Part shown: positions 1-64,000 of the stretch, one piece after another | Numbering within the stretch: the stretch's first letter is position 1 | How the letters are laid out: the number at the start of each line of letters is the position of its first letter | Assembly (NCBI GenBank): GCA_947174805.1 | Contig: CAMWKH010000007.1 | Location: 10,345-74,344, forward strand | Direction of reading: 5' to 3' | Length of the DNA: 64,000 bases | DNA from: an uncultured Roseburia sp. | Lineage (GTDB): Bacteria; Bacillota; Clostridia; Lachnospirales; Lachnospiraceae | The notes under the pieces: generated by a model | The model's input: the letters and a program-made list of their open reading frames with translations, nothing else | What the model was told of the DNA's origin: nothing | The model's database searches: none | Position numbers and translations under genes: made by a program

Positions 1-2
1 AC

Positions 3-434
3 CACTGTACGGAAGGGTTTTTGATCGGGGAGGAAATCCGTAAATCCGGCTTTCCTGCCATTGCAGGGCCTCTTTTGACTTCCCGGTCCAAAATAGAAGT
101 GAAATATCTGGATTTCAAAAATGTGGGAGTGCTAAACCGGGCAGGGGTGAAGACTGCCATTATGACAGATCATCCTGTATCACTGATCCAGTATTTACCG
201 CTGTGTGCGGGGCTCAGTGTGAAGCATGGACTGGATATGGAAGAGGGATTTCTTGCCATGACAAGATATCCGGCGGAAATCTGCGGCGTGGCACACCGGG
301 TGGGGACGTTAGAGCCGGGGAAAGATGCGGATATCGCGGTGTTTTCTGGGAATCCCATGGAAGTGTTCACCAGGACATTGTTTACGATTATTGATGGAGA
401 GATTGTGTACAGAGATGAGGATTTGAATTTCTAA
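3..434 (+). CDS. Amidohydrolase family protein, C-terminal part (starts before the window)
   Basis: Frame is open from base 3 (HCTEGFLIGEE...). Motifs HCTEG, MTDHPV and GTLEPGKDADIAVF are typical of metal-dependent amidohydrolases. Confidence 0.85.
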   Translation, partial: HCTEGFLIGEEIRKSGFPAIAGPLLTSRSKIEVKYLDFKNVGVLNRAGVKTAIMTDHPVSLIQYLPLCAGLSVKHGLDMEEGFLAMTRYPAEICGVAHRVGTLEPGKDADIAVFSGNPMEVFTRTLFTIIDGEIVYRDEDLNF

Positions 435-521
435 TCTTCATAATGTTCCCTGCAGGAAATAATCATGATGTTTTGCAATTCATTAATATCATAAACCAAA
501 GGGTTAAATTCATCTAATCTG

Positions 522-550
522 TTGACACCCTCCCTTTCTCCTGCTATACT
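522..550 (+). promoter_or_regulatory. Sigma70/SigA promoter of the bio operon
   Basis: TTGACA (522-527), 17-bp spacer, TATACT (545-550), preceded by a TG extended -10. Confidence 0.85.
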
Positions 551-554
551 TCTT

Positions 555-588
555 ATTGTAAACCATAAACGCAAACAAAGTTGACAAT
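555..588. promoter_or_regulatory. BirA (biotin repressor) operator
   Basis: ATTGTAAAC-N16-GTTGACAAT inverted repeat (1 mismatch) between promoter and bioY RBS; matches the Firmicutes BirA pattern TGTtAAC-N14-16-GTTaACA. Confidence 0.85.
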
Positions 589-602
589 AGGGAGAGATAT
601 TC

Positions 603-1208
603 ATGGAAAACACGAAAAAAACAACAGACACCCCTGGTCTGACACAGGGGGAGAATACAAAATTTTCAGCAAGAGACCTAGCGGTATGTGCATTATTTAC
701 CACCCTTACCGCAGTGGGAGCCTACATAAAAATACCCATCCCGGTATTGCCCTTCACCCTGCAGTTTTTGTTCGTGCTTCTGGCAGGGCTTCTGCTGGGG
801 AGCAAAAGGGGGGCCGTCAGCGTGGGGGTATATGTTTTACTGGGACTTTCCGGTGTTCCGGTTTTTACAGAGGGGGGAGGATTTTGGTATATCTTAAAGC
901 CAAGTTTCGGTTACCTTATCGGCTTTATAGCTGCAGCCTATGTGATGGGAAAACTGGCGGAAAACATGGACAACCTGGCGTTTTGGAAATTGATTGGCAT
1001 AAGCTTAATTGGACTTTTCATCGTTTACGGGGCAGGCATGGTCTACTATTATGTGATTTGTAACTATGTGATACAAACCCCCATTGGTGTGGGAACCTTA
1101 TTTTTGTACTGCTTTGTGTTAATTGTTCCCGGAGATATTTTTCTCTGTGTTCTGGCGGCCCTGGTGACAAAGAGAATCAAGCCTGTTCTCAGGAATATGG
1201 GGTATTGA
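603..1208 (+). CDS. bioY: Biotin ECF transporter substrate component BioY
   Basis: Hydrophobic 201 aa with PIPVLPFTLQFLFVLLAGLLLG, GLSGVPVF and GYLIGF motifs; first gene after the BirA site. Confidence 0.95.
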   Translation: MENTKKTTDTPGLTQGENTKFSARDLAVCALFTTLTAVGAYIKIPIPVLPFTLQFLFVLLAGLLLGSKRGAVSVGVYVLLGLSGVPVFTEGGGFWYILKPSFGYLIGFIAAAYVMGKLAENMDNLAFWKLIGISLIGLFIVYGAGMVYYYVICNYVIQTPIGVGTLFLYCFVLIVPGDIFLCVLAALVTKRIKPVLRNMGY

Positions 1209-1246
1209 CAGGAATCGCAAAGAATTGTTTAAACAGGGAGGAAGAG

Positions 1247-2221
1247 ATGGAAAAAATAGAAGAATTAAAGGAAAAGATTTTTGGGGGAAATCTTTTGGAG
1301 AAACAGGAGATTATGGAGATTGTGGATGCGCCTTTCCAGGAGCTTACACAGGCGGCAGATGAAATCAGGGAGCGCTTTTGCGGGAATGGTTTTGATATGT
1401 GCACGATTATAAACGGGAAGTGCGGAAAGTGTTCTGAGGACTGTAAGTATTGTGCTCAAAGTGTTTATTTTCACACAAACTGCAAGGAGTCCTATCCTCT
1501 GCTCTCCACAGAGAAGTTATTGGAGCAGGCAAAGCGTAACAGAGAACAGGGGGTGCTTCGGTATTCCATTGTAACCAGTGGAAAACGTCTTTCGGACAGG
1601 GAAGTCGACCAGGTCTGTGAGAGTATACGGGCAATCCGGGAGGAGACAGGGATAGAAGTGTGCGTTTCCTTTGGGCTCTTGGGGCTAAATCAGTTTCAGA
1701 AAATAAAAGAGGCAGGGGCGTCCCGGGTACACTGTAATCTGGAAAGTTCAAAACGGTATTTTAAAGAAGTCTGCACCACCCATACATACCAGGAAAAAAT
1801 AGAAACTTTAAAAGCGGCAAAGGAGGCGGGGCTTTCTATTTGTTCCGGGGGGATTATGGGGCTGGGGGAGAGCATGGAGGACCGGGTGGACATGGCCTTT
1901 ACCGCCAGGGAGCTGGGGGTAACCTCTATTCCGGTGAATCTTTTAAATCCTATTCCGGGAACACCTTATGAGAACAACAGGGTGCTCACCAATGAGGAAC
2001 TTTGCAGGATAGCGGCTATCTTCCGTTTTATCATACCCCGGGCATCGATTCGCCTGGCAGGAGGAAGGGGTCTCCTTGAGGATAAGGGCAGAACCTGTTT
2101 TAGGAGCGGGGCGAACGCAGCCATCAGCGGAGATATGCTCACAACGGCAGGGATTACGGTAGAGACAGATATGGAACTGTTAAAAGAATTAGGATATGAG
2201 GTGAGGCTGTCCCATGAGTAA
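1247..2221 (+). CDS. bioB: Biotin synthase (radical SAM)
   Basis: CSEDCKYCAQS CxxxCxxC motif, HCNLE, CSGGIMGLGE, IRLAGGR. ATG 1247 has an RBS; the ORF track starts at TTG 1205. Confidence 0.97.
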   Translation: MEKIEELKEKIFGGNLLEKQEIMEIVDAPFQELTQAADEIRERFCGNGFDMCTIINGKCGKCSEDCKYCAQSVYFHTNCKESYPLLSTEKLLEQAKRNREQGVLRYSIVTSGKRLSDREVDQVCESIRAIREETGIEVCVSFGLLGLNQFQKIKEAGASRVHCNLESSKRYFKEVCTTHTYQEKIETLKAAKEAGLSICSGGIMGLGESMEDRVDMAFTARELGVTSIPVNLLNPIPGTPYENNRVLTNEELCRIAAIFRFIIPRASIRLAGGRGLLEDKGRTCFRSGANAAISGDMLTTAGITVETDMELLKELGYEVRLSHE

Positions 2222-2900
2222 AAAGTTGTTTATTACAGGCACAGGAACGGATGTGGGAAAGACATATGTTACCGGGCTTTTGATAAAAAAATTAAAAGAG
2301 TTAGGAAAATCTGCGGCGTACTACAAGGCGGCGATGAGCGGAAATGACAGGGACGGGGAAGGGAAACTGATTCCGGGGGATAGTGTTTTTGTAAAAAATA
2401 TGTCAGGGATAACACAGCCCACAGAGGATATGTGCCCCTATGTGTATGAGCACGCCTATTCTCCCCATCTGGCATCTCGCCTAGAGGGAAATCCAGTGAA
2501 AATGGATGTGGTGAAAGCAGGATTTCAAAAGGTGTGCGGCGCTTATGATTACGTCACTGTGGAGGGCAGCGGAGGAATACGATGTCCCATCTGTTTTGAT
2601 GAGGCCGACATCCAGTTGGAAGATATCGTCAGAGAACTGGGATTGAGCAGCCTTATTGTTGCCGATGCAGGTCTTGGAACGATTAATAGTGTTGTTCTCA
2701 CAGTGGAGTATATGAGGCAGAAAGGGCTGCCTCTCCTGGGGTTGATTTTTAACCATTACCACAAAGGAAATGTGATGGAGGAGGATAATTTGGCAATGTG
2801 CAGGCATATAACAGGACTTCCCATTGTCGCCTGCGTGGAGGACGGGGCATGTGAGCTGAATATAGAAGAAGAAGTACTGTTGTCTTTGTATAAAGAATAG
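2214..2900 (+). CDS. bioD: Dethiobiotin synthetase
   Basis: FITGTGTDVGKT P-loop, VEGSGG, LGTINS; overlaps the bioB stop. Confidence 0.97.
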   Translation: MSKKLFITGTGTDVGKTYVTGLLIKKLKELGKSAAYYKAAMSGNDRDGEGKLIPGDSVFVKNMSGITQPTEDMCPYVYEHAYSPHLASRLEGNPVKMDVVKAGFQKVCGAYDYVTVEGSGGIRCPICFDEADIQLEDIVRELGLSSLIVADAGLGTINSVVLTVEYMRQKGLPLLGLIFNHYHKGNVMEEDNLAMCRHITGLPIVACVEDGACELNIEEEVLLSLYKE

Positions 2901-2920
2901 AATAAGAAAAGAGGAGACGT

Positions 2921-4153
2921 ATGATTTGGTATCCATATGAACAGATGAAAACCATGAGGCCGCCCTATGAAATTGTGGATGCAGAGGGGGTATACCTATA
3001 CACAAAGGACAGGAGGCTCATAGATTCTATATCTTCCTGGTGGAGCGTAATTCACGGTTATAAGCATCCCCTTTTGACAGAAGCGATAAAAAATCAGGCA
3101 GATGAATTTTCCCATGTGATGTTAGGGGGGCTGACCCATGAGCCGGTGCAGAGGCTTTCCCAAAAGCTGGAAGAGTGGCTTCCCGGAGACTTAGACTATT
3201 GCTTTTTTTCCGATTCCGGCAGTGTGGCGGTGGAAGTGGCGTTAAAGATGGCATTGCAGTATTACATAAATCAGGGGAGAAGTCGTGATAAGGTGCTGGC
3301 CCTCCATAATGCCCATCACGGAGGAAGCCTTAAGACGAAAGTGCTGGCTTTGGAGCACGCCTACCACGGGGATACCTTTAAGGCCATGGAAGTGGGTGAC
3401 GATCCGGATTACCACTTTGCCTTTGGGGAGAAAAAGGGTGTGTATCATATACCCACAGAGATTTCCGCTTTGGAGGATGCCTTTTTAAAGCATCACCAGG
3501 AATTGAACAGTTTTATCGTAGAGCCCTTACTGCAGGGAGCCGGAGGCATGTTGATGTATGACATGGCATTTTTGAAAAGGGCAAGGGAGCTCTGCGATAC
3601 ATATGACGTGCTTCTGATATTTGATGAGGTAGCCACCGGATTTGGAAGAACCGGATACCGATTTGTGTCGGACGAAGTCCTGCCGGATATTCTTGTGCTT
3701 GGAAAGGCTTTAACCGGAGGGTATATCGGCCATGCGGTGACTGTGGCAAACCACAAAGTTTACCAGGGATTCTACGGGGATGACCCGGAAATTGCCCTGA
3801 TGCACGGCCCTACTTTTATGGGAAATGCATTGGCCTGCAGCGTGGCGTATCAATCAATCGAACTCTTTGAAAAAGAAAATTATATGGAAAAGATTTCAAG
3901 GATTACTGAGATTACCAGGCGGGAGTTAAAAGGATTTCACAGTCCCAAGGTAAAGGAAGTGCGCATTATGGGAGGATGTGTCTGCTTAGAGGTGAAGGAT
4001 GGGAAGACCATAGAGGGATACCAGCAGTTCGCCTATGAGAGGGGGGTGTTTGCGCGGCCCTTTTTAAAGTATATCTATGCCATGGTTCCCTACGTGATAC
4101 AGGAGGAAGAACTGGTGAAGGTAATCTCCACCATGAAAGAATGGCTGTCTTAA
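2921..4153 (+). CDS. bioA: 7,8-diaminopelargonate (DAPA) aminotransferase
   Basis: WYPY, DSISSWW, AYHGDT, FDEVATGFGRTG, LGKALTGG (PLP lysine), HGPTFMGN. Confidence 0.95.
   Translation: MIWYPYEQMKTMRPPYEIVDAEGVYLYTKDRRLIDSISSWWSVIHGYKHPLLTEAIKNQADEFSHVMLGGLTHEPVQRLSQKLEEWLPGDLDYCFFSDSGSVAVEVALKMALQYYINQGRSRDKVLALHNAHHGGSLKTKVLALEHAYHGDTFKAMEVGDDPDYHFAFGEKKGVYHIPTEISALEDAFLKHHQELNSFIVEPLLQGAGGMLMYDMAFLKRARELCDTYDVLLIFDEVATGFGRTGYRFVSDEVLPDILVLGKALTGGYIGHAVTVANHKVYQGFYGDDPEIALMHGPTFMGNALACSVAYQSIELFEKENYMEKISRITEITRRELKGFHSPKVKEVRIMGGCVCLEVKDGKTIEGYQQFAYERGVFARPFLKYIYAMVPYVIQEEELVKVISTMKEWLS
3290..3385 (+). repeat. Diverged in-frame 48-nt tandem duplication inside bioA
   Basis: KVLALHNAHHGGSLKT (3290-3337) followed by KVLALEHAYHGDTFKA (3338-3385); 9/16 aa identical. 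Confidence 0.85.
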
Positions 4154-4173
4154 TAGAATTGGGAGGATGAGGG

Positions 4174-5520
4174 ATGGAAAGGGATTTTTCCAGGGGAAAG
4201 GTTTCGTCCAATATTATTGCACAGGCGATTCCTTTGATTTTGGCGCAGTTGGTACAGCTTTTATATAATGTAGTGGACAGAATTTATATCGGTCATCTCC
4301 CGGGGGCGGACAGCACGGCTCTCACCGGGGTAGGGCTGGTATTTCCCCTAACCACTTTTATTGCGGCGGTTACTTTACTCTTCGGAACAGGGGGCGCCCC
4401 CCTTTTTTCCATCGCCAGGGGAGCCAGGGAGGAGCAGAAGGCGGAAAGAATTCTGGGGAATACTTTTTCCCTTTTACTGGGGGCGGCTATGATTCTTTTT
4501 GTACTCTGCTATATATTTCGCAAGCCTGTGCTGTATCTTTTTGGGGCCAGCGATGCCTCCTATGTTTATGCGGATGAATATCTGAGAATTTATCTTCTCG
4601 GAACGGTTTTTGTAATGATTTCCACAGGGATGAACGGATTTATCAATGCCCAGGGGTTCCCGAAAGTGGGTATGTTTACCACGATGATTGGGGCAGTTTT
4701 AAATCTGTTTTTGGACCCTGTCTTTATTTTTGTGTTGAAACTGGGGGTGGGGGGAGCCGCAGCCGCCACAGTAGTCAGCCAGATTGTCTCAGCTATTTGG
4801 GTGCTTCGGTTTCTCATGGGGAAAAAAGCGATTCTCACAATAAAAAAAGAAAATATGAGAGTGGACTGGAAACTTTCAAGGGAGATTGTAAGCCTTGGAA
4901 TGGCTGGTTTTATGATGCAGGGAACCAACTGCCTGGTGCAGGTGGTGTGCAACGCCACTTTGAAAATCTACGGCGGAGATTTGTATGTGGGGATTATGAC
5001 GGTAATCAATTCGGTGCGGGAGATTCTCTCCCTGTCGGTAAACGGGTTAAGCAGCGGGGCTCAGCCGGTTTTAGGGTACAATTACGGGGCAAAAGAATAT
5101 GACAGGGTAAAACAGGGCATACGTTTTGTAGCGTATCTTGGCACTGGTTACACTGTCATAGCATGGATACTTGTGCTGCTCATCCCCCATTTTCTAATTT
5201 CCATCTTTACGGAGGATGCAGCCATGATTTCTCAGGGGGTTTCCGCCCTTCGGCTGTATTTTTTCGGATTTTTCTTTATGGCTTTCCAGTTTACCGGGCA
5301 GTCTGCCTTTACTGCCCTGGGATTTGCAAGACATGCGGTTTTCTTTTCTATCTTGCGGAAAGCCATTATTGTAGTGCCCCTCACCATAGGGCTGCCCCGG
5401 CTTGGATTTGGGGTAAATGGGGTTTTTTTGGCAGAACCCATCTCCAATGCCATAGGAGGGCTGGCCTGTTTTCTCACAATGTATTTTGTGGTATATAAAA
5501 GGCTTGGAAGAGATGCGTAA
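4174..5520 (+). CDS. MATE family efflux transporter (MepA-like)
   Basis: About 12 hydrophobic segments; QLLYNVVDRIYIG, NLFLDPVFIF, GVGGAAAATVVSQ and QPVLGYNYGA motifs. Confidence 0.93.
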   Translation: MERDFSRGKVSSNIIAQAIPLILAQLVQLLYNVVDRIYIGHLPGADSTALTGVGLVFPLTTFIAAVTLLFGTGGAPLFSIARGAREEQKAERILGNTFSLLLGAAMILFVLCYIFRKPVLYLFGASDASYVYADEYLRIYLLGTVFVMISTGMNGFINAQGFPKVGMFTTMIGAVLNLFLDPVFIFVLKLGVGGAAAATVVSQIVSAIWVLRFLMGKKAILTIKKENMRVDWKLSREIVSLGMAGFMMQGTNCLVQVVCNATLKIYGGDLYVGIMTVINSVREILSLSVNGLSSGAQPVLGYNYGAKEYDRVKQGIRFVAYLGTGYTVIAWILVLLIPHFLISIFTEDAAMISQGVSALRLYFFGFFFMAFQFTGQSAFTALGFARHAVFFSILRKAIIVVPLTIGLPRLGFGVNGVFLAEPISNAIGGLACFLTMYFVVYKRLGRDA

Positions 5521-5522
5521 GA

Positions 5523-7067
5523 TTACTGTTCCAACAGGCTTTCCAGTTCTGTCACCATAGTGTTAATGGTATTTACCTGGCTGGTCATGGTCTTAATTTC
5601 CCCTACATTATTCTGAAGCATATCGGCGATATGGTTAAACTCTTCATTTTCCTGTTTAATGTCTGCGGCGATATCTTCGTTTATGGAGACGGTTTCCCTT
5701 ATGACTTGCTTTTGCACCACACCTGTCTCCACAGCCTGTTCCACTGCAGTAACCGTGGATTTTAGCTGTTCCATCATTTGGTGGATGGCTTCCACAGTCT
5801 CCACAACAACCTGATTTTGTTTCTGAACCTGCGCAGCGTTTTCATTGATAAATTTGGAAACGTTGTTTGCACCGGTCTGTACCCGGACAATTATGTTGTT
5901 TACATTCTGCAGGGAATTTTTTGTGCCGGCTGCAAGCTGTCCGACTTCCTGGGCAACCACGGCAAAGCCTTTTCCCGCATCCCCTGCCCGGGCAGCCTCA
6001 ATGGAGGCGTTTAAGGCCAGAAGATTTGTGGATTCTGCAATTTCATTGATCAGGTTTAAGGTCTCGCCGATTTCACCTGTCTCCATTAAAAGTTTGTCGG
6101 TGACAGTTCTGGCCTGCTTTGTGGACTGTTCCACTTCTCCGCTCATACTCATCAGGTTGTTCAGGGCCTGTTGGCTGGAGGAAGACATATCCATAAGTCC
6201 CTTGGCAATCTGTTCCACGTCCTGCATCTGAACCTCCATATTTTTACTGCTCTCCTCCAGGCGGTCCAGATTTTCCTTGCTGCTGTCTGTTTTATTCAAC
6301 ATATGGGAACTGCTTTCGATAAGTTCCTCACTGATGGAGGAGAGTTCCTCTGTGGAGTCGGCTTCTGACTGGGAAGTCTTTAACAGAAGGCTGCTGGCTT
6401 CCTCCAACTGTCCTGCAATCTCTTTTACTTTATCCAGAACATTCTGCACCCGCTCATTGTTTTTCTCCAGCTCATCTTTTTTTGCATGGATGAGGAACCG
6501 GGAAACCATATATGTATTCAGATAAATGAAAAACATGGTGAATCCCAGGCACAAAATCCGGTCTGCTATGTTGGAGGCGAAAAGCTCGTCCCTTACCGGG
6601 AGCAGATTTTCCCCTTTCATTATCCAGGCAGTAATGAGGGAAACAATAATTTCTGCCATGGTGACGGTGACGACTCTGGTGTCCAAAAGAAGTGCTGTCA
6701 CTACCGTAAACAGAAAAGAAAATGCCCAGAATTCCTGGGAGGGGGCCATATATAAAATAAAGTTAAACTGTATCAGCAAAATCAAACTCAAAAATATTTT
6801 TGCCTGTTTTATTTTTGAGGGTTTTACCGTGCCGTTTTCATAACCTGTTTTGATAAAATAGACAGCAAACAGGAGATAAATGATATTTGTAAGGTCAAAG
6901 ATAAAAAAGACATACAGGGGGGTGTAACTAAAGATTCCCTTGAGCCTGTTTAAGGTGAGGCCAACCCCTGCACATAAACATGTAAGGGTGATAGATAATA
7001 ATGTGATAGGGTATACTTTGTTAATGTAGACATCTAAAGCGGTTAGATTTTTCTTGTTGTTCTCCAT
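5523..7067 (-). CDS. Methyl-accepting chemotaxis protein with a multi-TM N-terminal sensor
   Basis: [37 protein letters not shown] signalling hairpin; N-terminal ~200 aa with several TM helices. Confidence 0.93.
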
Positions 7068-7326
7068 GATTCTTCACTCCGTTTTTTTAGATTGGTATCT
7101 TTAATATATTTTCTATCAGCTATTATACTACAATTCGGGAGAGAAATATAGGTGATTTGCGTAATTTTGTACTGTTTTTATCACAGAGAGGGGAGCAGAT
7201 TTTGAGGTTTTCACAGGGCAGGGGTTCCGGTACGGCGTCATCTGCTAAGGGAGTAGTTGACGGAGGCATCCTGCTGTACTATACTGATTTCAAATAAGTG
7301 TTGGTAAAAAGAAAGCAGGTGCGGTT

Positions 7327-8025
7327 ATGACGGAGAAAAATATGGAAAAGATATGTCACTGGATTCAGGTGATCGGGGTTGTGGGATTTGTGTTTCTGTT
7401 GATTTTTTGCTTCTACGGGAAGGCGGACAGCAATCTGGAGAAAATGTCCTTTTATGGGATGGCGGCAGGGGTTGTGTTGTATGTTTTATGTCTGATCGTC
7501 TCGCCGGGGCTTAAGAGTACGGGGGTTTTGTTTTTTCTCCTCGCAGTGCTCTGCATGGGAATCAGCATATTTCTCATCTCCAAAGGGTACGGCTCTAAAG
7601 AAATTGAGGATTTAGGATCATATCCCTTTAGGGCAGAGAGGTATTGGCAGGAGGAGCATACAAGAAGAGTACGGCACCGCACCACAAAGAGTTATACCAA
7701 TTTTGTGGAATACCAGGGAACACTGGACAGCGGGGAGATTGTCACCTATAAACACACCACTGCCACCATCGGGGATGCCATGGAACTGGTAAACAGGGAA
7801 GATAAAACAGAGCGTCAGGTGTTTTTGTACAATAACGTTTATTTTACAGAGGAATCCGGGACGGGGGAGAAAGAATTTCTCTCGGATTTTTTAAGGTGGA
7901 AGACAAAACTCTATATAGCAGCAGGGATTTATACGGTTTTGGGGGCAGCCTGTATTTTGGTGGGGAATCGGATTACACTGTGGGATGGTAACGGTGATAT
8001 GAGCACCCCCACAGCTATAAAATAG
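7327..8025 (+). CDS. Hypothetical membrane protein (3 TM + soluble domain + C-terminal TM)
   Basis: 232-aa ORF with its own TTGACG-17-TATACT promoter at 7257-7285. Confidence 0.75.
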   Translation: MTEKNMEKICHWIQVIGVVGFVFLLIFCFYGKADSNLEKMSFYGMAAGVVLYVLCLIVSPGLKSTGVLFFLLAVLCMGISIFLISKGYGSKEIEDLGSYPFRAERYWQEEHTRRVRHRTTKSYTNFVEYQGTLDSGEIVTYKHTTATIGDAMELVNREDKTERQVFLYNNVYFTEESGTGEKEFLSDFLRWKTKLYIAAGIYTVLGAACILVGNRITLWDGNGDMSTPTAIK

Positions 8026-8137
8026 AGGAAAACCCAGTTATATTCTGTAAAACCAGGGTTGGAATTTCCTAGTATTCATTATATAATGAATACCGGAACA
8101 TTTTGTGATTAGAGATATACATAGGGATGAATATAAA

Positions 8138-11110
8138 ATGAGGATATTTAAAAAAACAGCTTTGGGGGGGACTGCCCTTTGGTCTATTCCTTTTTTCTTT
8201 TTTTGTTTCCTGATTCTATGGGGGATGGTTTTTGGGAGGCAGGAGAAAGTTTTCGCATCGGAGGTAAGAAATCCTTTGTTGGACGGGGGGCGCTCTGCTG
8301 TGCTCTATGACAGCCAGAACGGGGCGGCACCGGCAGAGGCAAATGCCATTGTACAGACTTCCGACGGATTTATCTGGGTGGGGTGTTATCAGGGACTGGC
8401 CAGATATGACGGAAATGATTTTATCTGGGTGGATGCCTCCAGAGGGATTACCAGTGTGGCCAGTTTATGTGTGGACTCATCCGGCAGGCTTTGGGTGGGG
8501 ACAAACGATAACGGGGCCGCATTGTATGAAAACGGTGAATTTTATTTTTTTGACAAAGACATGGGTTTAAAATCCAGTTCCATAAAGGCAATTTCCGAGG
8601 ATGGCAAGGGAAATATCCTTTTGGGCACCACCCAGGGAATTGCGTATATTGACAGAAATATGCAGGTGGGAAAAATTGACGACCCACGGATTAACTCTTC
8701 TTACATAAGCAAACTGGAGCGGGACAGGGAAGGCAATGTATATGGAGTTTCCCTGAGCGGGGATGTTTTTGTCCTGCAGGAGCTTGCCGTGGAAAAACAT
8801 TTTCCCAGAAGGGAAATAGGCAATGAGCTGATTACCAGCATATGTCCCACGGATAAAGAGGAGGGGGATGTGTATCTGGGGACGGAGGATGCGGGGATTC
8901 TGCGGATAAACCTGCTTAGTAAGCACATGGAATATAGGCGGATTTCCACATTTTTCGGCGCTACGGTGAATAAAATGTTTATGATGTCCGACGAGAGCGT
9001 GATTGTGTGCGGGGATTCGGGCATGGGCTACATCAACCGTTACGGCACTTTTGTCCGGGTTTCAGAGCTTCCCATGCAAAACTCCATCGATGATATGATG
9101 GAAGATTATGAGGGGAATTACTGGTTTGTCTCCTCCCGCCAGGGGGTTATGAAACTAGCCAAGAGCAGATTCTGTAACATCAGCCTTCAGTCAGGCTTGG
9201 AATCTATTGTTGTAAACAGTACCTGCAGGTACCGCAATATGGTTTACATTGGCTCTGACAGAGGTTTATATATTGTCAATGACTGGAACAAGAAAATATA
9301 CAATGAGCTTACCCGAATGTTGGAGGGAGTAAAAATCCGCTGTATCAAGGAGGATTCCAAGGGAAACCTGTGGCTGTGCACGTATGGCAGTTTAGGGGTG
9401 GTCTGCTGTTATCCTGACGGGACATACCAGTGCATTTCGGAGAAACAGGGATTAAAATCCGACCATATCCGTACCATACTGGAACTCTCCGGGGGAGATA
9501 TGGCAGTTGCAACCAGCGGAGGCATAAGTATTCTCCGCCAGGGAAAAGTTGTGAAAAACTACGGCGTGGAGGAGGGAATCAGCAATACAGAGATTTTATG
9601 CCTGACAGAGGGGGAGGACGGAATTCTCTACGGCGGAAGTGACGGAGGGGGCATTTATGCCCTTGATTTAAAGCGGGATACAGTGGAGAACATCAACCGG
9701 GACGACGGGCTTACCTCAGATGTGATAATGCGCATTAAAAAGGACGGGAAATACGGAGGGTACTGGGTGATTACAGGGAATTCCATCGCCTATATGAAAA
9801 AGGGAGAAATCCGCACAATCCATTCTTTTCCCTATGCAAATAATTTTGACATTATCTATGATAAGCAGGACCGGGCATGGATTTTAAGCGGTATCGGGAT
9901 TTACTGCGTGGAGTTGGACAAGTTATATAAAGATGAGGTAACCAACTATCATTTTTATGATACCTCTCTGGGTCTGCCCTGCAACATAACCGCAAATTCC
10001 AGGAACCATCTGGAGGAGGACGGAACCTTGTATCTCTCAGGCACTTCCGGCGTGGGCAGTTTAAATATTGATGAGATGGAGAGAGAGGAGACAAAGGTAA
10101 GGCTTGCAGTGCCCTATGTCAGTCTGGACAATGAGATGGTATATTTTCATGACGGGGATTCCATTGAGATACCAAAAGACTGTAAAAGGGTGACTATTTA
10201 CGGGTATGTGCTGAATTATTCTCTGTATAATCCCACGGTGAGCTACTATCTGGAAGGATTTAACGAGAAGCCCCAGATTACAAATAAGACGGCTCTGTCA
10301 CCTATCAGCTACACAAATTTGAAGGGGAAAGATTACACGTTCCACTTGTCGGCATTGGATGGAAATACAGGCGAGACAGTAAATCAGGTGCAAGTTTACC
10401 TCCACAAAGAGAAAATGCTTTATGAAAAACCTGAGTTTATCGTGATTTCTATCGTTGTGGCGCTGCTGGCAGTGGCAGCCATGACTTGGTTTTATGCAAA
10501 AAAGAAAACGGAGGAGCTATTGCGGAAACAGATAGAGAATAAGCTGTTTGAGACCCAGATGATACGGGCCTTCAGCAAGGCTATCGACGTAAAGGACAAA
10601 TATACCAACGGCCATTCCGCAAGGGTGGCGCAGTATTCCCAGATGATTGCCAAACAGCTTGGCTGCAGCCAGGAGCAGATTGAACATGTACATAACATTG
10701 CCCTGCTCCATGATATCGGAAAGATATTTATACCGGACCATATTTTAAATAAGCCTGAGCCTCTCACAGACGAAGAGTTTGAGATTATGAAACAGCACAC
10801 CACTTACGGGTCTGATATATTAAAAGAGATTAAAATATTTCCCGATATGGCACTGGGGGCCGGATATCACCATGAGCGCCTGGACGGAAACGGTTATCCA
10901 AATGAGATAAAGGGAAAAGATATTCCTTTCAGCGTGCGGATTGTGGCAGTGGCGGACAGCTTTGATGCCATGAATTCCGACAGGCCCTACCGGGACAGGA
11001 TGAAAATGGAGGATATTGTCTCGGAGCTTGAGAAAGCGGAGGGCACCCAGCTTGATGCCAATGTGGTGAGGGCGCTGTTAGAGCTAATCCGGACAGGAAA
11101 AATTAAGTAG
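8138..11110 (+). CDS. Extracellular two-component-regulator-type beta-propeller + Y_Y_Y sensor fused to a TM helix and an HD-GYP phosphodiesterase
   Basis: Repeated 'DxxGxLWVGT' blades, YSLYNPTVSYYLEGF...YTNLKGKDYTF Y_Y_Y-like region, TM helix, then HDIGK, HHERLDGNGYP and RPYR. Promoter TTGGAA-17-TATAAT upstream. Confidence 0.88.
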   Translation: MRIFKKTALGGTALWSIPFFFFCFLILWGMVFGRQEKVFASEVRNPLLDGGRSAVLYDSQNGAAPAEANAIVQTSDGFIWVGCYQGLARYDGNDFIWVDASRGITSVASLCVDSSGRLWVGTNDNGAALYENGEFYFFDKDMGLKSSSIKAISEDGKGNILLGTTQGIAYIDRNMQVGKIDDPRINSSYISKLERDREGNVYGVSLSGDVFVLQELAVEKHFPRREIGNELITSICPTDKEEGDVYLGTEDAGILRINLLSKHMEYRRISTFFGATVNKMFMMSDESVIVCGDSGMGYINRYGTFVRVSELPMQNSIDDMMEDYEGNYWFVSSRQGVMKLAKSRFCNISLQSGLESIVVNSTCRYRNMVYIGSDRGLYIVNDWNKKIYNELTRMLEGVKIRCIKEDSKGNLWLCTYGSLGVVCCYPDGTYQCISEKQGLKSDHIRTILELSGGDMAVATSGGISILRQGKVVKNYGVEEGISNTEILCLTEGEDGILYGGSDGGGIYALDLKRDTVENINRDDGLTSDVIMRIKKDGKYGGYWVITGNSIAYMKKGEIRTIHSFPYANNFDIIYDKQDRAWILSGIGIYCVELDKLYKDEVTNYHFYDTSLGLPCNITANSRNHLEEDGTLYLSGTSGVGSLNIDEMEREETKVRLAVPYVSLDNEMVYFHDGDSIEIPKDCKRVTIYGYVLNYSLYNPTVSYYLEGFNEKPQITNKTALSPISYTNLKGKDYTFHLSALDGNTGETVNQVQVYLHKEKMLYEKPEFIVISIVVALLAVAAMTWFYAKKKTEELLRKQIENKLFETQMIRAFSKAIDVKDKYTNGHSARVAQYSQMIAKQLGCSQEQIEHVHNIALLHDIGKIFIPDHILNKPEPLTDEEFEIMKQHTTYGSDILKEIKIFPDMALGAGYHHERLDGNGYPNEIKGKDIPFSVRIVAVADSFDAMNSDRPYRDRMKMEDIVSELEKAEGTQLDANVVRALLELIRTGKIK

Positions 11111-11194
11111 CAGAAATTGTTTTTATCTTGCAGGAATCATTTGATGACGGTATAATGGATTCATAGGCGTTGGCATATGAAGTGAGGTGAACCT

Positions 11195-11848
11195 ATGGGA
11201 AAAGACACTGCATTTTTTGTCCTGGGATTCTGTTGTGTCATACTTTTATCCGGCTGCGGGAAGAGCCAGGAGCATCCCATCTCCAAAGTGATACTGGAGG
11301 GGCAGTACGGGGTGGAAGGCGTGGAAAATATTATTTTTACTTTTTATAAAGACAGCACTCTGAAAGTGGAGCAGTCAGGCATCTATGAGTTTGGAAAAAA
11401 CAGCCAGGGGAAAAATATACTGAAAATATGTTTTGATGATATCACCAGGGAACTTCCGGAGGATTATAATTTTACGGAGTATCTTGTGGACTGGGACAGA
11501 AGGTATGTGTATCTTACTTTGGATGTGGAGCCGGCAGGGGATTCGGAGCAGGAAGAGAAGCCAAAACCCATGGCCCTTCGTCTCTTAAAGGGCACGGAGG
11601 GAATTTCCAAAGGAGAGCCTTTCTCCGGAACTTATCAAATCGGGGGAGAGGGGAGCGATTACCAGTATATTTTTTCTAAGGACGGAAGGGTTTTGATGGA
11701 GATTTACGAGTATTATTATATTGAGGAGGAAAAGCTTACATTGTCGGATTCCTCCGGAAGCACGGACTATACATGTGTACTGTCGGAAAATCAAATTAAG
11801 ATTAACAATCTTTTAGGGGAGAATATTCTTTCCCTCATAAAAAAATAG
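11195..11848 (+). CDS. Hypothetical lipoprotein
   Basis: Signal peptide with LLSGC lipobox; promoter TTGCAG-17-TATAAT upstream. Confidence 0.75.
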   Translation: MGKDTAFFVLGFCCVILLSGCGKSQEHPISKVILEGQYGVEGVENIIFTFYKDSTLKVEQSGIYEFGKNSQGKNILKICFDDITRELPEDYNFTEYLVDWDRRYVYLTLDVEPAGDSEQEEKPKPMALRLLKGTEGISKGEPFSGTYQIGGEGSDYQYIFSKDGRVLMEIYEYYYIEEEKLTLSDSSGSTDYTCVLSENQIKINNLLGENILSLIKK

Positions 11849-11872
11849 AGGAAATACACAGAAAGGACAGAA

Positions 11873-12568
11873 GTGATGATTGGGATAATTGGAGCTATGG
11901 ATCAGGAAGTTGCCAAGTTAAAAGAGATGATGGAGGATGTGAAGGTTACAAATAAGGCATCCAGAGAGTTTTTTGAAGGGAAACTAAACGGGACAGAGGT
12001 GGTGGTAGTCCAGGCGGGAGTGGGAAAAGTAAACGCAGCCTGCTGCACCCAGACATTGATTGATGCCTTTCCTGTAAGCTGTGTGATTAATACGGGAATT
12101 GCAGGAGGCCTTCTGGCAGACATCAATATCGGGGATGTGGTTTTGGCCACAGATGCCGTGGAGCACGATATGGACGCCGCAGTGTTCGGATACGCTCCCG
12201 GGCAGGTTCCAAGCATGGATACCTTTTCTTTTCCTGCGGACGAGCATTTACGCCAGGTGGCAAAAGAGAGCTGCCAAAAGGTAAATCCCGATATTTCCGT
12301 GTATGAGGGAAGGGTTGTAACAGGAGACCAGTTTATATCAGATAAAGAGAAAAAGAAATGGCTTGTGGATACCTTCGGGGGATACTGTACGGAAATGGAG
12401 GGAGGCGCCATCGCCCATGCGGCCTATCTGAATAAAGTGCCTTACCTTATTGTCCGGGCAATTTCCGACAAAGCGGATGACAGCGCCCAGATGGATTATC
12501 CCACATTTGAAAAAGCAGCAATTGAACATTCTGTTCGGTTAATTGCAGAAATGGCAGGTAGATTATAA
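11873..12568 (+). CDS. mtnN: 5'-methylthioadenosine/S-adenosylhomocysteine nucleosidase (Pfs)
   Basis: IGIIGAMDQEV, GVGKVNAA, VTGDQF, EMEGGAIA, RAISDKAD. Confidence 0.96.
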   Translation: MMIGIIGAMDQEVAKLKEMMEDVKVTNKASREFFEGKLNGTEVVVVQAGVGKVNAACCTQTLIDAFPVSCVINTGIAGGLLADINIGDVVLATDAVEHDMDAAVFGYAPGQVPSMDTFSFPADEHLRQVAKESCQKVNPDISVYEGRVVTGDQFISDKEKKKWLVDTFGGYCTEMEGGAIAHAAYLNKVPYLIVRAISDKADDSAQMDYPTFEKAAIEHSVRLIAEMAGRL

Positions 12569-13047
12569 TGGAAAAAATAGCAAGTTTTACAGTAAATCAC
12601 TTAACTCTTTTGCCGGGAGTCTATGTATCCAGAAAGGACCATGTGGGAACAGAGACTCTCACCACATTTGATATCCGCATGACGCGCCCCAATTTTGAAC
12701 CTGTGATGAATACGGCGGAAGTCCATACCATAGAGCATTTGGGGGCGACTTTTTTAAGAAATCACAAGGAGTATGGGGATAAGACGGTATATTTCGGGCC
12801 CATGGGGTGCCGCACAGGCTTTTATCTCATACTGGCAGGGGATTATAAGTCAGAGGACATTATGGAATTGATAAAAGAATTGTTTGCATTTATGCGGGAT
12901 TTTAAAGATGAAGTTCCCGGGGCAGCGGAAAGGGACTGTGGGAATTACCTCGACATGAATCTTCCCATGGCAAATTATCTGGCGGGGAAGTTTTATGAGG
13001 AAGTGCTTATGCATATTACAAAAGAACGCCTGGAGTATCAGGAATAG
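12568..13047 (+). CDS. luxS: S-ribosylhomocysteine lyase (AI-2 synthase)
   Basis: SFTVNH, HTIEHL (HxxEH), GPMGCRTGFY, CGNY; start overlaps the mtnN stop. Confidence 0.97.
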   Translation: MEKIASFTVNHLTLLPGVYVSRKDHVGTETLTTFDIRMTRPNFEPVMNTAEVHTIEHLGATFLRNHKEYGDKTVYFGPMGCRTGFYLILAGDYKSEDIMELIKELFAFMRDFKDEVPGAAERDCGNYLDMNLPMANYLAGKFYEEVLMHITKERLEYQE

Positions 13048-13055
13048 GAGGAACG

Positions 13056-13361
13056 ATGGCAGAGGATAACAGTTTTGGGAAATCCCATGCCCATAAACAT
13101 TCCCATACTCACACAAAGGAGGTGCAAAACCGTCTGGCAAAGGCCGCCGGGCATTTAAACAAAGTCCGTTCCATGGTGGAGAATGGGGAGGACTGCAGTG
13201 AAGTTCTGGTTCAGCTTGCGGCGGTGAAGGCGGCTTTAAACAACACAGGGAAAATTATTTTAAAAGACCATATTGAACACTGTATCGTTCATGCGGTGGA
13301 GGAGGGGGATGCCAGAAAAATCCAGGAACTAAATGAAGCTATCGATAAGTTCATGAAATAG
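13056..13361 (+). CDS. CsoR/RcnR/InrS family metal-sensing repressor with a His-rich N-terminus
   Basis: RLAKAAGHLNKVRSMVENGEDCSEVLVQLAAV and HIEHC; N-terminal HAHKHSHTH. Confidence 0.9.
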   Translation: MAEDNSFGKSHAHKHSHTHTKEVQNRLAKAAGHLNKVRSMVENGEDCSEVLVQLAAVKAALNNTGKIILKDHIEHCIVHAVEEGDARKIQELNEAIDKFMK

Positions 13362-13374
13362 GAAAGGTAAGCGG

Positions 13375-13890
13375 ATGGTTAAAAAAAGGGAGATTACAGA
13401 CATTTTTGATGCCAACTGTAAGAGAACCGGCAAAACCTTAGTACGGGGGGAAAAGCCTAAGGAGGGGGAATACCTGATGGCTGCGGCTGCTATTGTGCGG
13501 GTGAAGGAGTCTTACCTTGTAACAAAACGCAGTCCGAGAAAAAGTATGGGCGGAAAATGGGAATTTCCGGGGGGAGGTTCAAGAACCGGGGAAGAGCCCA
13601 TTCAGACGCTGCGCAGAGAATTAGAGGAGGAAACGGGAATCGTAGTTTATTCCCGTCAGGCCACATTTTTAAGACAAGTGTACTATGAAAAGTTTCATTT
13701 GCTTATGCAGGTGTTTCTGGTGGAATCAGATGCCAGAAGGGAAGATTTGAAGCTGCAGGAGGAAGAGGTCTCCGATGCGATGTTTGTAAACCAACAGGGG
13801 CTGAAACAGCTGTATTCTTATATGACTGATATTGACCAGCAGATTTATACGGAGGCAGTCAGTCCGCTGCTGTTTGCAGGCTCACAGTGA
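13375..13890 (+). CDS. NUDIX hydrolase
   Basis: Nudix box GGSRTGEEPIQTLRRELEEETG. Confidence 0.9.
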   Translation: MVKKREITDIFDANCKRTGKTLVRGEKPKEGEYLMAAAAIVRVKESYLVTKRSPRKSMGGKWEFPGGGSRTGEEPIQTLRRELEEETGIVVYSRQATFLRQVYYEKFHLLMQVFLVESDARREDLKLQEEEVSDAMFVNQQGLKQLYSYMTDIDQQIYTEAVSPLLFAGSQ

Positions 13891-13958
13891 CGGACTGCAG
13901 CGTAGTTTGTAAAGCAGTCAGTCTATATTTATGTGTACATAGGGAATAGGAGGCAGAA

Positions 13959-14345
13959 ATGTTGACAGAAGGAATTTTGGGAAAACAAGAAATGACAGTT
14001 ACACAGAAGGAAACGGCGGAGGTGTTAAAGAGCGGGACGCTTCCGGTGTTTGCAACTCCGGCTATGATTGCCCTGATTGAGGAGACGGCGTGGAAAAGCG
14101 TGGCTCCTGAGTTGGAGGAGGGGTGTGCCACAGTGGGCACCAGTTTAAATATCAAACATGTGTCCGCCACTCCGGTGGGGATGAAAGTATCCTGCGTCAC
14201 CAGGCTGATTGAGGTTGAGGGCAGAAGGCTTATGTTTGATGTGGAGGTTTCAGATGAGAAAGGCAAAGTGGGGACGGGAACGCATGAACGCTTTATCATT
14301 CAGTCTGACAAGTTCCAGCAGAAAGCAGACGACAAATTAAAATGA
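13959..14345 (+). CDS. Hotdog-fold thioesterase (FlK/fluoroacetyl-CoA thioesterase-like)
   Basis: VFATPAMIALIE, TVGTSLNIKHVSATPVG, GTHERFII. Confidence 0.9.
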   Translation: MLTEGILGKQEMTVTQKETAEVLKSGTLPVFATPAMIALIEETAWKSVAPELEEGCATVGTSLNIKHVSATPVGMKVSCVTRLIEVEGRRLMFDVEVSDEKGKVGTGTHERFIIQSDKFQQKADDKLK

Positions 14346-14362
14346 TGGGAGCCATACAAAAA

Positions 14363-14402
14363 TAAACCGGATTCTTCTCTGTTTCAGAGAAAATCCGGTT
14401 TT
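14363..14402. terminator. Bidirectional intrinsic terminator
   Basis: AAACCGGATT(C)TTCTCTG-TTT-CAGAGAA-AATCCGGTTT between convergent genes. Confidence 0.85.
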
Positions 14403-14407
14403 ATTAA

Positions 14408-15364
14408 TTAGCTTGTCTTTTCTTTTTCCTGCTCTAACAAATCCATAATCCGCTGTATTTCCGCTCCCTCCACCGGCGCTTCCTCGAAAGTGTAGTGTTT
14501 GCCGTCAGGGCCGATTGCTCCTAAATTGCGTTCCCCTTTCTCCTTACCCCGCTCAATGGTGAAGTAGTGAATTTGTTTTTCGTTTTTGGGATTCAGGGTG
14601 ATATAAATGCGGTAGCACAACTGTGCCGGTGCTTTTACCTCCGGCAAATCCAGCCGGATTAGCAGCAGTTCCTCATTGATATTTAAGGGCATCACCTCAA
14701 AGTCGCTTTCCCGGAAGGGATAAAGTCCGGGATTTTGGAAAGCTTTCTGGTAAATTTCATTTACCAGGGGTTCCTTCTCATCAGAGAGCTGGTGAATAAA
14801 GGGCGCTCCCTCCTGAAACACCCGGAGGGGTAGGTCGTGGAACTCCGCTTTCTGGCGCATCATAATGTGATACTGCTGAGGGGAAACCTTCATCTGTTTG
14901 GCCCCTGCCGCCTTCGTCTCGTAATCTTTGCTGATGGCCTCTAAGATTTGTCTGTTAAACAGAAGGTTGTCAGAAAAGGGGTTTAAGGCAACTCCCTCGC
15001 AGGGTGCTTTTGCATTTAAGGCCATTTTCAGGCACGCCATAAAGGGCAGGGTCATAATAAAGTCAAATTTTGGCTCCTTTGGAATCTGGCCCTGGCTGCT
15101 GTAAACGGGGATAAATACTTTTCCCTCCGGACTTTTTAACACACAGGGAATGGGGCTGACCCCCTCGGGAAGCTGTACTTTCTCATTGGGGTTGTCCTTT
15201 ACTTCCTGTTTTAAAGCCTCTTTGTCGATGGAGTCCGGCAGGTTAGCAGGAACAAGAAAAATGGTTTTCTGCACCTGGTGTACCAGTGCATTTAGATTCT
15301 CTTTTGCAGGGTCTTCCTTGTATATCTGTATTAACTGTTCTGTTTTCTGTGCTTCTTTATTCAT
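14408..15364 (-). CDS. SseB family protein (SseB N- and C-terminal domains)
   Basis: FLVPA...VFIPVYSSQGQIP...GVALNPFSDN pattern; C-terminal IHYFTIERG...H motif. Confidence 0.7.
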   Translation of the reverse strand: MNKEAQKTEQLIQIYKEDPAKENLNALVHQVQKTIFLVPANLPDSIDKEALKQEVKDNPNEKVQLPEGVSPIPCVLKSPEGKVFIPVYSSQGQIPKEPKFDFIMTLPFMACLKMALNAKAPCEGVALNPFSDNLLFNRQILEAISKDYETKAAGAKQMKVSPQQYHIMMRQKAEFHDLPLRVFQEGAPFIHQLSDEKEPLVNEIYQKAFQNPGLYPFRESDFEVMPLNINEELLLIRLDLPEVKAPAQLCYRIYITLNPKNEKQIHYFTIERGKEKGERNLGAIGPDGKHYTFEEAPVEGAEIQRIMDLLEQEKEKTS

Positions 15365-15419
15365 GGTACGCTCCGTAAACTTTTATAGTATTTAAAGTAT
15401 ACCACAACGCCGGGAAAAA

Positions 15420-16094
15420 CTAAACTGTTTTTTCGATAAAATCCAGCACTTCCTCCAAAGATTTTCCTCCCATCAAGGTGTGGACGCCGTTTATCACTGT
15501 CATTGGCACCCGCTCAATGTGGTACTTTTTCACATAGTCGGGGAAGAGATTGGCATCCACCATCTGGGCACGGATGCTGGGATTTAAAGATGCCATCCTC
15601 TGGCAGGAAATCACTGTCTGCGCGCAGTGGTGGCAGGCAAGGGAGACAAATACCTGAATATTTACGGGTTTGTCTACCGCCTGGGTGCGGGATTTTATTT
15701 TATCCTCCAAAGGCTGTCCGGCTCCTGCGGTATTGTACAGGGCCATCACCAGGGAGTTTAACTCTTTACCTCCCGGCACACCCAGAAAACTCTGTCCGGT
15801 ATAAACATGGCCGTCCCTGTAAATGCCCGCAATGGGGAGGCGGCTGTCATCCAAAAGTTCTTTTTCCAGGGCAGGGTTTTCCCCCGGCTCGTAGAGTTCC
15901 ACGTGTATTTTTTCGCTCAGACGTTCCATATCTTTTAACAGGGATGCCAGCTCCACACATTTGTCATTTTTTATATCAACAATGGACAAAAGCCATACAT
16001 CCTGCTCTAATTTTGAGAACACATCCCCAAGCTGTTTTCTCATTTCCTCATCCAGAAGGGGGGATACTTCCGGTATTTTATCCGGGGCCATCAT
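15420..16094 (-). CDS. Double thioredoxin-fold disulfide oxidoreductase resembling the AhpF N-terminal domain (no flavoprotein domain)
   Basis: FLGVPGGKELNSLVMALYNTAG and VFVSLACHHC CxxC; 224 aa only; overlaps the ahpC stop. Confidence 0.85.
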   Translation of the reverse strand: MMAPDKIPEVSPLLDEEMRKQLGDVFSKLEQDVWLLSIVDIKNDKCVELASLLKDMERLSEKIHVELYEPGENPALEKELLDDSRLPIAGIYRDGHVYTGQSFLGVPGGKELNSLVMALYNTAGAGQPLEDKIKSRTQAVDKPVNIQVFVSLACHHCAQTVISCQRMASLNPSIRAQMVDANLFPDYVKKYHIERVPMTVINGVHTLMGGKSLEEVLDFIEKTV

Positions 16095-16657
16095 AACATA
16101 CCTACCAAATCAAGGCTGGGTTTTAATGTCTCCGCTCCGGGCTGCCATTTTGCCGGGCAGACTTCATCCCCGTGCTCCGCTACAAACTGGGCTGCCTGGA
16201 GTTTCCGCAAAAGCTCCGATGCGTTTCTGCCGATGCCCAGATTGTGGATTTCGTAGGCCTGGATCACTCCCTGGGTGTCTGCGATAAATGTGCCTCTTAG
16301 AGCCTGTCCCTCCTCCGGCAGCAGCACTCCGAACTGTTTTGACAGTTTCCATGCACAATCGCTTAACATGGGATAGCAGATTTTCTTTATGGTGTCAGAT
16401 GCGTCCGCCCATGCTTTGTGGACAAAATGGCTGTCCGTGGACACGGAATAAATTTCACATCCCAGTTTTTGAAATTCTTCGTAATGGTCTGCCAAATCCC
16501 CTAACTCCGTGGGGCATACAAAGGTAAAATCTGCCGGGTAAAAGAAGAAAATGCTCCATTTCCCTAAAAGGTTCTTTTCTGTAATTTCTTTAAATTCTCC
16601 GTTGTGGAAAGCCTGTACACAAAAAGGCTCCACTTTTTTTCCAATAAAATGTTCCAT
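16091..16657 (-). CDS. ahpC: Alkyl hydroperoxide reductase C (2-Cys peroxiredoxin)
   Basis: FYPADFTFVCPTE and EVCPAKW; promoter TTGCAG-17-TAAAAT on the minus strand at 16693-16721. Confidence 0.97.
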   Translation of the reverse strand: MEHFIGKKVEPFCVQAFHNGEFKEITEKNLLGKWSIFFFYPADFTFVCPTELGDLADHYEEFQKLGCEIYSVSTDSHFVHKAWADASDTIKKICYPMLSDCAWKLSKQFGVLLPEEGQALRGTFIADTQGVIQAYEIHNLGIGRNASELLRKLQAAQFVAEHGDEVCPAKWQPGAETLKPSLDLVGML

Positions 16658-16812
16658 ATAAGAAGTACCTCACTTTCTTGTTTGATACTCCTATTTTAAA
16701 TTTAGAGCCGGGACACTGCAAGAAAAAAATGAAAAAAATCCAAATTATTTGTACAATTTTTCCCAACTGTCAAAAATTCCCTGCTTTTCGGGGCTTTCCA
16801 CATTTTCACTTA

Positions 16813-16841
16813 TTGTAATTTGTAATTTTACAGGATATAAT
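16813..16841 (+). promoter_or_regulatory. SigA-type promoter of the repeat-peptide gene
   Basis: TTGTAA (16813-18), 17 bp, TATAAT (16836-41). Confidence 0.7.
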
Positions 16842-16896
16842 AAAGTTGCATCTGAAAATGCTTTATCAATGAATGGAAAACAGGAGGGATTTTATT

Positions 16897-17085
16897 ATGG
16901 ATGATAAGAAATTGGGAATTGATAACATGAACGGGGATACTGACAACGAAGAAAAGACCTGCGGGTTAAACGACATGAACTGCCTCGGGGGAGATCAGCC
17001 TTCCCATGGACTTAACAATATGAACGGAGATACAAACAACGAGGATAAGACCTGTGGGTTAAATGACATGAACTGTGTAGAGTAA
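16897..17085 (+). CDS. Orphan 62-aa acidic peptide with a duplicated Cys/Asn/Asp/Met-rich unit
   Basis: RBS AGGAGG before ATG 16897; two 23-aa copies (19/23 identical) at a 93-nt period; own promoter and terminator. Confidence 0.85.
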   Translation: MDDKKLGIDNMNGDTDNEEKTCGLNDMNCLGGDQPSHGLNNMNGDTNNEDKTCGLNDMNCVE

Positions 17086-17168
17086 CCGTTGTTCCTGCGG
17101 GGGGTCAATGCCTGTATTTTTGCAGCGGGATTGGCCATTTGAAACTTTAACTTAGCCCCCTTACACTT

Positions 17169-17203
17169 AGGCGGACATCGTTTTTTTAGATGTTCGCCTT
17201 TTT
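17169..17203 (+). terminator. Intrinsic terminator after the repeat-peptide gene
   Basis: AGGCGGACATC...GATGTTCGCCT stem followed by TTTT. Confidence 0.8.
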
Positions 17204-17242
17204 CTTTGCAATTTTTTTCACATTTTTTACATTTTGTGCAAT

Positions 17243-17260
17243 TTGTAAAAATTTTAACAC
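17243..17260. promoter_or_regulatory. Candidate Rex box upstream of glpK
   Basis: TTGTAAA-AATT-TTAACAC versus the clostridial Rex pattern TTGTTAA-N4-TTAACAA (2 mismatches); AT-rich context. Confidence 0.45.
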
Positions 17261-17359
17261 TTCTCCCTTTTTGTCTAAAGACAATTCGCACAAATTGAGT
17301 TACACTTAATTCATCAGATGCGTGATACTTAACAAAAAAACGAAAAAATGGAGGGGTAA

Positions 17360-18859
<1,500 letters not shown>

Positions 18860-18883
18860 AAACAGACTGAGGGGGGAATTTTT

Positions 18884-19597
18884 ATGTTACCGTATATTGC
18901 AGAATTCGTTGGAACATGTATGCTTATTATTTTAGGTGACGGTGTTGTTGCCAATGTAACTTTAAACAAATCAGGCATGAAGGGAGCTGGCTCGATTCAA
19001 ATCACTCTTGCTTGGGGTCTTGCAGTTTTGGTTCCGGCATTCATTTTCGGAGAGGCTTCCGGCGCATCTTTCAACCCGGCGCTTACCATTGCCCTAGCTG
19101 CTGACGGCAGTTTTGCATGGAGCATGGTGCCCGGATATGTTGTAGCACAGATAGCAGGTGCTTTCTTAGGTGCATGTATTGTATATATCTTATTTAAAGA
19201 GCAGTTTGACGCCACAGAAGATCCCGGCTCCAAATTGGGATGTTTCTCCACTGGCCCGTCTGTTCCCAATATGCCTCTGAATATCTTAAGTGAGGCCATT
19301 GGTACATTTGTTTTAGTATTTGCCATCAAAGGTATCGGCAATGTAACAGGACTTTCCGTAGGTGTGGATAAATTATTCGTATTTGGAATTATCGTTTCCG
19401 TTGGTATGTCCCTTGGTGGATTGACAGGATATGCGATTAACCCAGCCAGAGACTTAGGTCCCCGTCTTGCACATGCTGTGCTTCCGATTAAAGGAAAAGG
19501 CGATTCCAACTTTGGATACGGACTGGTTGTACCGGTTATCGGGCCAATCCTTGGCGCATTAGCAGCAGTTGGATTATATGCAGTTATTCCATGGTAA
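18884..19597 (+). CDS. glpF: Glycerol uptake facilitator (aquaglyceroporin)
   Basis: Two NPA motifs (SFNPAL; YAINPARDLGPR). Confidence 0.96.
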   Translation: MLPYIAEFVGTCMLIILGDGVVANVTLNKSGMKGAGSIQITLAWGLAVLVPAFIFGEASGASFNPALTIALAADGSFAWSMVPGYVVAQIAGAFLGACIVYILFKEQFDATEDPGSKLGCFSTGPSVPNMPLNILSEAIGTFVLVFAIKGIGNVTGLSVGVDKLFVFGIIVSVGMSLGGLTGYAINPARDLGPRLAHAVLPIKGKGDSNFGYGLVVPVIGPILGALAAVGLYAVIPW

Positions 19598-19671
19598 TAT
19601 TGTTCGTGCTTGACTTTACACTTGCATTTTACAAAAGGGAACTACATAAAACCTAAAAATTAAATGAATGT

Positions 19672-19731
19672 AAGAGTTAAGAGCCATGCAGGATACATCG
19701 GAAACGATGTCTAATAAGCATGGCTCTTTTT
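19672..19731 (+). promoter_or_regulatory. GlpP-type antitermination leader (terminator with an inner GAAA hairpin) between glpF and the G3P dehydrogenase genes
   Basis: AAGAGCCATGC...GCATGGCTCTT stem + T-tract, inner ACATCG-GAAA-CGATGT; the same architecture occurs upstream of glpP. Confidence 0.75.
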
Positions 19732-19794
19732 CACGACAAGTGAAACAGCTGGCTGTTTCATCTTGTAAAAAAACAAAATTAGGAGGACTATAAT

Positions 19795-21240
19795 ATGTAT
19801 GATGTAGTAATCATTGGAGCCGGTGTGACCGGAAGTTCCAGTGCAAGGGAACTTTCCCGTTATAATCTGAATATCTGTGTGATAGACAAAGAGGAAGATG
19901 TATGCTGCGGCACATCCAAGGCAAACAGCGCCATTGTCCACTCTGGTATCGACTGCAAACCGGGGACTTTAATGGCCGAGATGAACGTAAAAGGAAATGA
20001 ACTGATGGAGCCTCTCTCCAAGGAGCTGGATTTTGAATTTAAGAGAAACGGTTCTTTGATCCTGTGTTTTGCAGAGGAGGATATGCCCCACTTAAAAGAA
20101 CTTTATCAGCAGGGAATCGATAATAAAATACCCGATATTAAAATCTTAAACAAAGAGGAACTCCACGAGATGGAGCCCAATATTTCCGATGAAGCCGTCG
20201 CTGCGATTTATGCACCTTCCGGAGGAATTGTATGTCCCTTCGGCATGAATATTGCTATGGCGGAAAATGCCTATGACAACGGCGTGGAATTCCGTTTTAA
20301 CACGGAAGTGAGAACCATTAAAAAGATAGAAGGCGGCTATGAGCTTGCCACAAACAACGGCAGTATCCGTACAAAATGCGTGGTGAATGCAGCAGGGGTC
20401 TATGCAGACAAATTCCATAATATGGTCAGCGCTAAAAAGATTCATATCACCCCCAGAAGAGGAGAGTACTGCCTCCTTGACAAAACCACCGGAGGACTGG
20501 TAAGTAAAACCATATTCCAGCTTCCAGGAAAATACGGAAAAGGAATCCTGGTAACGCCTACGGTTCACGGCAATACTTTAATCGGGCCTACCGCAGATGA
20601 CCATGACGATCCGGAATCCACCAGCACAACAGCAGAAGGCCTTGCCCATGTATGCCAGGCTGCCACAAGAAGTGTTCCCAGTGTTCCCGTGCGCCAGGTA
20701 ATCACCTCTTTCTCCGGCAACCGTGCCCATGAAGACAACCATGAATTTATTATTGAGGAACTTAGCGACGCACCTTTCTTTGTGGATGCTGCAGGAATTG
20801 AGTCCCCCGGACTTACCAGCGCCCCGGCTATCGGAGTTAAGGTTGCCGATATTGTATGCGGACTGTTGAAACCGGAAAAGAACCCGGCCTTTAACGGCAC
20901 GAGAAAAGGGATTGTTGATCCTAAGAAACTCTCAGAGGAAGAGTATGCAAAACTCATTAAAGAGAAACCCGCTTACGGTAATATTATCTGCCGGTGTGAG
21001 ACAGTGACAGAGGGTGAAATCATAGATGCCATCACAAGGTCCTTAGGTGCAAAATCCTTAGACGGGGTGAAGCGCAGGACGAGAGCGGGAATGGGACGGT
21101 GCCAGGCAGGTTTCTGTTCACCGAAGACCATGGAGATTATCGGAAGAGAATTGGGACTTTCCCAGCTTGAGATTACAAAGAACGGCGGAAAATCCAATAT
21201 GGTAGTGGGTTACAGCAAAAAGAGCGCACAGGAGGTATAA
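19795..21240 (+). CDS. glpA: FAD-dependent glycerol-3-phosphate dehydrogenase subunit (GlpA/LhgO-like) with a C-terminal BFD-like [2Fe-2S] domain
   Basis: GAGVTG FAD motif, GTSKANSAIVH, ICRCETV and RAGMGRCQAGFC; lies in the glpKF operon. Confidence 0.85.
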   Translation: MYDVVIIGAGVTGSSSARELSRYNLNICVIDKEEDVCCGTSKANSAIVHSGIDCKPGTLMAEMNVKGNELMEPLSKELDFEFKRNGSLILCFAEEDMPHLKELYQQGIDNKIPDIKILNKEELHEMEPNISDEAVAAIYAPSGGIVCPFGMNIAMAENAYDNGVEFRFNTEVRTIKKIEGGYELATNNGSIRTKCVVNAAGVYADKFHNMVSAKKIHITPRRGEYCLLDKTTGGLVSKTIFQLPGKYGKGILVTPTVHGNTLIGPTADDHDDPESTSTTAEGLAHVCQAATRSVPSVPVRQVITSFSGNRAHEDNHEFIIEELSDAPFFVDAAGIESPGLTSAPAIGVKVADIVCGLLKPEKNPAFNGTRKGIVDPKKLSEEEYAKLIKEKPAYGNIICRCETVTEGEIIDAITRSLGAKSLDGVKRRTRAGMGRCQAGFCSPKTMEIIGRELGLSQLEITKNGGKSNMVVGYSKKSAQEV

Positions 21241-21244
21241 GAAT

Positions 21245-22513
21245 ATGAGTTCCTATGATATCGTAATTATCGGCGGGGGTCCTGCAGGACTTGCAGCAGC
21301 AGCATCCGCAAAAAGAAACGGGATTGACAGTATATTAATCTTAGAAAGAGACAGTCAGTTAGGCGGTATATTAAATCAGTGTATCCACAATGGATTTGGG
21401 CTTCACACATTTAAGGAAGAGCTTACCGGGCCGGAATATGCAAAACGCTTTATTGACCAGGTGGAGGAGCTGAAAATTGAATATAAATTAAATACCATGG
21501 TTATGGATATCGCCGACGATAAAACCATTACGGCAATGAACCGTACCGATGGATTATTTAAAATTGAGGCAAAAGCCATTGTCCTTGCCATGGGATGCAG
21601 GGAGCGTTCCAGAGGAGCATTAAATATTCCGGGATTCCGTCCTGCAGGAGTATACTCAGCAGGTACAGCCCAGCGTCTGGTAAACATTGAAGGGTATATG
21701 CCAGGCCGGGAAGTTGTAATTTTAGGATCCGGTGATATCGGACTGATTATGGCGAGACGTATGACCTTAGAGGGTGCAAAAGTTAAGGTTGTAGCAGAGT
21801 TGATGCCATTCTCCGGCGGTTTAAAGAGAAATATTGTACAGTGTCTTGACGATTTTGGCATTCCTTTAAAATTAAGCCATACTGTAGTGGATATCCGGGG
21901 CAAGGAGCGCTTGGAGGGAATTACTCTGGCGGAAGTTGACAATCACGGAAAACCGATTCCCGGCACAGAGGAGGATTATACCTGTGATACTTTGCTCTTA
22001 TCCTGCGGTTTGATTCCGGAAAACGAGCTGTCCAGGGGAATCGGCGTGGATATGAATGCCATCACCAGCGGGCCTTCCGTAAACGAGTCCTTAGAAACCA
22101 GCATCGAGGGAGTATTTGCCTGCGGTAATGTGCTCCATGTGCATGATCTGGTGGATTTTGTGTCGGAGGAAGCAGCGGCAGCAGGAAAGAATGCGGCAAA
22201 ATATGTACAGAACAACTGTACCATGGGAGAGGCAGGAAAAGAGATTCCTATTATCGCCACCGACGGCGTGCGTTACACCGTTCCAAAGACGATTCATGTG
22301 AACCGTATGGAGGATGAGCTTGTAGTCCGTTTCCGTGTGGGCGCCGTTTACAAAAACAGCTATATTACCACATATTTAAATGATAAACAGATTATCCACA
22401 GGAAGAGACCTATTATGGCTCCCGGCGAGATGGAAGAGATTAAGCTGAAAAAATCCGAACTGGAAGCATTTGGCGGTTTAGAAAATATTACTGTGAAAAT
22501 AGAGGAGGCATAA
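21245..22513 (+). CDS. NAD(P)/FAD-dependent oxidoreductase, partner of the GlpA-like subunit
   Basis: GGGPAG, LNQCIHNGFG, GSGDIG, FACGNVLHVHD. Confidence 0.88.
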   Translation: MSSYDIVIIGGGPAGLAAAASAKRNGIDSILILERDSQLGGILNQCIHNGFGLHTFKEELTGPEYAKRFIDQVEELKIEYKLNTMVMDIADDKTITAMNRTDGLFKIEAKAIVLAMGCRERSRGALNIPGFRPAGVYSAGTAQRLVNIEGYMPGREVVILGSGDIGLIMARRMTLEGAKVKVVAELMPFSGGLKRNIVQCLDDFGIPLKLSHTVVDIRGKERLEGITLAEVDNHGKPIPGTEEDYTCDTLLLSCGLIPENELSRGIGVDMNAITSGPSVNESLETSIEGVFACGNVLHVHDLVDFVSEEAAAAGKNAAKYVQNNCTMGEAGKEIPIIATDGVRYTVPKTIHVNRMEDELVVRFRVGAVYKNSYITTYLNDKQIIHRKRPIMAPGEMEEIKLKKSELEAFGGLENITVKIEEA

Positions 22514-22516
22514 ATC

Positions 22517-22885
22517 ATGGATGTTAGAAATCTTACCTGTATCGGTTGCCCTTTAGGCTGCGCCCTTAAGGTTGAAATGGAAAACGGAGAAGTACTTAGC
22601 GTAAGCGGAAATACCTGCAAACGCGGGGATGATTACGCCAGAAAAGAAGTGACGCATCCAACCCGTATTGTCACCAGCACCGTAGCTGTGACAGGAGGGG
22701 ATATTGCCATGGTATCCGTAAAAACCCAGAATGATATTCCGAAAGAGAAGATTATGGATATTATGAAGAGCATTGAAGATATCAAGGTGGAAGCTCCCGT
22801 TCACATTGGTGATGTGATTGTGGCAAATGCGGCAGACACCGGGGTGAATATCATTGCTACAAAAGATATTAAAAAAGTGGGCTAG
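22517..22885 (+). CDS. Small Cys-motif protein (DUF1667-like), third gene of the G3P dehydrogenase module
   Basis: LTCIGCPLGC...GNTCKRG, four-Cys pattern. Confidence 0.85.
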   Translation: MDVRNLTCIGCPLGCALKVEMENGEVLSVSGNTCKRGDDYARKEVTHPTRIVTSTVAVTGGDIAMVSVKTQNDIPKEKIMDIMKSIEDIKVEAPVHIGDVIVANAADTGVNIIATKDIKKVG

Positions 22886-22923
22886 TACAGAGTGAATAAA
22901 TTTTGCCGTACTGGATAAAAAGG

Positions 22924-22965
22924 AAAACAGGGCGTGTGTCATCATCTTTCACACGCCCTGTTTTT
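22924..22965. terminator. Bidirectional terminator between the glp operon and the mannanase gene
   Basis: AAAACAGGGCGTGTG...CACACGCCCTGTTTT perfect 15-bp inverted repeat. Confidence 0.9.
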
Positions 22966-22988
22966 AATATCAATGTCTAGCAGTATTT

Positions 22989-25900
22989 CTATTTGCTTAT
23001 TTTAAGTTTCTTTACATTTGAATATTTGCTGTACACTTTCTTTCCTGCGGAGTCTTTCTTGTATGCCCGGACCCTCACATAGTAAGTCTTACCTTTTTTC
23101 AGGTTCTTTATGGTGTAGCTTGTCTTGCTGGTACTTTTCTTTGTCACCGATTTTTTAAACTTTTTATCGGTGGAATAGGAGATTTCATATCCCTTTGCAC
23201 CGGATACTTTTTTGTATTTCAGTGCGATTTGTTTGCTCTTATTGTTTTTCGCTGAGGTAAGTTCTGTTTTATTTACCTTGATTTTCTCCCATTTTGCATA
23301 GAGGGTATAGTTTTTCTTTGTTCCCTTTTTAATGGTAGTAATTTTTTTCTTGAACTTCTTGTCTGTATACCAGCCTTTAAATGCGTAACCCTTGCGGCTG
23401 GGCTTTTCCAGCTTCACTTTTTCATTATAATAAGCCGCCGGATTTTTGCTGTTGTTCTTTCCTTTATTCAGCTTGTAGGTAATGCCGTATCCTACCGTAA
23501 GTTTGCAGGTTGCCTTTACGCCGCTGCCGTCTTTTGCCTTTGCGGTAATGGTTACTCTGCCGTATTTTTTGCCTTTCACTTTGCCCTTACTGTTCACAGT
23601 AGCGATTTTCTTATTGGAAGAAGACCAGGTAAGTCCTGCCTTTTTTGCGTCAGCAGGTGTAACGGTAGCTTTTAACTGTAAGGTTTTTCCTTTTTTCACT
23701 GCAGCCGTTTTACCCAGTTTAATTTTGGTTTTTTCTTCCGGTGCCACTACGGGCTGGTCTGTCACTGCGTAGCCGTTTACAATGGTAAGCTTGGATAAAT
23801 CTACATTTGCAAACTGGATATCGTCAAATACAATAGAGGAATCGACGTCAACCCCGTTTCCGCCCTCGGGCAGGATACTATTGCACCACACGGCAAATTT
23901 TGTAATGCTCTTGGGGTCGAAGGTTCCGTTCTGTTTTCCTTTCAGCTGGCTGAATGGGATGGTTACATATTTTGCATCTGTGGTCTTTACGAAATCTGTG
24001 AGGATTGCCTCAAAATCTTCTCCGTTTGACACTAGCTGGATTACCAGTTTCTGGCCTTTTCCGTCGGGTTTTACCCACATGGTAAGGCAGTTGTTTGAAC
24101 TGTAATCTATAGAATCTAAGCCTTTCATCCGTCCTGTCCATACTTCCGGGCCGCTTGTCTTTAAGCGGTAGTGGAATGCGCCTCCGAAGCTGCCGCCAGA
24201 TTTGTTCGTGCTGTCCAATTCAAAGGCGGAACTGCAGGCTGCCGCAGAATTTTCCGTGTAAGTTCCGGAAAGGTAATCATTGTCCCCGTAGTACAGTTCA
24301 AAGTTGTCAATCATATTTGCCGGCATTTTGTCTTTTTCTTTGCCGAAACTTATGAATGTAAGTACTGATAAAGTTTTGCCGTTTGCCACAAGGCTTATTG
24401 TTCCCACATCGGTAAGTCCTAAAGCATCTAAAGTCCCTTTAGTTACCACAGCCTCATAACTTGTGCCGTTGCTCTGTGCCGTTAAGGTTTCTGTCTTACT
24501 GCCGTTTTGTAATACAAACTGTACCTGGGATGCGTTTCTCACGTTTGCGGATAAAACTTTTCCTTCTTTTATCACGTCTTTGGGGAATACATTGGTAAAA
24601 TAGCCTCCCGGATTTCTGGGATTGCTGTTGGTCACTGCTTTGCCTGCCGCACTCCCGTAGAAGTTTGTGCCGTTGGCAAATACGGAAGAGCTCTCATTGT
24701 AAAAATCAATAAATTCGTTGATTAACTCCTGTCCCTTATCACCGTTTTTGTATGGGATATAAAAGTTTGTGTCGCCGAAATTCGCCCACACCAGGAAATA
24801 TGGCATTCCAGTGTCTTTTGCAATCTGGTTTACTTTGCTGTACCAATTCTGACCCTTGATGGGGTTGTCTTTTACTAAAATACCTTCGATATCAGAGCCG
24901 TCCGCTTTCATGACCCGGACACCGGTTTCTGCGATTGCTGCCACTTTGCCCCTCTTATCACCGAAGCTCTTTACCACCTGGCAGGTAGTCCGAAGGCTGT
25001 CCATAAAGCTGTCGGAATACTGAGCAGGGTAGGAGTTGTAGTCGTTGTAATAGTCAAATCCAACGATATCTACATATTCGTCTCCCGGATAGCGTTTTGC
25101 ATATTCTTCCTCGGAAGAGATAGGGCCGTTGGGGGAATACACATAGATAAAGTTATGTACTCCTCTGGATGCTAAGTAGTCCTCCGTATAGCGGAACAGT
25201 GCGTTGTATGTCTCCACATCTGTGCTCGCAGCGCCCCACCAGAACCAGCCGCCGCTGTTTTCGTGGTACGGACGGTATAAAACCGGAATGTTTTCTGCCT
25301 GAAGCGCCAGGGCATAGTCGGCAATAATATCCATGTATGCGGTGAACTGTGCGTTATATTTTCCTCCCGGAAGACATTCCCTTGCACAGTTGTTGGATAA
25401 ATCTTTGGATTCCATAAAGTCGCAGCCGGAAAAATCATATTTATATTTTCCCTCCGGTGTGGCTATAATTTTGGAATTGCTCATGTTTGGCATGTGGGTG
25501 GAGAGAGTGATAATAGCACCCTCTGATGCGGCTTTTTTACTGATTTCCACGGATTTTGCCACTGCTGCCGATACATCGGTCATTCCAAGCTCTGCACCGG
25601 TAAGGGCCAGGGAATCGATACCTACAACGCCGCTGATACTCCCTGTCACATCTTTTGTGTCAGAATATACGCCGTCATTTTTTCCTACACATTTGTGGGT
25701 GTCGTTCTGGTGTCCGAAGAGCACCTGATCTGCGCTGTCCAACCCTTTTAAATATGCATACAGCGCTTTCGTGGTACTGTTTGCATCTGCGTCTGCCAGG
25801 ACAACGTCTCCCGGCATCTGGCTGGTATCCGCTTTTGTTCCGGCCCCTGGTGTGGAAGTGATATCCACAAAGTCTGCGGAGCTGTCGTACTGAGAGAGGA

Positions 25901-27290
25901 CGATGTTGTCAATGTATACATCTCCCTGAAAAGCGGTGGATACACCTACAATACCAAGGGTAAGGTCGGTAAGCTTTGTTTTGTTGGGCTGAAACTTAAT
26001 AGAAACCGCCGCTTTTTTCATGCCGCCTCCTATGTCTGTTCCCTCTACAGCAGTGTCTTTGTTGATAATTTCTGTACCGCTGTCGGAATTGTTTGCAAAT
26101 CCTTTCACTTTAAAGCTGTCAAAGGAAGCGGGGTATGTCAGGTCAAAGGTCAAAAGATTGTAGGCGGACACGTCAATGCCTCCGGCAATATTCTTTTTGA
26201 TTTTTGCCTCGCTCCATCCCTCGGCGGAATTTTGGCTGTAATCCAGCCCTACTTTTAACTGGTTACTGCCGTTTAGAGCTGCCACAGAGGTGGTGACATC
26301 CCCATCGTATTTGTATCCTTCTTCCTTTGTCCATCCTGCGTTGCTTCCCACTGCAGCATCTTCAAAGTCGTCCACGGTGTAAGGACCCTGGGAGGGAAGG
26401 GGAGCGGAATCCTCGCCTTTTAACAGTTTTACATTGGAAACAGACACGGTTCCGTTAAATCCCTGTCCCACAATTTCAAAATAAATACCTTTTAAGTCAG
26501 CAGGCGTAATATCAGTAAATGATATGGAAATATCTGTCTGATAGGTACTTCCTGATTGTGTAAAGCTGCCTTTTTTTAACTGCTTAATGTCGCTGCTGTC
26601 ATTCCATGACCAATCGTCCCCCAGTTTTACAACGCCTTGGATTTTTACATAATTGTCCTCAGCGGACAAGGAAGTATAAGATGCGGCATCCATGGAGACT
26701 GCAGCTGTCATGGTAAAGTTTTCCGGTGCGGTGATACCGGAAATACTTTCATCATACTTGATTTCTGATTTATTATCCCAATCCTCTGTTGGCAGGTTCA
26801 AAGGGTCTGATGAAACTGTTTTTGTGCCAGTATAGAAGGCTGTCCCTGCCGCAGCAAGTTCCTCTGTATCCTCCGATAAATCTTCCTCTTTTGTATCCTC
26901 GGTTTCTGTTGTCTCCTCCGTGGATTCCGTGGGAATCGTTTCCTCTGTAGATTCGGGAATTGCCCCTGTCTCAGGATTTGTCTCCGTCTCCGGGGTCTGG
27001 TCTGCCTGAGTTTCATTTGCATTTGTGTCCTGGGCATTTTCCTGTGTCTCTTTGTCCTGGGCGTTTTCCTGTGTCTCTGTGTCCTGGACAGTTTCTGTGT
27101 CTTGGTTGGTTTCCTGCTCTTCCTGGGTTTCTGTCTCCGGGATGTTTTCTGACGAAACAGAAGATTCCGGTGACGCTGCACTTGCAGCATGCACCGTAAC
27201 CTGGTCGTTTGGCAGACAAACAGACGAGATTGTCATTGCCGCAGCCAAGCCCATTGCAGCCATTCGCTTCAATAAAACTTTTCTTCTCAT
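22989..27290 (-). CDS. Secreted modular GH26 endo-beta-mannanase (signal peptide, acidic linker, CBM-like modules, GH26, CBM-like module, Ig-like, InlB B-repeat-like, FN3-like)
   Basis: GH26 motifs FGHQN, RPYHENSGGWFWWG (acid/base E), VDIVGFDYY, IAETG (nucleophile); C-terminal Big_2-like, KPSRKGYAFKGWY and GKTYYVRVRAY modules. Confidence 0.9.
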   Translation of the reverse strand: MRRKVLLKRMAAMGLAAAMTISSVCLPNDQVTVHAASAASPESSVSSENIPETETQEEQETNQDTETVQDTETQENAQDKETQENAQDTNANETQADQTPETETNPETGAIPESTEETIPTESTEETTETEDTKEEDLSEDTEELAAAGTAFYTGTKTVSSDPLNLPTEDWDNKSEIKYDESISGITAPENFTMTAAVSMDAASYTSLSAEDNYVKIQGVVKLGDDWSWNDSSDIKQLKKGSFTQSGSTYQTDISISFTDITPADLKGIYFEIVGQGFNGTVSVSNVKLLKGEDSAPLPSQGPYTVDDFEDAAVGSNAGWTKEEGYKYDGDVTTSVAALNGSNQLKVGLDYSQNSAEGWSEAKIKKNIAGGIDVSAYNLLTFDLTYPASFDSFKVKGFANNSDSGTEIINKDTAVEGTDIGGGMKKAAVSIKFQPNKTKLTDLTLGIVGVSTAFQGDVYIDNIVLSQYDSSADFVDITSTPGAGTKADTSQMPGDVVLADADANSTTKALYAYLKGLDSADQVLFGHQNDTHKCVGKNDGVYSDTKDVTGSISGVVGIDSLALTGAELGMTDVSAAVAKSVEISKKAASEGAIITLSTHMPNMSNSKIIATPEGKYKYDFSGCDFMESKDLSNNCARECLPGGKYNAQFTAYMDIIADYALALQAENIPVLYRPYHENSGGWFWWGAASTDVETYNALFRYTEDYLASRGVHNFIYVYSPNGPISSEEEYAKRYPGDEYVDIVGFDYYNDYNSYPAQYSDSFMDSLRTTCQVVKSFGDKRGKVAAIAETGVRVMKADGSDIEGILVKDNPIKGQNWYSKVNQIAKDTGMPYFLVWANFGDTNFYIPYKNGDKGQELINEFIDFYNESSSVFANGTNFYGSAAGKAVTNSNPRNPGGYFTNVFPKDVIKEGKVLSANVRNASQVQFVLQNGSKTETLTAQSNGTSYEAVVTKGTLDALGLTDVGTISLVANGKTLSVLTFISFGKEKDKMPANMIDNFELYYGDNDYLSGTYTENSAAACSSAFELDSTNKSGGSFGGAFHYRLKTSGPEVWTGRMKGLDSIDYSSNNCLTMWVKPDGKGQKLVIQLVSNGEDFEAILTDFVKTTDAKYVTIPFSQLKGKQNGTFDPKSITKFAVWCNSILPEGGNGVDVDSSIVFDDIQFANVDLSKLTIVNGYAVTDQPVVAPEEKTKIKLGKTAAVKKGKTLQLKATVTPADAKKAGLTWSSSNKKIATVNSKGKVKGKKYGRVTITAKAKDGSGVKATCKLTVGYGITYKLNKGKNNSKNPAAYYNEKVKLEKPSRKGYAFKGWYTDKKFKKKITTIKKGTKKNYTLYAKWEKIKVNKTELTSAKNNKSKQIALKYKKVSGAKGYEISYSTDKKFKKSVTKKSTSKTSYTIKNLKKGKTYYVRVRAYKKDSAGKKVYSKYSNVKKLKISK
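27026..27105 (-). repeat. About three 27-nt tandem repeats encoding the QDTETQENA-type linker
   Basis: TGTCCTGG(G/A)C... units start at 27026, 27053 and 27080. Confidence 0.85.
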
Positions 27291-27488
27291 GCTTTTCCTC
27301 CTTAATTATCTTGTTTGCTACATAAATTAAGACAAATAAAACAAAACCAAAGTAAATTTAGGTGAATTATAAATGCTTAATTTACTTAATATTAACTTAA
27401 AACAAGAGTAAAATAAATTGACAAATTATATGATAATAAATGTTTTTTTTTGTGCATATTTTACAAAAAGGAGTTAAGATTTGTCCAC

Positions 27489-27521
27489 AAAAAAATTGCA
27501 GGTAAATCCTGCAATTTTTTT
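27489..27521 (-). terminator. Intrinsic terminator after the DhaS-like regulator
   Basis: AAAAAAATTGCAGG-TAAAT-CCTGCAATTTTTTT perfect inverted repeat. Confidence 0.85.
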
Positions 27522-27540
27522 ATGTTCTTTATATAGATTT

Positions 27541-28122
27541 TTAGCTTGCAGCTACATTTGTTCCGATATAATCCACAGGCGCTACTAACAGGGAGCCGTT
27601 GAGTATAGAAATCATAAACTGAAAGTCTTTTATAATTTCCTCGTCGCTTAAATGTTTTCTCTGGTAAATGTAGTCTAACATGTAATAGGAAAAGGAAGTA
27701 CTGAAAAAGTCCACGCAAAACTGCCACTCTTTTGCGTATCTCTTCACGCCAAATCTGTCGCAATTTTTATACATTTTTTTAATCTGCCATTCTATGGGTT
27801 TTTTCACGCTTTGCAATATTTTGGGCCATTCGATTTCACGCACAATTTTGTCATAAAAGAATTTATCTCTCTGAATGACTTTTACTAACTGGAGAACCCA
27901 CTCTTCCAAACCGGCATTCTCGTCGCAATTAACTGCTTCTGCAAAATCATGAATTGCAATCCACTCTAAGACATCATAGATATCTTTGAAATGGTAATAA
28001 AAGCTTTGACGGCTCATATTAGTCGCAGCCATGATATCCTGAATTGTAATCTTCCGAATTTCTTTGTGATACATTAATTCTTTGACACAATCCGCAATTT
28101 TTCTCTTTGTCGAATAACACAT
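27541..28122 (-). CDS. TetR family regulator, DhaS-like
   Basis: KITIQDIMAATNMSRQSFYYHFKDIYDVLEW HTH; directly downstream of glpP. Confidence 0.85.
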   Translation of the reverse strand: MCYSTKRKIADCVKELMYHKEIRKITIQDIMAATNMSRQSFYYHFKDIYDVLEWIAIHDFAEAVNCDENAGLEEWVLQLVKVIQRDKFFYDKIVREIEWPKILQSVKKPIEWQIKKMYKNCDRFGVKRYAKEWQFCVDFFSTSFSYYMLDYIYQRKHLSDEEIIKDFQFMISILNGSLLVAPVDYIGTNVAAS

Positions 28123-28157
28123 ACATAATCCCCCTTAACACTTACGTGTACCTGCCA

Positions 28158-28724
28158 TTACATTTCCCACACTTTTGGATTGGTAGTGGAAATTGCAATA
28201 GCCCCTGCTTTCAGTGCAGATAAGACATCTTCTTTCTCGGAAATCAATCCCCCTGCGATAATGGGAACTCCCAGTTTTGATGCCATAATCTTTATGATTT
28301 TTGGCATCAATCCCGGCAGGATTTCCACAATATCTGCATACTCTTTGATATGGGTGTTCAGATTGTCGATGACCTTGGAATCAATCACAAAAATACGGTA
28401 TATGGTATTTAAGGATAATTCTTTGGCACGTTTAATCTGTTCGATTCGGGTGGAAATAATTCCGTCAGCCTTTGTGTAGCAGGAGATAAAATCCACTGCC
28501 TCCACTTTTGAGCTTAAACCTGCAATTAAATCCATGTGCACCACCACGGTTTTGCCTGCCTCTTTTATCTGCTCTACGATTCCGGCGATGGTACTGACGT
28601 CCCCATACAGCACAAATACCACGCTGGTATCTCCGGAACCTAAGCATTTTTCCAATCCCTTTTCATCTTTAATGGCCGCTATGATGGGATTGTTTGTAAC
28701 CGCATCGTAAAATGCCTGTTTCAT
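28158..28724 (-). CDS. glpP: Glycerol-3-phosphate-responsive antiterminator
   Basis: NPIIAAI, VHMDLIAGL, DGIISTR, EILPGLMPK, IIAGGLI, AISTT. Confidence 0.95.
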   Translation of the reverse strand: MKQAFYDAVTNNPIIAAIKDEKGLEKCLGSGDTSVVFVLYGDVSTIAGIVEQIKEAGKTVVVHMDLIAGLSSKVEAVDFISCYTKADGIISTRIEQIKRAKELSLNTIYRIFVIDSKVIDNLNTHIKEYADIVEILPGLMPKIIKIMASKLGVPIIAGGLISEKEDVLSALKAGAIAISTTNPKVWEM

Positions 28725-28912
28725 TCAAATCTCCTTTCTAAGTTTTTGCGCTGTAAACTGCGCGTCCAGATATACCCAGATGGTATTTCTGTATATTTTA
28801 CGGGACAATCCACTGTATAAGAACCTTCTCCTGTAAATTTCTTATAGATCAACCCTTTGCTGAAGCAGTAAAAATTGTGGCAGGGCATGTATTCATTGTC
28901 CCTATGGGGTAT

Positions 28913-29048
28913 AAAAAAAGAGCATGACTATAAAATAACATTTCTGTTATGTATATAACCATCTCTTTTTCTCTAGGTCACATATAAATCAATGTCTCTG
29001 CACATTATTTTATGTGCTTATTATACCTTCTTTCGACAAAAATTGCAA
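28913..29048 (-). promoter_or_regulatory. glpP promoter followed by a GlpP-type leader terminator
   Basis: Minus strand TTGCAA (29048-43)-17-TATAAT (29025-20); leader AGAGAAAAAGAGATGG...ATAACA-GAAA-TGTTAT...CATGCTCTTTTTTT (28977-28913). Confidence 0.75.
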
Positions 29049-29071
29049 TGACCATTTTTATATAAGTTTTT

Positions 29072-30412
29072 TTATTTGTTGCTTCTGCGCCAGATTTTCA
29101 TTTTTTCTGCTTCGCTGATGAGTTCATCCCTGAAATCCGGGTGTGCAATGGAAATCAGTGCCTCTGCCCGCTGCCATGCAGATAAACCTTTTAAATTTAC
29201 TTTACCATATTCTGTTACCACGTAGTGTACATTTGCACGGGTGTCGGTTACGATGGAGCCCGGATTTAATGTGGGTAATATACGTGATTTTAAAGTGCCG
29301 TCCTTTGTCTTAAAGGTGGAGGAGCAGCAGATAAAGCTCTTTCCGCCATTGGAGAGGTAAGCGCCAAGTACAAAATCAAGCTGTCCGCCTGCGCCGCTGA
29401 TATGTTTTACCCCTGCAGATTCTGCGTTTATCTGACCGAACAAATCTAAATCCACAGCGTTGTTGATGGAGATAAAATTGTCCAGGGAGCTGACGGAGCG
29501 GATATCGTTGGTATAGCTTACAGGAGCGCTTAACATTTCAGGGTTGTTATCCAGATAGTCGTACATTTTCTTTGTCCCGCATCCAAAACCGAAGGTCTGG
29601 CGGAAACGGTCAATGTTCTTTTTGGAACCGTTGATTTTTCCGGCTTTCGCAATGTCAACAAAGGCGTCAACATACATTTCCGTATGTACCCCTAAGTCTT
29701 TTAAGTCGGATTCTGCAATCATGGAGCCTACGGTGTTGGGCATGCCGCCGATGCCAAGCTGTAAGCAGGCGCCGTTTGGAATCTCTTCCACAATTAATTT
29801 TGCCACTGCAATGTCTACATCAGTAGGAGCTCCCCCTGCACCAAGCTCACCGATTGCCGGATTTTCTCCCTCAACGATATAATCCACCTGGGAGATGTGG
29901 ATGCCGTTTTCAAAACCGCCTAAACACCGGGGCATGTTTTCATTTACTTCCACAATAATTTTCTTGGATGTCTCGCAGACAGCCATTAAGTGGGAAGCAT
30001 TCGGTCCAAAGTTAAAGTAACCGTGTTTGTCCATAGGCGTAACCTGGAACATTGCCACGTCATTTTTTGTGGCGGATTCCCTGTAATACCGGGGAAGTTC
30101 GGAGTAGCGGATGGGAGCGTAATATGCGCATCCACGGTTGATGTATTTTCTCTCAAGTCCCGACATGTGCCAGGAGTTCCAGGTAAAGTGTTCCCCTGCA
30201 TCTTCCCGTTCAAACACTGCCAGAGGTTTTAAGAGAATTCCACCCCGGAGATTGATATCTTTCAGTTCGTCGGTTCTTTTGGCAAGAGCTTTGTCCAGGG
30301 CGTCAGCTGTGCCGTTGCACCATCCGTAATCCACCCAGTCGCCGGATTTAATAATTTTCACCGCTTCGTCGGCAGTTGTGAGTTTCTGTTCGTATTCTTT
30401 TGCAAAATCCAT
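29072..30412 (-). CDS. but: Butyryl-CoA:acetate CoA-transferase
   Basis: [55 protein letters not shown]; closely resembles the Lachnospiraceae enzyme as I recall it. Confidence 0.88.
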
Positions 30413-30432
30413 GAAAAAACCTCCTATCAACT

Positions 30433-30480
30433 TTGTTAAAAATTTAACTTTATAGTACCACTTTACAGGGGAAAATACAA
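30433..30480 (-). promoter_or_regulatory. but promoter with a Rex-like operator over the transcription start
   Basis: Minus strand TTGTAT (30480-75)-17-TACTAT (30457-52) with TG extension; TTGTTAA-AAAT-TTAACTT at 30433-30450. Confidence 0.7.
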
Positions 30481-30628
30481 GGGTTCCGGGGGAAAGGGCC
30501 GGTAAAAATTCTTGATTTTATCAGAGTATTAAAATTCACAAAAATTTTATTAGTAATTTTATGAAAAAAGTATTATAATGATTATTACGGTTACTGGTCC
30601 GAAAGACTTTAGATGAGAGGTTAGATGT

Positions 30629-31132
30629 ATGTACGATTTTCAAAATACGGTGTTGCTCTCCGCAAGACCTACAAAAGGAACTTTTATTATGCGCAATGTG
30701 GCCCTGCTCTTAGTGGCAGTCACCCTGCTGGGATGTGTGTGGATTAACTTGTTTTCCTTTGCCCCCCTGTTTATTGCCGCTATGGCGTTTTGGTGGTGGG
30801 CTGCATTCCGCACCGGACTGGAGTATGAGTACACTTATTTTGACGGGGATTTGGATTTTGATAAAATCCGGGCTAAGAGCAAGCGCAAGCACATTTTAAG
30901 CATTCATTTGGACAATGTAACTTCCATTGTTCCCGCAGACGACCCTTCCCTTTACAGTGTGCATCAGAATTCCGGGGCAAAGATTGTGGATGTAAGCAGC
31001 CGCAAGCCGAATCGGAAGGTGTATGAGATTGTCCACCAGGATGCAGGGGTGACTACCTGTATACGCTTTGAGCCGGACGAAAAATTTTTGGATTCCATTT
31101 CTATAAAATATGGAAGGAAGATTACAAGGTAA
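30629..31132 (+). CDS. Conserved hypothetical membrane protein (DUF6106-like)
   Basis: Two TM helices then EYEYTYFDGDLDFDKI...KRK. Confidence 0.75.
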   Translation: MYDFQNTVLLSARPTKGTFIMRNVALLLVAVTLLGCVWINLFSFAPLFIAAMAFWWWAAFRTGLEYEYTYFDGDLDFDKIRAKSKRKHILSIHLDNVTSIVPADDPSLYSVHQNSGAKIVDVSSRKPNRKVYEIVHQDAGVTTCIRFEPDEKFLDSISIKYGRKITR

Positions 31133-31177
31133 TTGAAAGCCAGACGGTGAGTCTGGCTTTTTGTGTACAGGGATGAA

Positions 31178-32344
31178 TCAGAAAATTAAATGGTCAGTAA
31201 TGGAAAGGAACTCTTCCCCCCGTTTTTGCCAGGTGTGTTCCGCCTTTGCTTTTCTGTATCCATTTTCTGTAATGTCGATTCTCTTTTTATCATTTAGGAG
31301 CAGGTTTCCCACTGTCTCACAGAGTATATCCGGTTGGTCCGTAGGAAAGAAAACCAGCTCTTTATCATCTGTAAACTGTCTCTTTAGCATAGAGGAGGAA
31401 TCCGTTAAACAGAGGCTCTTGTTTAACATGGCAGAATAAATCCTGTCGTGGGCTCCGGCTTTAAACTCCGGCATAAGATTCAGCGTGATTTTTGCCTGGC
31501 GGAAATAGGAAAAGGTATCCTGGAAGTCCATGTCGTCTGTGATGGACACATTAGAATAATCTGCCAGGGGGGACTTGCGCCAGCCGTTGCCGCAGACCGT
31601 CATGGATATCCCGGACTTTGCCAGGGCAGTGAGCGTCTCCTCCCTGCGCCAAGCCCGGAGATAGGAGTCTGCCAGAAAACATGCCTGCATGTGCAGAGGA
31701 AACAATTCCTCCACAATTTCGTCCAATTCCGGCAGCATGGCCCTCAGGGCGGCTTCCTGGGTGAGACCGGCATCCCTTTTCATGTCTTCTATTAGCTTTT
31801 TCGTAATCTTCCCCATAAACCCCGGAATGTTTTCAATGGAAGCTGCCACTTCCTCAGGTGGGGTGTAGGAGCCGGAGAAGAGCAGGTCTATGTTTTTGTC
31901 CGGCAGGCCGTTATGCTCCGGTGCCATATCCTCCCCTGTCATAGGGAGCACATGGACGGAGGCGATGTGGGGATAGTAAGTTTCAATATAGGTTTTGTGG
32001 TTTTCATCCAGGCAGACCACATGAAAGTCGCACAAGGGGTGTTTTAACATATCGTGGTGATACAGAGGATGGTCCAGGATAATGTCAAAAAAAGGTGCGT
32101 CAATCTGGTCCAGAAAATAGCTGTCATCCTCCATTTTCAGTTTGGGCAGGTTGGAGTTGAAATCTACCATGGCATCAAAGTGCTGTCCCACAAAGCGTTC
32201 CATTGCCTCCAATGGCTCTCTCTCCCCGGAAAATATGGTAATGCTGCAGGACTTGTCCTGAAGCGCTTTTGCCAGGGCCCCGGAGAAATAATTGTAGGAA
32301 TTGTAACAGACATTCCTCAGCTGAAAGAATAAAAAGTGTTTCAT
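31178..32344 (-). CDS. Glycosyltransferase-like protein (CgeB/DUF3880-related)
   Basis: C-terminal AKITLNLMPEFKAGAHDRIYSAMLNKSLCLTD...GYRKAKAEHTW; ATG 32344 has RBS GGAGG. Confidence 0.75.
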   Translation of the reverse strand: MKHFLFFQLRNVCYNSYNYFSGALAKALQDKSCSITIFSGEREPLEAMERFVGQHFDAMVDFNSNLPKLKMEDDSYFLDQIDAPFFDIILDHPLYHHDMLKHPLCDFHVVCLDENHKTYIETYYPHIASVHVLPMTGEDMAPEHNGLPDKNIDLLFSGSYTPPEEVAASIENIPGFMGKITKKLIEDMKRDAGLTQEAALRAMLPELDEIVEELFPLHMQACFLADSYLRAWRREETLTALAKSGISMTVCGNGWRKSPLADYSNVSITDDMDFQDTFSYFRQAKITLNLMPEFKAGAHDRIYSAMLNKSLCLTDSSSMLKRQFTDDKELVFFPTDQPDILCETVGNLLLNDKKRIDITENGYRKAKAEHTWQKRGEEFLSITDHLIF

Positions 32345-32369
32345 AAGCCCTCCGTAAATCTTTGTGATG

Positions 32370-32807
32370 TTATATGCAATATTCGTTTGATTTGGGCTGT
32401 CTGTCCAAAACATCCTGCAGGGTGATGCCGTTTAAGTAATCCAGCATGGCCTGATACAGCCCTTCGTAGATGGGAAGGGTAAGGCAGCCGTCACAGTTTT
32501 CACACAGGTTGGGGACATTGTCCATACAGCTCACAGGGGCCAGGCTTCCCTCGGCGCTTTCCAGTATCTCCCGGACGGTAATCTGGGAAGGAGGTTTTGC
32601 CAGCTGATATCCTCCCGTGTGGCCTTTGTTGGAGTAAAGCAGGCTGCTTCTGTTTAGGAATGGAATAATTTGTTCCAAATATTTTTTGGAGATATTTTCA
32701 CGGGCGGAAATGTCTTTTAGAGAGACAAAGCCTTCATTATAATGTTTTGCCAAATCAATCATCATACGGAATGCATACCGTCCACGGGTGGAAATTTTCA
32801 CGGTCAC
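32370..32807 (-). CDS. Rrf2 family regulator (IscR/CymR-like) with C-terminal Cys residues
   Basis: KISTRGRYA, ISKKYLEQII, GHTGGYQLAK, PVSC...CENCDGC. Confidence 0.93.
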   Translation of the reverse strand: MTVKISTRGRYAFRMMIDLAKHYNEGFVSLKDISARENISKKYLEQIIPFLNRSSLLYSNKGHTGGYQLAKPPSQITVREILESAEGSLAPVSCMDNVPNLCENCDGCLTLPIYEGLYQAMLDYLNGITLQDVLDRQPKSNEYCI

Positions 32808-32970
32808 AGTCTCCTTTTACATTTTATATAGTACTTATGATACCATAGAAAAGCCGGGGAAACAAGCTTTGCCGGGGCGTGATTTTTCGGTTGCCGTTTT
32901 TACATTCCGGTAGTATAATAGAAAAGTAATTTTACCAAAATATGAATTAGGCTAAATACAGGAGGCTGCC

Positions 32971-33693
32971 ATGTTAGAGTTGCGGGACATTTCCTATGAG
33001 GTGGACGACGGCGAACACCGTGAGATACTAAAAAATATAAATTTAAAGATAGATGACCATTTTGTAGCGGTTACAGGGCCAAACGGCGGGGGAAAATCTA
33101 CCCTGGCCAAGATAATCGCTGGGATTATCACCCCGGCATCCGGCCAGATTTTTCTGGACGGCACAGACATTACCGGGATGAATATTACAGAGAGGGCTAA
33201 GGCAGGTATCAGCTATGCGTTTCAGCAGCCGGTACATTTTAAAGGCCTTACCGTAAAAGATTTAATCACTTTAGCTGCGGGGCGTCCCATGAAGATTTCG
33301 GAAATCTGCGATATTTTATCGGAGGTGGGCCTTTGCGCCAGGGAATATATTGACAGGGAGATTAACAACAGCCTTTCCGGAGGAGAGTTAAAGCGGATTG
33401 AGATTGCCATGGTAACCGCCAGAGGGACAAAGCTTTCCATCTTTGACGAGCCGGAGGCGGGAATTGATCTGTGGAGTTTTAACAGTTTAATCCATGTTTT
33501 TGAGAGAATGCACCAGGAGATTAACGGCATGATTTTGATTATCTCCCATCAGGAGAGAATTTTAAATGTGGCGGATAAGATTGTGCTGGTAAACGATGGG
33601 GAAGTCTCCGCGGTGGGAACGAAGGACGAAATTCTTCCCATGCTGTTAAATGCGGAGGGGAGCTGTAAGACATTGATGGATAAGACAAAATAG
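32971..33693 (+). CDS. sufC: Fe-S assembly ABC ATPase (SufC/SmsC-like)
   Basis: GPNGGGKST, LSGGELKRIEIA, DEPEAGIDL; promoter TTGCCG-17-TATAAT at 32891-32919. Confidence 0.88.
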   Translation: MLELRDISYEVDDGEHREILKNINLKIDDHFVAVTGPNGGGKSTLAKIIAGIITPASGQIFLDGTDITGMNITERAKAGISYAFQQPVHFKGLTVKDLITLAAGRPMKISEICDILSEVGLCAREYIDREINNSLSGGELKRIEIAMVTARGTKLSIFDEPEAGIDLWSFNSLIHVFERMHQEINGMILIISHQERILNVADKIVLVNDGEVSAVGTKDEILPMLLNAEGSCKTLMDKTK

Positions 33694-33702
33694 GGGGATA
33701 CT

Positions 33703-34620
33703 ATGGACAAAATTCAAAAAAATCTTTTAGAGCAGGTGGCGGACCTGCATGAGGTGCCTGCCGGGGCATATAATATCCGGGCCAACGGGCAGATGGCAGG
33801 AAGAAACAGCACGGCAAATATAGAGATTGTCACGAAAGAGGACAGACAGGGGATTGACATTGTGATTAAGCCCGGGACAAAAAATGAGAGCGTCCATATT
33901 CCTGTTATTTTAAGCGAGAGCGGGCATCAGGAGATGGTGTACAATGATTTTTATATCGGTGAGGACTGTGATGTCACCATTATTGCCGGGTGCGGAATCC
34001 ACAACTGCGGCGTGGACACATCAAAACATGAGGGAATCCATACCTTTTATGTGAAAAAGAACGCCAAAGTCCGCTATGTGGAAAAGCATTACGGTGAGGG
34101 GGACGGCAGCGGGGAAAATATTATGAACCCGGTCACAGAGGTGCATTTGGAGGAAAATGCTTATCTGGAAATGGAGACGACTCAGATAAAAGGCATTGAT
34201 TCCACCAACCGCGTCACAAGAGGCACCTTGAAAGAGGGAGCAAGACTCGAGGTAAAGGAAAAAATTATGACCCACGGAAAGCAGTATGCCAGGACGGAGT
34301 TTGAAGTGGATTTAAACGGGGAAAATTGCAGTGCCAATGTGATCTCCAGGTCTGTGGCAAGGGATACCTCCAAACAGGAGTTTTTTTCCCGGATAAACGG
34401 AAACGCAGCCTGTGCCGGGCACAGTGAATGCGACGCCATTATTATGGACAAGTCCTGTGTCACTGCCAGCCCTCAGCTCACGGCGAATCATGTGGATGCC
34501 AGTTTGATTCATGAGGCGGCCATAGGAAAAATTGCAGGGGAGCAGCTGATAAAGCTTATGACTCTGGGGCTAACCGAGGCGGAGGCAGAACAGCAGATTA
34601 TCAGTGGATTTTTGAAATAA
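33703..34620 (+). CDS. sufB: Fe-S scaffold (SufB/SufD family, SmsB-like)
   Basis: Beta-helix repeats, AGCGIHNC, GHSECDAII, LIHEAAIGKIAGEQLIKLMTLGL. Confidence 0.88.
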   Translation: MDKIQKNLLEQVADLHEVPAGAYNIRANGQMAGRNSTANIEIVTKEDRQGIDIVIKPGTKNESVHIPVILSESGHQEMVYNDFYIGEDCDVTIIAGCGIHNCGVDTSKHEGIHTFYVKKNAKVRYVEKHYGEGDGSGENIMNPVTEVHLEENAYLEMETTQIKGIDSTNRVTRGTLKEGARLEVKEKIMTHGKQYARTEFEVDLNGENCSANVISRSVARDTSKQEFFSRINGNAACAGHSECDAIIMDKSCVTASPQLTANHVDASLIHEAAIGKIAGEQLIKLMTLGLTEAEAEQQIISGFLK

Positions 34621-34623
34621 AAA

Positions 34624-34653
34624 AATGAGAAACACCAGAAAGTGTTTCTCATT
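34624..34653. terminator. Bidirectional terminator
   Basis: AATGAGAAACAC...GTGTTTCTCATT with flanking A/T tracts. Confidence 0.8.
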
Positions 34654-34655
34654 CT

Positions 34656-35078
34656 TTATTTTTTTTCTTTATCGGACAGTGTATGGAAACGGTCATCCTT
34701 ATCCTTGAGGGCATATGTAGTGGCGCCAGACATTTTTGATTTTCTCTGGCACTGGGAACATATAGAGCCAAAATGGATAGGGGCACCGCATTTTACACAG
34801 TGCATGGCCTCAATGATTGGTTTGCTGGCCAATTCCTTGTACTCGATTCTTCCATCCCGAATCCAGCTTTTTACTTTGCTGAGGGGAATTCTGAATTCTT
34901 CCGCCACCATATATTCGGTTACGTCATTGGCCCGGATGTATTCCTTTACCCGGGAAAAAAGGTCGCGCTCTTTGCAACGAGGGCAGATGTCTTCTGTGTA
35001 GTCTTTCGGCAGGGGACGTCGGCAGTCTTTGCATTCTCTGGGTGCGTCAAAAAGATAATGTTTACCAGAAGCGGGCAT
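34656..35078 (-). CDS. YvyF-like flagellar-operon-associated zinc-finger/HTH protein
   Basis: CKDC...CPRC, FSRVKEYIR, WIRDGRIE, CVKCG...CSQC. Confidence 0.75.
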   Translation of the reverse strand: MPASGKHYLFDAPRECKDCRRPLPKDYTEDICPRCKERDLFSRVKEYIRANDVTEYMVAEEFRIPLSKVKSWIRDGRIEYKELASKPIIEAMHCVKCGAPIHFGSICSQCQRKSKMSGATTYALKDKDDRFHTLSDKEKK

Positions 35079-35180
35079 TTCATGAAGCCTCCTTTACAAA
35101 TAGTATTTGCGGCTTTTACAGTCACTTGATGTCATTTCCGACAATTATTATACCATATAATTTGCAGAAAGGGAACAAAT

Positions 35181-36362
35181 ATGAAATTTTTTCATATATC
35201 GGATCTTCATATAGGAAAACAGCTTCATCATTACAGCCTGAAGGAAGAACAAGAACATATACTGAACACTATAATAGATTTGGCTAAAAGAGAAGGGCCG
35301 GACGCCGTGCTTATGGCAGGGGATATCTACGATTCCGGTGTTCCCTCCGCCGAGGCGGTAGGGCTTTTCGATTCTTTTCTTACCAGGCTGTCCCGCACTA
35401 TGCCAGAGATGTGGATTTTGGTGATTGCAGGAAATCATGACAGCGGAAAACGGATTTCCTTCGCCAGTGATATTCTGGCAAAGCATAGGATTTGTATCGC
35501 AGGGCTACCCCCCATGGAGGAGGGAGAGTTTCTGAAAAAAGTGGTTTTGGAGGATGCATGGGGCAGGGTGAATTTTTATCTCTTGCCTTTTACCAAGCCT
35601 TCCCACCTTAGAAAATTCAAAAAGGAACCCTTTTCTTCCTACCAGGAGGCGGTGGAATTTTTGCTGGAAAGGGAACAGGTAGAGAGAGAGGAGAGAAATG
35701 TGATTCTCTCCCATCAGTTTTACACTTCATCCGGGAGAAAACCGGAGCAGAGTGATTCGGAGACAATTTCTGTGGGAGGTATTGAGCAAGTGGATATCTC
35801 TCTTCTGAAAGATTTTGACTATGGGGCATTGGGGCATATTCACAAGCCCCAGAATATAGGGGGGCATGTCCGTTACTGCGGGACGCCTCTGGCCTATTCT
35901 GTCAGTGAAGCAGAGCAGGCAAAAACTGTTACAATGGTAACTTTGGAGGGGAAGGGGGAAGAACCTGACATACGGGAACTGCCCTTGATGCCCCTGCGCA
36001 GGGTGAGGAAGCTGAAAGGGAGACTCCACGAGATACTTGAAATGGCACAGGGGAGCATAGTGGAGGATTATGTGAGTATCACTTTAACAGATGAGATAGA
36101 AGCCTATGAGCCCATGGAACAGTTAAAAGAAATATACCACAGAATTCTGGAGCTGGGGGTGGACAATAAGCGCACCAGAGAAGTGACGGATATTTTCTTG
36201 GAGGAAGTGGAAGATATGAATCCTCTTACGGCTTTTTTGGGATTTTTCAGGGAGATGAGAGGCAGGGATATGACAGAGGGGGAGAGGGCTTTGACGGAGA
36301 AAGTGGTTTTGAGATGTACAGAGGAATCCGGGGAGGGAGAATATGAAACCGATTTATATTGA
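35181..36362 (+). CDS. sbcD: Exonuclease SbcD
   Basis: HISDLHIGK, AGDIYD, AGNHDS, ALGHIH, YCGTPLAYSVSE. Confidence 0.95.
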   Translation: MKFFHISDLHIGKQLHHYSLKEEQEHILNTIIDLAKREGPDAVLMAGDIYDSGVPSAEAVGLFDSFLTRLSRTMPEMWILVIAGNHDSGKRISFASDILAKHRICIAGLPPMEEGEFLKKVVLEDAWGRVNFYLLPFTKPSHLRKFKKEPFSSYQEAVEFLLEREQVEREERNVILSHQFYTSSGRKPEQSDSETISVGGIEQVDISLLKDFDYGALGHIHKPQNIGGHVRYCGTPLAYSVSEAEQAKTVTMVTLEGKGEEPDIRELPLMPLRRVRKLKGRLHEILEMAQGSIVEDYVSITLTDEIEAYEPMEQLKEIYHRILELGVDNKRTREVTDIFLEEVEDMNPLTAFLGFFREMRGRDMTEGERALTEKVVLRCTEESGEGEYETDLY

Positions 36363-39048
36363 GATGTCTGCCTTTGGTTCTTACGGCGGCGTGGAGACCG
36401 TAGATTTTTCCCGGAAACAGGAGGGATTGTTTTTAATTACCGGAGATACGGGAGCGGGGAAAACCACAGTTTTTGACGCTATGATGTATGCCCTCTACGG
36501 GAAAACCAGCGGAGGGGAGAGAAGCGGCGCCATGATGCGAAGCCATTATGCCGGAAGGAATACAAAAACTTATGTGCGGTTTGCGTTTACTTTTCTGGGG
36601 GAGAATTATCAGATTACCCGAAACCCGGAATATGTGATGGAAAAGACCTTGAAAAACGGAAAAATAAAGCAGCAGAAAGTGTCCCAGAGTGTGGAACTGC
36701 TTTTGCCGGAGGGGAAAGTTTTTCCGGGAAAAAAGCAGGAGGTGGAGGAGCGCATCCGGGAAATCGTTGGTTTGACCGGGGAGCAGTTTTGTCAGATGGC
36801 CATGATTGCCCAGGGTGATTTTTTGAAATTACTATATGCCAAAACCGATGAGAGAAAAAAGATTTTCAGCCATCTTTTTGGCACAGGCATTTATGTAAAA
36901 ATTCAAGAGGAATTCCGGCGGCATGCCGCAGTTTTGGAGGATAGGATTAAAGAGAAAAGCCAGGCCTACAGGCAGGAGTATGCCCGGAAAATAATTCCCC
37001 CCGGGTTGGAGGATACAGGGGAAGATACGGGGGAGTATGTGTCAAATCTTTCGGTTTTGGAGGAGTATATATCTTTTGGAAAAAACAGAGAGAGGGAGAT
37101 AAAGGCGGCCCGTACAGAGTGTAAAGACGAACACCAGAAGATTTTGGAGCAAATCAGCATTGCACAGGAAACGGAAAAGCTCTTTGCCCATTGGAAAAAA
37201 GCACTCTTAGAGCAGGAAGAGCTGTCCCAGCGCAGGGATGAAATTTTAAATTTGGAAAAGAGGCTTAAGAAAGGGGAAGCGGCGGAATGGGTCAGGCAGA
37301 AGGAAGAAAATGCGGCAGATGCCAAAACAGCGTGGGAGGAAAACCAGAAATACAAAGGAAATCTAAGAGCAAAGGATGATATGCTAAAGCAGTCCCTGGA
37401 GTTGTCCCAAAATGCAGTCCTATGGCTGGAGAGTTATAGGAAGATGTTTCTCTTGGGCATTTTGTCCCAGGAGCTGGGAGAGTGTATCAAACACAGAAAG
37501 CAGGAGGAGGAGAGAAAAGAAATCTGGCAGAAATCGGTGGAGGACAGCCTTGCAAAACGGGATGCCTACGAGAAAAAGTATTCTGTTTTTCTCCGGGAAC
37601 AGGCGGGGATACTGGCAAAAGAACTGAAGGAGAAAGAGCCCTGCCCTGTGTGCGGTGCGAGGGAGCATCCCCATCCTGCATGTCTCACCTGTGAGGCGGT
37701 AGGACAGCAGGAGGTGGAAAAGGCAAGGGAAATCCGGGATGAGGCGGAGGAAAAAAGAGAGAAAGCCCATCAGGAATACCGTCTGAAAGAGCAGCAGTCC
37801 AGAAATCTTTGGCAGCAGTTTTTCCTTCATGTGAAAGATTCCTTTGGTGAGGAACTTTCGGAGAGAGAGGCGGAGGAGAAGATGATAAGGGCGGAGGAAT
37901 CTTTGGAGGAAGAGGCGGCTGAGAGGGAAAAGAAGCTGGAGAAATCCGGGGACTGGCAGGGATTTATCCGTGAAATCAAAGCCCATGCCAAAACCTGCCG
38001 GGGGCAGGAGGGAGTTTCTTACATGGAGGAAATGAAAGGGGAGGCGGATAAGCGCATTCAAAAGATGCAGGAGGAGAAAGATACAAACAGGGGGACTTTG
38101 GAAGCTGTGGAGCAGGAGGGGGACAGGCTTTTCAAAGAATGGGATAACCAGAATACCATATTTCAAAGCGCTCTGGGGGCAGCTGGATTTGAGGATGAGA
38201 CAGCCTATCGGGAAAGTCTGGCCGGAGAGAGAGAACGGAACCGGTGGGCAGAGGAAATCCGTTCTTACCAAAACCAGGTGGTATTAAAAGAGGGGGAAGT
38301 CAAAGGCCTCTCATCCCAGGTAAAAGGGAAAAAACAGAGGGATATGGAAGGGCTTAAAACCAGGGAAAAGGAACTGAGACAGCGTCAGGGAGAACTGGAA
38401 AACCAGTATATGAAATGTCATTCCGCCAATGAAAACAACCGAAATGTGCGTCAGAATTTGATTTCTCTGGAAAATGAGTGTAAGATGCTAAGAGAGGATG
38501 CCGCAGTGGCGGAAAGCCTTTCCCGCACCGCCGGGGGACGGCTGAACCAGTCGGTGAAAATGGATTTGGAGACGTATATCCAGAGAAGATATTTTAAACA
38601 GATTATTGCCCAGGCAAATAAGAGGTTTATTGCCATGACGGACAGGCAGTTTATGCTGCGGCTCAAAGAGGAGACATTGGGGAAGGGAAGAAATGAGGGG
38701 CTGGATTTAATGGTTTATGCCATTGCAACAGGAACCCTGCGGGATATCAGAACACTGTCCGGGGGCGAATCTTTTCTGGCTGCGTTATCCCTTGCCCTGG
38801 GGCTTTCCGATATTGTTATGAAGCAGAGCGGAGGAATCCGTCTGGATATGATGTTTATCGATGAGGGGTTTGGTTCACTGGACGAGGGATCCAGAAAAAA
38901 AGCCATTGAAGTGTTACAGCAGCTCTCCATGGGCCATCGTCTCATTGGCATTATTTCTCATGTGACGGAACTTAAGGAACAGTTGGATGATAAATTATGT
39001 GTTACCAGAAACGAGAAAGGAAGCAGTGTATGTTGGGAGATTTCATAA
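36343..39048 (+). CDS. sbcC: Exonuclease SbcC (SMC-like ATPase)
   Basis: GDTGAGKTT, coiled coil with CPVCG zinc hook, LSGGESF, FIDEGFGSLD. Confidence 0.93.
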   Translation: MKPIYIEMSAFGSYGGVETVDFSRKQEGLFLITGDTGAGKTTVFDAMMYALYGKTSGGERSGAMMRSHYAGRNTKTYVRFAFTFLGENYQITRNPEYVMEKTLKNGKIKQQKVSQSVELLLPEGKVFPGKKQEVEERIREIVGLTGEQFCQMAMIAQGDFLKLLYAKTDERKKIFSHLFGTGIYVKIQEEFRRHAAVLEDRIKEKSQAYRQEYARKIIPPGLEDTGEDTGEYVSNLSVLEEYISFGKNREREIKAARTECKDEHQKILEQISIAQETEKLFAHWKKALLEQEELSQRRDEILNLEKRLKKGEAAEWVRQKEENAADAKTAWEENQKYKGNLRAKDDMLKQSLELSQNAVLWLESYRKMFLLGILSQELGECIKHRKQEEERKEIWQKSVEDSLAKRDAYEKKYSVFLREQAGILAKELKEKEPCPVCGAREHPHPACLTCEAVGQQEVEKAREIRDEAEEKREKAHQEYRLKEQQSRNLWQQFFLHVKDSFGEELSEREAEEKMIRAEESLEEEAAEREKKLEKSGDWQGFIREIKAHAKTCRGQEGVSYMEEMKGEADKRIQKMQEEKDTNRGTLEAVEQEGDRLFKEWDNQNTIFQSALGAAGFEDETAYRESLAGERERNRWAEEIRSYQNQVVLKEGEVKGLSSQVKGKKQRDMEGLKTREKELRQRQGELENQYMKCHSANENNRNVRQNLISLENECKMLREDAAVAESLSRTAGGRLNQSVKMDLETYIQRRYFKQIIAQANKRFIAMTDRQFMLRLKEETLGKGRNEGLDLMVYAIATGTLRDIRTLSGGESFLAALSLALGLSDIVMKQSGGIRLDMMFIDEGFGSLDEGSRKKAIEVLQQLSMGHRLIGIISHVTELKEQLDDKLCVTRNEKGSSVCWEIS

Positions 39049-39827
39049 AGCGCACAGGAAAAGCACCGATTGCAGTGTTTGACTCAGGGGTGGGGGGAAT
39101 CAGTGTTTTAAGAGAATTAATTGCCCTCATGCCCCAGGAAAATTTTTATTATTATGGGGATTCTGCAAATGCCCCCTACGGCACAAAGGGGCTGGAGGAA
39201 GTAAGGAAACTGACCATTGGGCATGTGGATCAATTTATCAGGGAAGGGGCGAAGGCCGTGGTGGTGGCATGCAATACGGCTACCAGCGCAGCGGTACGGC
39301 TTCTGCGCCTGAAATATGGGGATGTTCCCATTATAGGGATAGAGCCGGCCTTAAAACCTGCGGTGTTATCCAAAGAAAATCCTAATGTGGTGGTTATGGC
39401 AACCCCCATGACCATACGGGAAGAAAAGTTTCATAACCTTATGGACCGTTACACCCATATGGCCCATATTATCCCGCTGCCCTGTCCGGGCCTTATGGAA
39501 TATATTGAACAGGGCAACATCCAGGGGGAGGAACTTCTGGCTTTTTTGGATAAATTATTTGACCCTTTCGATAAGCAGAAACTGGATGCCGTTGTCCTTG
39601 GCTGTACCCATTACCCATTTGTGAGCAGGGAGCTGAAAAAAGTTCTGGGAGATAAAGTGGCCTTATTTGACGGTGGGGAGGGCGTGGCCAGGGAGACCCG
39701 GCGGCGTCTGGCAGAGAAAGGGCTTTTGGGCCAGGAGAAAAAAACGGGGGAGATTTTATTTGTCAACAGTGAAAATACACAGCAGAAAATCAGGCTTTGC
39801 AAAAAACTGCTGGCATTGCCCAGGTAA
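39030..39827 (+). CDS. murI: Glutamate racemase
   Basis: VFDSGVGGISV, PYGTK, VACNTAT, LGCTHYP. Confidence 0.96.
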   Translation: MLGDFIKRTGKAPIAVFDSGVGGISVLRELIALMPQENFYYYGDSANAPYGTKGLEEVRKLTIGHVDQFIREGAKAVVVACNTATSAAVRLLRLKYGDVPIIGIEPALKPAVLSKENPNVVVMATPMTIREEKFHNLMDRYTHMAHIIPLPCPGLMEYIEQGNIQGEELLAFLDKLFDPFDKQKLDAVVLGCTHYPFVSRELKKVLGDKVALFDGGEGVARETRRRLAEKGLLGQEKKTGEILFVNSENTQQKIRLCKKLLALPR

Positions 39828-39850
39828 CATATGGGTGAAAAGGAGGACAT

Positions 39851-40837
39851 ATGGCAAAGTCTTATCATCAGAAGCTGAAAATACTTTATATTGCGCAGAT
39901 GCTGTTGGATAAATCAGACGAGGAGCATCTGCTCTCTACAAAAGATTTGATTGCAGGGCTCTCTGAGTACGGTATCTTAGCGGAGCGGAAAAGTATTTAC
40001 GCAGATATAGAGGCGTTGATGGAGTTTGGAATGGATATAGTAAAAGAGGAAGGCCGTTCGGGGGGCTATTATATTGCAAGCCGTCAGTTTGAGCTCCCGG
40101 AGCTAAAGCTTTTGGTGGATTCCGTTCAGGCATCCAAATTTATTACGGAAAAGAAATCCAGGGAGCTGATTGCCAAGCTGGAGACTCTTACCAGCCATGC
40201 CAACGGGGGCAAACTTCACCGTCAGGTGGTGGTGAATAACAGGAACAAAGCGGTAAATGAATCCATTTACTATAATGTGGACGCTATTTATACCGCCATG
40301 AATGATAATGTCCAAATCCGATTCCAATATTTTTCCTGGACACCGGATAAGAAAATGGCACTGCGCAGAGACGGGGAATTTTACCAGGTAAGCCCCTGGT
40401 TTTTAACCTGGGAGGATGAGAATTATTATCTTATTGCCTATGACGGAAAAGCGGATGTAATGAAGCATTACCGGGTGGACAAAATGCTGAAACCGGGAAA
40501 CACAAAGGAGAAGCGTCAGGGGAGAGAATTGGCGGAGAGCGTGGATCTTGCGGCCTATGCAAAGAAAACATTCGGAATGTTTGCGGGAAATGAGATGACG
40601 GTGGTTTTAGAGTGCAGGGAAGAATTGACAGGGGTATGTATTGACCGGTTTGGAACAGATGTAGCGATGCGAAGGACTGAGGAAGGAGGCATCCGCCTCC
40701 GGGCGGATGTTGCAGTATCCCCTCAGTTTTACGGCTGGCTGGCAGGCTTGGGGGACAGGATAAAAATCCTATCCCCGGAGAGTGTCAGGGAGGCCTACCG
40801 TCAGTGGCTGAACAATATTATACAGTCTTTAGAATAA
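39851..40837 (+). CDS. wHTH-WYL-WCX transcriptional regulator
   Basis: N-terminal HTH (ERKSIYADIEAL), VSPWFLTWEDENYYLIAYD...HYRVDKM WYL region, C-terminal ILSPESVR. Confidence 0.9.
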   Translation: MAKSYHQKLKILYIAQMLLDKSDEEHLLSTKDLIAGLSEYGILAERKSIYADIEALMEFGMDIVKEEGRSGGYYIASRQFELPELKLLVDSVQASKFITEKKSRELIAKLETLTSHANGGKLHRQVVVNNRNKAVNESIYYNVDAIYTAMNDNVQIRFQYFSWTPDKKMALRRDGEFYQVSPWFLTWEDENYYLIAYDGKADVMKHYRVDKMLKPGNTKEKRQGRELAESVDLAAYAKKTFGMFAGNEMTVVLECREELTGVCIDRFGTDVAMRRTEEGGIRLRADVAVSPQFYGWLAGLGDRIKILSPESVREAYRQWLNNIIQSLE

Positions 40838-41564
40838 AATGGAAGAAAAAGTACAGTAAAAGCAAATGTAAGGGATAAAAAGCGTAAAATATATATTTCA
40901 GGTCCAGTCCTCGTTTCCCGTTGTAAAATTTTACCAGCAGGATATCTATGAGGGCTGGACTTTCTGCTATATTCATAGCGGAAAGCCAGATTACAGACAC
41001 CCCCATGGCAAGAGTGCTGCTTCTATTCTGCCTAAATAGATAGATAAATACAATGGCCAGTACGCCCACAGCCCCATAGTCGGTATGCAGCAGCTGTGCC
41101 AGTATAATCCCGGCGATTAAAACGGCGCACTCCCATAAAAAACAAAGAAAGCCTTTTGATATTTCTTTGGCATGGTCCATAAGGGCAATCACGGAAAGTC
41201 CGATAAGGAGGGTAAAAAATACATTCTGATACTGCCAGTAAAACATTTGCCTGTTAAATGCCAAATCAAAGGGAATTTCGGAGAGAAAGGCAAAGAGTAA
41301 AAGCCGCAGGGCATATTTTTTCACATTTCGTGTGTGGGAGAAGCCTTCCACCAAAAGAAAGCAGTAAATGGGAAATGCCAGGCGGCCGATCCCCCGCATA
41401 ATATAGTAGGGCGCCATGTATCTGCTGAATTGTGTTTCAAATGCCACCACCCCTAAATGGTCGATAAACATGGTGACAATGGCGATTAGTTTTAAAGTAC
41501 TGCCGGACAATCCCCTGGCTTTCTCCTGTTGGGACGCCCTTTGGGCGGAATTAGTTTCTGACAT
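40818..41564 (-). CDS. TraX family membrane protein
   Basis: LKLIAIVTMFIDH, GRLAFPIYCFLLVEGF, LSEIPF, QNVFFTL, FYAFYPLHL. Confidence 0.88.
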   Translation of the reverse strand: MSETNSAQRASQQEKARGLSGSTLKLIAIVTMFIDHLGVVAFETQFSRYMAPYYIMRGIGRLAFPIYCFLLVEGFSHTRNVKKYALRLLLFAFLSEIPFDLAFNRQMFYWQYQNVFFTLLIGLSVIALMDHAKEISKGFLCFLWECAVLIAGIILAQLLHTDYGAVGVLAIVFIYLFRQNRSSTLAMGVSVIWLSAMNIAESPALIDILLVKFYNGKRGLDLKYIFYAFYPLHLLLLYFFFHFILKTV

Positions 41565-41880
41565 AGTAATCCTCCTGTTTTTTGTTTTTCTAATTCTATG
41601 AAATTAAGACAGGTCTTTTGATGAAATTCCAACCACGTCTTTTCAAAGGTAGATGTTCCTTTTCATGGATTCGATTTTCACTATTCCTCTTTTTTCAGTC
41701 TGAAGGATTCATTTCCCAGACAATAAAAATAATTTTAACATATGAATTAATTTTTGACCAGCGGAAATTTAATATTTGCAAAAGAAATACAACAGCGTTG
41801 TGAAGGCTCTTAAAAGGTGAGAAATATGCATTGACGCTGTTTTTACTTCAAGTTATCATGGTAAAAAGGAGGGGACGCAT

Positions 41881-42630
41881 ATGGTAATAGGAATTTGTGA
41901 TGACCTGGCCAGGGACCGTGAGCAGATTTATGATTTTTGTGAAGCTTTTTTTGCCCGCTGTGATATGGAACATCAATATCGGATGTTTTCCAGCGGGGAG
42001 GAGGTATTAGAATATTGTAAACAAAAAGACCAACAGCGGGTGGACCTGCTTTTTTTGGATATTGAACTGGGCGAGATTGACGGTATTCAGGTGAAAGACC
42101 AGATTTTACGGAAGGATATGGTGTGGAGAATTGTGTTTGTGTCCGGTAATCAGGATAAGGTGTTTTTATCTTTTGGGTTAAAAACGCTGGGTTTTTTGGT
42201 AAAGCCTGTGGTCAGAGAAGATATCTGCAAATGGGTTCAAGTGGTTTTGGAGGAATTGAAAGAAGATGTTATGATTGCCATTGCGGATTCCAAGACCGCG
42301 GAGGAGAGGTATGTAAGGCTGGAGGATATTGAATATTTTGCTGCGGAGGGCAATTACACGAAAATCGTGCTCCATACGGAGGAGGATTCCCAGGAGCAGT
42401 ATATTTTGGTTACGAAAAAAATCGGAGAGCTGGAGCAGGAGTACAGCAATTTTCCTATTTTGCGGGTACATAAATCCTATATGGTAAACCTGGAAAATGT
42501 TATGGACATCAAGGGGGAGATAACCATCAGAGACAGTGCGGACAGGATACCTATAGGAAGGACTTTTAAAGATTCCGTTAGGAAGAAGTATTTGGAATTT
42601 GGAAGGGAGAAAGTAAGAGGAAGAACATGA
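41881..42630 (+). CDS. LytTR family response regulator (AgrA-like)
   Basis: ICDD, LLFLDIE receiver, LVKP; LytTR IEYFAAEGNY...RVHKSYMVNL; promoter TTGACG-17-TATCAT. Confidence 0.95.
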   Translation: MVIGICDDLARDREQIYDFCEAFFARCDMEHQYRMFSSGEEVLEYCKQKDQQRVDLLFLDIELGEIDGIQVKDQILRKDMVWRIVFVSGNQDKVFLSFGLKTLGFLVKPVVREDICKWVQVVLEELKEDVMIAIADSKTAEERYVRLEDIEYFAAEGNYTKIVLHTEEDSQEQYILVTKKIGELEQEYSNFPILRVHKSYMVNLENVMDIKGEITIRDSADRIPIGRTFKDSVRKKYLEFGREKVRGRT

Positions 42631-43928
42631 GGGAGGATATCGTTTACCTGACATTGTATTTGGTTACGGAGATGATGAATTATCTTTTGGCTTACAGGGT
42701 TATTTTTCAGGCGGAGATTACCAGGGATAAGAGACGGTGGGCAGCAGGGATTGTTAGTTTATTGGTGATTCATTTTTTCATTATGGTTATGTACGGTGAA
42801 AAAACATCAGAGTCTGTCAGTGCTGTTACCATGATTATGTTGCCTCTTTGCATGCTTCAAAAGAAAGAAAAAAAGAATTTTATTATATATCCTTTCATCG
42901 TGATTGGCACATCTAATATTATGATAAGTGTATCATTTTTATGCGCTGTTTTATTTGAGGTATCAGAATTTAATATAATAGAAAATGATATCATAAGGCT
43001 ATTTTGTCAATGTATGCCAATTATAATGATGTTTGGATTAGATATGTATAGGAGGCACAAAAAGAAGAAATTAATTTATATTCAGTTGGGACGGCAGCAA
43101 TATATATTATTTTATATAGGAATTGTCTGCACCTATTTCATGATAAGCGCTTTGCAGGTTTTGTCTAAAGAGAATGCTTCAAAGAGTGTAATAAATGTTT
43201 GTGGGTTAGCAATTTCTTTTGCGTGTATCGTTTTTATATTTTTAATTCTTTGGCAGGGAATTGTGGTATACCGGGAAATTCAGTATAAAGAACGATGTGA
43301 GATGAATGAGCAATATTTGGAACTGCAGGCAGAACATTATCGGCAGCTTATGGCTCAGGATGAAAAAATGAGGAAATTTCGACATGATATGAATAGCCAT
43401 ATTAATATGCTAAAGTACTACTGTGAAAGCCAGCAGTATCCGGTGTTAAATAATTATCTTTCAAATATGGTTCGAGAATCGGCAGTTTACGATGTGGCTG
43501 TTTATACACGAAACCGCAGTGTGGACGCAGTTATCGCACCGCTGGCTCAGATGGCACAGGAAAAGAATATAAAAATCACATGGAACGGTATTCTTCCAGA
43601 ACAGACAAAAGTGGCTTTGTATGATTTGTGTACGATAATGTCCAATCTTTTAAAAAATGCCGTTGAAGCTTGTGATGAAGTACCGGAGGAGAATGAGCGG
43701 AAAATTGAAGTGAAAGTGGGAAGTTATAATAATCAGATTTTTTTGACTATTAGAAATACAGTAGCAAAGAAGGTGATAGTGGAAAATCAAAATTTAATCA
43801 CATCTAAAAAAGACAGAGACAATCACGGTATAGGAAGTCAGAATGTGAAAGAAGCAGTGGAAAAATATGATGGAACCATTCTTTACCTATGTGAAAATGG
43901 ATGGTTTGAAGTGAAAATTGGTATTTAA
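42627..43928 (+). CDS. AgrC-like multi-TM GHKL sensor histidine kinase
   Basis: About 6 TM, RKFRHDMNSH H-box, NLLKNAVEAC, NHGIGSQNV. Confidence 0.93.
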   Translation: MREDIVYLTLYLVTEMMNYLLAYRVIFQAEITRDKRRWAAGIVSLLVIHFFIMVMYGEKTSESVSAVTMIMLPLCMLQKKEKKNFIIYPFIVIGTSNIMISVSFLCAVLFEVSEFNIIENDIIRLFCQCMPIIMMFGLDMYRRHKKKKLIYIQLGRQQYILFYIGIVCTYFMISALQVLSKENASKSVINVCGLAISFACIVFIFLILWQGIVVYREIQYKERCEMNEQYLELQAEHYRQLMAQDEKMRKFRHDMNSHINMLKYYCESQQYPVLNNYLSNMVRESAVYDVAVYTRNRSVDAVIAPLAQMAQEKNIKITWNGILPEQTKVALYDLCTIMSNLLKNAVEACDEVPEENERKIEVKVGSYNNQIFLTIRNTVAKKVIVENQNLITSKKDRDNHGIGSQNVKEAVEKYDGTILYLCENGWFEVKIGI

Positions 43929-43951
43929 AAGTACGTATTTTAGATGAAAAG

Positions 43952-43984
43952 GCAGCACATCTCTCGGGAGGTGTGTTGTTTTTT
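43952..43984 (+). terminator. Terminator of the LytTR/HK operon
   Basis: GCAGCACATCTC-TCGG-GAGGTGTGTTGT followed by a T-tract. Confidence 0.8.
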
Positions 43985-44052
43985 GTCGTTCATACAAAAA
44001 AAGTGTCGTTCATACAAAGTAAATTGCTTTTTATCATAGAGGAAGATATTAT
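43984..44052 (+). promoter_or_regulatory. LytTR-type direct-repeat activator site plus promoter
   Basis: TGTCGTTCATACAAA twice, perfect (43984-43998 and 44004-44018, 20-bp period), ending 5 bp before TTGCTT (44024-29)-17-TATTAT (44047-52). Confidence 0.8.
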
Positions 44053-44093
44053 GAAGTTGTAAGCAAAGATATGTAGAAAGAGAGGTGTTAAAG

Positions 44094-44141
44094 ATGAAAT
44101 TTTTATGGTTGGACTATTGGTTTTTTTGGCCATTTGGATAA
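44094..44141 (+). CDS. Candidate 15-aa aromatic micropeptide MKFLWLDYWFFWPFG (or the 5' end of a decayed gene)
   Basis: AGAGGTG RBS about 6 nt before the ATG; first ORF with a good RBS after the repeat-linked promoter. Confidence 0.4.
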   Translation: MKFLWLDYWFFWPFG

Positions 44142-44344
44142 GCAGAGCGGTAAAGAGAAAACATGGAATACAACACACAGTTCTGAGTTTGACATAATAG
44201 ATATTTATGGTTCTCCCTCATTAACCATATATCAAAGGAACTAGTAAGTTGATTTTAGTTTAGAATCCTCAAAATAATGAACTTTATGCCATGTGTTTCG
44301 CTACTGTTGCTTTGTATGTGGAAAATGAAAGTAAATAGGTGATG

Positions 44345-44389
44345 AACAAGTGAGAGTGCCCATAGGTATGGGGCACTCTCATTGTTTTT
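44345..44389 (+). terminator. Strong intrinsic terminator closing the LytTR-target transcript
   Basis: AACAAG-TGAGAGTGCCC...GGGCACTCTCA-TTGTTTTT. Confidence 0.85.
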
Positions 44390-44558
44390 CAAAAAAGTCT
44401 TGCAAATATAGTTAAAAGGTTATATTCTTAATCCTATCAAAATACATAGGCCTTTGTATGGATACAAATGGATTCTTATGATTCACAGAAGCAGCGGTGC
44501 TGCGTCAGGCGTTTCGCCAAAGGTTTCCAATGACTAATTTTTACAGGAGGATTTGCTT

Positions 44559-45506
44559 ATGGAATATGCAAGCGGAGGAGTAAGCACAAAGAAAGGTACG
44601 TTTCGCAAACTGGAGGAATTAAATCTTTTAGATGATTTTCTCTTTCAGGAAATAGCATCAAGTCCGGAGGTGGGGGAAGAATTCTGCCGCATTTTGCTTC
44701 GGGTAGTACTTGGGAAGGAAGTACGGAAAGTAAAAGTAATTCCCCAGAGGGCGATACAGGGAGTGGATGTAAAACAGCATGGCATCCGCTTGGACGCCTA
44801 CATAGAGGATGTTTCCAGGGATGAAATAATGGGGGAAATGGAGATGTTTGATGCCCAGGTTATGCCGGAAAATTCGGATATATATGATATTGAGCCGAAT
44901 AAAATATATGAGAAGGAAAGGCTTCCAAGAAAGATGAGATATTATCATGGACTGATAGATACAAAACTTTTAAAAACAAGCGTAAACTATGAAAAACTTC
45001 CAAATGTGTTTATCATTATGATACTGCCCTATGACCCATTTGGGAATAAGCGAATGGTATATACCATAAAGAATCAGTGTGTGGAGGATAAAACGGTTTC
45101 ATATGAGGATGGTGCAGTGAAATTATTCCTATATACCAGGGGAACAGAAGGAAAACCTAGCCAAGATTTAATTGATATGTTAAAATATATTGAGGAATCA
45201 ACAGACGAAAATGTGAAGAACCAGGATATTAAACGGGTGGATGAACTGGTGAGGCATATCAAGGAAAGTGAGGAGGTGGGCATTCGTCATATGAAATCGT
45301 GGGAATGGGAAGAGTATATCAAAAGGAATGCATCGGAAGAGGGGCTGGCTCAGGGTTTAGAAAAAGGGATGGAGCGGGCGGAAAATAGATGTATTGTGAA
45401 TATGCATAAAAATGGTTATACGTTAAAACAAATAGCAGAAGTTATGGAAAAAAGCGAGGAAGAAATTCAGGCTGTTGTTAAAAGGGAGTTGTCGGTATTA
45501 CTATAA
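44559..45506 (+). CDS. Rpn family recombination-promoting nuclease / PD-(D/E)XK putative transposase
   Basis: LLDDFLF, GIRLDAYI, IYDIE, RYYHGLID, FIIMILPYDPFG, LFLYTRG, C-terminal GLAQGLEKG; ATG 44559 follows AGGAGG. Confidence 0.9.
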   Translation: MEYASGGVSTKKGTFRKLEELNLLDDFLFQEIASSPEVGEEFCRILLRVVLGKEVRKVKVIPQRAIQGVDVKQHGIRLDAYIEDVSRDEIMGEMEMFDAQVMPENSDIYDIEPNKIYEKERLPRKMRYYHGLIDTKLLKTSVNYEKLPNVFIIMILPYDPFGNKRMVYTIKNQCVEDKTVSYEDGAVKLFLYTRGTEGKPSQDLIDMLKYIEESTDENVKNQDIKRVDELVRHIKESEEVGIRHMKSWEWEEYIKRNASEEGLAQGLEKGMERAENRCIVNMHKNGYTLKQIAEVMEKSEEEIQAVVKRELSVLL

Positions 45507-45589
45507 TTTTATTTATGGATGGCACATGGATACAAACTCAAATACTTAAAATAATGGAAATGTGGCAAATGTCATGAAGGAAAAGGACA

Positions 45590-46327
45590 ATGCGAAGAGA
45601 TAAAGGCAAAGCCGTAATGGGAATTTTGGCAGCAGTTCTAATTCTGCTGTTTGTGGTACAATGGCTGGACAGTCCAGGAGAGGCAAAGGATGAGTTTATG
45701 GAAACAATGATGAATCAGAAAAGTTATGCTGAAATTGCAGAGATCTTAAGGGAGTTGGGAATCGAAGGGCTCTCAGAAGAAATTGTGGCAGAAATGGATA
45801 AAAGTTATGCAGACATACCCCAGGAGATGCTTGTGGACATGATGGAGATAGAGCAGCCAAATAAAACGGCAATGCTCCTTGCCGCAGTGGGCAGTGGGAC
45901 ATATGATTACGAAAACTGGACATGGACGCCGGGAAGCAGCAGCGTGTATGCTTTTGATGTGGAAGTTATGGACATTTCAAAGATGTATACAAATTTTCTA
46001 ATGGGAGTCAGTGCAATCGGCGGCGGGGAGCTGGATTTTACCAATGTGGCGGAGGATATGAGCCGGGTGGACCAGGAGGCCGGGACGGGAGTGCGGATTG
46101 TCACCTTTGACTGGAAGGGAGAGAGTTATACTTTAGAGGCAGAAGAGAATCAAGACTGGTTTGATTTTCAGGTGGCGGAGGGTTTAAATGAGATAATCAA
46201 GGCAAAGGGCGGCTCTAAAAAACTTTATTTTGGCTCTGACGGATACCAGGAATGTATTGTTTTTTATTGTGAAAAAGGCTGGGCAAAAGAATTTGAGAAG
46301 AAAACAGGTCTTAAATTAGAGAATTAA
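45590..46327 (+). CDS. Hypothetical exported or membrane-anchored acidic protein
   Basis: N-terminal hydrophobic anchor, 245 aa, RBS present. Confidence 0.7.
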   Translation: MRRDKGKAVMGILAAVLILLFVVQWLDSPGEAKDEFMETMMNQKSYAEIAEILRELGIEGLSEEIVAEMDKSYADIPQEMLVDMMEIEQPNKTAMLLAAVGSGTYDYENWTWTPGSSSVYAFDVEVMDISKMYTNFLMGVSAIGGGELDFTNVAEDMSRVDQEAGTGVRIVTFDWKGESYTLEAEENQDWFDFQVAEGLNEIIKAKGGSKKLYFGSDGYQECIVFYCEKGWAKEFEKKTGLKLEN

Positions 46328-46378
46328 CAGGTACTTATCGGAGGCAATTTGTGATATACTATATCTGAGGTGAAAAAA

Positions 46379-47362
46379 ATGGATGACAAACACTATGCGG
46401 TGCTGATTGATTCAGACAATGTTTCGGCCAGGTATATAACAGTAATTTTAGACGAGATGACGAAGTACGGCACCATAACTTACAAAAGGATTTACGGAGA
46501 CTGGACAAGCAATCAGGCTTCCAAATGGCGGGAGGAGCTTTTGGAAAATTCCATTACTCCCATTCAGCAGTTCTGCAATACTGTGGGGAAAAATGCCACG
46601 GACTCTGCCCTGATTATTGATGCCATGGATATTTTGTATACAGGACATGTGGACGGGTTCTGCATTGTATCCTCGGACAGCGATTTCACAAAACTTGCCA
46701 GCAGGCTAAGGGAATCCGGCATGGATGTAATCGGCATGGGAGAGGCAAAGACCCCCAAGTCTTTTAAAGCGGCCTGCTCCGTGTTTACCAACCTGGAAAT
46801 CCTCCTAGAGCAGGAGGCGGATAAGGTGGACAATATCTCCATGAAAACCATACAGGAAGCCATCGTGGAAATTATCACGGAAAATGAAAACAACGGGCGG
46901 AAAACCGGGCTTGCGGAAGTGGGAAATTCCCTGTTAAAGAAATATTCCGATTTTGACGTCCGCAGCTATGGATACAGTTCCCTGTCCCGGTTTATCGAGG
47001 AAATGCGGGATACCTTTACCCTGCACAAAAAGGACAATGCCATCTATGTGAAGTTGGAGGACGTGAGCTTAAAGCGGGAACAGCTTGAGTCCTATGTGAG
47101 AGAACAGGTGGCAAATTCCAATGGGGAAGGGGTGGATTTGGCTGCCCTGGGCCAGAAACTCCACAAAAAGTATCCGGATTTTAAGGTAAAAGAGTACGGT
47201 TATTCCACATTGCAGAAATTTGTTTCCCAGATAGACGGATTGGAATTGGTGACGGAGAACGGACTGCAGAAAACGGTGGTGGAGAGAGAACAGAAAAAAG
47301 CCATCGAACAGTCAAAGAAGACGATTCTCCACGGAAAGAGGGGGAGAAAAAGTGGAATGTGA
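46379..47362 (+). CDS. NYN (PIN-like) ribonuclease domain with two OST-HTH/LOTUS domains
   Basis: VLIDSDN, KRIYGDW, GKNATDSALIIDAMD, VSSDSDFTKL; two ...YGYSSLS/YGYSTLQKF LOTUS-like repeats. Confidence 0.92.
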   Translation: MDDKHYAVLIDSDNVSARYITVILDEMTKYGTITYKRIYGDWTSNQASKWREELLENSITPIQQFCNTVGKNATDSALIIDAMDILYTGHVDGFCIVSSDSDFTKLASRLRESGMDVIGMGEAKTPKSFKAACSVFTNLEILLEQEADKVDNISMKTIQEAIVEIITENENNGRKTGLAEVGNSLLKKYSDFDVRSYGYSSLSRFIEEMRDTFTLHKKDNAIYVKLEDVSLKREQLESYVREQVANSNGEGVDLAALGQKLHKKYPDFKVKEYGYSTLQKFVSQIDGLELVTENGLQKTVVEREQKKAIEQSKKTILHGKRGRKSGM

Positions 47363-47522
47363 TTACTGTGCTTACAATGCCTATGATGAGGAAGAGGAGG
47401 AGTATTACTGTTCCGTAAATTTAGACGAGGACGATATGGCCAGGTTTATGAGCCGAAAATACAAATCCTGCCCTTACTTTAAAAACGGGGATGAGTACAA
47501 GGTGGTGCGGCATCAGATGTAA
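47352..47522 (+). CDS. 56-aa acidic 4-Cys protein (DUF6472-like); not in the ORF track
   Basis: GTG start, then ECDYCAYNAYDEEEEEYYCSVNLDEDDMARFMSRKYKSCPYFKNGDEYKVVRHQM; overlaps the NYN stop by 11 nt. Confidence 0.8.
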   Translation: MECDYCAYNAYDEEEEEYYCSVNLDEDDMARFMSRKYKSCPYFKNGDEYKVVRHQM

Positions 47523-47562
47523 GATTTTCCTGTGCCTGTTGGATTGCAGGAGATAATAGGTG

Positions 47563-47608
47563 AAAAAACAGACAGCCCTTATGATGAATAAGAGCTGTCT
47601 GTTTTTTT
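47563..47608. terminator. Bidirectional terminator
   Basis: AAAAAACAGACAGC...GCTGTCTGTTTTTT. Confidence 0.88.
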
Positions 47609-47627
47609 ATACACGGTCATAAAGATG

Positions 47628-49232
47628 TTATCTCACCGTCTTTAAAGCAGCCTCCACAAAGCCTTTAAACAGGGGATGGGGGCGGTTGGGCCTGGATTTT
47701 AACTCCGGGTGGGCCTGGGTGGCGATAAACCAGGGATGATTTGGAAGCTCAATCATCTCCACAATTCTGCCGTCCGGGGAAATACCGCAGAGCTTCATGC
47801 CGTTTTCCGTTAATATATTTCTGAAATCGTTGTTTACCTCATAGCGGTGTCTGTGCCTCTCGTGAATGGTTTTTTCTTTATACAAGGCATACGCCCTGGA
47901 AGAAGGGTCAAGGTCACAGGGGTAAGAGCCAAGCCTTAGGGTTCCTCCGATATCTTCCACGCCATCCTGGTCCGGCATCAGGGCGATGACGGGATGGGTG
48001 GTTTTGGGGTCTAATTCAATGCTGTGGGCATCGTGCATCCCGCAGACATTTCTGGCATATTCAATAATGGATACCTGCATGCCAAGGCAAAGGCCAAGGT
48101 AGGGAATGTTTTTGGTCCGGGCGTAATTTGCCGCCACAATCATGCCCTCCACCCCACGGTTGCCAAACCCGCCGGGAACCAGGATACCTTGGGAGCTGCC
48201 CAATATTTCCTCTGCATTTTCCGCATTTAACAACTCGGAATCCACCCAGTTTAAGTTTACGGTGGCGCACTCTGCAATGCCTCCGTGCTTTAATGCCTCC
48301 ACCACAGAGATGTAGGCGTCGTGGAGCTGGGTGTATTTCCCTACCAGGGAGATATTTACCTCCTTCGTGGGGTGCCTTAAGTTGTCCACCATCTGTTTCC
48401 AATCCTCTAAATCCGGTTCGGGACAGTCTAAGTGGAGACATTCGCAGGCGACCTTTGCCAGATTTTCTTTTTCCATGGCAAGGGGGGCTTCGTATAAATA
48501 TTCCACGTCCAGATTCTGCAGAACATGTCCGTTTGGCACATTACAGAACAAGGCGATTTTATCCTTGATTCCCTGGTCTAAGGGCTGTTCGGAACGGCAT
48601 ACAATCATATCCGGCTGAATTCCCATCCCCTGTAAATCCTTAACACTGGCCTGGGTGGGCTTTGTCTTCAACTCCCCGGAGGCTTTCAGATAGGGGATTA
48701 AAGTGACGTGGATTAAAATGGCATTTTCATGGCCCACGTCCTGCTGGAACTGACGGATAGCCTCTAAAAAGGGCTGGCTTTCAATATCTCCCACAGTTCC
48801 GCCTACTTCTATGATGGCAATGTGAGTGTCGTTTGTAGTAAAATTCCGGTAAAAACGGTTTTTAATTTCATTGGTAATATGGGGGATGACCTGTACCGTG
48901 CCTCCGCCAAAATCTCCCCGGCGTTCCTTCTGCAGAACAGACCAATAAATTTTTCCTGTAGTTACATTGGAATTTTTTGTCAGGCTCTCATCAATAAAAC
49001 GCTCATAGTGGCCCAAGTCCAAATCCGTTTCCGCACCGTCGTCGGTTACAAACACCTCACCGTGCTGGATGGGGTTCATGGTACCCGGGTCGATGTTGAT
49101 ATAGGGATCAAATTTCTGCATAGTTACTTTGTATCCGCGGGCTTTCAATAAACGGCCGAGAGATGCTGCTGTGATTCCTTTACCCAGGCCGGATACCACA
49201 CCGCCGGTGACGAATACATATTTTACGGGCAT
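47628..49232 (-). CDS. pyrG: CTP synthase
   Basis: [42 protein letters not shown]. Confidence 0.99.
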
Positions 49233-49465
49233 GTCTTATCCTCCTTCAAATGAAAAATGCTGGCTTTTTTACAATTAAAATAACCTATTCATTATACAAC
49301 CTCTTGTCAGAGAAATCTACAAATTTTTAAAAGATTTCGGGATTTCTGAAGGTTTTTTATAAAAACTTAAGAAAAAACAAGAAAAGTTCACCAACATCTT
49401 ATTGCTTTTACCGCCTATTACACATATAATAAAACTGTTTAGAAATTTAATACACGGAGGAAACT

Positions 49466-51355
49466 ATGGATAACCAGGAACAGAATAATCAGAATAACAG
49501 GAACAATAAAAACGGTCAGATGCTTATGACCTTTATTATAGTGTCACTGTTTGCCCTGTTTATTATGACGCTTGTTTCCAATCGGGTCAGCCAGCAGTTT
49601 AATCAGGAAATTTCCTACACGGAATTTTTGGAAAAAATTGAGGCGGACGAAGTAGAAAGCATCAAATATACAGGTACTCAGATTAATATTACCCAGAAAA
49701 AGGACAAGGAGAAGGGGAGAAGGCCCCAGTATCAGATTACTTATTACACAGGTATGGTGGACGACCCGGAACTGATGCCTCTCTTAAAAAAGCACAATGT
49801 GGAGATATTCGGTTACATACCGGATAACACTTCCACCTGGATTTACAATATCTTAAGTTTTGTGATTCCTCTGGCCCTTGTGTGGATTCTCATGGCGTTT
49901 TTAATGCGGCGCATGGGGGGCGGCGGCATGATGGGTGTGGGGAAAACCACTGCCAAAGTCTATGTGGAAAAGAGTACGGGAGTTACTTTTAAAGACGTGG
50001 CGGGGCAGGACGAGGCAAAAGAGTCCCTCCAGGAAGTGGTGGACTTCCTTCACAATCCCCAGAAGTACAGGGAAATCGGTGCAAAACTTCCCAAAGGAGC
50101 CCTTCTTGTGGGACCTCCCGGAACAGGTAAGACCCTTCTTGCAAAAGCCGTGGCGGGGGAGGCGAAAGTCCCCTTTTTCTCCCTGGCAGGCTCTGATTTT
50201 GTGGAAATGTTTGTGGGTGTGGGAGCGTCCCGTGTCCGGGATTTGTTTAAAGAGGCCCAGAAACAGGCACCCTGTATTATCTTTATAGATGAGATAGATG
50301 CTATCGGAAAGAGCCGTGATTCCCGTTACGGGGGTGGGAATGACGAGAGGGAACAGACCTTAAACCAGCTTCTCGCCGAGATGGACGGTTTCGATACTTC
50401 CAAGGGGCTCTTGATTTTAGCGGCGACCAACCGCCCTGAGGTCTTGGATAAAGCCCTCCTTCGTCCCGGGCGTTTCGACAGGCGTATTATCGTGGACAGA
50501 CCGGACCAGAAAGGCCGTCTGGAAACCTTGCGGGTACATGCCAAGGACGTGCGCATGGACGAATCCGTGGATTTAAATGCCCTTGCCCTTGCCACTGCAG
50601 GGCTGGTGGGTTCTGACCTTGCCAATATGATAAACGAGGCTGCTATCAACGCGGTAAAAAAAGGCAGGAAATTTGTAAATCAGCCCGATTTATTTGAAGC
50701 TTTTGAGCTTGTGGCTGTGGGGGGCAAAGAAAAGAAAAACCGGGTGATGAGCGAGAAAGAGCGGAGAATGGTAGCCTACCACGAGGTGGGCCATGCTATG
50801 GTTGCCGCACTGCAGAAGAATACGGAGCCGGTGCAGAAAATTACCATTGTCCCAAGAACCATGGGAGCTTTGGGATATACCTTACAGACCCCGGAGGAAG
50901 AAAAGTATCTGGAGACAAAGGAAGAGCTTTTGGCAAAAATCGTCACCTTTATGGGGGGCCGTGCCGCAGAGGAGATTGTATTTAAAACCGTTACCAGCGG
51001 AGCTGCCAACGATATTGAGCAGGCCACCAATGTGGCGAAATCCATGATTACCCGGTTTGGTATGTCAGATAAATTCGGAATGATGAACCTGGTGACTGTG
51101 GAGAGCCAGTACTTAGACGGAAGGGCTGCCATGAACTGTGCGGAAAAGACTGCTGCCCAGGTGGATAAAGAGGTGTTAAAACTCATAAACGAGAGCTATT
51201 CCGCAGCAGTTAAGATGTTAAAAGAGAACAGGGAAGTTTTAGACAAGATTTCCGATTACCTTTACGAGCATGAGACCATTACAGGAAAAGAGTTTATGAA
51301 GATATTCCGTGAGTTAAAAGGGCTTCCGGAACCGGAGGAAGAGCAGGAGAAATAG
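49466..51355 (+). CDS. ftsH: ATP-dependent zinc metalloprotease FtsH
   Basis: [27 protein letters not shown]. Confidence 0.97.
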
Positions 51356-51368
51356 GAAAGAGAGCCAT

Positions 51369-53240
51369 ATGTTTGTAATTGAAGATGAGTTAAAAAAACT
51401 CCCGGATCAGCCGGGAGTTTATATTATGCACGACAAAAATGATACTATAATTTATATCGGGAAGGCGGTTTCCCTGACAAAAAGGGTGCATCAGTATTTT
51501 CAGGCCAGCCACAATGAGGGAATTAAAAAAAATCAGATGGTAAAACAGATTGTGCGGTTCGAGTATATTGTGACGGATTCCGAGCTGGAAGCCTTAGTCC
51601 TTGAGTGCAATCTGATAAAAGAGCACCGCCCCAAGTACAATACCATGCTTCGGGATGACAAGACCTATCCGTATATAAAAGTGACTCTGGGGGAAGACTT
51701 TCCAAGAGTCCTTTTTTCCCGCATGATGAAAAAAGACAAATCTAGGTATTTTGGGCCCTACACCAGCGCCGGGGCGGTGAAAGATTCCATTGACCTGTTA
51801 AACAAACTCTATGGCCTTAGGACCTGCAGCAGGGTACTGCCCAGGGATATTGGAAAGCAGCGCCCCTGCTTAAACTACCATATCAAACAGTGCAATGCCC
51901 CCTGTCAGGGATATGTCTCAAAGGAGGAGTACAGAAAGCGGGTGGAGCAGGCGGTTAAGTTCTTAAACGGGGAGTACCAGCCGGTGATGAAAGAACTTAC
52001 GGAAAAAATGAACGCCGCTTCCCAGGAGATGGAATATGAGAAGGCAATGGAATACCGGGACCTTTTAAACAGTGTAAAGCAGATTGCCCAGAAACAGAAA
52101 ATCACTCATTCCGACGGGGAGGACAAGGATGTTATCGGGGTGTCCAAAGACGGGGAAGACGCTGTGGTGCAGGTGTTTTTTATCCGGGGGGGAAAACTTA
52201 TCGGCAGGGAGCATTTTTATGTGAATGTGGCCGGGGAAGATAAGAGAAGCCAGATATTGTCTGTCTTTATCAAGCAGTATTACGGGGGTACCCCTGTGAT
52301 TCCCAAAACAATTATGCTGCCCTTGCCCATAGAGGAAAAAGAGGTATTGGAGGAATGGCTTACAAACAAGCGGGGCCAGAAAGTCCATATCAAGATTCCC
52401 CAGAGGGGCCAGAAAGAAAAGCTAGTGGAGCTGGCGGTGAGAAACGCCCATCTTGTGTTAAGCCAGGACAAGGAGAAAATCAAGAGGGAGGAAGGCAGGA
52501 CCATCGGGGCGATGAAGGAGATTGCAAATTTATTAAGTCTTCCTTCTATTTTAAGGGTGGAGGCTTACGATATCTCAAATATCAGCGGTTTTCAATCCGT
52601 TGGCTCCATGGTTGTCTATGAGAAGGGGAAACCCTGCCGCAGCGATTACCGGAAATTCCGCTTAAAAACCGTGAAAGGGCCGGACGACTATGCCTCCATG
52701 CATGAAGTACTCACCAGGCGTTTCCAGCACGGAATGAAAGAAAAGGAGACCTTAAAAGAAAAAGAGTTAGATGAGAACTATGGAAGTTTTACCAAATTTC
52801 CTGACCTCATAATGATGGACGGGGGAAGAGGGCAGGTAAACATTGCCCTGCAGGTGTTAGACGAGCTGCATCTTAACATTCCAGTGTGCGGCATGGTAAA
52901 GGACGATAATCACCGCACCAGGGGACTGTATTTTAACAATGTGGAAATCCCCATTGACAGAGGGAGTGAAGGGTTTAAACTAATCACAAGGATTCAGGAC
53001 GAAGCCCACCGATTTGCCATTGAATACCACCGCTCTTTAAGGAGCAAAGGGCAGGTGCACTCTGTCTTAGATGATATCCCGGGAATCGGCGCCTCCAGAA
53101 GAAAAGCCCTTATGATGCGGTATTCTTCTTTGGATGCCATACGGCTGGCCAGCATAGAGGAACTTGCCGCCACGCCCTCCATGAATATCCAGGCGGCGGA
53201 GGCGGTCTATAAGTACTTTCATACAGTTGATGGAGAATGA
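51369..53240 (+). CDS. uvrC: Excinuclease ABC subunit C
   Basis: PGVY...[34 protein letters not shown], HhH. Confidence 0.98.
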
Positions 53241-53312
53241 AAAATATGGTATACTCTTAAGCGTATCAGAAAAAGGAAAAGATGAAGAAAGAAGAAAAAG
53301 GAGCGTAGCCGT

Positions 53313-54248
53313 ATGGAGGGAGTAAGCGTAGCAAAGATAGCAAAAAAAATGGATTTGATGAATTATACCCCGGACATAGATTTGAAGGAGCACCGAATTT
53401 TACTTGCGGATGTAAACCGTCCTGCACTTCAGTTAAGTGGATATTTCGAGCATTTTGAACAATCCAGGGTGCAGCTTATTGGGATGGTGGAATACGCCTA
53501 TCTCCGGAAACAGTCAGAGGCGCAGCGGAAGGATTTGTACGAGAAGTTTTTATCTTTTGATATTCCCTGCGTGATTTTCTGCCGGGGATTTGAGCCGGAT
53601 GATTCTTTTATGCAGGCAGCATTGAAGAATAACGTGCCTATATTCGGGACATCCAGAGGAACTTCCGAATTTATGGCGGAGCTCATCTATACATTGAAGG
53701 AGGCCCTTGCGCCCTGTATTACCATTCACGGTGTGCTGGTGGACGTTTACGGCGAGGGTCTTATGATAATGGGGGAGAGCGGAATCGGAAAAAGCGAAGC
53801 TGCCCTTGAACTGGTAAAAAGGGGACACCGTCTCGTGACAGATGATGTGGTGGAAATCCGAAAGATTAACGACAATACCCTGATTGGAACTTCCCCGGAT
53901 GTGACCAGATACTTTATCGAATTAAGGGGTATCGGCATCCTGGATGTAAAAACCTTGTTTGGTGTGGAGTGCGTAAAGGAAAAACAGAGCATCGACCTGG
54001 TCATTAAAATGGAGGACTGGAAAAAAGAGAACGATTATGACAGGCTGGGCTTGGAGGAAGAGTATATCGAGTTTCTTGGAAATAAGGTGGTGTGCCATTC
54101 CCTTCCCATCCGTCCGGGGCGTAACCTGGCAGTTATCTGCGAGGCGGCTGCCGTAAACCACCGTCAGAAAAAGATGGGATACAATGCCGCACAGGAGTTG
54201 TACCGGAGAGTTCAGGCGAACCTTACAAAGCCGGATGATGAAGAATAA
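53313..54248 (+). CDS. hprK: HPr kinase/phosphorylase
   Basis: VNRPALQLSG, GESGIGKSE, LVTDD, PIRPGRN. Confidence 0.98.
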   Translation: MEGVSVAKIAKKMDLMNYTPDIDLKEHRILLADVNRPALQLSGYFEHFEQSRVQLIGMVEYAYLRKQSEAQRKDLYEKFLSFDIPCVIFCRGFEPDDSFMQAALKNNVPIFGTSRGTSEFMAELIYTLKEALAPCITIHGVLVDVYGEGLMIMGESGIGKSEAALELVKRGHRLVTDDVVEIRKINDNTLIGTSPDVTRYFIELRGIGILDVKTLFGVECVKEKQSIDLVIKMEDWKKENDYDRLGLEEEYIEFLGNKVVCHSLPIRPGRNLAVICEAAAVNHRQKKMGYNAAQELYRRVQANLTKPDDEE

Positions 54249-54276
54249 AAAAATATTATAGAAAGAAGACGAAAAA

Positions 54277-55674
54277 ATGGAAAACAAAAATGCATGGGGG
54301 AAATATCCCGAAGGAAACAGAGAAAAAGTATTGGGCTTTGCAGAAGAGTACCGCAGATTTATTTCATCCTGTAAGACAGAGAGGGAATGTGTCACAGAGT
54401 TTGTAGAGCGGGCAAAAGCTGCAGGATTTAAAGATTTAAAAGAATTAGTGGAAAAAGGAACGGCTTTAAAGAGCGGCGACAAAGTGTATTATAACCAGAT
54501 GGGAAAATCCATCGCACTGTTTGTTTTGGGAAAACAGCCTTTAGAGCAGGGGATGAATATCTTGGGAGCCCATGTGGATTCCCCCAGAATTGACTTGAAA
54601 CAAGTGCCCTTGTACGAGGATACCCAGATGGCCCTTCTGGACACCCATTATTACGGCGGGGTGAAAAAGTACCAGTGGGTGACGCTTCCCTTAGCCCTCC
54701 ACGGCGTCTTTGCCAAAAAAGACGGAAGCGTGGTTTCCTTTAGTATTGGAGAAAATCCGGAGGACCCGGTATTTGGCATCAGCGACCTTCTGGTGCATCT
54801 CTCCGGAGACCAGATGGAGAAAAAGGCGTCCAAAGTGATAGAAGGGGAAAAAATGGATATCCTTATCGGCAGTATCCCTGCAGAACTTGCCGGGGAGGAT
54901 AAGGAGAAGACGAAAGAACTGGTAAAGGCGAATATGCTTACCATTCTGGAAAAAATGTACGGCATTAAAGAGGAGGATTTCCTCTCTGCGGAGATTGAGG
55001 CAGTTCCTGCCGGGCCGGCAAGGGATTACGGATTTGACCGCAGCATGATTATGGGATACGGCCATGACGACAGGGTATGTGCATACCCCTCTTTCCAGGC
55101 TATTTTAAATACCAAAGACCCGGAGAAGACATGCGTATGCCTTTTGGTGGATAAAGAAGAAATCGGAAGCGTAGGGGCAACCGGTATGCACTCCAGATTT
55201 TTTGAGGACGCCGTAGCTGAAATTTTAGAACTTGAGGGAGAGTATTCCGGCATTAAAGTGCGCCGGGCTATGCGGAATTCCAAAATGCTCTCATCCGATG
55301 TAAGTGCAGCTTTTGATTCCAATTATCCTGAAACCATGGAGAAAAAGAATGCGGCATATTTCGGAATGGGACTGGTATTTAACAAATACACCGGTTCCAG
55401 GGGGAAAAGCGGCTCCAATGATGCAAATGCAGAATATATGGCAGAACTTCGTCATATTTTAGATAAAAATAATGTGACTTTCCAGACATCAGAACTGGGA
55501 AAAGTGGACCAGGGCGGCGGCGGAACCATTGCATACATTCTTGCAAACTACGGGATGCAGGTGATTGACTGCGGCGTGGCAGTGTTAAGTATGCATGCCC
55601 CTTGGGAGATTATCAGCAAAGTAGATCTCTATGAGGCACTTTTGGGGTATGAAGCATTTTTCAGAGAGGCATAA
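54277..55674 (+). CDS. M18 family (aspartyl) aminopeptidase
   Basis: AHVDSP, THYYGG, GHDDR, DKEEIGS, SDV, MHAP. Confidence 0.93.
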   Translation: MENKNAWGKYPEGNREKVLGFAEEYRRFISSCKTERECVTEFVERAKAAGFKDLKELVEKGTALKSGDKVYYNQMGKSIALFVLGKQPLEQGMNILGAHVDSPRIDLKQVPLYEDTQMALLDTHYYGGVKKYQWVTLPLALHGVFAKKDGSVVSFSIGENPEDPVFGISDLLVHLSGDQMEKKASKVIEGEKMDILIGSIPAELAGEDKEKTKELVKANMLTILEKMYGIKEEDFLSAEIEAVPAGPARDYGFDRSMIMGYGHDDRVCAYPSFQAILNTKDPEKTCVCLLVDKEEIGSVGATGMHSRFFEDAVAEILELEGEYSGIKVRRAMRNSKMLSSDVSAAFDSNYPETMEKKNAAYFGMGLVFNKYTGSRGKSGSNDANAEYMAELRHILDKNNVTFQTSELGKVDQGGGGTIAYILANYGMQVIDCGVAVLSMHAPWEIISKVDLYEALLGYEAFFREA

Positions 55675-56585
55675 TGCAGGTGGAAAAGTTGTGGGATGAG
55701 TTAAGAAAAGTATTGGATGAAAATCAAATATTGAGAAATGAGCCCATGAAAAGGCACACCACTTTTCAGGCAGGAGGGCCGGCGGATTGGTATCTTCTGC
55801 CAAGGGCCGGCCAGCTTGCGCCTCTCCTTGCCCTGTTAAGGGAAACGAATACAGAGATTACCGTAATCGGCAACGGAAGTAACCTTCTGGTTGGAGACGG
55901 GGGAATCCGGGGAGCGGTGATTGAAATTGGCAAGTCCATGCAGGAAGTTTCCGTTTCGGGGAGAGCCATAAGGGCCCAGGCAGGGGCAATTCTTGGCAGC
56001 GTGGTGTCTAAGGCCTGCCAAAACGGCCTTACAGGGATGGAATTTGCAGCGGGAATCCCAGGATCCGTTGGGGGCGCCATGGTGATGAACGCCGGAGCAT
56101 ACGGCGGGGAAATGAAAGATGTTGTTGCCAAGGTGAAAGTCCTCACCCCCCGGGGAGACATTTTAGAGCTTGGGGCGGATGAGATGGAGTTTGGATACCG
56201 CAGGAGTATTGTGGCGGAAAAAGGATACGTGGTATTGGAGGCAGAGTTTGTCCTCACTCCCGGGGAGAAAGAGGAGATAAAAAGTAAAATGGAAGAACTG
56301 AGGAAGCAGAGAATCAGCAAGCAGCCCATAGAGTATCCCAGCGCCGGAAGCACCTTTAAGCGGCCGGAGGGATATTTTGCAGGGAAACTCATTATGGACT
56401 GCGGCCTTTCCGGTTTTTCTGTGGGGGGGGCCCAGGTATCGGAAAAGCACTGTGGTTTTGTAATTAACAGAGGCGGAACCGCGGCGGATGTGCTTTCAGT
56501 GATTTCACATGTGCAGCAGAAAGTGAAAGAGAGATTCGGCGTGGAGTTAGAGACAGAAGTTAAACTGGTGGGAGAGTTTTTATGA
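55674..56585 (+). CDS. murB: UDP-N-acetylenolpyruvoylglucosamine reductase
   Basis: GNGSNLL, GIPGSVGGA...NAGAYG, SAGSTFKRP, HCGFVIN. Confidence 0.97.
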   Translation: MQVEKLWDELRKVLDENQILRNEPMKRHTTFQAGGPADWYLLPRAGQLAPLLALLRETNTEITVIGNGSNLLVGDGGIRGAVIEIGKSMQEVSVSGRAIRAQAGAILGSVVSKACQNGLTGMEFAAGIPGSVGGAMVMNAGAYGGEMKDVVAKVKVLTPRGDILELGADEMEFGYRRSIVAEKGYVVLEAEFVLTPGEKEEIKSKMEELRKQRISKQPIEYPSAGSTFKRPEGYFAGKLIMDCGLSGFSVGGAQVSEKHCGFVINRGGTAADVLSVISHVQQKVKERFGVELETEVKLVGEFL

Positions 56586-57454
56586 AAGTGGTAATCTTAA
56601 CCGGAATGTCCGGGGCGGGAAAAAGTACGGCATTGAAGATGATGGAGGATATCGGGTTTTATTGTGTGGATAATCTGCCCATACCCCTTATAGAGAAGTT
56701 TGTGGAACTTTCAGAGACAAGTACGGACGAGATTCAAAAGTTTGCCATTGGTGTAGATATCCGCAGCGGAAATTCTTTTGCGGAATTGCGGGGGGTTTTG
56801 GATAAGCTTTATAAAAAAGGGGATTCCCCGGAGATTTTATATCTGGATGCGGAGGATGGCGTCCTAGTAAAGCGTTATAAGGAGACAAGGCGAAACCATC
56901 CCCTTGCAGGGGAAGCCAGGGTGGAATCCGGAATTGCTTTAGAGCGGGAGAAACTTGGCTTTTTAAGAAAGCGGGCGGACTATATCATTGACACCAGCCA
57001 GCTTTTAACCAGGGAACTCCGGGGGGAGCTGGAAAAGATTTTTGTGAAAAACCAGGACTATAAAAGCCTGTTTATCACAATTTTGTCCTTTGGCTTTAAA
57101 TACGGAATACCTGCGGATTCGGATTTGGTCTTTGATGTGCGTTTTCTCCCCAATCCCTATTATGTGGAAGGGCTTCGGTCAAAAAGCGGCAATGACAAAG
57201 AGATACAGGATTTTGTGCTGCAGTACAAAGAATCCCATGAATTTTTGGAAAAACTCACGGATATGGTGAAGTTTTTAATTCCAAACTACATAGCAGAGGG
57301 AAAAAATCAGCTTGTGATAAGTATCGGCTGTACCGGGGGGAAACACCGCTCCGTAACCCTGGCAAATGAACTGTACCATCATCTCTGTGACAGCAGAGAG
57401 TACGGGATTAAAATTGAGCACAGAGATATTGAAAAGGATGCATTGAGGAAGTAA
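56582..57454 (+). CDS. rapZ: RapZ/YvcJ nucleotide-binding protein
   Basis: TGMSGAGKS, VDNLP, SFGFKYG, DVRFLPNP, GCTGGKHRSV. Confidence 0.96.
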   Translation: MKVVILTGMSGAGKSTALKMMEDIGFYCVDNLPIPLIEKFVELSETSTDEIQKFAIGVDIRSGNSFAELRGVLDKLYKKGDSPEILYLDAEDGVLVKRYKETRRNHPLAGEARVESGIALEREKLGFLRKRADYIIDTSQLLTRELRGELEKIFVKNQDYKSLFITILSFGFKYGIPADSDLVFDVRFLPNPYYVEGLRSKSGNDKEIQDFVLQYKESHEFLEKLTDMVKFLIPNYIAEGKNQLVISIGCTGGKHRSVTLANELYHHLCDSREYGIKIEHRDIEKDALRK

Positions 57455-57455
57455 C

Positions 57456-58346
57456 ATGTCATTTTCAAGCGAGGTTAAACAGGAACTGGCCGGCTCTTTT
57501 GCCAAAAGCCGGCACTGTATGCTGGCTGAGCTGGCGGCAATTATCAGTTACACAGGGAAAGTCCGAGTCTTAAAGGGAGAGGTTTCCCTTTTGGTCCAGA
57601 CGGATAATGAGCTGGTAGGCGATAAGTATAAGATATTGCTGGAACGTCTGTTTCAGATAAAGGCGGATCCCAGGGAACTGTCCCAGACGGATATTTTAAG
57701 GGTTCTTGAGGGAGTAAAATTGTGGGATAAGTCGAATCATTGTTTTAAAAACACTTCTGCCGTGGACGGCATTTTAATTCAGCAGAACTGTTGTAAGCGG
57801 GCCTTTATCAGAGGCGCTTTCTTAGCAGCAGGCTCCATCAGCAATCCCAATAAGGGATATCACTTTGAGATTGTATGTGCATCCCTGCCCCAGGCAAAGC
57901 AGATCCAGTCCGCAATGAATAGCTTTGACGCAGATGCAAAAATTGTTTCACGCAAAAAAAATCAAGTGGTGTACGTTAAAGAGGGGGCGCACATTGTAGA
58001 CCTTTTAAATGTTATGGAAGCCCATGTGGCCCTTATGAATCTGGAAAATGTGCGCATTGTAAAGGAGATGCGCAATTCCGTGAATCGGCAGGTAAACTGT
58101 GAGACGGCAAATATCAGCAAAACGGTGAATGCGGCGGTGAGACAGATTGAGGATATTGTGTACATCAGGGACCATATGGGGCTTGAGAGCCTGCCGGACC
58201 ATTTGAGGGAGATGGCGCTGCTGCGCCTTAAGTATCCGGACGTTCCCTTAAAAGAACTGGGGTCTTATTTAAGCCCTCCGGTGGGGAAATCCGGTGTGAA
58301 CCACAGGCTGAGGAAGCTGTCAAAAATAGCGGAGGAAATGCGCTGA
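57456..58346 (+). CDS. whiA: WhiA DNA-binding protein
   Basis: SFSSEVK, RGAFLAAGS, NRQVNCETAN, KSGVNHRLRK. Confidence 0.96.
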   Translation: MSFSSEVKQELAGSFAKSRHCMLAELAAIISYTGKVRVLKGEVSLLVQTDNELVGDKYKILLERLFQIKADPRELSQTDILRVLEGVKLWDKSNHCFKNTSAVDGILIQQNCCKRAFIRGAFLAAGSISNPNKGYHFEIVCASLPQAKQIQSAMNSFDADAKIVSRKKNQVVYVKEGAHIVDLLNVMEAHVALMNLENVRIVKEMRNSVNRQVNCETANISKTVNAAVRQIEDIVYIRDHMGLESLPDHLREMALLRLKYPDVPLKELGSYLSPPVGKSGVNHRLRKLSKIAEEMR

Positions 58347-58370
58347 AAATTCCAGAAAGGGTAAACATCT

Positions 58371-59258
58371 ATGAAAAAGCTTTTGTTTATTTTTAACCCA
58401 CATTCCGGGAAAGCTCAGATAAAGAGTAAATTGCTTCAGATTGTAGATATTATGGTGAAGGCGGGGTATGAAGTCACTGTGTACCCCACCCAGGAGAGGA
58501 GCGATGCCAGCAGGGTGGCGGAAGAGAATGCGGGAAAGTATGACTTGGTGGTGTGCAGCGGCGGTGACGGCACTTTGGATGAAGTGGTGAGCGGCATGAT
58601 GAAATGTCCAAAAAGGATTCCCCTAGGCTATATCCCTGCGGGGAGCACCAATGATTTTGCAAGTTCCCTAAAAATACCAAAAGATATGGCAAAGGCGGCA
58701 AAGATTGCAGTAACCGGGAGAAAGTTTTCCTGCGACGTGGGGAAATTTGACGAGAAGCCTTTTATCTATGTGGCTGCATTTGGGATTTTTACGGAGGTTT
58801 CCTACAGTACCAAGCAGGAGTGGAAAAATATTTTAGGCCACGCAGCATATCTCTTGGAGGGGGCAAAAAGCCTTCACAGTTTTGCATCCTACCATATGCG
58901 GGTGGAACACGACGGGGAAGTTCTTGAGGGAGAGTTTATTTTCGGCATGATTACCAACTCCATCTCTGTGGGGGGATTTAAAAATATGACGGGAAAAAAT
59001 GTGGAATTGGACGACGGGGTCTTTGAAGTGACCCTGATCCATATGCCCAAAAATCCTGTGGAGCTCAATGCCATTTTGGCATCCCTGACAAATCTTATTG
59101 ACGATACGGATTTAATTCATTCTTTTAAGAGCAGCCAGGTGTCCTTTTTGTCGGAGGAGGAAGTCCCCTGGACCTTAGACGGGGAATTTGGAGGGGCAAC
59201 CAGAGAAGTTACTGTGAGAAATGAACAGAGGGCACTAGACATTATGGTTAAGAATTGA
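58371..59258 (+). CDS. Diacylglycerol/lipid kinase family protein (YegS/BmrU-like)
   Basis: NPHSG, GGDGTLDE, GSTNDFA, LDGE. Confidence 0.92.
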   Translation: MKKLLFIFNPHSGKAQIKSKLLQIVDIMVKAGYEVTVYPTQERSDASRVAEENAGKYDLVVCSGGDGTLDEVVSGMMKCPKRIPLGYIPAGSTNDFASSLKIPKDMAKAAKIAVTGRKFSCDVGKFDEKPFIYVAAFGIFTEVSYSTKQEWKNILGHAAYLLEGAKSLHSFASYHMRVEHDGEVLEGEFIFGMITNSISVGGFKNMTGKNVELDDGVFEVTLIHMPKNPVELNAILASLTNLIDDTDLIHSFKSSQVSFLSEEEVPWTLDGEFGGATREVTVRNEQRALDIMVKN

Positions 59259-59306
59259 TATAATGTAACGTAGGAGTTAAATTTAGGATATAAAGGAGAG
59301 ATAATT

Positions 59307-60170
59307 ATGTTAGTTTCTGCAAAAGAAATGCTTGACAAAGCAAAAGCCGGCCACTACGCAGTGGGACAGTTCAACATTAACAACTTAGAGTGGACAAAAT
59401 CCATTTTAGCTACCGCTCAGGAGTTAAATTCACCGGTTATCCTGGGAGTATCAGAGGGTGCCGGAAAGTACATGACAGGTTATAAGACTGTTGTGGGCAT
59501 GGTTAAGGGAATGATGGAAGAGATGAATATCACAGTTCCTGTTGCCCTTCACTTAGACCATGGTTCCTATGAAGGATGCTTAAAATGTGTGGAAGCAGGA
59601 TTTTCCTCTATCATGTTTGACGGTTCCCACTATCCTATCGATGAGAACGTTGCAAAAACAACGGAGTTAGTGAAACTGGCACATGACAACAACATGTCTA
59701 TTGAGGCTGAGGTTGGTTCTATCGGCGGAGAGGAAGACGGCGTTGTGGGTATGGGAGAGTGCGCAGACCCGGAAGAGTGCAAGGCTATCGCTGATTTAGG
59801 CGTAGACATGCTGGCGGCAGGAATCGGCAATATCCACGGAAAATATCCGGAAAACTGGGCAGGACTTAGCTTTGAGACACTGGATGCGGTTCAGAAGCTT
59901 ACAGGGGCTATGCCTTTAGTGCTTCACGGCGGTACAGGTATTCCTGAGGATATGATTAAGAAAGCCATCTCTCTTGGCGTTGCCAAGATTAATGTAAATA
60001 CAGAGTGTCAGTTATCCTTTGCAGATGCTACACGTAAATATATCGAAGCAGGTAAAGATTTGGAGGGCAAAGGATTTGACCCCAGAAAACTTTTGGCTCC
60101 GGGAGCAGAGGCAATTAAAGCAACCGTAAAAGAGAAAATGGAATTATTCGGCTCTGTGGGAAAAGCTTAA
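59307..60170 (+). CDS. fba: Class II fructose-1,6-bisphosphate aldolase
   Basis: LHLDHG, MFDGSH, EAEVG, GNIHG, LHGGTG, KINVNT. Confidence 0.97.
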   Translation: MLVSAKEMLDKAKAGHYAVGQFNINNLEWTKSILATAQELNSPVILGVSEGAGKYMTGYKTVVGMVKGMMEEMNITVPVALHLDHGSYEGCLKCVEAGFSSIMFDGSHYPIDENVAKTTELVKLAHDNNMSIEAEVGSIGGEEDGVVGMGECADPEECKAIADLGVDMLAAGIGNIHGKYPENWAGLSFETLDAVQKLTGAMPLVLHGGTGIPEDMIKKAISLGVAKINVNTECQLSFADATRKYIEAGKDLEGKGFDPRKLLAPGAEAIKATVKEKMELFGSVGKA

Positions 60171-60256
60171 GATGCTGTAAAATTTCACAAAAAAAGAATT
60201 GCTTTGGATAAAAAGTTGTAAAAAATAGAAAAAAGAAGAAAAATTTGCTTTTTCTA

Positions 60257-60360
60257 TTGCATTTTTCATTTGGTTGATGTATTCTACTACCAGCAAATGA
60301 AGTATGCTAATTGATGAAAAGAACAAGGGTGTTCCAAGTGTATTTGGAATGCCCTTATTT
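60257..60360 (+). promoter_or_regulatory. glnA promoter with an ANTAR-type dual-hairpin/terminator leader
   Basis: TTGCAT-17-TATTCT; hairpin AGCA-AATGAAGTA-TGCT (60292-308); GAAC-AAGGGT-GTTC (60321-34, loop A1/G4) overlapping the 13-bp terminator stem 60325-37/60344-56. Confidence 0.72.
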
Positions 60361-60395
60361 ATATGCAGGACGCATATGGAAAGGATGGATTTGTT

Positions 60396-62531
60396 ATGGA
60401 AAGAGCCGGGGAATATTACAGCGTATCTGAAATTTTTGGAGAAAACGTATTTAACGATGCAGTGATGCAGGAACGTCTGCCGAAAAAAGTGTATCAGAAA
60501 ATGAAGCAGACGATCAGTGAGGGCAGGGAGCTTGATTTGGCCACTGCAGATGTGGTGGCCCATGAGATGAAAGAGTGGGCAATAGAAAAAGGGGCAACCC
60601 ATTACACCCACTGGTTTCAGCCCCTGACAGGGGTGACGGCGGAAAAGCATGATTCTTTTATCACCGCACCCATGGAAAACGGAAAAGTTCTTATGAGTTT
60701 TTCCGGTAAAGAGCTGATTAAAGGGGAGCCGGACGCCTCCTCCTTCCCCTCCGGAGGACTTCGGGCCACTTTTGAGGCCAGAGGATACACCGCATGGGAC
60801 TGTACCTCACCTGCCTTTGTGAGACAGGATGCTGCCGGGGCAACTCTTTGCATCCCAACCGCCTTCTGTTCCTATACCGGGGAGGCATTGGACCAGAAAA
60901 CACCGCTGCTGCGTTCCATGGAGGCAGTGGACAAACAAGCTGTCCGCCTTTTACGCCTGTTTGGGAATAATACATCCAAAAAAGTAACAGCTTCCGTGGG
61001 CCCGGAGCAGGAATACTTTATTGTGGACAGGGAGAAATATTTAAAGAGAAAAGATTTGATCTTTACCGGGCGCACCTTATTTGGGGCAATGCCTCCTAAG
61101 GGTCAGGAGATGGATGACCATTACTTTGGGGCAATTCGGGAGAGAATTGCGGCTTATATGCGGGATGTAAACAAGGAGTTGTGGAAACTGGGCGTCTCCG
61201 CAAAGACCCAGCACAATGAGGTGGCACCGGCACAGCATGAGTTGGCGCCTATTTATGCAACCGCCAATGTGGCAGTTGACCACAATCAGCTGATTATGGA
61301 GACTTTAAAGAAGATTGCAGGGCGCCACGGCTTACAGTGCCTTCTTCACGAGAAACCTTTTGCCGGGGTAAACGGTTCCGGAAAACACAATAACTGGTCC
61401 ATTACCACTGACGATGGAATTAATCTTTTGGACCCCGGCGTGACACCCCATGAGAACGTACAGTTCCTTTTGGTTTTGACCTGTATTTTAAAGGCGGTGG
61501 ATATCCATGCAGATTTGTTAAGGGAATCTGCGGCGGATGTGGGAAATGACCACAGGCTTGGGGCAAATGAGGCGCCTCCCGCTATTATTTCCATCTATTT
61601 AGGAGAGCAGCTTCAGGATGTGCTTACCCAGTTAATCAGCACCGGTTCCGCAACCCACAGTTTAAGCGGAAGCAAGTTAGAGACCGGGGTGAAAACCCTT
61701 CCTGACTTTATGAAAGATGCCACGGACAGAAACAGGACTTCACCTTTTGCCTTTACAGGAAATAAATTTGAATTCCGTATGGTGGGTTCCCAGGATTCCA
61801 TTGCACAGCCTAATGTGGTGTTAAATACTATTGTTGCAGAGGCATTTTCCCAGGCCTGTGACGTTCTGGAAAAGGCTAAGGCGGAAGACAATTTCGAGAT
61901 GGCAGTCCACAACCTGATAAAAGAATATGCAACGGAGCATCAGAGGGTGGTATTTAACGGCAACGGATATTCCGACGAGTGGGTGGAGGAGGCTAAAAGG
62001 CGCGGACTTCCCAACATTACGTCTATGGTGGATGCAATTCCGGCTTTGAATACGGAAAAATCTGTAAAACTCTTTGAAAAATTCGGCGTGTTTACCAAAG
62101 CTGAGCTGGATTCCCGTGTGGAGATTGAGTACGAGACCTATGCAAAGGAGATTAATATAGAGGCCAGGGCTATGATTGACATTGCTGGAAAGCAGATTAT
62201 TCCGGCAGTCATCAAATATACCACAGCCCTTGCCACATCTCTCTCCGCTGTGGCAAGCGCCTGCGGGGAAGCGGATGTAAGCGTGCAGAAGGAATTATTG
62301 ATGGAGGTGTCCGATTTGCTCTCCGATACCAAAAAAGCCCTTGCAGCCCTCCAGGATGTGGCAGAGCAGGGAGCGTCTATGGAAGAGGGAAGGGCACAGG
62401 CTGTGTTCTACCGGGATACGGTGAAGTCTGCTATGGATGCGTTGAGGGCTCCTGTGGACAAACTGGAGATGCTGGTGGATAAAGATATGTGGCCAATGCC
62501 ATCCTACGGCGATTTGATATTTGAAGTGTAG
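60396..62531 (+). CDS. glnA: Glutamine synthetase type III
   Basis: [73 protein letters not shown]. Confidence 0.96.
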
Positions 62532-62548
62532 TTTTAAGTAAGGAAAAA

Positions 62549-62606
62549 GAAGATGCGTTTTCTTGGAACCACGAAGCTGTGGAGAAGGGGGAACGTGTCT
62601 TTTTTT
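62549..62606 (+). terminator. Probable terminator after glnA
   Basis: AGATGCGTT.../...AACGTGTCT stem with G-U pairs, inner CCAC-GAAGCT-GTGG, then a T7 tract. Confidence 0.6.
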
Positions 62607-62717
62607 ATTTACAGGGGCACATAAAGAAAATAGCAGCAAAGCTGCATGTACCCCTACAGCGGACAGAAATGCTGTCCGAATATCACAGAAAATCTGTGAA
62701 AAAGAGGAGGAAATATT

Positions 62718-64000
62718 ATGACAAATGAGATTATGGAAGTAATGCAAAGCAACATTTTCGGCCTATGGTTTTTAATTGGAACGGCGCTGGTATTTTGGAT
62801 GCAGGCAGGTTTTGCAATGGTGGAGGCAGGCTTTACCAGGGCTAAAAACTCCGGAAATATTATTATGAAAAACCTGATGGATTTCTGTATCGGCACGGTG
62901 ATGTTTATCCTCATTGGATTTTCCCTGCTGTTTGGGGAAGATTTTATGGGATTTCTGGGAAAACCGGGGTTTGATATTTTTACCAGCTATGCAGATTTTG
63001 ATTTTTCAAATTTTATATTTAACCTGGTATTTTGTGCCACAACGGCAACCATCGTGTCGGGAGCCATGGCGGAGCGGACAAAATTTTTGTCTTACTGTAT
63101 TTATTCCGGCGTGATTTCCGCGCTGATTTATCCCATTGAAGCCCATTGGGTTTGGGGCGGCGGCTGGCTTTCCCAGATAGGATTTCACGATTTTGCAGGC
63201 TCCGCCTGTATTCATATGGTGGGGGGCGTATGTGCCCTGATAGGGGCAAAAATCTTAGGGCCCCGTATCGGTAAGTTTTCCAAAGACAAACAGGGAAATA
63301 TTACAAAAGTAAACGCATTTCCGGGACATAACATCCCAATCGGAGCCCTTGGAGTATTTATCCTCTGGCTGGGCTGGTATGGATTTAACGGTGCTGCGGC
63401 AGCGTCTGTGGCAGAACTTGGCTCTATCTTTGTGACTACAACGATTGCCCCGGCCATTGCAACGGTGGTGTGTATGGTATTTACCTGGATGAAGTTTGGA
63501 AAACCGGATGTTTCCATGTGCTTAAATGCATCCCTTGCAGGGCTTGTGGCAGTTACAGCCTCCTGTGACGTGACAGATGCACTTGGGGCTTCCGTAATTG
63601 GATTTGTGGCAGGGCTTCTGGTGGTTTTCGGCGTGTGGCTTTTAGATGAAAAACTCCGCATTGACGACCCGGTGGGAGCTGTTGCGGTACATATGATGAA
63701 CGGCATCTGGGGAACCATTGCAGTAGGTCTTTTTGCAACGGACACAGCTCCGGCATTTGCCAGAGGCTACGGGGACGGCGTTACCTTTGGTGCAAACCAG
63801 ATTGTGGGAAAAGGCTTATTTTACGGAGGCGGATTTAAGCTTCTGGGAATCCAGCTCTTTGGAATGGCAAGCATTATTGCCTTTACGGCAGTGACCATCA
63901 CCATTACTTTTTTGGCAATCCGTGCAGCTATTGGGCTTCGGGCTTCTGAGGAGGAGGAAATCTTAGGTTTGGATATCACGGAACACGGCCTGCCCTCCGC
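62718..64000 (+). CDS. amtB: Ammonium transporter (runs off the window end; not in the ORF track)
   Basis: AGGAGG RBS then MTNEIM...FWMQAGFAMVEAG...VSGAMAER...HWVWGGGWL...HDFAGS...IHMVGG...WFGFNG-like WYGFNG...IDDPVGAVAVH. Confidence 0.96.
   Translation, partial: MTNEIMEVMQSNIFGLWFLIGTALVFWMQAGFAMVEAGFTRAKNSGNIIMKNLMDFCIGTVMFILIGFSLLFGEDFMGFLGKPGFDIFTSYADFDFSNFIFNLVFCATTATIVSGAMAERTKFLSYCIYSGVISALIYPIEAHWVWGGGWLSQIGFHDFAGSACIHMVGGVCALIGAKILGPRIGKFSKDKQGNITKVNAFPGHNIPIGALGVFILWLGWYGFNGAAAASVAELGSIFVTTTIAPAIATVVCMVFTWMKFGKPDVSMCLNASLAGLVAVTASCDVTDALGASVIGFVAGLLVVFGVWLLDEKLRIDDPVGAVAVHMMNGIWGTIAVGLFATDTAPAFARGYGDGVTFGANQIVGKGLFYGGGFKLLGIQLFGMASIIAFTAVTITITFLAIRAAIGLRASEEEEILGLDITEHGLPS

Follow-up and report, generated by a model that had tools for sequence, protein, structure and literature searches.

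A 62-aa open reading frame located divergent from ahpC and upstream of glpK in the window (the whole 64,000-nucleotide stretch of Roseburia sp. DNA analysed here) is, judged from sequence, a real and strongly constrained protein-coding gene. Its product belongs to the 'DMN-loop' four-repeat mini-proteins, which by profile and literature searches are an undescribed family. Its role is probably that of an accessory in thiol redox chemistry, as opposed to that of an antibiotic-like modified peptide. In the reading that we prefer, to which we assign a probability of about 0.4, it is an acidic, disordered cytoplasmic mini-protein that is not matured enzymatically and whose C-x6-C loops would switch between dithiol and disulfide forms under peroxide stress. 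New here are (i) the census of the four repeat units, (ii) the strict covariation of the Cys residues within a pair, (iii) the exact co-occurrence with a stand-alone AhpF N-terminal domain (AhpF-NTD) and (iv) a Cys-less superfamily together with its genomic contexts.

The frame reads exactly as an earlier note on this DNA had it, and the signals that the note assigned to the gene itself (a promoter, a ribosome-binding site and a terminator) were all located (Table 1). With promoter and terminator both present, the gene would be transcribed independently, as had been proposed. The divergence from ahpC was likewise reproduced, and no maturase gene was found in the flanks that were read, again in agreement with the note. 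An in-frame ATG at 16873, upstream of the start codon, has no RBS and is unused in homologues. We also note that the −35 hexamer and spacer of the promoter are overlapped by a tandem TTGTAAT TTGTAAT ... TTTACA. The terminator hairpin is found in both the MFE and the centroid structures; a consensus terminator scan gave no call for it, only because its loop is longer than 8 nt. The AGAG..AAGAG motif of GlpP leaders is absent from this terminator and present upstream of glpA and glpP, giving two GlpP-type leaders in the same window. A role as a leader peptide or attenuator of glpK under GlpP was considered and rejected, as the terminator is without this motif and the gene is found elsewhere after dhaM, or alone beside ahpC with no gene downstream. 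The encoded protein (6.7 kDa, pI about 4.05) contains 12 Asn, 10 Asp, 5 Met and 4 Cys, and is devoid of aromatic residues, Arg and Ala. It is present in single copy, with no paralogue found by profile search of its own genome.

Table 1. Features of the mini-protein gene, its repeat units and its neighbours in the window
Feature	Position	Strand	Remarks
Stand-alone AhpF N-terminal-domain-like thioredoxin-fold protein (CHHC)	15420..16094	-	Thioredoxin_3; co-operonic with ahpC
ahpC (2-Cys peroxiredoxin)	16091..16657	-	AhpC-TSA 3e-35, 1-cysPrx_C; divergent from mini-protein gene
ahpC promoter TTGACA-18-AATAAT	16773-16744	-	sequence signal
Sigma-70-type promoter TTGTAA-17-TATAAT of mini-protein gene	16813..16841	+	10/12 match
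Shine-Dalgarno AGGAGG	16882..16887	+	9 nt 5' of mini-protein ATG
Mini-protein ORF	16897..17085	+	ATG at 16897, TAA ends 17085; 62 aa: MDDKKLGIDNMNGDTDNEEKTCGLNDMNCLGGDQPSHGLNNMNGDTNNEDKTCGLNDMNCVE
Unit 1 (L6-G13, LGIDNMNG)	16912..16935	+	Cys-less loop unit; Cys-less in 77/78 sequences
Unit 2 (C22-C29, CGLNDMNC)	16960..16983	+	C-x6-C loop; both Cys invariant, 78/78
Unit 3 (H37-G44, HGLNNMNG)	17005..17028	+	Cys-less here; Cys/Cys in 44/78 relatives
Unit 4 (C53-C60, CGLNDMNC)	17053..17076	+	C-x6-C loop; both Cys in 76/76 where the unit exists
Intrinsic terminator of mini-protein gene	17169..17208	+	11-bp stem 17169-17179 / 17189-17199, 9-nt loop, U-run
glpK, glpF, fngA/fngB/fngC (DAO+BFD, Pyr_redox_2, DUF1667)	17363..22885	+	glycerol uptake, phosphorylation, G3P oxidation
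glpP (G3P-responsive antiterminator)	28158..28724	-	–

The mini-protein is built by duplication. Residues 7–29 and 38–60 are encoded by DNA that is 82.6% identical, with 12 base differences distributed 3/0/9 over codon positions 1/2/3, and the 7 synonymous and 4 non-synonymous codons are those counted in the earlier note. A shorter motif, G[IL][DN][ND]MN, begins at residues 7, 23, 38 and 54, and the spacings of 16, 15 and 16 residues bear out the fourfold recurrence described there. Alignments of relatives resolve a unit of ~16 residues, consisting of a core X-G-[LI]-x-[DN]-M-N-X' followed by an acidic linker that ends in K-[TS]; the four-unit design is exact in 75 of 78 unique sequences. The Cys residues occupy positions X and X' and come strictly in pairs. 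This is most evident for unit 3, where both Cys are present in 44 sequences, neither in 34 and a single one in none (n = 78 unique sequences). Each family protein thus has two or three pairs, strictly i/i+7 (two in the window protein), and truncated members carry one. Cys-less units are conserved as well as Cys units, and the conserved Met is exchanged for Leu or Gln in some units. We define the Cys-pair subfamily by four units of the form X-G/S-[LI]-x-[DN]-M-N-X', Cys/Cys in units 2 and 4, a length of 60–70 aa, an acidic composition and a gene beside ahpC/ahpF-NTD and/or glp-fng-dha genes; the window protein has all of these features and serves as the reference member.

The earlier note described the peptide as an orphan, and this description does not hold. 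A word-indexed search returned 114 related protein clusters, every one of them unnamed. When each species was represented by a single genome, 169 species genomes proved to carry relatives. Carriers include Roseburia, Enterocloster aldenensis, E. citroniae and E. clostridioformis, Lacrimispora, Hungatella, Mediterraneibacter, Faecalimonas, Clostridium porci, Oscillospiraceae and Caproiciproducens. The selection on the protein that the note had read from the duplication is confirmed at this larger scale: dN/dS is about 0.05 among the Roseburia orthologues, and the 119 exact CGLNDMNC octamers show between them each of the four Gly codons, five Leu codons drawn from the two codon families, and both codons each of Cys, Asn and Asp. 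An octamer that is invariant while every synonymous codon is used must be held constant by selection on the protein and not by an RNA or DNA motif. An RNA or DNA element is ruled out by this free synonymous variation, by the low dN/dS and by the lack of any Rfam match. In 70 of 81 family members, the start codon called in our analysis has an SD-like sequence in front of it. The note had allowed that the peptide might turn out to belong to an already characterised family. Profile searches of Pfam, NCBIfam, Rfam and PDB gave no match, the literature search returned no paper with the motif or a description of the family, and the searched passages of the paper on FngABC (PMC13689815) make no mention of the mini-protein.

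The check for homologues and conserved neighbours that the note recommended shows that, besides the many relatives, ahp, glp and dha neighbours recur. Eleven reference proteins were mapped on 80 species loci, whose flanks extended for up to 10 kb, and individual homologues were looked up in addition. An ahpC gene, a stand-alone AhpF-NTD gene (Pfam Thioredoxin_3) or both occur in 66 of the 80 loci, and 58 carry glpP, glpK, glpF, the DAO+BFD / Pyr_redox_2 / DUF1667 trio or dhaKLM. Both gene sets are present in 46 loci and at least one in 78; the two loci with neither start about 110 bases upstream of the mini-protein gene, where the contig or the available sequence ends. About 12 of the 80 contain glp/dha genes and lack ahpC over a distance of 10 kb. 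When all ORFs within ±6 kb were clustered, no further family recurred in more than 12 of the 80 loci. Within the cluster the mini-protein gene takes at least five different positions: divergent from ahpC (31 loci), directly after DUF1667 (36 loci, in 23 of which dhaK follows), between glpF and dhaK (4 loci), after dhaM (2 loci) and after ahpF-NTD on the same strand (2 loci). That the gene shifts its slot yet keeps to the same gene set argues for functional coupling. An exact-dyad search found no PerR-, Fur- or Rex-like operator general to the regions upstream of members. Local TGTAA/TTACA palindromes occur in the window and in L100, with different spacing.

Co-occurrence within the genus points the same way. 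The mini-protein is present in G000, G009, G016 and G019 of 61 relatives searched. Among 37 relatives, a stand-alone AhpF-NTD is found in exactly these four genomes, which are also the ones with AhpC of >90% identity (three more distant AhpC matches occur elsewhere); glpK is found in 27 of the 37. The genes for AhpF-NTD, AhpC and the mini-protein are therefore an accessory trio in this genus, placed upstream of a widespread glpK operon, and the trio adjoins, or is embedded in, the glpP-glpK-glpF-fngABC-dhaKLM cluster for glycerol oxidation. In an even sample of the order (401 genomes), the peptide occurs in only 2, and AhpF or AhpF-NTD in 42, mostly as full-length AhpF. Since other Lachnospirales have a stand-alone AhpF-NTD without the peptide, the peptide is not obligatory to AhpF-NTD systems.

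Flavoenzymes of the FngABC kind tend to react with O2, and this would account for a peroxidase adjoining fngABC. The DAO / Pyr_redox_2 / DUF1667 trio of the window corresponds to FngABC, an assignment that follows PMC13689815. That recent paper shows FngABC of Pyrococcus furiosus to be an electron-bifurcating, flavin-based G3P oxidoreductase dependent on ferredoxin and NAD, and it reports the enzyme to be common among Clostridia (PMC13689815).

Relatives of the same size that have no Cys pairs and instead consist of four [FY]-S-[LI]-x-[DN]-M-N-G-[IVM]-[ST] units came to light when a profile was run against 1.8 billion representatives and in another indexed search. They are homologous to the mini-protein, because their profile matches the window ORF at 4e-13. 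We also observed a weak profile match to a Met-rich periplasmic-type repeat protein, P0159. When the two kinds of unit are aligned, the aromatic residue of a Cys-less unit falls where a Cys unit has its first Cys, and the Gly falls where it has its second. This suggests that X and X' touch each other and that a disulfide (or else a ligand bridging them) may substitute for a constitutive aromatic–Gly closure of the loop. In Caproiciproducens sp. R2 the Cys-less gene lies between superoxide reductase (SOR) and rubrerythrin, just after an EncFtn/encapsulin pair. Others adjoin an HD-domain gene and EncFtn/encapsulin, sit between the ACR3 and arsD genes of an ars operon, downstream of a Thioredoxin_3-type gene, or are divergent from an iron-siderophore-type ABC importer or from glpP-dhaKLM-glpKF-fngAB. 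Two further contexts have nothing informative nearby. The theme shared by the superfamily is oxidant and metal(loid) defence, together with glycerol oxidation.

The occurrence of Cys-less relatives in stress operons indicates that the core function of the superfamily does not need thiols. The mini-protein may be a thiol-independent regulatory or protective binder. It could inhibit an enzyme or regulator of the stress or glycerol systems or serve as its adaptor, or it could be a hydrophilin-like protectant; the GLxDMN loops would then be the functional elements and the Cys pairs structural staples. The conservation of the core [FY]S[LI]x[DN]MNG x4 without Cys, the Cys-less member beside the glycerol genes and the acidic character of the protein are all consistent with such a role, and the extreme conservation of the octamer implies recognition of a partner. 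AlphaFold2 also leaves the protein disordered, giving no secondary structure and no fold on either a 64-sequence Cys-type alignment (pLDDT 64) or the Cys-less alignment (pLDDT 54), although too few aligned sequences could by themselves account for such low confidence. The mini-protein shares its small size, hydrophilicity, repetitive sequence, disorder and placement in stress operons with repeat hydrophilins such as GsiB and the KGG-repeat proteins of stress regulons. They differ in their repeat motif, there is no match to Pfam KGG, and the conservation of the mini-protein is much stricter and its Cys are paired. A pure binder leaves unexplained why the Cys-pair subfamily in particular tracks AhpC/AhpF-NTD, and we regard it as rather unlikely.

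The same contexts can be viewed from the side of metals. A metal(loid)-binding or -buffering mini-protein would use its C-x6-C loops, with the Asp, Met and Asn inside them, to chelate Fe2+, Zn2+ or Cu+, thereby curbing Fenton chemistry or assisting the iron enzymes of the stress regulon. Strict Cys pairing, the invariance of the Asp, Met and Asn within the loop, the very acidic linkers, the proximity of relatives to EncFtn/encapsulin, SOR, rubrerythrin, an iron ABC importer and an ars operon, and the weak match to P0159 would fit this proposal. However, there are just 4–6 Cys per 62–67 residues, and the CxxC and CxC motifs are absent; with 4 Cys in 62 residues at C-x6-C spacing only, the window protein has neither the Cys density nor the CxC/CxxC clusters of metallothioneins. 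The variable number of pairs (two or three, one if truncated) leaves no fixed tetrahedral site, and since some units have Leu or Gln in place of the Met, that position looks more like one for packing or contacts than for a ligand. The same loops are moreover kept without Cys in iron and arsenic contexts, and no metal-binding Pfam family matches. The EF-hand-like loop suggested in the note finds no support either, with no Pfam EF-hand match at E ≤ 10 and, with Gly/Cys placed at position 6, Leu/Ile at position 1. On balance, we consider metal binding rather unlikely.

One idea of the earlier note was a multi-core RiPP precursor modified in trans, with ranthipeptide-like Cys-X3-Asp thioethers or similar cross-links made by a maturase encoded elsewhere in the genome. 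The motif is present in both copies as stated (C22-G-L-N-D26 and C53-G-L-N-D57), although by itself it is weak evidence. C-X3-D is the spacing of the PapB/freyrasin cross-links. The cross-linking of the Cys motif in freyrasin by PapB is described in PMC9413430. Like the ranthipeptide precursors (PapA/freyrasin and SCIFF), the mini-protein is a small Cys peptide of Firmicutes in which a Cys motif with C-X3-D is repeated, and it is acidic and has no predicted fold. Unlike them, it has neither an adjacent or co-occurring rSAM-SPASM maturase nor a leader/core layout. No rSAM, ATP-grasp or lanthionine synthetase gene, and no maturase of any kind, RRE protein, peptidase or exporter, recurs in the 80 loci (±6–10 kb). 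The four units are fixed in number, as opposed to a leader with a variable number of cores, two of them are Cys-less in the window protein, and Cys-less units are equally conserved; whole homologues without Cys exist. Its gene is regularly part of operons for primary metabolism and stress, and no NCBIfam precursor family matches.

A maturase acting in trans was also sought in the genome itself, whose SPASM rSAM enzymes number only two, both accounted for. The first is a SCIFF maturase, directly preceded by a canonical precursor of its own, and this genuine SCIFF locus looks entirely different from that of the mini-protein. The second adjoins a transporter and had no match in any of 30 further genomes searched, among them G009 and G016, which do carry the peptide. 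Taken with the fixed four-unit layout and the loci surveyed, these results count against modification in trans, and a RiPP precursor is highly improbable.

A simpler use of the same residues would be a sacrificial sink for oxidants or electrophiles, in which exposed Met and Cys scavenge H2O2, HOCl, or the glycerol-derived methylglyoxal and dihydroxyacetone. The content of 5 Met and 4 Cys in 62 residues and the peroxide and glycerol/DHA contexts would suit such a function. A simple sink, however, needs no invariant octamer, no fixed four-unit layout and no strictly paired Cys, and would be poorly served by the exchange of Met for Leu or Gln in some units; we find it very unlikely.

The note's broader suggestion of a metal or redox peptide or an oxidant sink fits in its general direction, based on the AhpC/AhpF-NTD and glycerol neighbourhood, the co-occurrence and the i/i+7 Cys pairs; the metal and sink versions are those weighed above. 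In the thiol-switch reading that we prefer, exposure to O2 or H2O2 would cause each Cys pair to close as an intraloop disulfide, either directly or by way of an AhpC/AhpF-NTD thiol relay. The stapled GLxDMN loops would then engage a partner, and the mini-protein would act as a redox-switched accessory factor, whether as a dithiol/disulfide sensor, a relay or a buffer. We infer disulfide formation only from the strict pairwise conservation of the Cys residues, and a bidentate metal site would predict the same pattern.

Two known systems invite comparison. CP12 is a conditionally disordered redox-switch protein of the Calvin cycle, switched by disulfides and possessing two Cys pairs, and the switching proposed here is drawn by analogy with it. 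Both proteins would be disordered chains of roughly 60–80 residues with two Cys pairs able to close short loops, and the mini-protein, like CP12, would couple a metabolic enzyme set to the redox state. There is no sequence similarity between them, the organisms and the pathway are different, and in the mini-protein disulfide switching and partner binding are proposed properties. The second comparison is with the clostridial peroxiredoxin partners, namely the stand-alone AhpF-NTD and Cp9, a glutaredoxin-like redox partner in the peroxiredoxin system of C. pasteurianum. As with these partners, the mini-protein is encoded with ahpC, has dithiols and is a plausible member of a thiol relay. In contrast to them, it has C-x6-C spacing in place of CxxC and no thioredoxin fold; membership in that fold found no support in Pfam, in the AlphaFold2 models or in a PDB profile search, which came back empty.

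A more specific version of the proposal, which we regard as decidedly unlikely in its full form, is a peroxide-gated switch. AhpC-driven oxidation would staple the C-x6-C loops into the conformation that the Cys-less relatives would hold constitutively by aromatic–Gly contact, and the stapled form would bind and throttle an O2-sensitive target, most plausibly FngABC or the entry steps catalysed by GlpK/DhaK. Gut Clostridia that lack glutathione would in this way tie their oxidation of glycerol to the oxidant load, and the 'DMN-loop' proteins would more generally form a new class of adaptors encoded in stress operons, those for peroxide, superoxide, iron and arsenic.

For genome mining, the case carries the caution that repeated Cys motifs in a small ORF do not equal a RiPP. 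The small proteins of gut anaerobes are largely uncharted. Many Lachnospiraceae and Oscillospiraceae, whether cultured or not, have this family, which is tightly linked to coping with oxygen and peroxide in strict anaerobes that oxidise glycerol, a host- and diet-derived substrate. If the mini-protein is a true thiol switch or relay, it would be a new component of the AhpC/AhpF-NTD systems of Clostridia and would offer a concrete, testable handle on the redox control of the newly described FngABC.

The promoter of the mini-protein gene carries a tandem TTGTAAT TTGTAAT followed by TTTACA, and the resulting TGTAA-TT-TTACA dyad overlaps both the -35 hexamer and the spacer. The dyad is kept in the two closest Roseburia loci, not beyond, and may be an operator. 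For glpK, a consensus sigma-70 promoter was not found from the mini-protein terminator to the start codon. The near-palindrome in this interval, TTGTAAAAATTTTAACA, resembles a Rex-type box, for which we take the consensus to be TTGTTAA-N4-TTAACAA. The leaders of glpA/fngA and glpP resemble each other and, judged by sequence, look like GlpP-controlled attenuators; their AGAG-nn-AAGAG motif is absent from the terminator 3′ of the mini-protein gene.

Coordinates of regulatory elements, neighboring genes, relatives and radical-SAM loci
Feature	Location	Strand	Position or context
luxS and CsoR/RcnR-family repressor gene	window 12568-13361		
ahpF-NTD and ahpC	window 15420-16657		
TGTAA-TT-TTACA dyad	window 16809-16835		mini-protein promoter
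Near-palindrome	window 17243-17259		between mini-protein terminator and glpK
Leader (AGAG-nn-AAGAG, terminator hairpin, U-run)	window 19672-19735	+	upstream of glpA/fngA
Leader (AGAG-nn-AAGAG, terminator hairpin, U-run)	window 28905-28975	-	upstream of glpP
SPASM radical-SAM gene (350 aa), then membrane-protein gene (423 aa)	G000:C26:787-3034		outside window
Canonical SCIFF precursor (…GGCGECQTSCQSACKTSCTVGNQTCEQSK) and SPASM maturase gene	G000:C9:17297-19026		outside window; precursor directly 5′ of maturase gene
GC-rich hairpin	L008 10245-10300		3′ of mini-protein gene
Cys-less relative	L106 8001-8294 (CP195750)		Caproiciproducens sp. R2
Cys-poor four-repeat relative	L112 (G280:C26) 1377-1658		arsenic-resistance operon

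At L008, where the homologous gene lies within an operon (DUF1667-[mini-protein gene]-dhaK), the GC-rich hairpin (CCGGGAACCAG…CTGGTTCCCGG) has no U-run and may be a processing or stabilizing element rather than a terminator. In the window itself, at a distance of some 3.5 kb to the mini-protein gene, luxS is followed at once by a gene for a CsoR/RcnR-family metal-sensitive repressor (Trns_repr_metal match, 2e-25).

Two radical-SAM loci lie elsewhere in the source genome, G000. The SCIFF locus encodes a SPASM maturase of 469 aa. The other, on C26, pairs its SPASM gene with a membrane protein that, by appearance, is a putative efflux transporter; the SPASM gene had no match in the 30 other genomes searched, and the locus may be a separate RiPP-like island.

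Relatives of the mini-protein occur in other stress loci. The Cys-poor one has an ACR3 efflux gene on one side and arsD-arsA-arsC on the other; a Thioredoxin_3-type gene also lies upstream. The Cys-less one, immediately downstream of an encapsulated-ferritin/encapsulin pair, is flanked by the genes for desulfoferrodoxin (superoxide reductase) and rubrerythrin.

Within the genus, the trio of ahpF-NTD, ahpC and mini-protein is accessory. Only four of the genomes sampled carry it (G000 and the related G009, G016 and G019), whereas 19 of the 23 sampled from the genus (27/37 of all) have the adjoining glpK operon, which suggests that the three genes were gained as one unit.

Follow-up and report, generated by a model that had tools for sequence, protein, structure and literature searches.

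The common view of membrane kinases that respond to peptides is that the signal requires a precursor together with a dedicated enzyme for processing and export, either AgrB or a C39 transporter, and to our knowledge leaderless signal peptides have so far been found only with cytosolic receptors of the Rgg type. A bacteriocin is the usual output of the LytTR systems that respond to peptide pheromones. The locus described here lies in a 64,000-nucleotide stretch of DNA from an uncultured Roseburia sp. (the whole of this stretch is referred to as the window), and combines an AgrC-like kinase and a LytTR regulator with a tiny, unannotated downstream frame. We consider, with a probability of about 60%, that it constitutes a previously undescribed type of three-part cassette, in which a leaderless peptide signal is sensed by an HPK10 kinase within a positive feedback loop. 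No description of a leaderless Trp-rich peptide paired with an AgrC-like kinase was found in the literature.

Table 1. Features of the locus (positions in the window).
Feature	Position	Strand	Basis
Promoter of the regulator-kinase operon, sigma-70-like, TTGACG-17-TATCAT	41831..41859	+	10/12 matches
Response regulator, receiver and LytTR DNA-binding domain, 249 aa	41881..42630	+	PF00072, PF04397
Whole kinase gene	42627-43928	+	GHKL domain HATPase_c_5
Sensor half of the kinase (aa 1-215) with about 6-7 membrane segments	42627..43271	+	hydrophobicity, strain comparison
Kinase DHp and GHKL catalytic half, H-box KFRHDMNSH, AgrC-like HPK10 type	43272..43928	+	PF14501, NCBIfam AgrC, PDB 6e52
Terminator of the regulator-kinase operon, hairpin and T-run	about 43952..43984	+	sequence reading
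Direct repeats TGTCGTTCATACAAA, period 20, predicted LytTR operator	43984-43998, 44004-44018	+	perfect copies, conserved upstream of the micropeptide of relatives
Promoter: -35 TTGCTT 44024-44029, 17-nt spacer, -10 TATTAT 44047-44052	44024..44052	+	sequence, alignment
Shine-Dalgarno AGAGGTG, ATG 6 nt downstream	44081..44087	+	sequence
Leaderless micropeptide gene MKFLWLDYWFFWPFG, 15 aa and stop; product predicted to be the signal for the kinase	44094..44141	+	conservation, co-variation
Non-coding 3' domain, predicted to share the micropeptide transcript	44142..44350	+	conserved core about 44185-44350
Intrinsic terminator, 12-13-bp GC-rich stem 44351-44383, T-run to about 44390	44351..44390	+	compensatory changes in relatives

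All the features of a layout proposed earlier from the letters of this DNA (the sequence-only reading) were found, with some of its coordinates off by 1-2 bases. Two perfect 15-bp direct repeats with a 20-bp period were confirmed 3' of the kinase terminator (43984-44018), as were the TTGCTT-17-TATTAT promoter and the AGAGGTG ribosome binding site on the sequence. The ~200 nt said to lack a long frame amount to about 210 nt, hold no conserved frame and end in the strong terminator that had been described, and the count of 9 aromatic residues among 15 was corrected to 8 in the encoded peptide. The flanking genes examined code for proteins of the TraX, WYL and Rpn families and for one protein without a family match. 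TraX was rejected as a part of the system, its synteny being confined to the close clade and absent in L040 and L041. No regulator of the Rgg-like (RRNPP/Rgg) type was detected among the neighbours examined, the adjoining genes being those of the LytTR regulator and the GHKL kinase.

Profile searches of the regulator returned PF04397 (52 bits) and PF00072 (47 bits), with AgrA as its best NCBIfam match (44.7 bits, below the cut-off). The kinase scored 86 bits against PF14501 (HATPase_c_5 GHKL), and its residues 1-215 contain about 6-7 hydrophobic segments. Its best NCBIfam match, extending over nearly the full length, was AgrC (45 bits versus a cut-off of 500), and its only sequence match in the PDB was the AgrC kinase module 6e52 (E 3.5e-8). 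The earlier designation of an Agr-like pair therefore holds, with both NCBIfam scores far below their cut-offs, and judging from these matches the kinase appears to be of the AgrC class without being an AgrC orthologue. Box scans revealed no LytTR boxes upstream of the regulator-kinase operon, which is thus probably not autoregulated, and its promoter is probably constitutive. The statement that agrB and agrD are missing was correct for the locus, and AgrB was not detected within it or in the examined part of the window, but it does not extend to the genome, where three complete agrBD loci were found on other contigs. As each of these has its own AgrB, AgrD and kinase, the window kinase is not needed as an AgrD receptor, making it unlikely that it acts as an orphan receptor for an AgrD peptide.

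The assignment of the repeats to a LytTR regulator was supported by their geometry, with a period of 20 in phase with the -35 element, which begins exactly 20 bp past the start of box 2 in every aligned locus. In a genome scan for further repeats, allowing up to 3 mismatches, the window pair was the sole pair in the 3.1-Mb assembly, and a half-site scan of the genome provided no further credible box pair. The occurrence of the pair exceeds chance. As the assembly is 92% complete, a second box-driven target could sit in the missing part. A family-wide scan with the pattern TGTCGTT-N12-14-TGTCGTT, using the reversed pattern as a control, produced raw counts that were not above this control, and only those sites were taken as credible in which an A-rich spacer accompanied a complete repeated box. 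The repeats, with their GTCGTT cores, are a predicted operator, to which the regulator would bind.

The order regulator, kinase, terminator, two boxes, promoter, Shine-Dalgarno sequence and tiny frame was observed in 17 separate loci or alleles, whose kinases range in identity from 85% to 28%. Throughout these relatives the spacing between the Shine-Dalgarno sequence and the frame is constant, and the micropeptide is the constant neighbour of the kinase, while the remaining box-driven genes vary. In nine loci (kinase identity 51-85%) the ATG and the stop lie 13-16 codons apart, the range of the close clade; the frames have 15-23 codons in further relatives, and no N-terminal extension was present in any of them. 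W5, W9, P13 and F14 are invariant across the seven nearest loci, where synonymous variants were detected at L6, D7, Y8/P8, F10, P13 and F14. The close relatives follow the pattern M-x3-W-x3-W-x2-W-P-F with unchanged length, the third Trp being replaced by Phe in L040, and the L007 peptide has no Trp. The window peptide contains neither Cys nor Ser, has no GG motif and starts directly at its ATG; its net charge is about zero and it is extremely hydrophobic. On the evidence of these alignments, the 15-codon frame is a real conserved micropeptide gene and not a decayed one.

A decayed gene for a longer membrane protein had been put forward as an alternative, and a T7 run within the frame could mask a frameshift. 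A related proposal is a leader in which ribosomes stall at Trp codons, sensing tryptophan and controlling the terminator, as the frame resembles trpL in having three Trp codons among 15 and a terminator lies downstream. However, no relative has a long frame at this place, an intact frame of ~80 residues was found in none, and the MVGLL... and ELYAMCF... frames are not conserved. Frameshifting at the T7 run, which would give frames of 34 or 49 residues, was rejected, since the 15-codon frame and its stop are retained in L032 and L040, where the run is missing. A stalling leader fits poorly with a stop located 210 nt upstream of the terminator, with the Trp residues missing in L040 and L007, with the invariance of P13 and F14 in the seven nearest loci, and with the variable downstream context. 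The comparative data already contradict both proposals, and we regard them as hardly credible.

Strains that are otherwise 97-100% identical diverge sharply in two places only, the membrane sensor half of the kinase and the peptide locus. Between the window and L034, the regulator is 98.8% identical, the catalytic half of the kinase 99% and the DNA 97-100% outside the divergent patches, while identity drops to 70% (amino acids; 61-88% in nucleotides) in the sensor half and to 77% (nucleotides) in the promoter, the 5' untranslated region and peptide codons 6-8. L040 and L041 share 94% of the kinase half and 59% of the sensor, and their peptides differ at 9 of 15 aligned positions. Similarly, L064 and L065 have identical regulators (100%), kinase halves at 84% and sensors at 71%, with a peptide of the DY type in one and of the NP type in the other. 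In trees of the sensor domain, a DY clade (support 91/90) separated from an NP clade (96/94), whereas the kinase half grouped by genome background (99/97 and 100/99). Sensor identity was about equal to kinase-half identity in pairs of the same type and 6-29 points lower in pairs of different type; in an exact permutation, 1 of 35 labelings attained the observed value. Both types, each with its matching sensor clade, are kept in three genome backgrounds. The single exception was L061, which has exactly the kinase of a DY strain and an NP-type peptide, acquired through a short recombination patch. Such mosaic divergence is the pherotype pattern seen in agr, com and blp. Given its co-variation with the sensor half, the peptide most likely serves as the signal of this very kinase, and these comparative data, which link the micropeptide to the sensor domain, fit the uncharacterised signal peptide that the sequence-only reading had suspected.

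Co-variation would also be expected for a peptide acting from inside the producer's own membrane. A feedback modulator induced by the regulator and retained there could touch the transmembrane bundle of the kinase and raise or damp its activity, the external stimulus being something else. MgrB and SafA, both acting on PhoQ, are precedents for intramembrane modulators, and Trp-rich peptides partition into the membrane interface. The extreme hydrophobicity of the peptide and the lack of a leader and of a linked exporter are in agreement with this idea: no exporter or processing enzyme was detected at the locus in this genome, where the only C39 transporter lies on contig C4. Direct contact with a partner inside the membrane would also account for variation linked to the sensor half. 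Four species of the genus have the system, and in three of them the boxes drive nothing but the peptide locus, as would be expected of a pure feedback loop. Against it, two peptide types with matching sensor clades over three genome backgrounds are a signature of discrimination between cells. Moreover, 13-16 residues are too short to span a membrane, the known small proteins that modulate kinases having 30-65 residues and a transmembrane helix. In addition, the same boxes control a bacteriocin in the congener G401, an output usually tied to cell-density signalling. We consider a modulator of this sort unlikely.

The bacteriocin of G401 belongs to the mediterrocin family and is preceded by a second box pair with the same boxes as the micropeptide; regulation is not discussed in the mediterrocin paper. 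In more distant relatives, the output genes encode exporters or secreted proteins. L042 carries a C39 exporter directly 3' of the micropeptide gene, and in L007 and L042 the micropeptides are accompanied by Cys-rich peptides or a C39 exporter. These neighbours, together with the operator shared by micropeptide and bacteriocin in G401, could indicate that the micropeptide is itself an output, a membrane-active toxin or antimicrobial of the leaderless bacteriocin or phenol-soluble modulin (PSM) type, with the kinase sensing another cue or the peptide too. AgrA directly activates the leaderless psm genes and drives hld, which provides a precedent, short Trp-rich peptides are often membrane-active, and nisin and plantaricin A are antimicrobial and inducer at once. 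However, its net charge of about zero and its length of 13-16 residues are unlike those of any known PSM or unmodified bacteriocin, and there is no adjacent immunity gene. Furthermore, a pure effector would not predict co-variation with the sensor domain, nor would it be expected as the constant companion of the kinase among otherwise variable box-driven genes. An effector role of this kind thus seems quite improbable.

A loop making only its own signal needs another output, and as the only box-driven product of this genome is the peptide RNA, its 3' domain is the best candidate effector here. These 190 nt are 78-82% identical between species of the genus, versus 33-41% in the flanking spacers, and contain indels that break every frame, including frame-breaking indels in L035; conserved frames were absent from both strands. 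A tiny frame, MPCVSLLLLCMWK, survives in 5 of 6 relatives, but was rejected as it has no Shine-Dalgarno sequence and stops prematurely in L038. A C-rich block, GGTTCTCCCTCATTA, is predicted to pair with AATAGGTGATGAAC in a long hairpin whose pairs are mostly invariant. Almost no covariation was detected outside the terminator, which shows G-C to A-U changes at two pairs, and an Rfam search at a permissive threshold retrieved no family, only sub-threshold chance matches. The domain is present once in the genome. Counting this genome, it occurs in 3 of the 27 species examined within the genus, the fourth carrier of the system having boxes and peptide only, and in none of 400 further genera in the family. 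The predicted transcript would run from near 44059 to near 44390, and a possible internal promoter at 44249-44278 could give rise to a shorter RNA. Duplex prediction against 3230 start regions gave best matches within the expected tail. The sRNA effector proposed by the sequence-only reading thus stands insofar as the 190 nt are conserved as non-coding sequence within the genus, but the domain is absent in distant relatives, its covariation is almost nil and no target stands out. Overall, a regulatory role of this putative RNA is plausible.

The RNA could even be the main product, a LytTR-driven riboregulator of 330 nt of the RNAIII, VR-RNA or SpoZ type, with a secondary or translation-coupled frame and with the kinase signal made elsewhere, for example as one of the three AgrD peptides. 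The constraint on the 3' domain despite broken frames, its predicted hairpin with the C-rich strand and the agrBD loci elsewhere in the genome are compatible with this possibility, and LytTR regulators driving sRNAs have a precedent (PMC10602386). Nevertheless, the domain is confined to the close clade, and in relatives whose kinases are 28-60% identical the peptide persists with other 3' ends. The peptide is under constraint at the protein level with types linked to the sensor, the agrBD loci are already served by kinases of their own, and neither covariation outside the terminator nor the target predictions lend support. An RNA as the main product is, in our opinion, very unlikely.

In the mechanism that we favor, a leaderless signal sensed by the adjacent kinase, the AgrC-like membrane kinase and the LytTR regulator would be produced from their own, probably constitutive, promoter, and the regulator would turn on the adjacent downstream gene via the pair of direct repeats phased with the -35 element. 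The product would be a 15-residue Trp-rich peptide without a leader which, whole or trimmed, would exit the cell and bind to the polytopic sensor half, through which the kinase would sense it. Once phosphorylated, the regulator would boost transcription of the peptide gene, generating positive feedback as in agr P2, comCDE and plnA. Points that speak against this mechanism are the L061 combination, the lack of a linked exporter or processing enzyme here, and the need of such a loop for a further output where the boxes drive the peptide locus alone. The output would depend on the lineage, with a mediterrocin-family bacteriocin in the congener, exporters or secreted proteins in distant relatives and, in this genome, the 190-nt 3' domain as a candidate riboregulator similar to RNAIII, VR-RNA or SpoZ. 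A bolder version, which we propose only tentatively and regard as rather doubtful, would define a signalling class of gut Clostridia in which an unprocessed leaderless Trp-rich peptide of 13-23 residues is the ligand of an AgrC-like kinase, with trans-species pherotypes, and in which the riboregulator domain of the same mRNA is the only output of the circuit in the genus, signal and effector being the two halves of one 330-nt RNA.

If the favored mechanism is true, the pairing of an HPK10 kinase with a leaderless peptide would unite both signalling schemes, and many signalling genes of abundant gut Lachnospiraceae would have been missed by gene callers, to which they are invisible because their frames have only 13-23 codons. 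The DY and NP types with their matching sensor clades in three genome backgrounds would represent ready-made specificity groups, and the link to a bacteriocin in the congener suggests that such circuits govern competition among gut commensals. With one peptide, two proteins and one promoter, the system is compact enough for rebuilding.

Among known systems, the three-component pheromone systems of Firmicutes, ComC-ComD-ComE, BlpC-BlpH-BlpR, PlnA-PlnB-PlnCD and SilCR-SilB-SilA likewise consist of a polytopic HPK10-type kinase and a LytTR regulator, with direct repeats about 20-21 bp apart abutting the -35 element of the pheromone gene, a positive feedback layout, a bacteriocin in the regulon (here in the congener) and pheromones that co-vary with the sensor domain as pherotypes, here with L061 as the one exception. 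Their pheromones are synthesized with double-glycine leaders, which a C39 ABC transporter cuts off during export, whereas the window peptide, by far the more aromatic, lacks both a leader and a linked exporter; moreover, their peptide gene is usually 5' of the kinase, and here it is 3'.

The agr systems of staphylococci and clostridia (AgrBDCA with P3-RNAIII, VirSR/VR-RNA and RgaSR/SpoZ) provide the nearest sequence relatives of the kinase and the regulator, AgrC and AgrA, and share a hypervariable sensor domain with specificity groups as well as a LytTR operator before a short RNA (here a predicted operator and transcript) with a tiny frame and a non-coding domain, as in RNAIII with hld. In contrast to agr, the window locus has no AgrB or AgrD, its peptide has neither AgrD-like flanks nor a Cys or Ser that could form a thiolactone ring, and its regulator-kinase operon has no boxes of its own. 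In addition, the peptide encoded by RNAIII is a toxin and not a signal, whereas the window peptide is a predicted signal. PSMs and delta-toxin are also leaderless and hydrophobic and, as predicted for the window peptide, expressed directly from a LytTR-dependent promoter, with hld inside a regulatory RNA, but they are amphipathic helices of 20-44 residues exported as cytolysins by Pmt, and are neither sensed by AgrC nor co-vary with it.

Leaderless signalling peptides of mature length are known from the LCP class, with SIP-RopB of Streptococcus pyogenes and relatives, in a paper that does not mention a histidine kinase or two-component partner (PMC10518010). As predicted for the window locus, LCPs combine an ultrasmall frame that adjoins the receptor gene and is controlled by the receptor with a hydrophobic mature-length peptide without secretion or processing signals. 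However, LCPs are on the scale of 8 residues, re-imported and bound by cytosolic Rgg/RopB, whereas the peptides described here have 13-23 residues and a membrane kinase as their predicted receptor.

The response regulator and kinase genes overlap, and LytTR boxes are absent at their operon's own promoter. Kinase residues 1-215, here called the sensor half, contain ~6-7 hydrophobic segments, and the H-box reads KFRHDMNSH. The sequence-only reading had proposed an Agr-like LytTR/GHKL pair, and domain searches bear this out: both domains are present, the top NCBIfam matches are AgrC for the kinase and AgrA for the regulator, and the kinase sequence matches a single PDB chain, the AgrC kinase module of S. 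aureus. Because the NCBIfam matches lie far under the curated cut-offs and the PDB match is to the AgrC module, the pair is predicted to fall among the peptide-sensing systems of the AgrC/ComD/PlnB class, as an orthologue of no named member. The neighboring TraX-family gene keeps its synteny across the close clade and is missing from the relatives L040 and L041.

Features of the micropeptide locus and its surroundings (window positions)
Feature	Position	Strand	Remarks
TraX-family membrane acyltransferase gene	40818-41564	-	divergent from regulator gene
Promoter of regulator-kinase operon	41831-41859	+	sigma-70-like
Response regulator	41881-42630	+	249 residues; receiver and LytTR domains
Kinase	42627-43928	+	433 residues; GHKL domain typical of AgrC-like kinases
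Terminator hairpin after kinase	~43952-43984	+	sequence reading
Direct repeats, two perfect copies of TGTCGTTCATACAAA	starts 43984 and 44004	+	sequence reading
-35 TTGCTT	44024	+	exactly one further 20-bp step past second repeat; sequence reading
-10 TATTAT	44047-44052	+	after 17-nt spacer; sequence reading
Ribosome-binding site AGAGGTG	44081-44087	+	sequence reading
Micropeptide frame, MKFLWLDYWFFWPFG	44094-44141	+	sequence reading
Promoter-like site TTGATT-18-AATAAT	44249-44278	+	within 3' domain
Tiny frame MPCVSLLLLCMWKMKVNR	44303-44359	+	inside 3' domain
Strong terminator	44351-44390	+	sequence reading
Rpn-family (PD-(D/E)XK) nuclease / putative transposase gene	44553-45506		own promoter

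The two perfect repeats, the promoter, the ribosome-binding site and the terminator of the first description are all present. That description was correct overall, with positions off by 1-2 bases and nine aromatic residues counted in a micropeptide that has eight. A whole-genome pattern search with up to 3 mismatches matched the window's box pair alone, and a half-site scan of the genome gave no second credible pair. Judged from sequence, the regulator probably has one direct target, a statement that, like operator uniqueness, applies to an assembly that is 92% complete.

Kinase homologues were gathered from 200 genera of the family, species representatives and a large protein collection with surrounding DNA, and also by scanning metagenomes for the box pair and the whole family for the pattern. 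The same order recurs at the collected loci: regulator, kinase, boxes (two, sometimes three, with period 20), in-phase -35, SD and tiny frame. Labels of the relatives include 'Roseburia sp.' (MAG) and 'Lachnospiraceae bacterium 38-14'.

Micropeptides at loci of relatives
Locus	Kinase identity to window	Peptide
L034	85%	MKFLWLNPWFFWPFG
L035	78%	MKLFWLDYWFFWPFG
L061	not computed (kinase = L035's)	MKLFWLNPWFFWPFG
L037	75%	MQLYWLDYWFFWPFK
L064	71%	MQLFWLDYWFFWPFKK
L065	70%	MKLFWLNPWFFWPFGK
L038	70%	MTLYWLNPWFFWPFGK
L032	72%	MMYYWTGLWRIWPFK
L040	60%	MLCCWIDLWFFFPFR
L041	57%	MLCFWKNHWVIWYWFH
L042	51%	MLCWLGWSWEFWL
L076	45%	MIASIDWSWLWKLFG
L005	41%	MPYGLNWDWLIGLITGNGGKEEE
L008	38%	MVFYICDLTDWLKWILGIHK
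L007	31%	MLLIINFKFITSFLFGD
L060	28%	MFLAFGIDNIWKWLLGLGK

The tiny frame is a gene: its start and stop are fixed throughout the close clade, W5, W9, P13 and F14 are invariant there, and synonymous codons are seen at L6, D7, Y8/P8, F10, P13 and F14. That the locus is a decayed gene or a leader peptide appears extremely improbable. The pseudogene alternative raised earlier, a decayed membrane-protein gene, is refuted: a long frame occurs at this place in no relative, and the overlapping frames cited for it are unconserved. Relatives without the T7 run retain the same frame, and a frameshift artefact at that run is therefore excluded.

The main new result is that these comparisons tie the peptide to the kinase sensor half. 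There are two peptide types, DY and NP. The window and L034 are clearly the same species (regulator 98.8% identical, kinase half 99%, DNA 97-100% over 3 kb), and this otherwise near-identical 3 kb holds two divergent islands: the sensor half (70% amino acid identity, 61-88% nucleotide identity across 42700-43250) and a segment that begins in the promoter spacer and reaches codon 8 of the peptide (77%), where DY becomes NP. The same peptide change separates L064 from L065, with identities of 100% in the regulator, 84% in the kinase half and 71% in the sensor; L040 and L041 share 94% identity in the kinase half and 59% in the sensor, and their peptides differ at 9 of 15 aligned positions. In a maximum likelihood tree of the sensor half, the window, L035, L037 and L064 form a DY clade (support 91/90) and L034, L038 and L065/66 an NP clade (96/94); the kinase-half tree sorts the same sequences by genome background (window with L034, 99/97; L064 with L038 and L065, 100/99). 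Sensor similarity is close to kinase-half similarity in same-type pairs and lies 6-29 points below it in different-type pairs (16 of 16). Upon label permutation the observed contrast was reached by only 1 of 35 possible labelings, in a small typed sample of seven distinct kinases with one counter-example. In this counter-example, L061, the kinase matches that of the DY strain L035 exactly, but the peptide is of the NP type (L061:3451-3700 vs L035); the change comprises six substitutions within 19 nt and looks like a short recombination patch. Either L061 is a naturally mismatched pair, or it indicates that the L061/L035 sensor accepts both peptides. The two types and their matching sensor clades persist across three backgrounds, the same pattern as in agr groups and in the com and blp pherotypes.

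We favor, with a probability of about 0.6, the reading in which the kinase's signal is the micropeptide itself. Neither a leader nor dedicated processing would be needed to make it, the polytopic sensor half would perceive it, and the LytTR regulator would relay feedback onto the micropeptide's own promoter. Beside the observed anatomy, conservation and peptide-sensor co-variation, this reading would entail peptide export, peptide binding and regulator-DNA contact. That the micropeptide instead stays in the membrane as a feedback modulator of the kinase seems unlikely, and a role as a small membrane-active effector quite unlikely. Under the favored self-signal reading, each lineage may add outputs of its own via these boxes, or via the 3' RNA domain in the case of this genus.

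The peptide locus is the sole box-driven target in this genome and in the congeners G407 and G417. In another congener, G401 (L035 type), a mediterrocin-family bacteriocin is preceded by a second box pair, also perfect and of period 19; the box-driven unit (L055:1501-3031) encodes this 148-aa protein (101 bits against NF052268, cut-off 40) and then a polytopic membrane protein. Regulation goes undiscussed in the published mediterrocin paper. At L042:2349-4777 the gene directly after the micropeptide encodes a C39-peptidase ABC exporter whose catalytic Cys motif is intact; despite this neighbor the micropeptide has no double-glycine leader. The L007 micropeptide is followed by two small Cys-rich peptides of 29 and 35 aa with C-x-x-C-x-C-N motifs (L007:2909-3257), possibly bacteriocins or RiPP precursors, and in L004, L005 and L033 boxes lie upstream of secreted or small membrane proteins. 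Peptide-pheromone LytTR systems usually have a regulon of this kind, as seen in G401 and the further relatives. In L040:4670-6982 and L041:4725-6967 the micropeptide transcript is predicted to stop at its own terminator, downstream of which lie a gene of the XRE-type HTH kind and another pair of LytTR regulator and GHKL kinase.

After the micropeptide stop, ~210 nt contain no conserved frame. Between the window and L032, identity is 78-82% over 44201-44389, compared with 81% in the regulator gene, 74% in the kinase gene, 62% in the peptide frame and 33-41% in the spacers upstream of the boxes and downstream of the terminator. Seven distinct sequences of this 3' domain align, with one-base indels disrupting every frame. 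RNAalifold predicts a long hairpin, with GUUCUCCCUCAUUA..CCAUAU..CAAAG in one arm and CUUUG..AUGUGG..AAUAGGUGAUGAAC in the other; nearly all of its pairs are invariant, and compensatory changes occur only in the terminator. The domain is single-copy in the genome, was not found in 400 other genera and matches no Rfam family, and distant relatives that keep the peptide have a short unrelated 3' end (L040/L041) or genes (L042) in its place. It is a non-coding part of the predicted pheromone transcript and is under constraint. A riboregulatory role would fit the precedents of RNAIII and VR-RNA. RgaR-SpoZ offers another (PMC10602386). A duplex scan for RNA targets returned nothing outstanding, and a function centred on the RNA, with a foreign signal for the kinase, is considered very unlikely. 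Because the internal promoter-like site is conserved in relatives, a separate shorter RNA of ~110 nt with the same terminator is possible. The tiny frame inside the domain lacks a ribosome-binding site; 5 of 6 relatives retain it, with changes at some third positions, and in L038 it is cut short by a premature stop. The Rpn-family gene beyond the terminator is intact in the window, L034 and L038, and truncated or decayed in L032 and L035.

Elsewhere in the genome there are three complete agr-like loci (C5:~107.9-110.0 kb, C19:~47.5-50.5 kb and C3:~99.2-102.9 kb), all of which encode AgrB, an AgrD-like propeptide and an HPK10 kinase of their own, and two of which have an adjacent LytTR regulator; the window's system included, the genome has four peptide-sensing LytTR circuits. 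Full-text literature searches turned up no account of an HPK10 kinase with a leaderless peptide as its partner. The micropeptide matches the idea of leaderless communication peptides, whose receptors are the cytosolic RopB/Rgg, whereas here the receptor is predicted to be a membrane kinase; the paper on those peptides covers cytosolic RopB/Rgg receptors only, and neither a histidine kinase nor a two-component partner is mentioned in it (PMC10518010). The cassette is predicted to work like Com/Blp/Pln/Sil and like agr, but it lacks what defines each of them: the double-glycine leader and C39 exporter of the former, and the AgrB and AgrD of the latter, whose absence the sequence-only reading had correctly noted.
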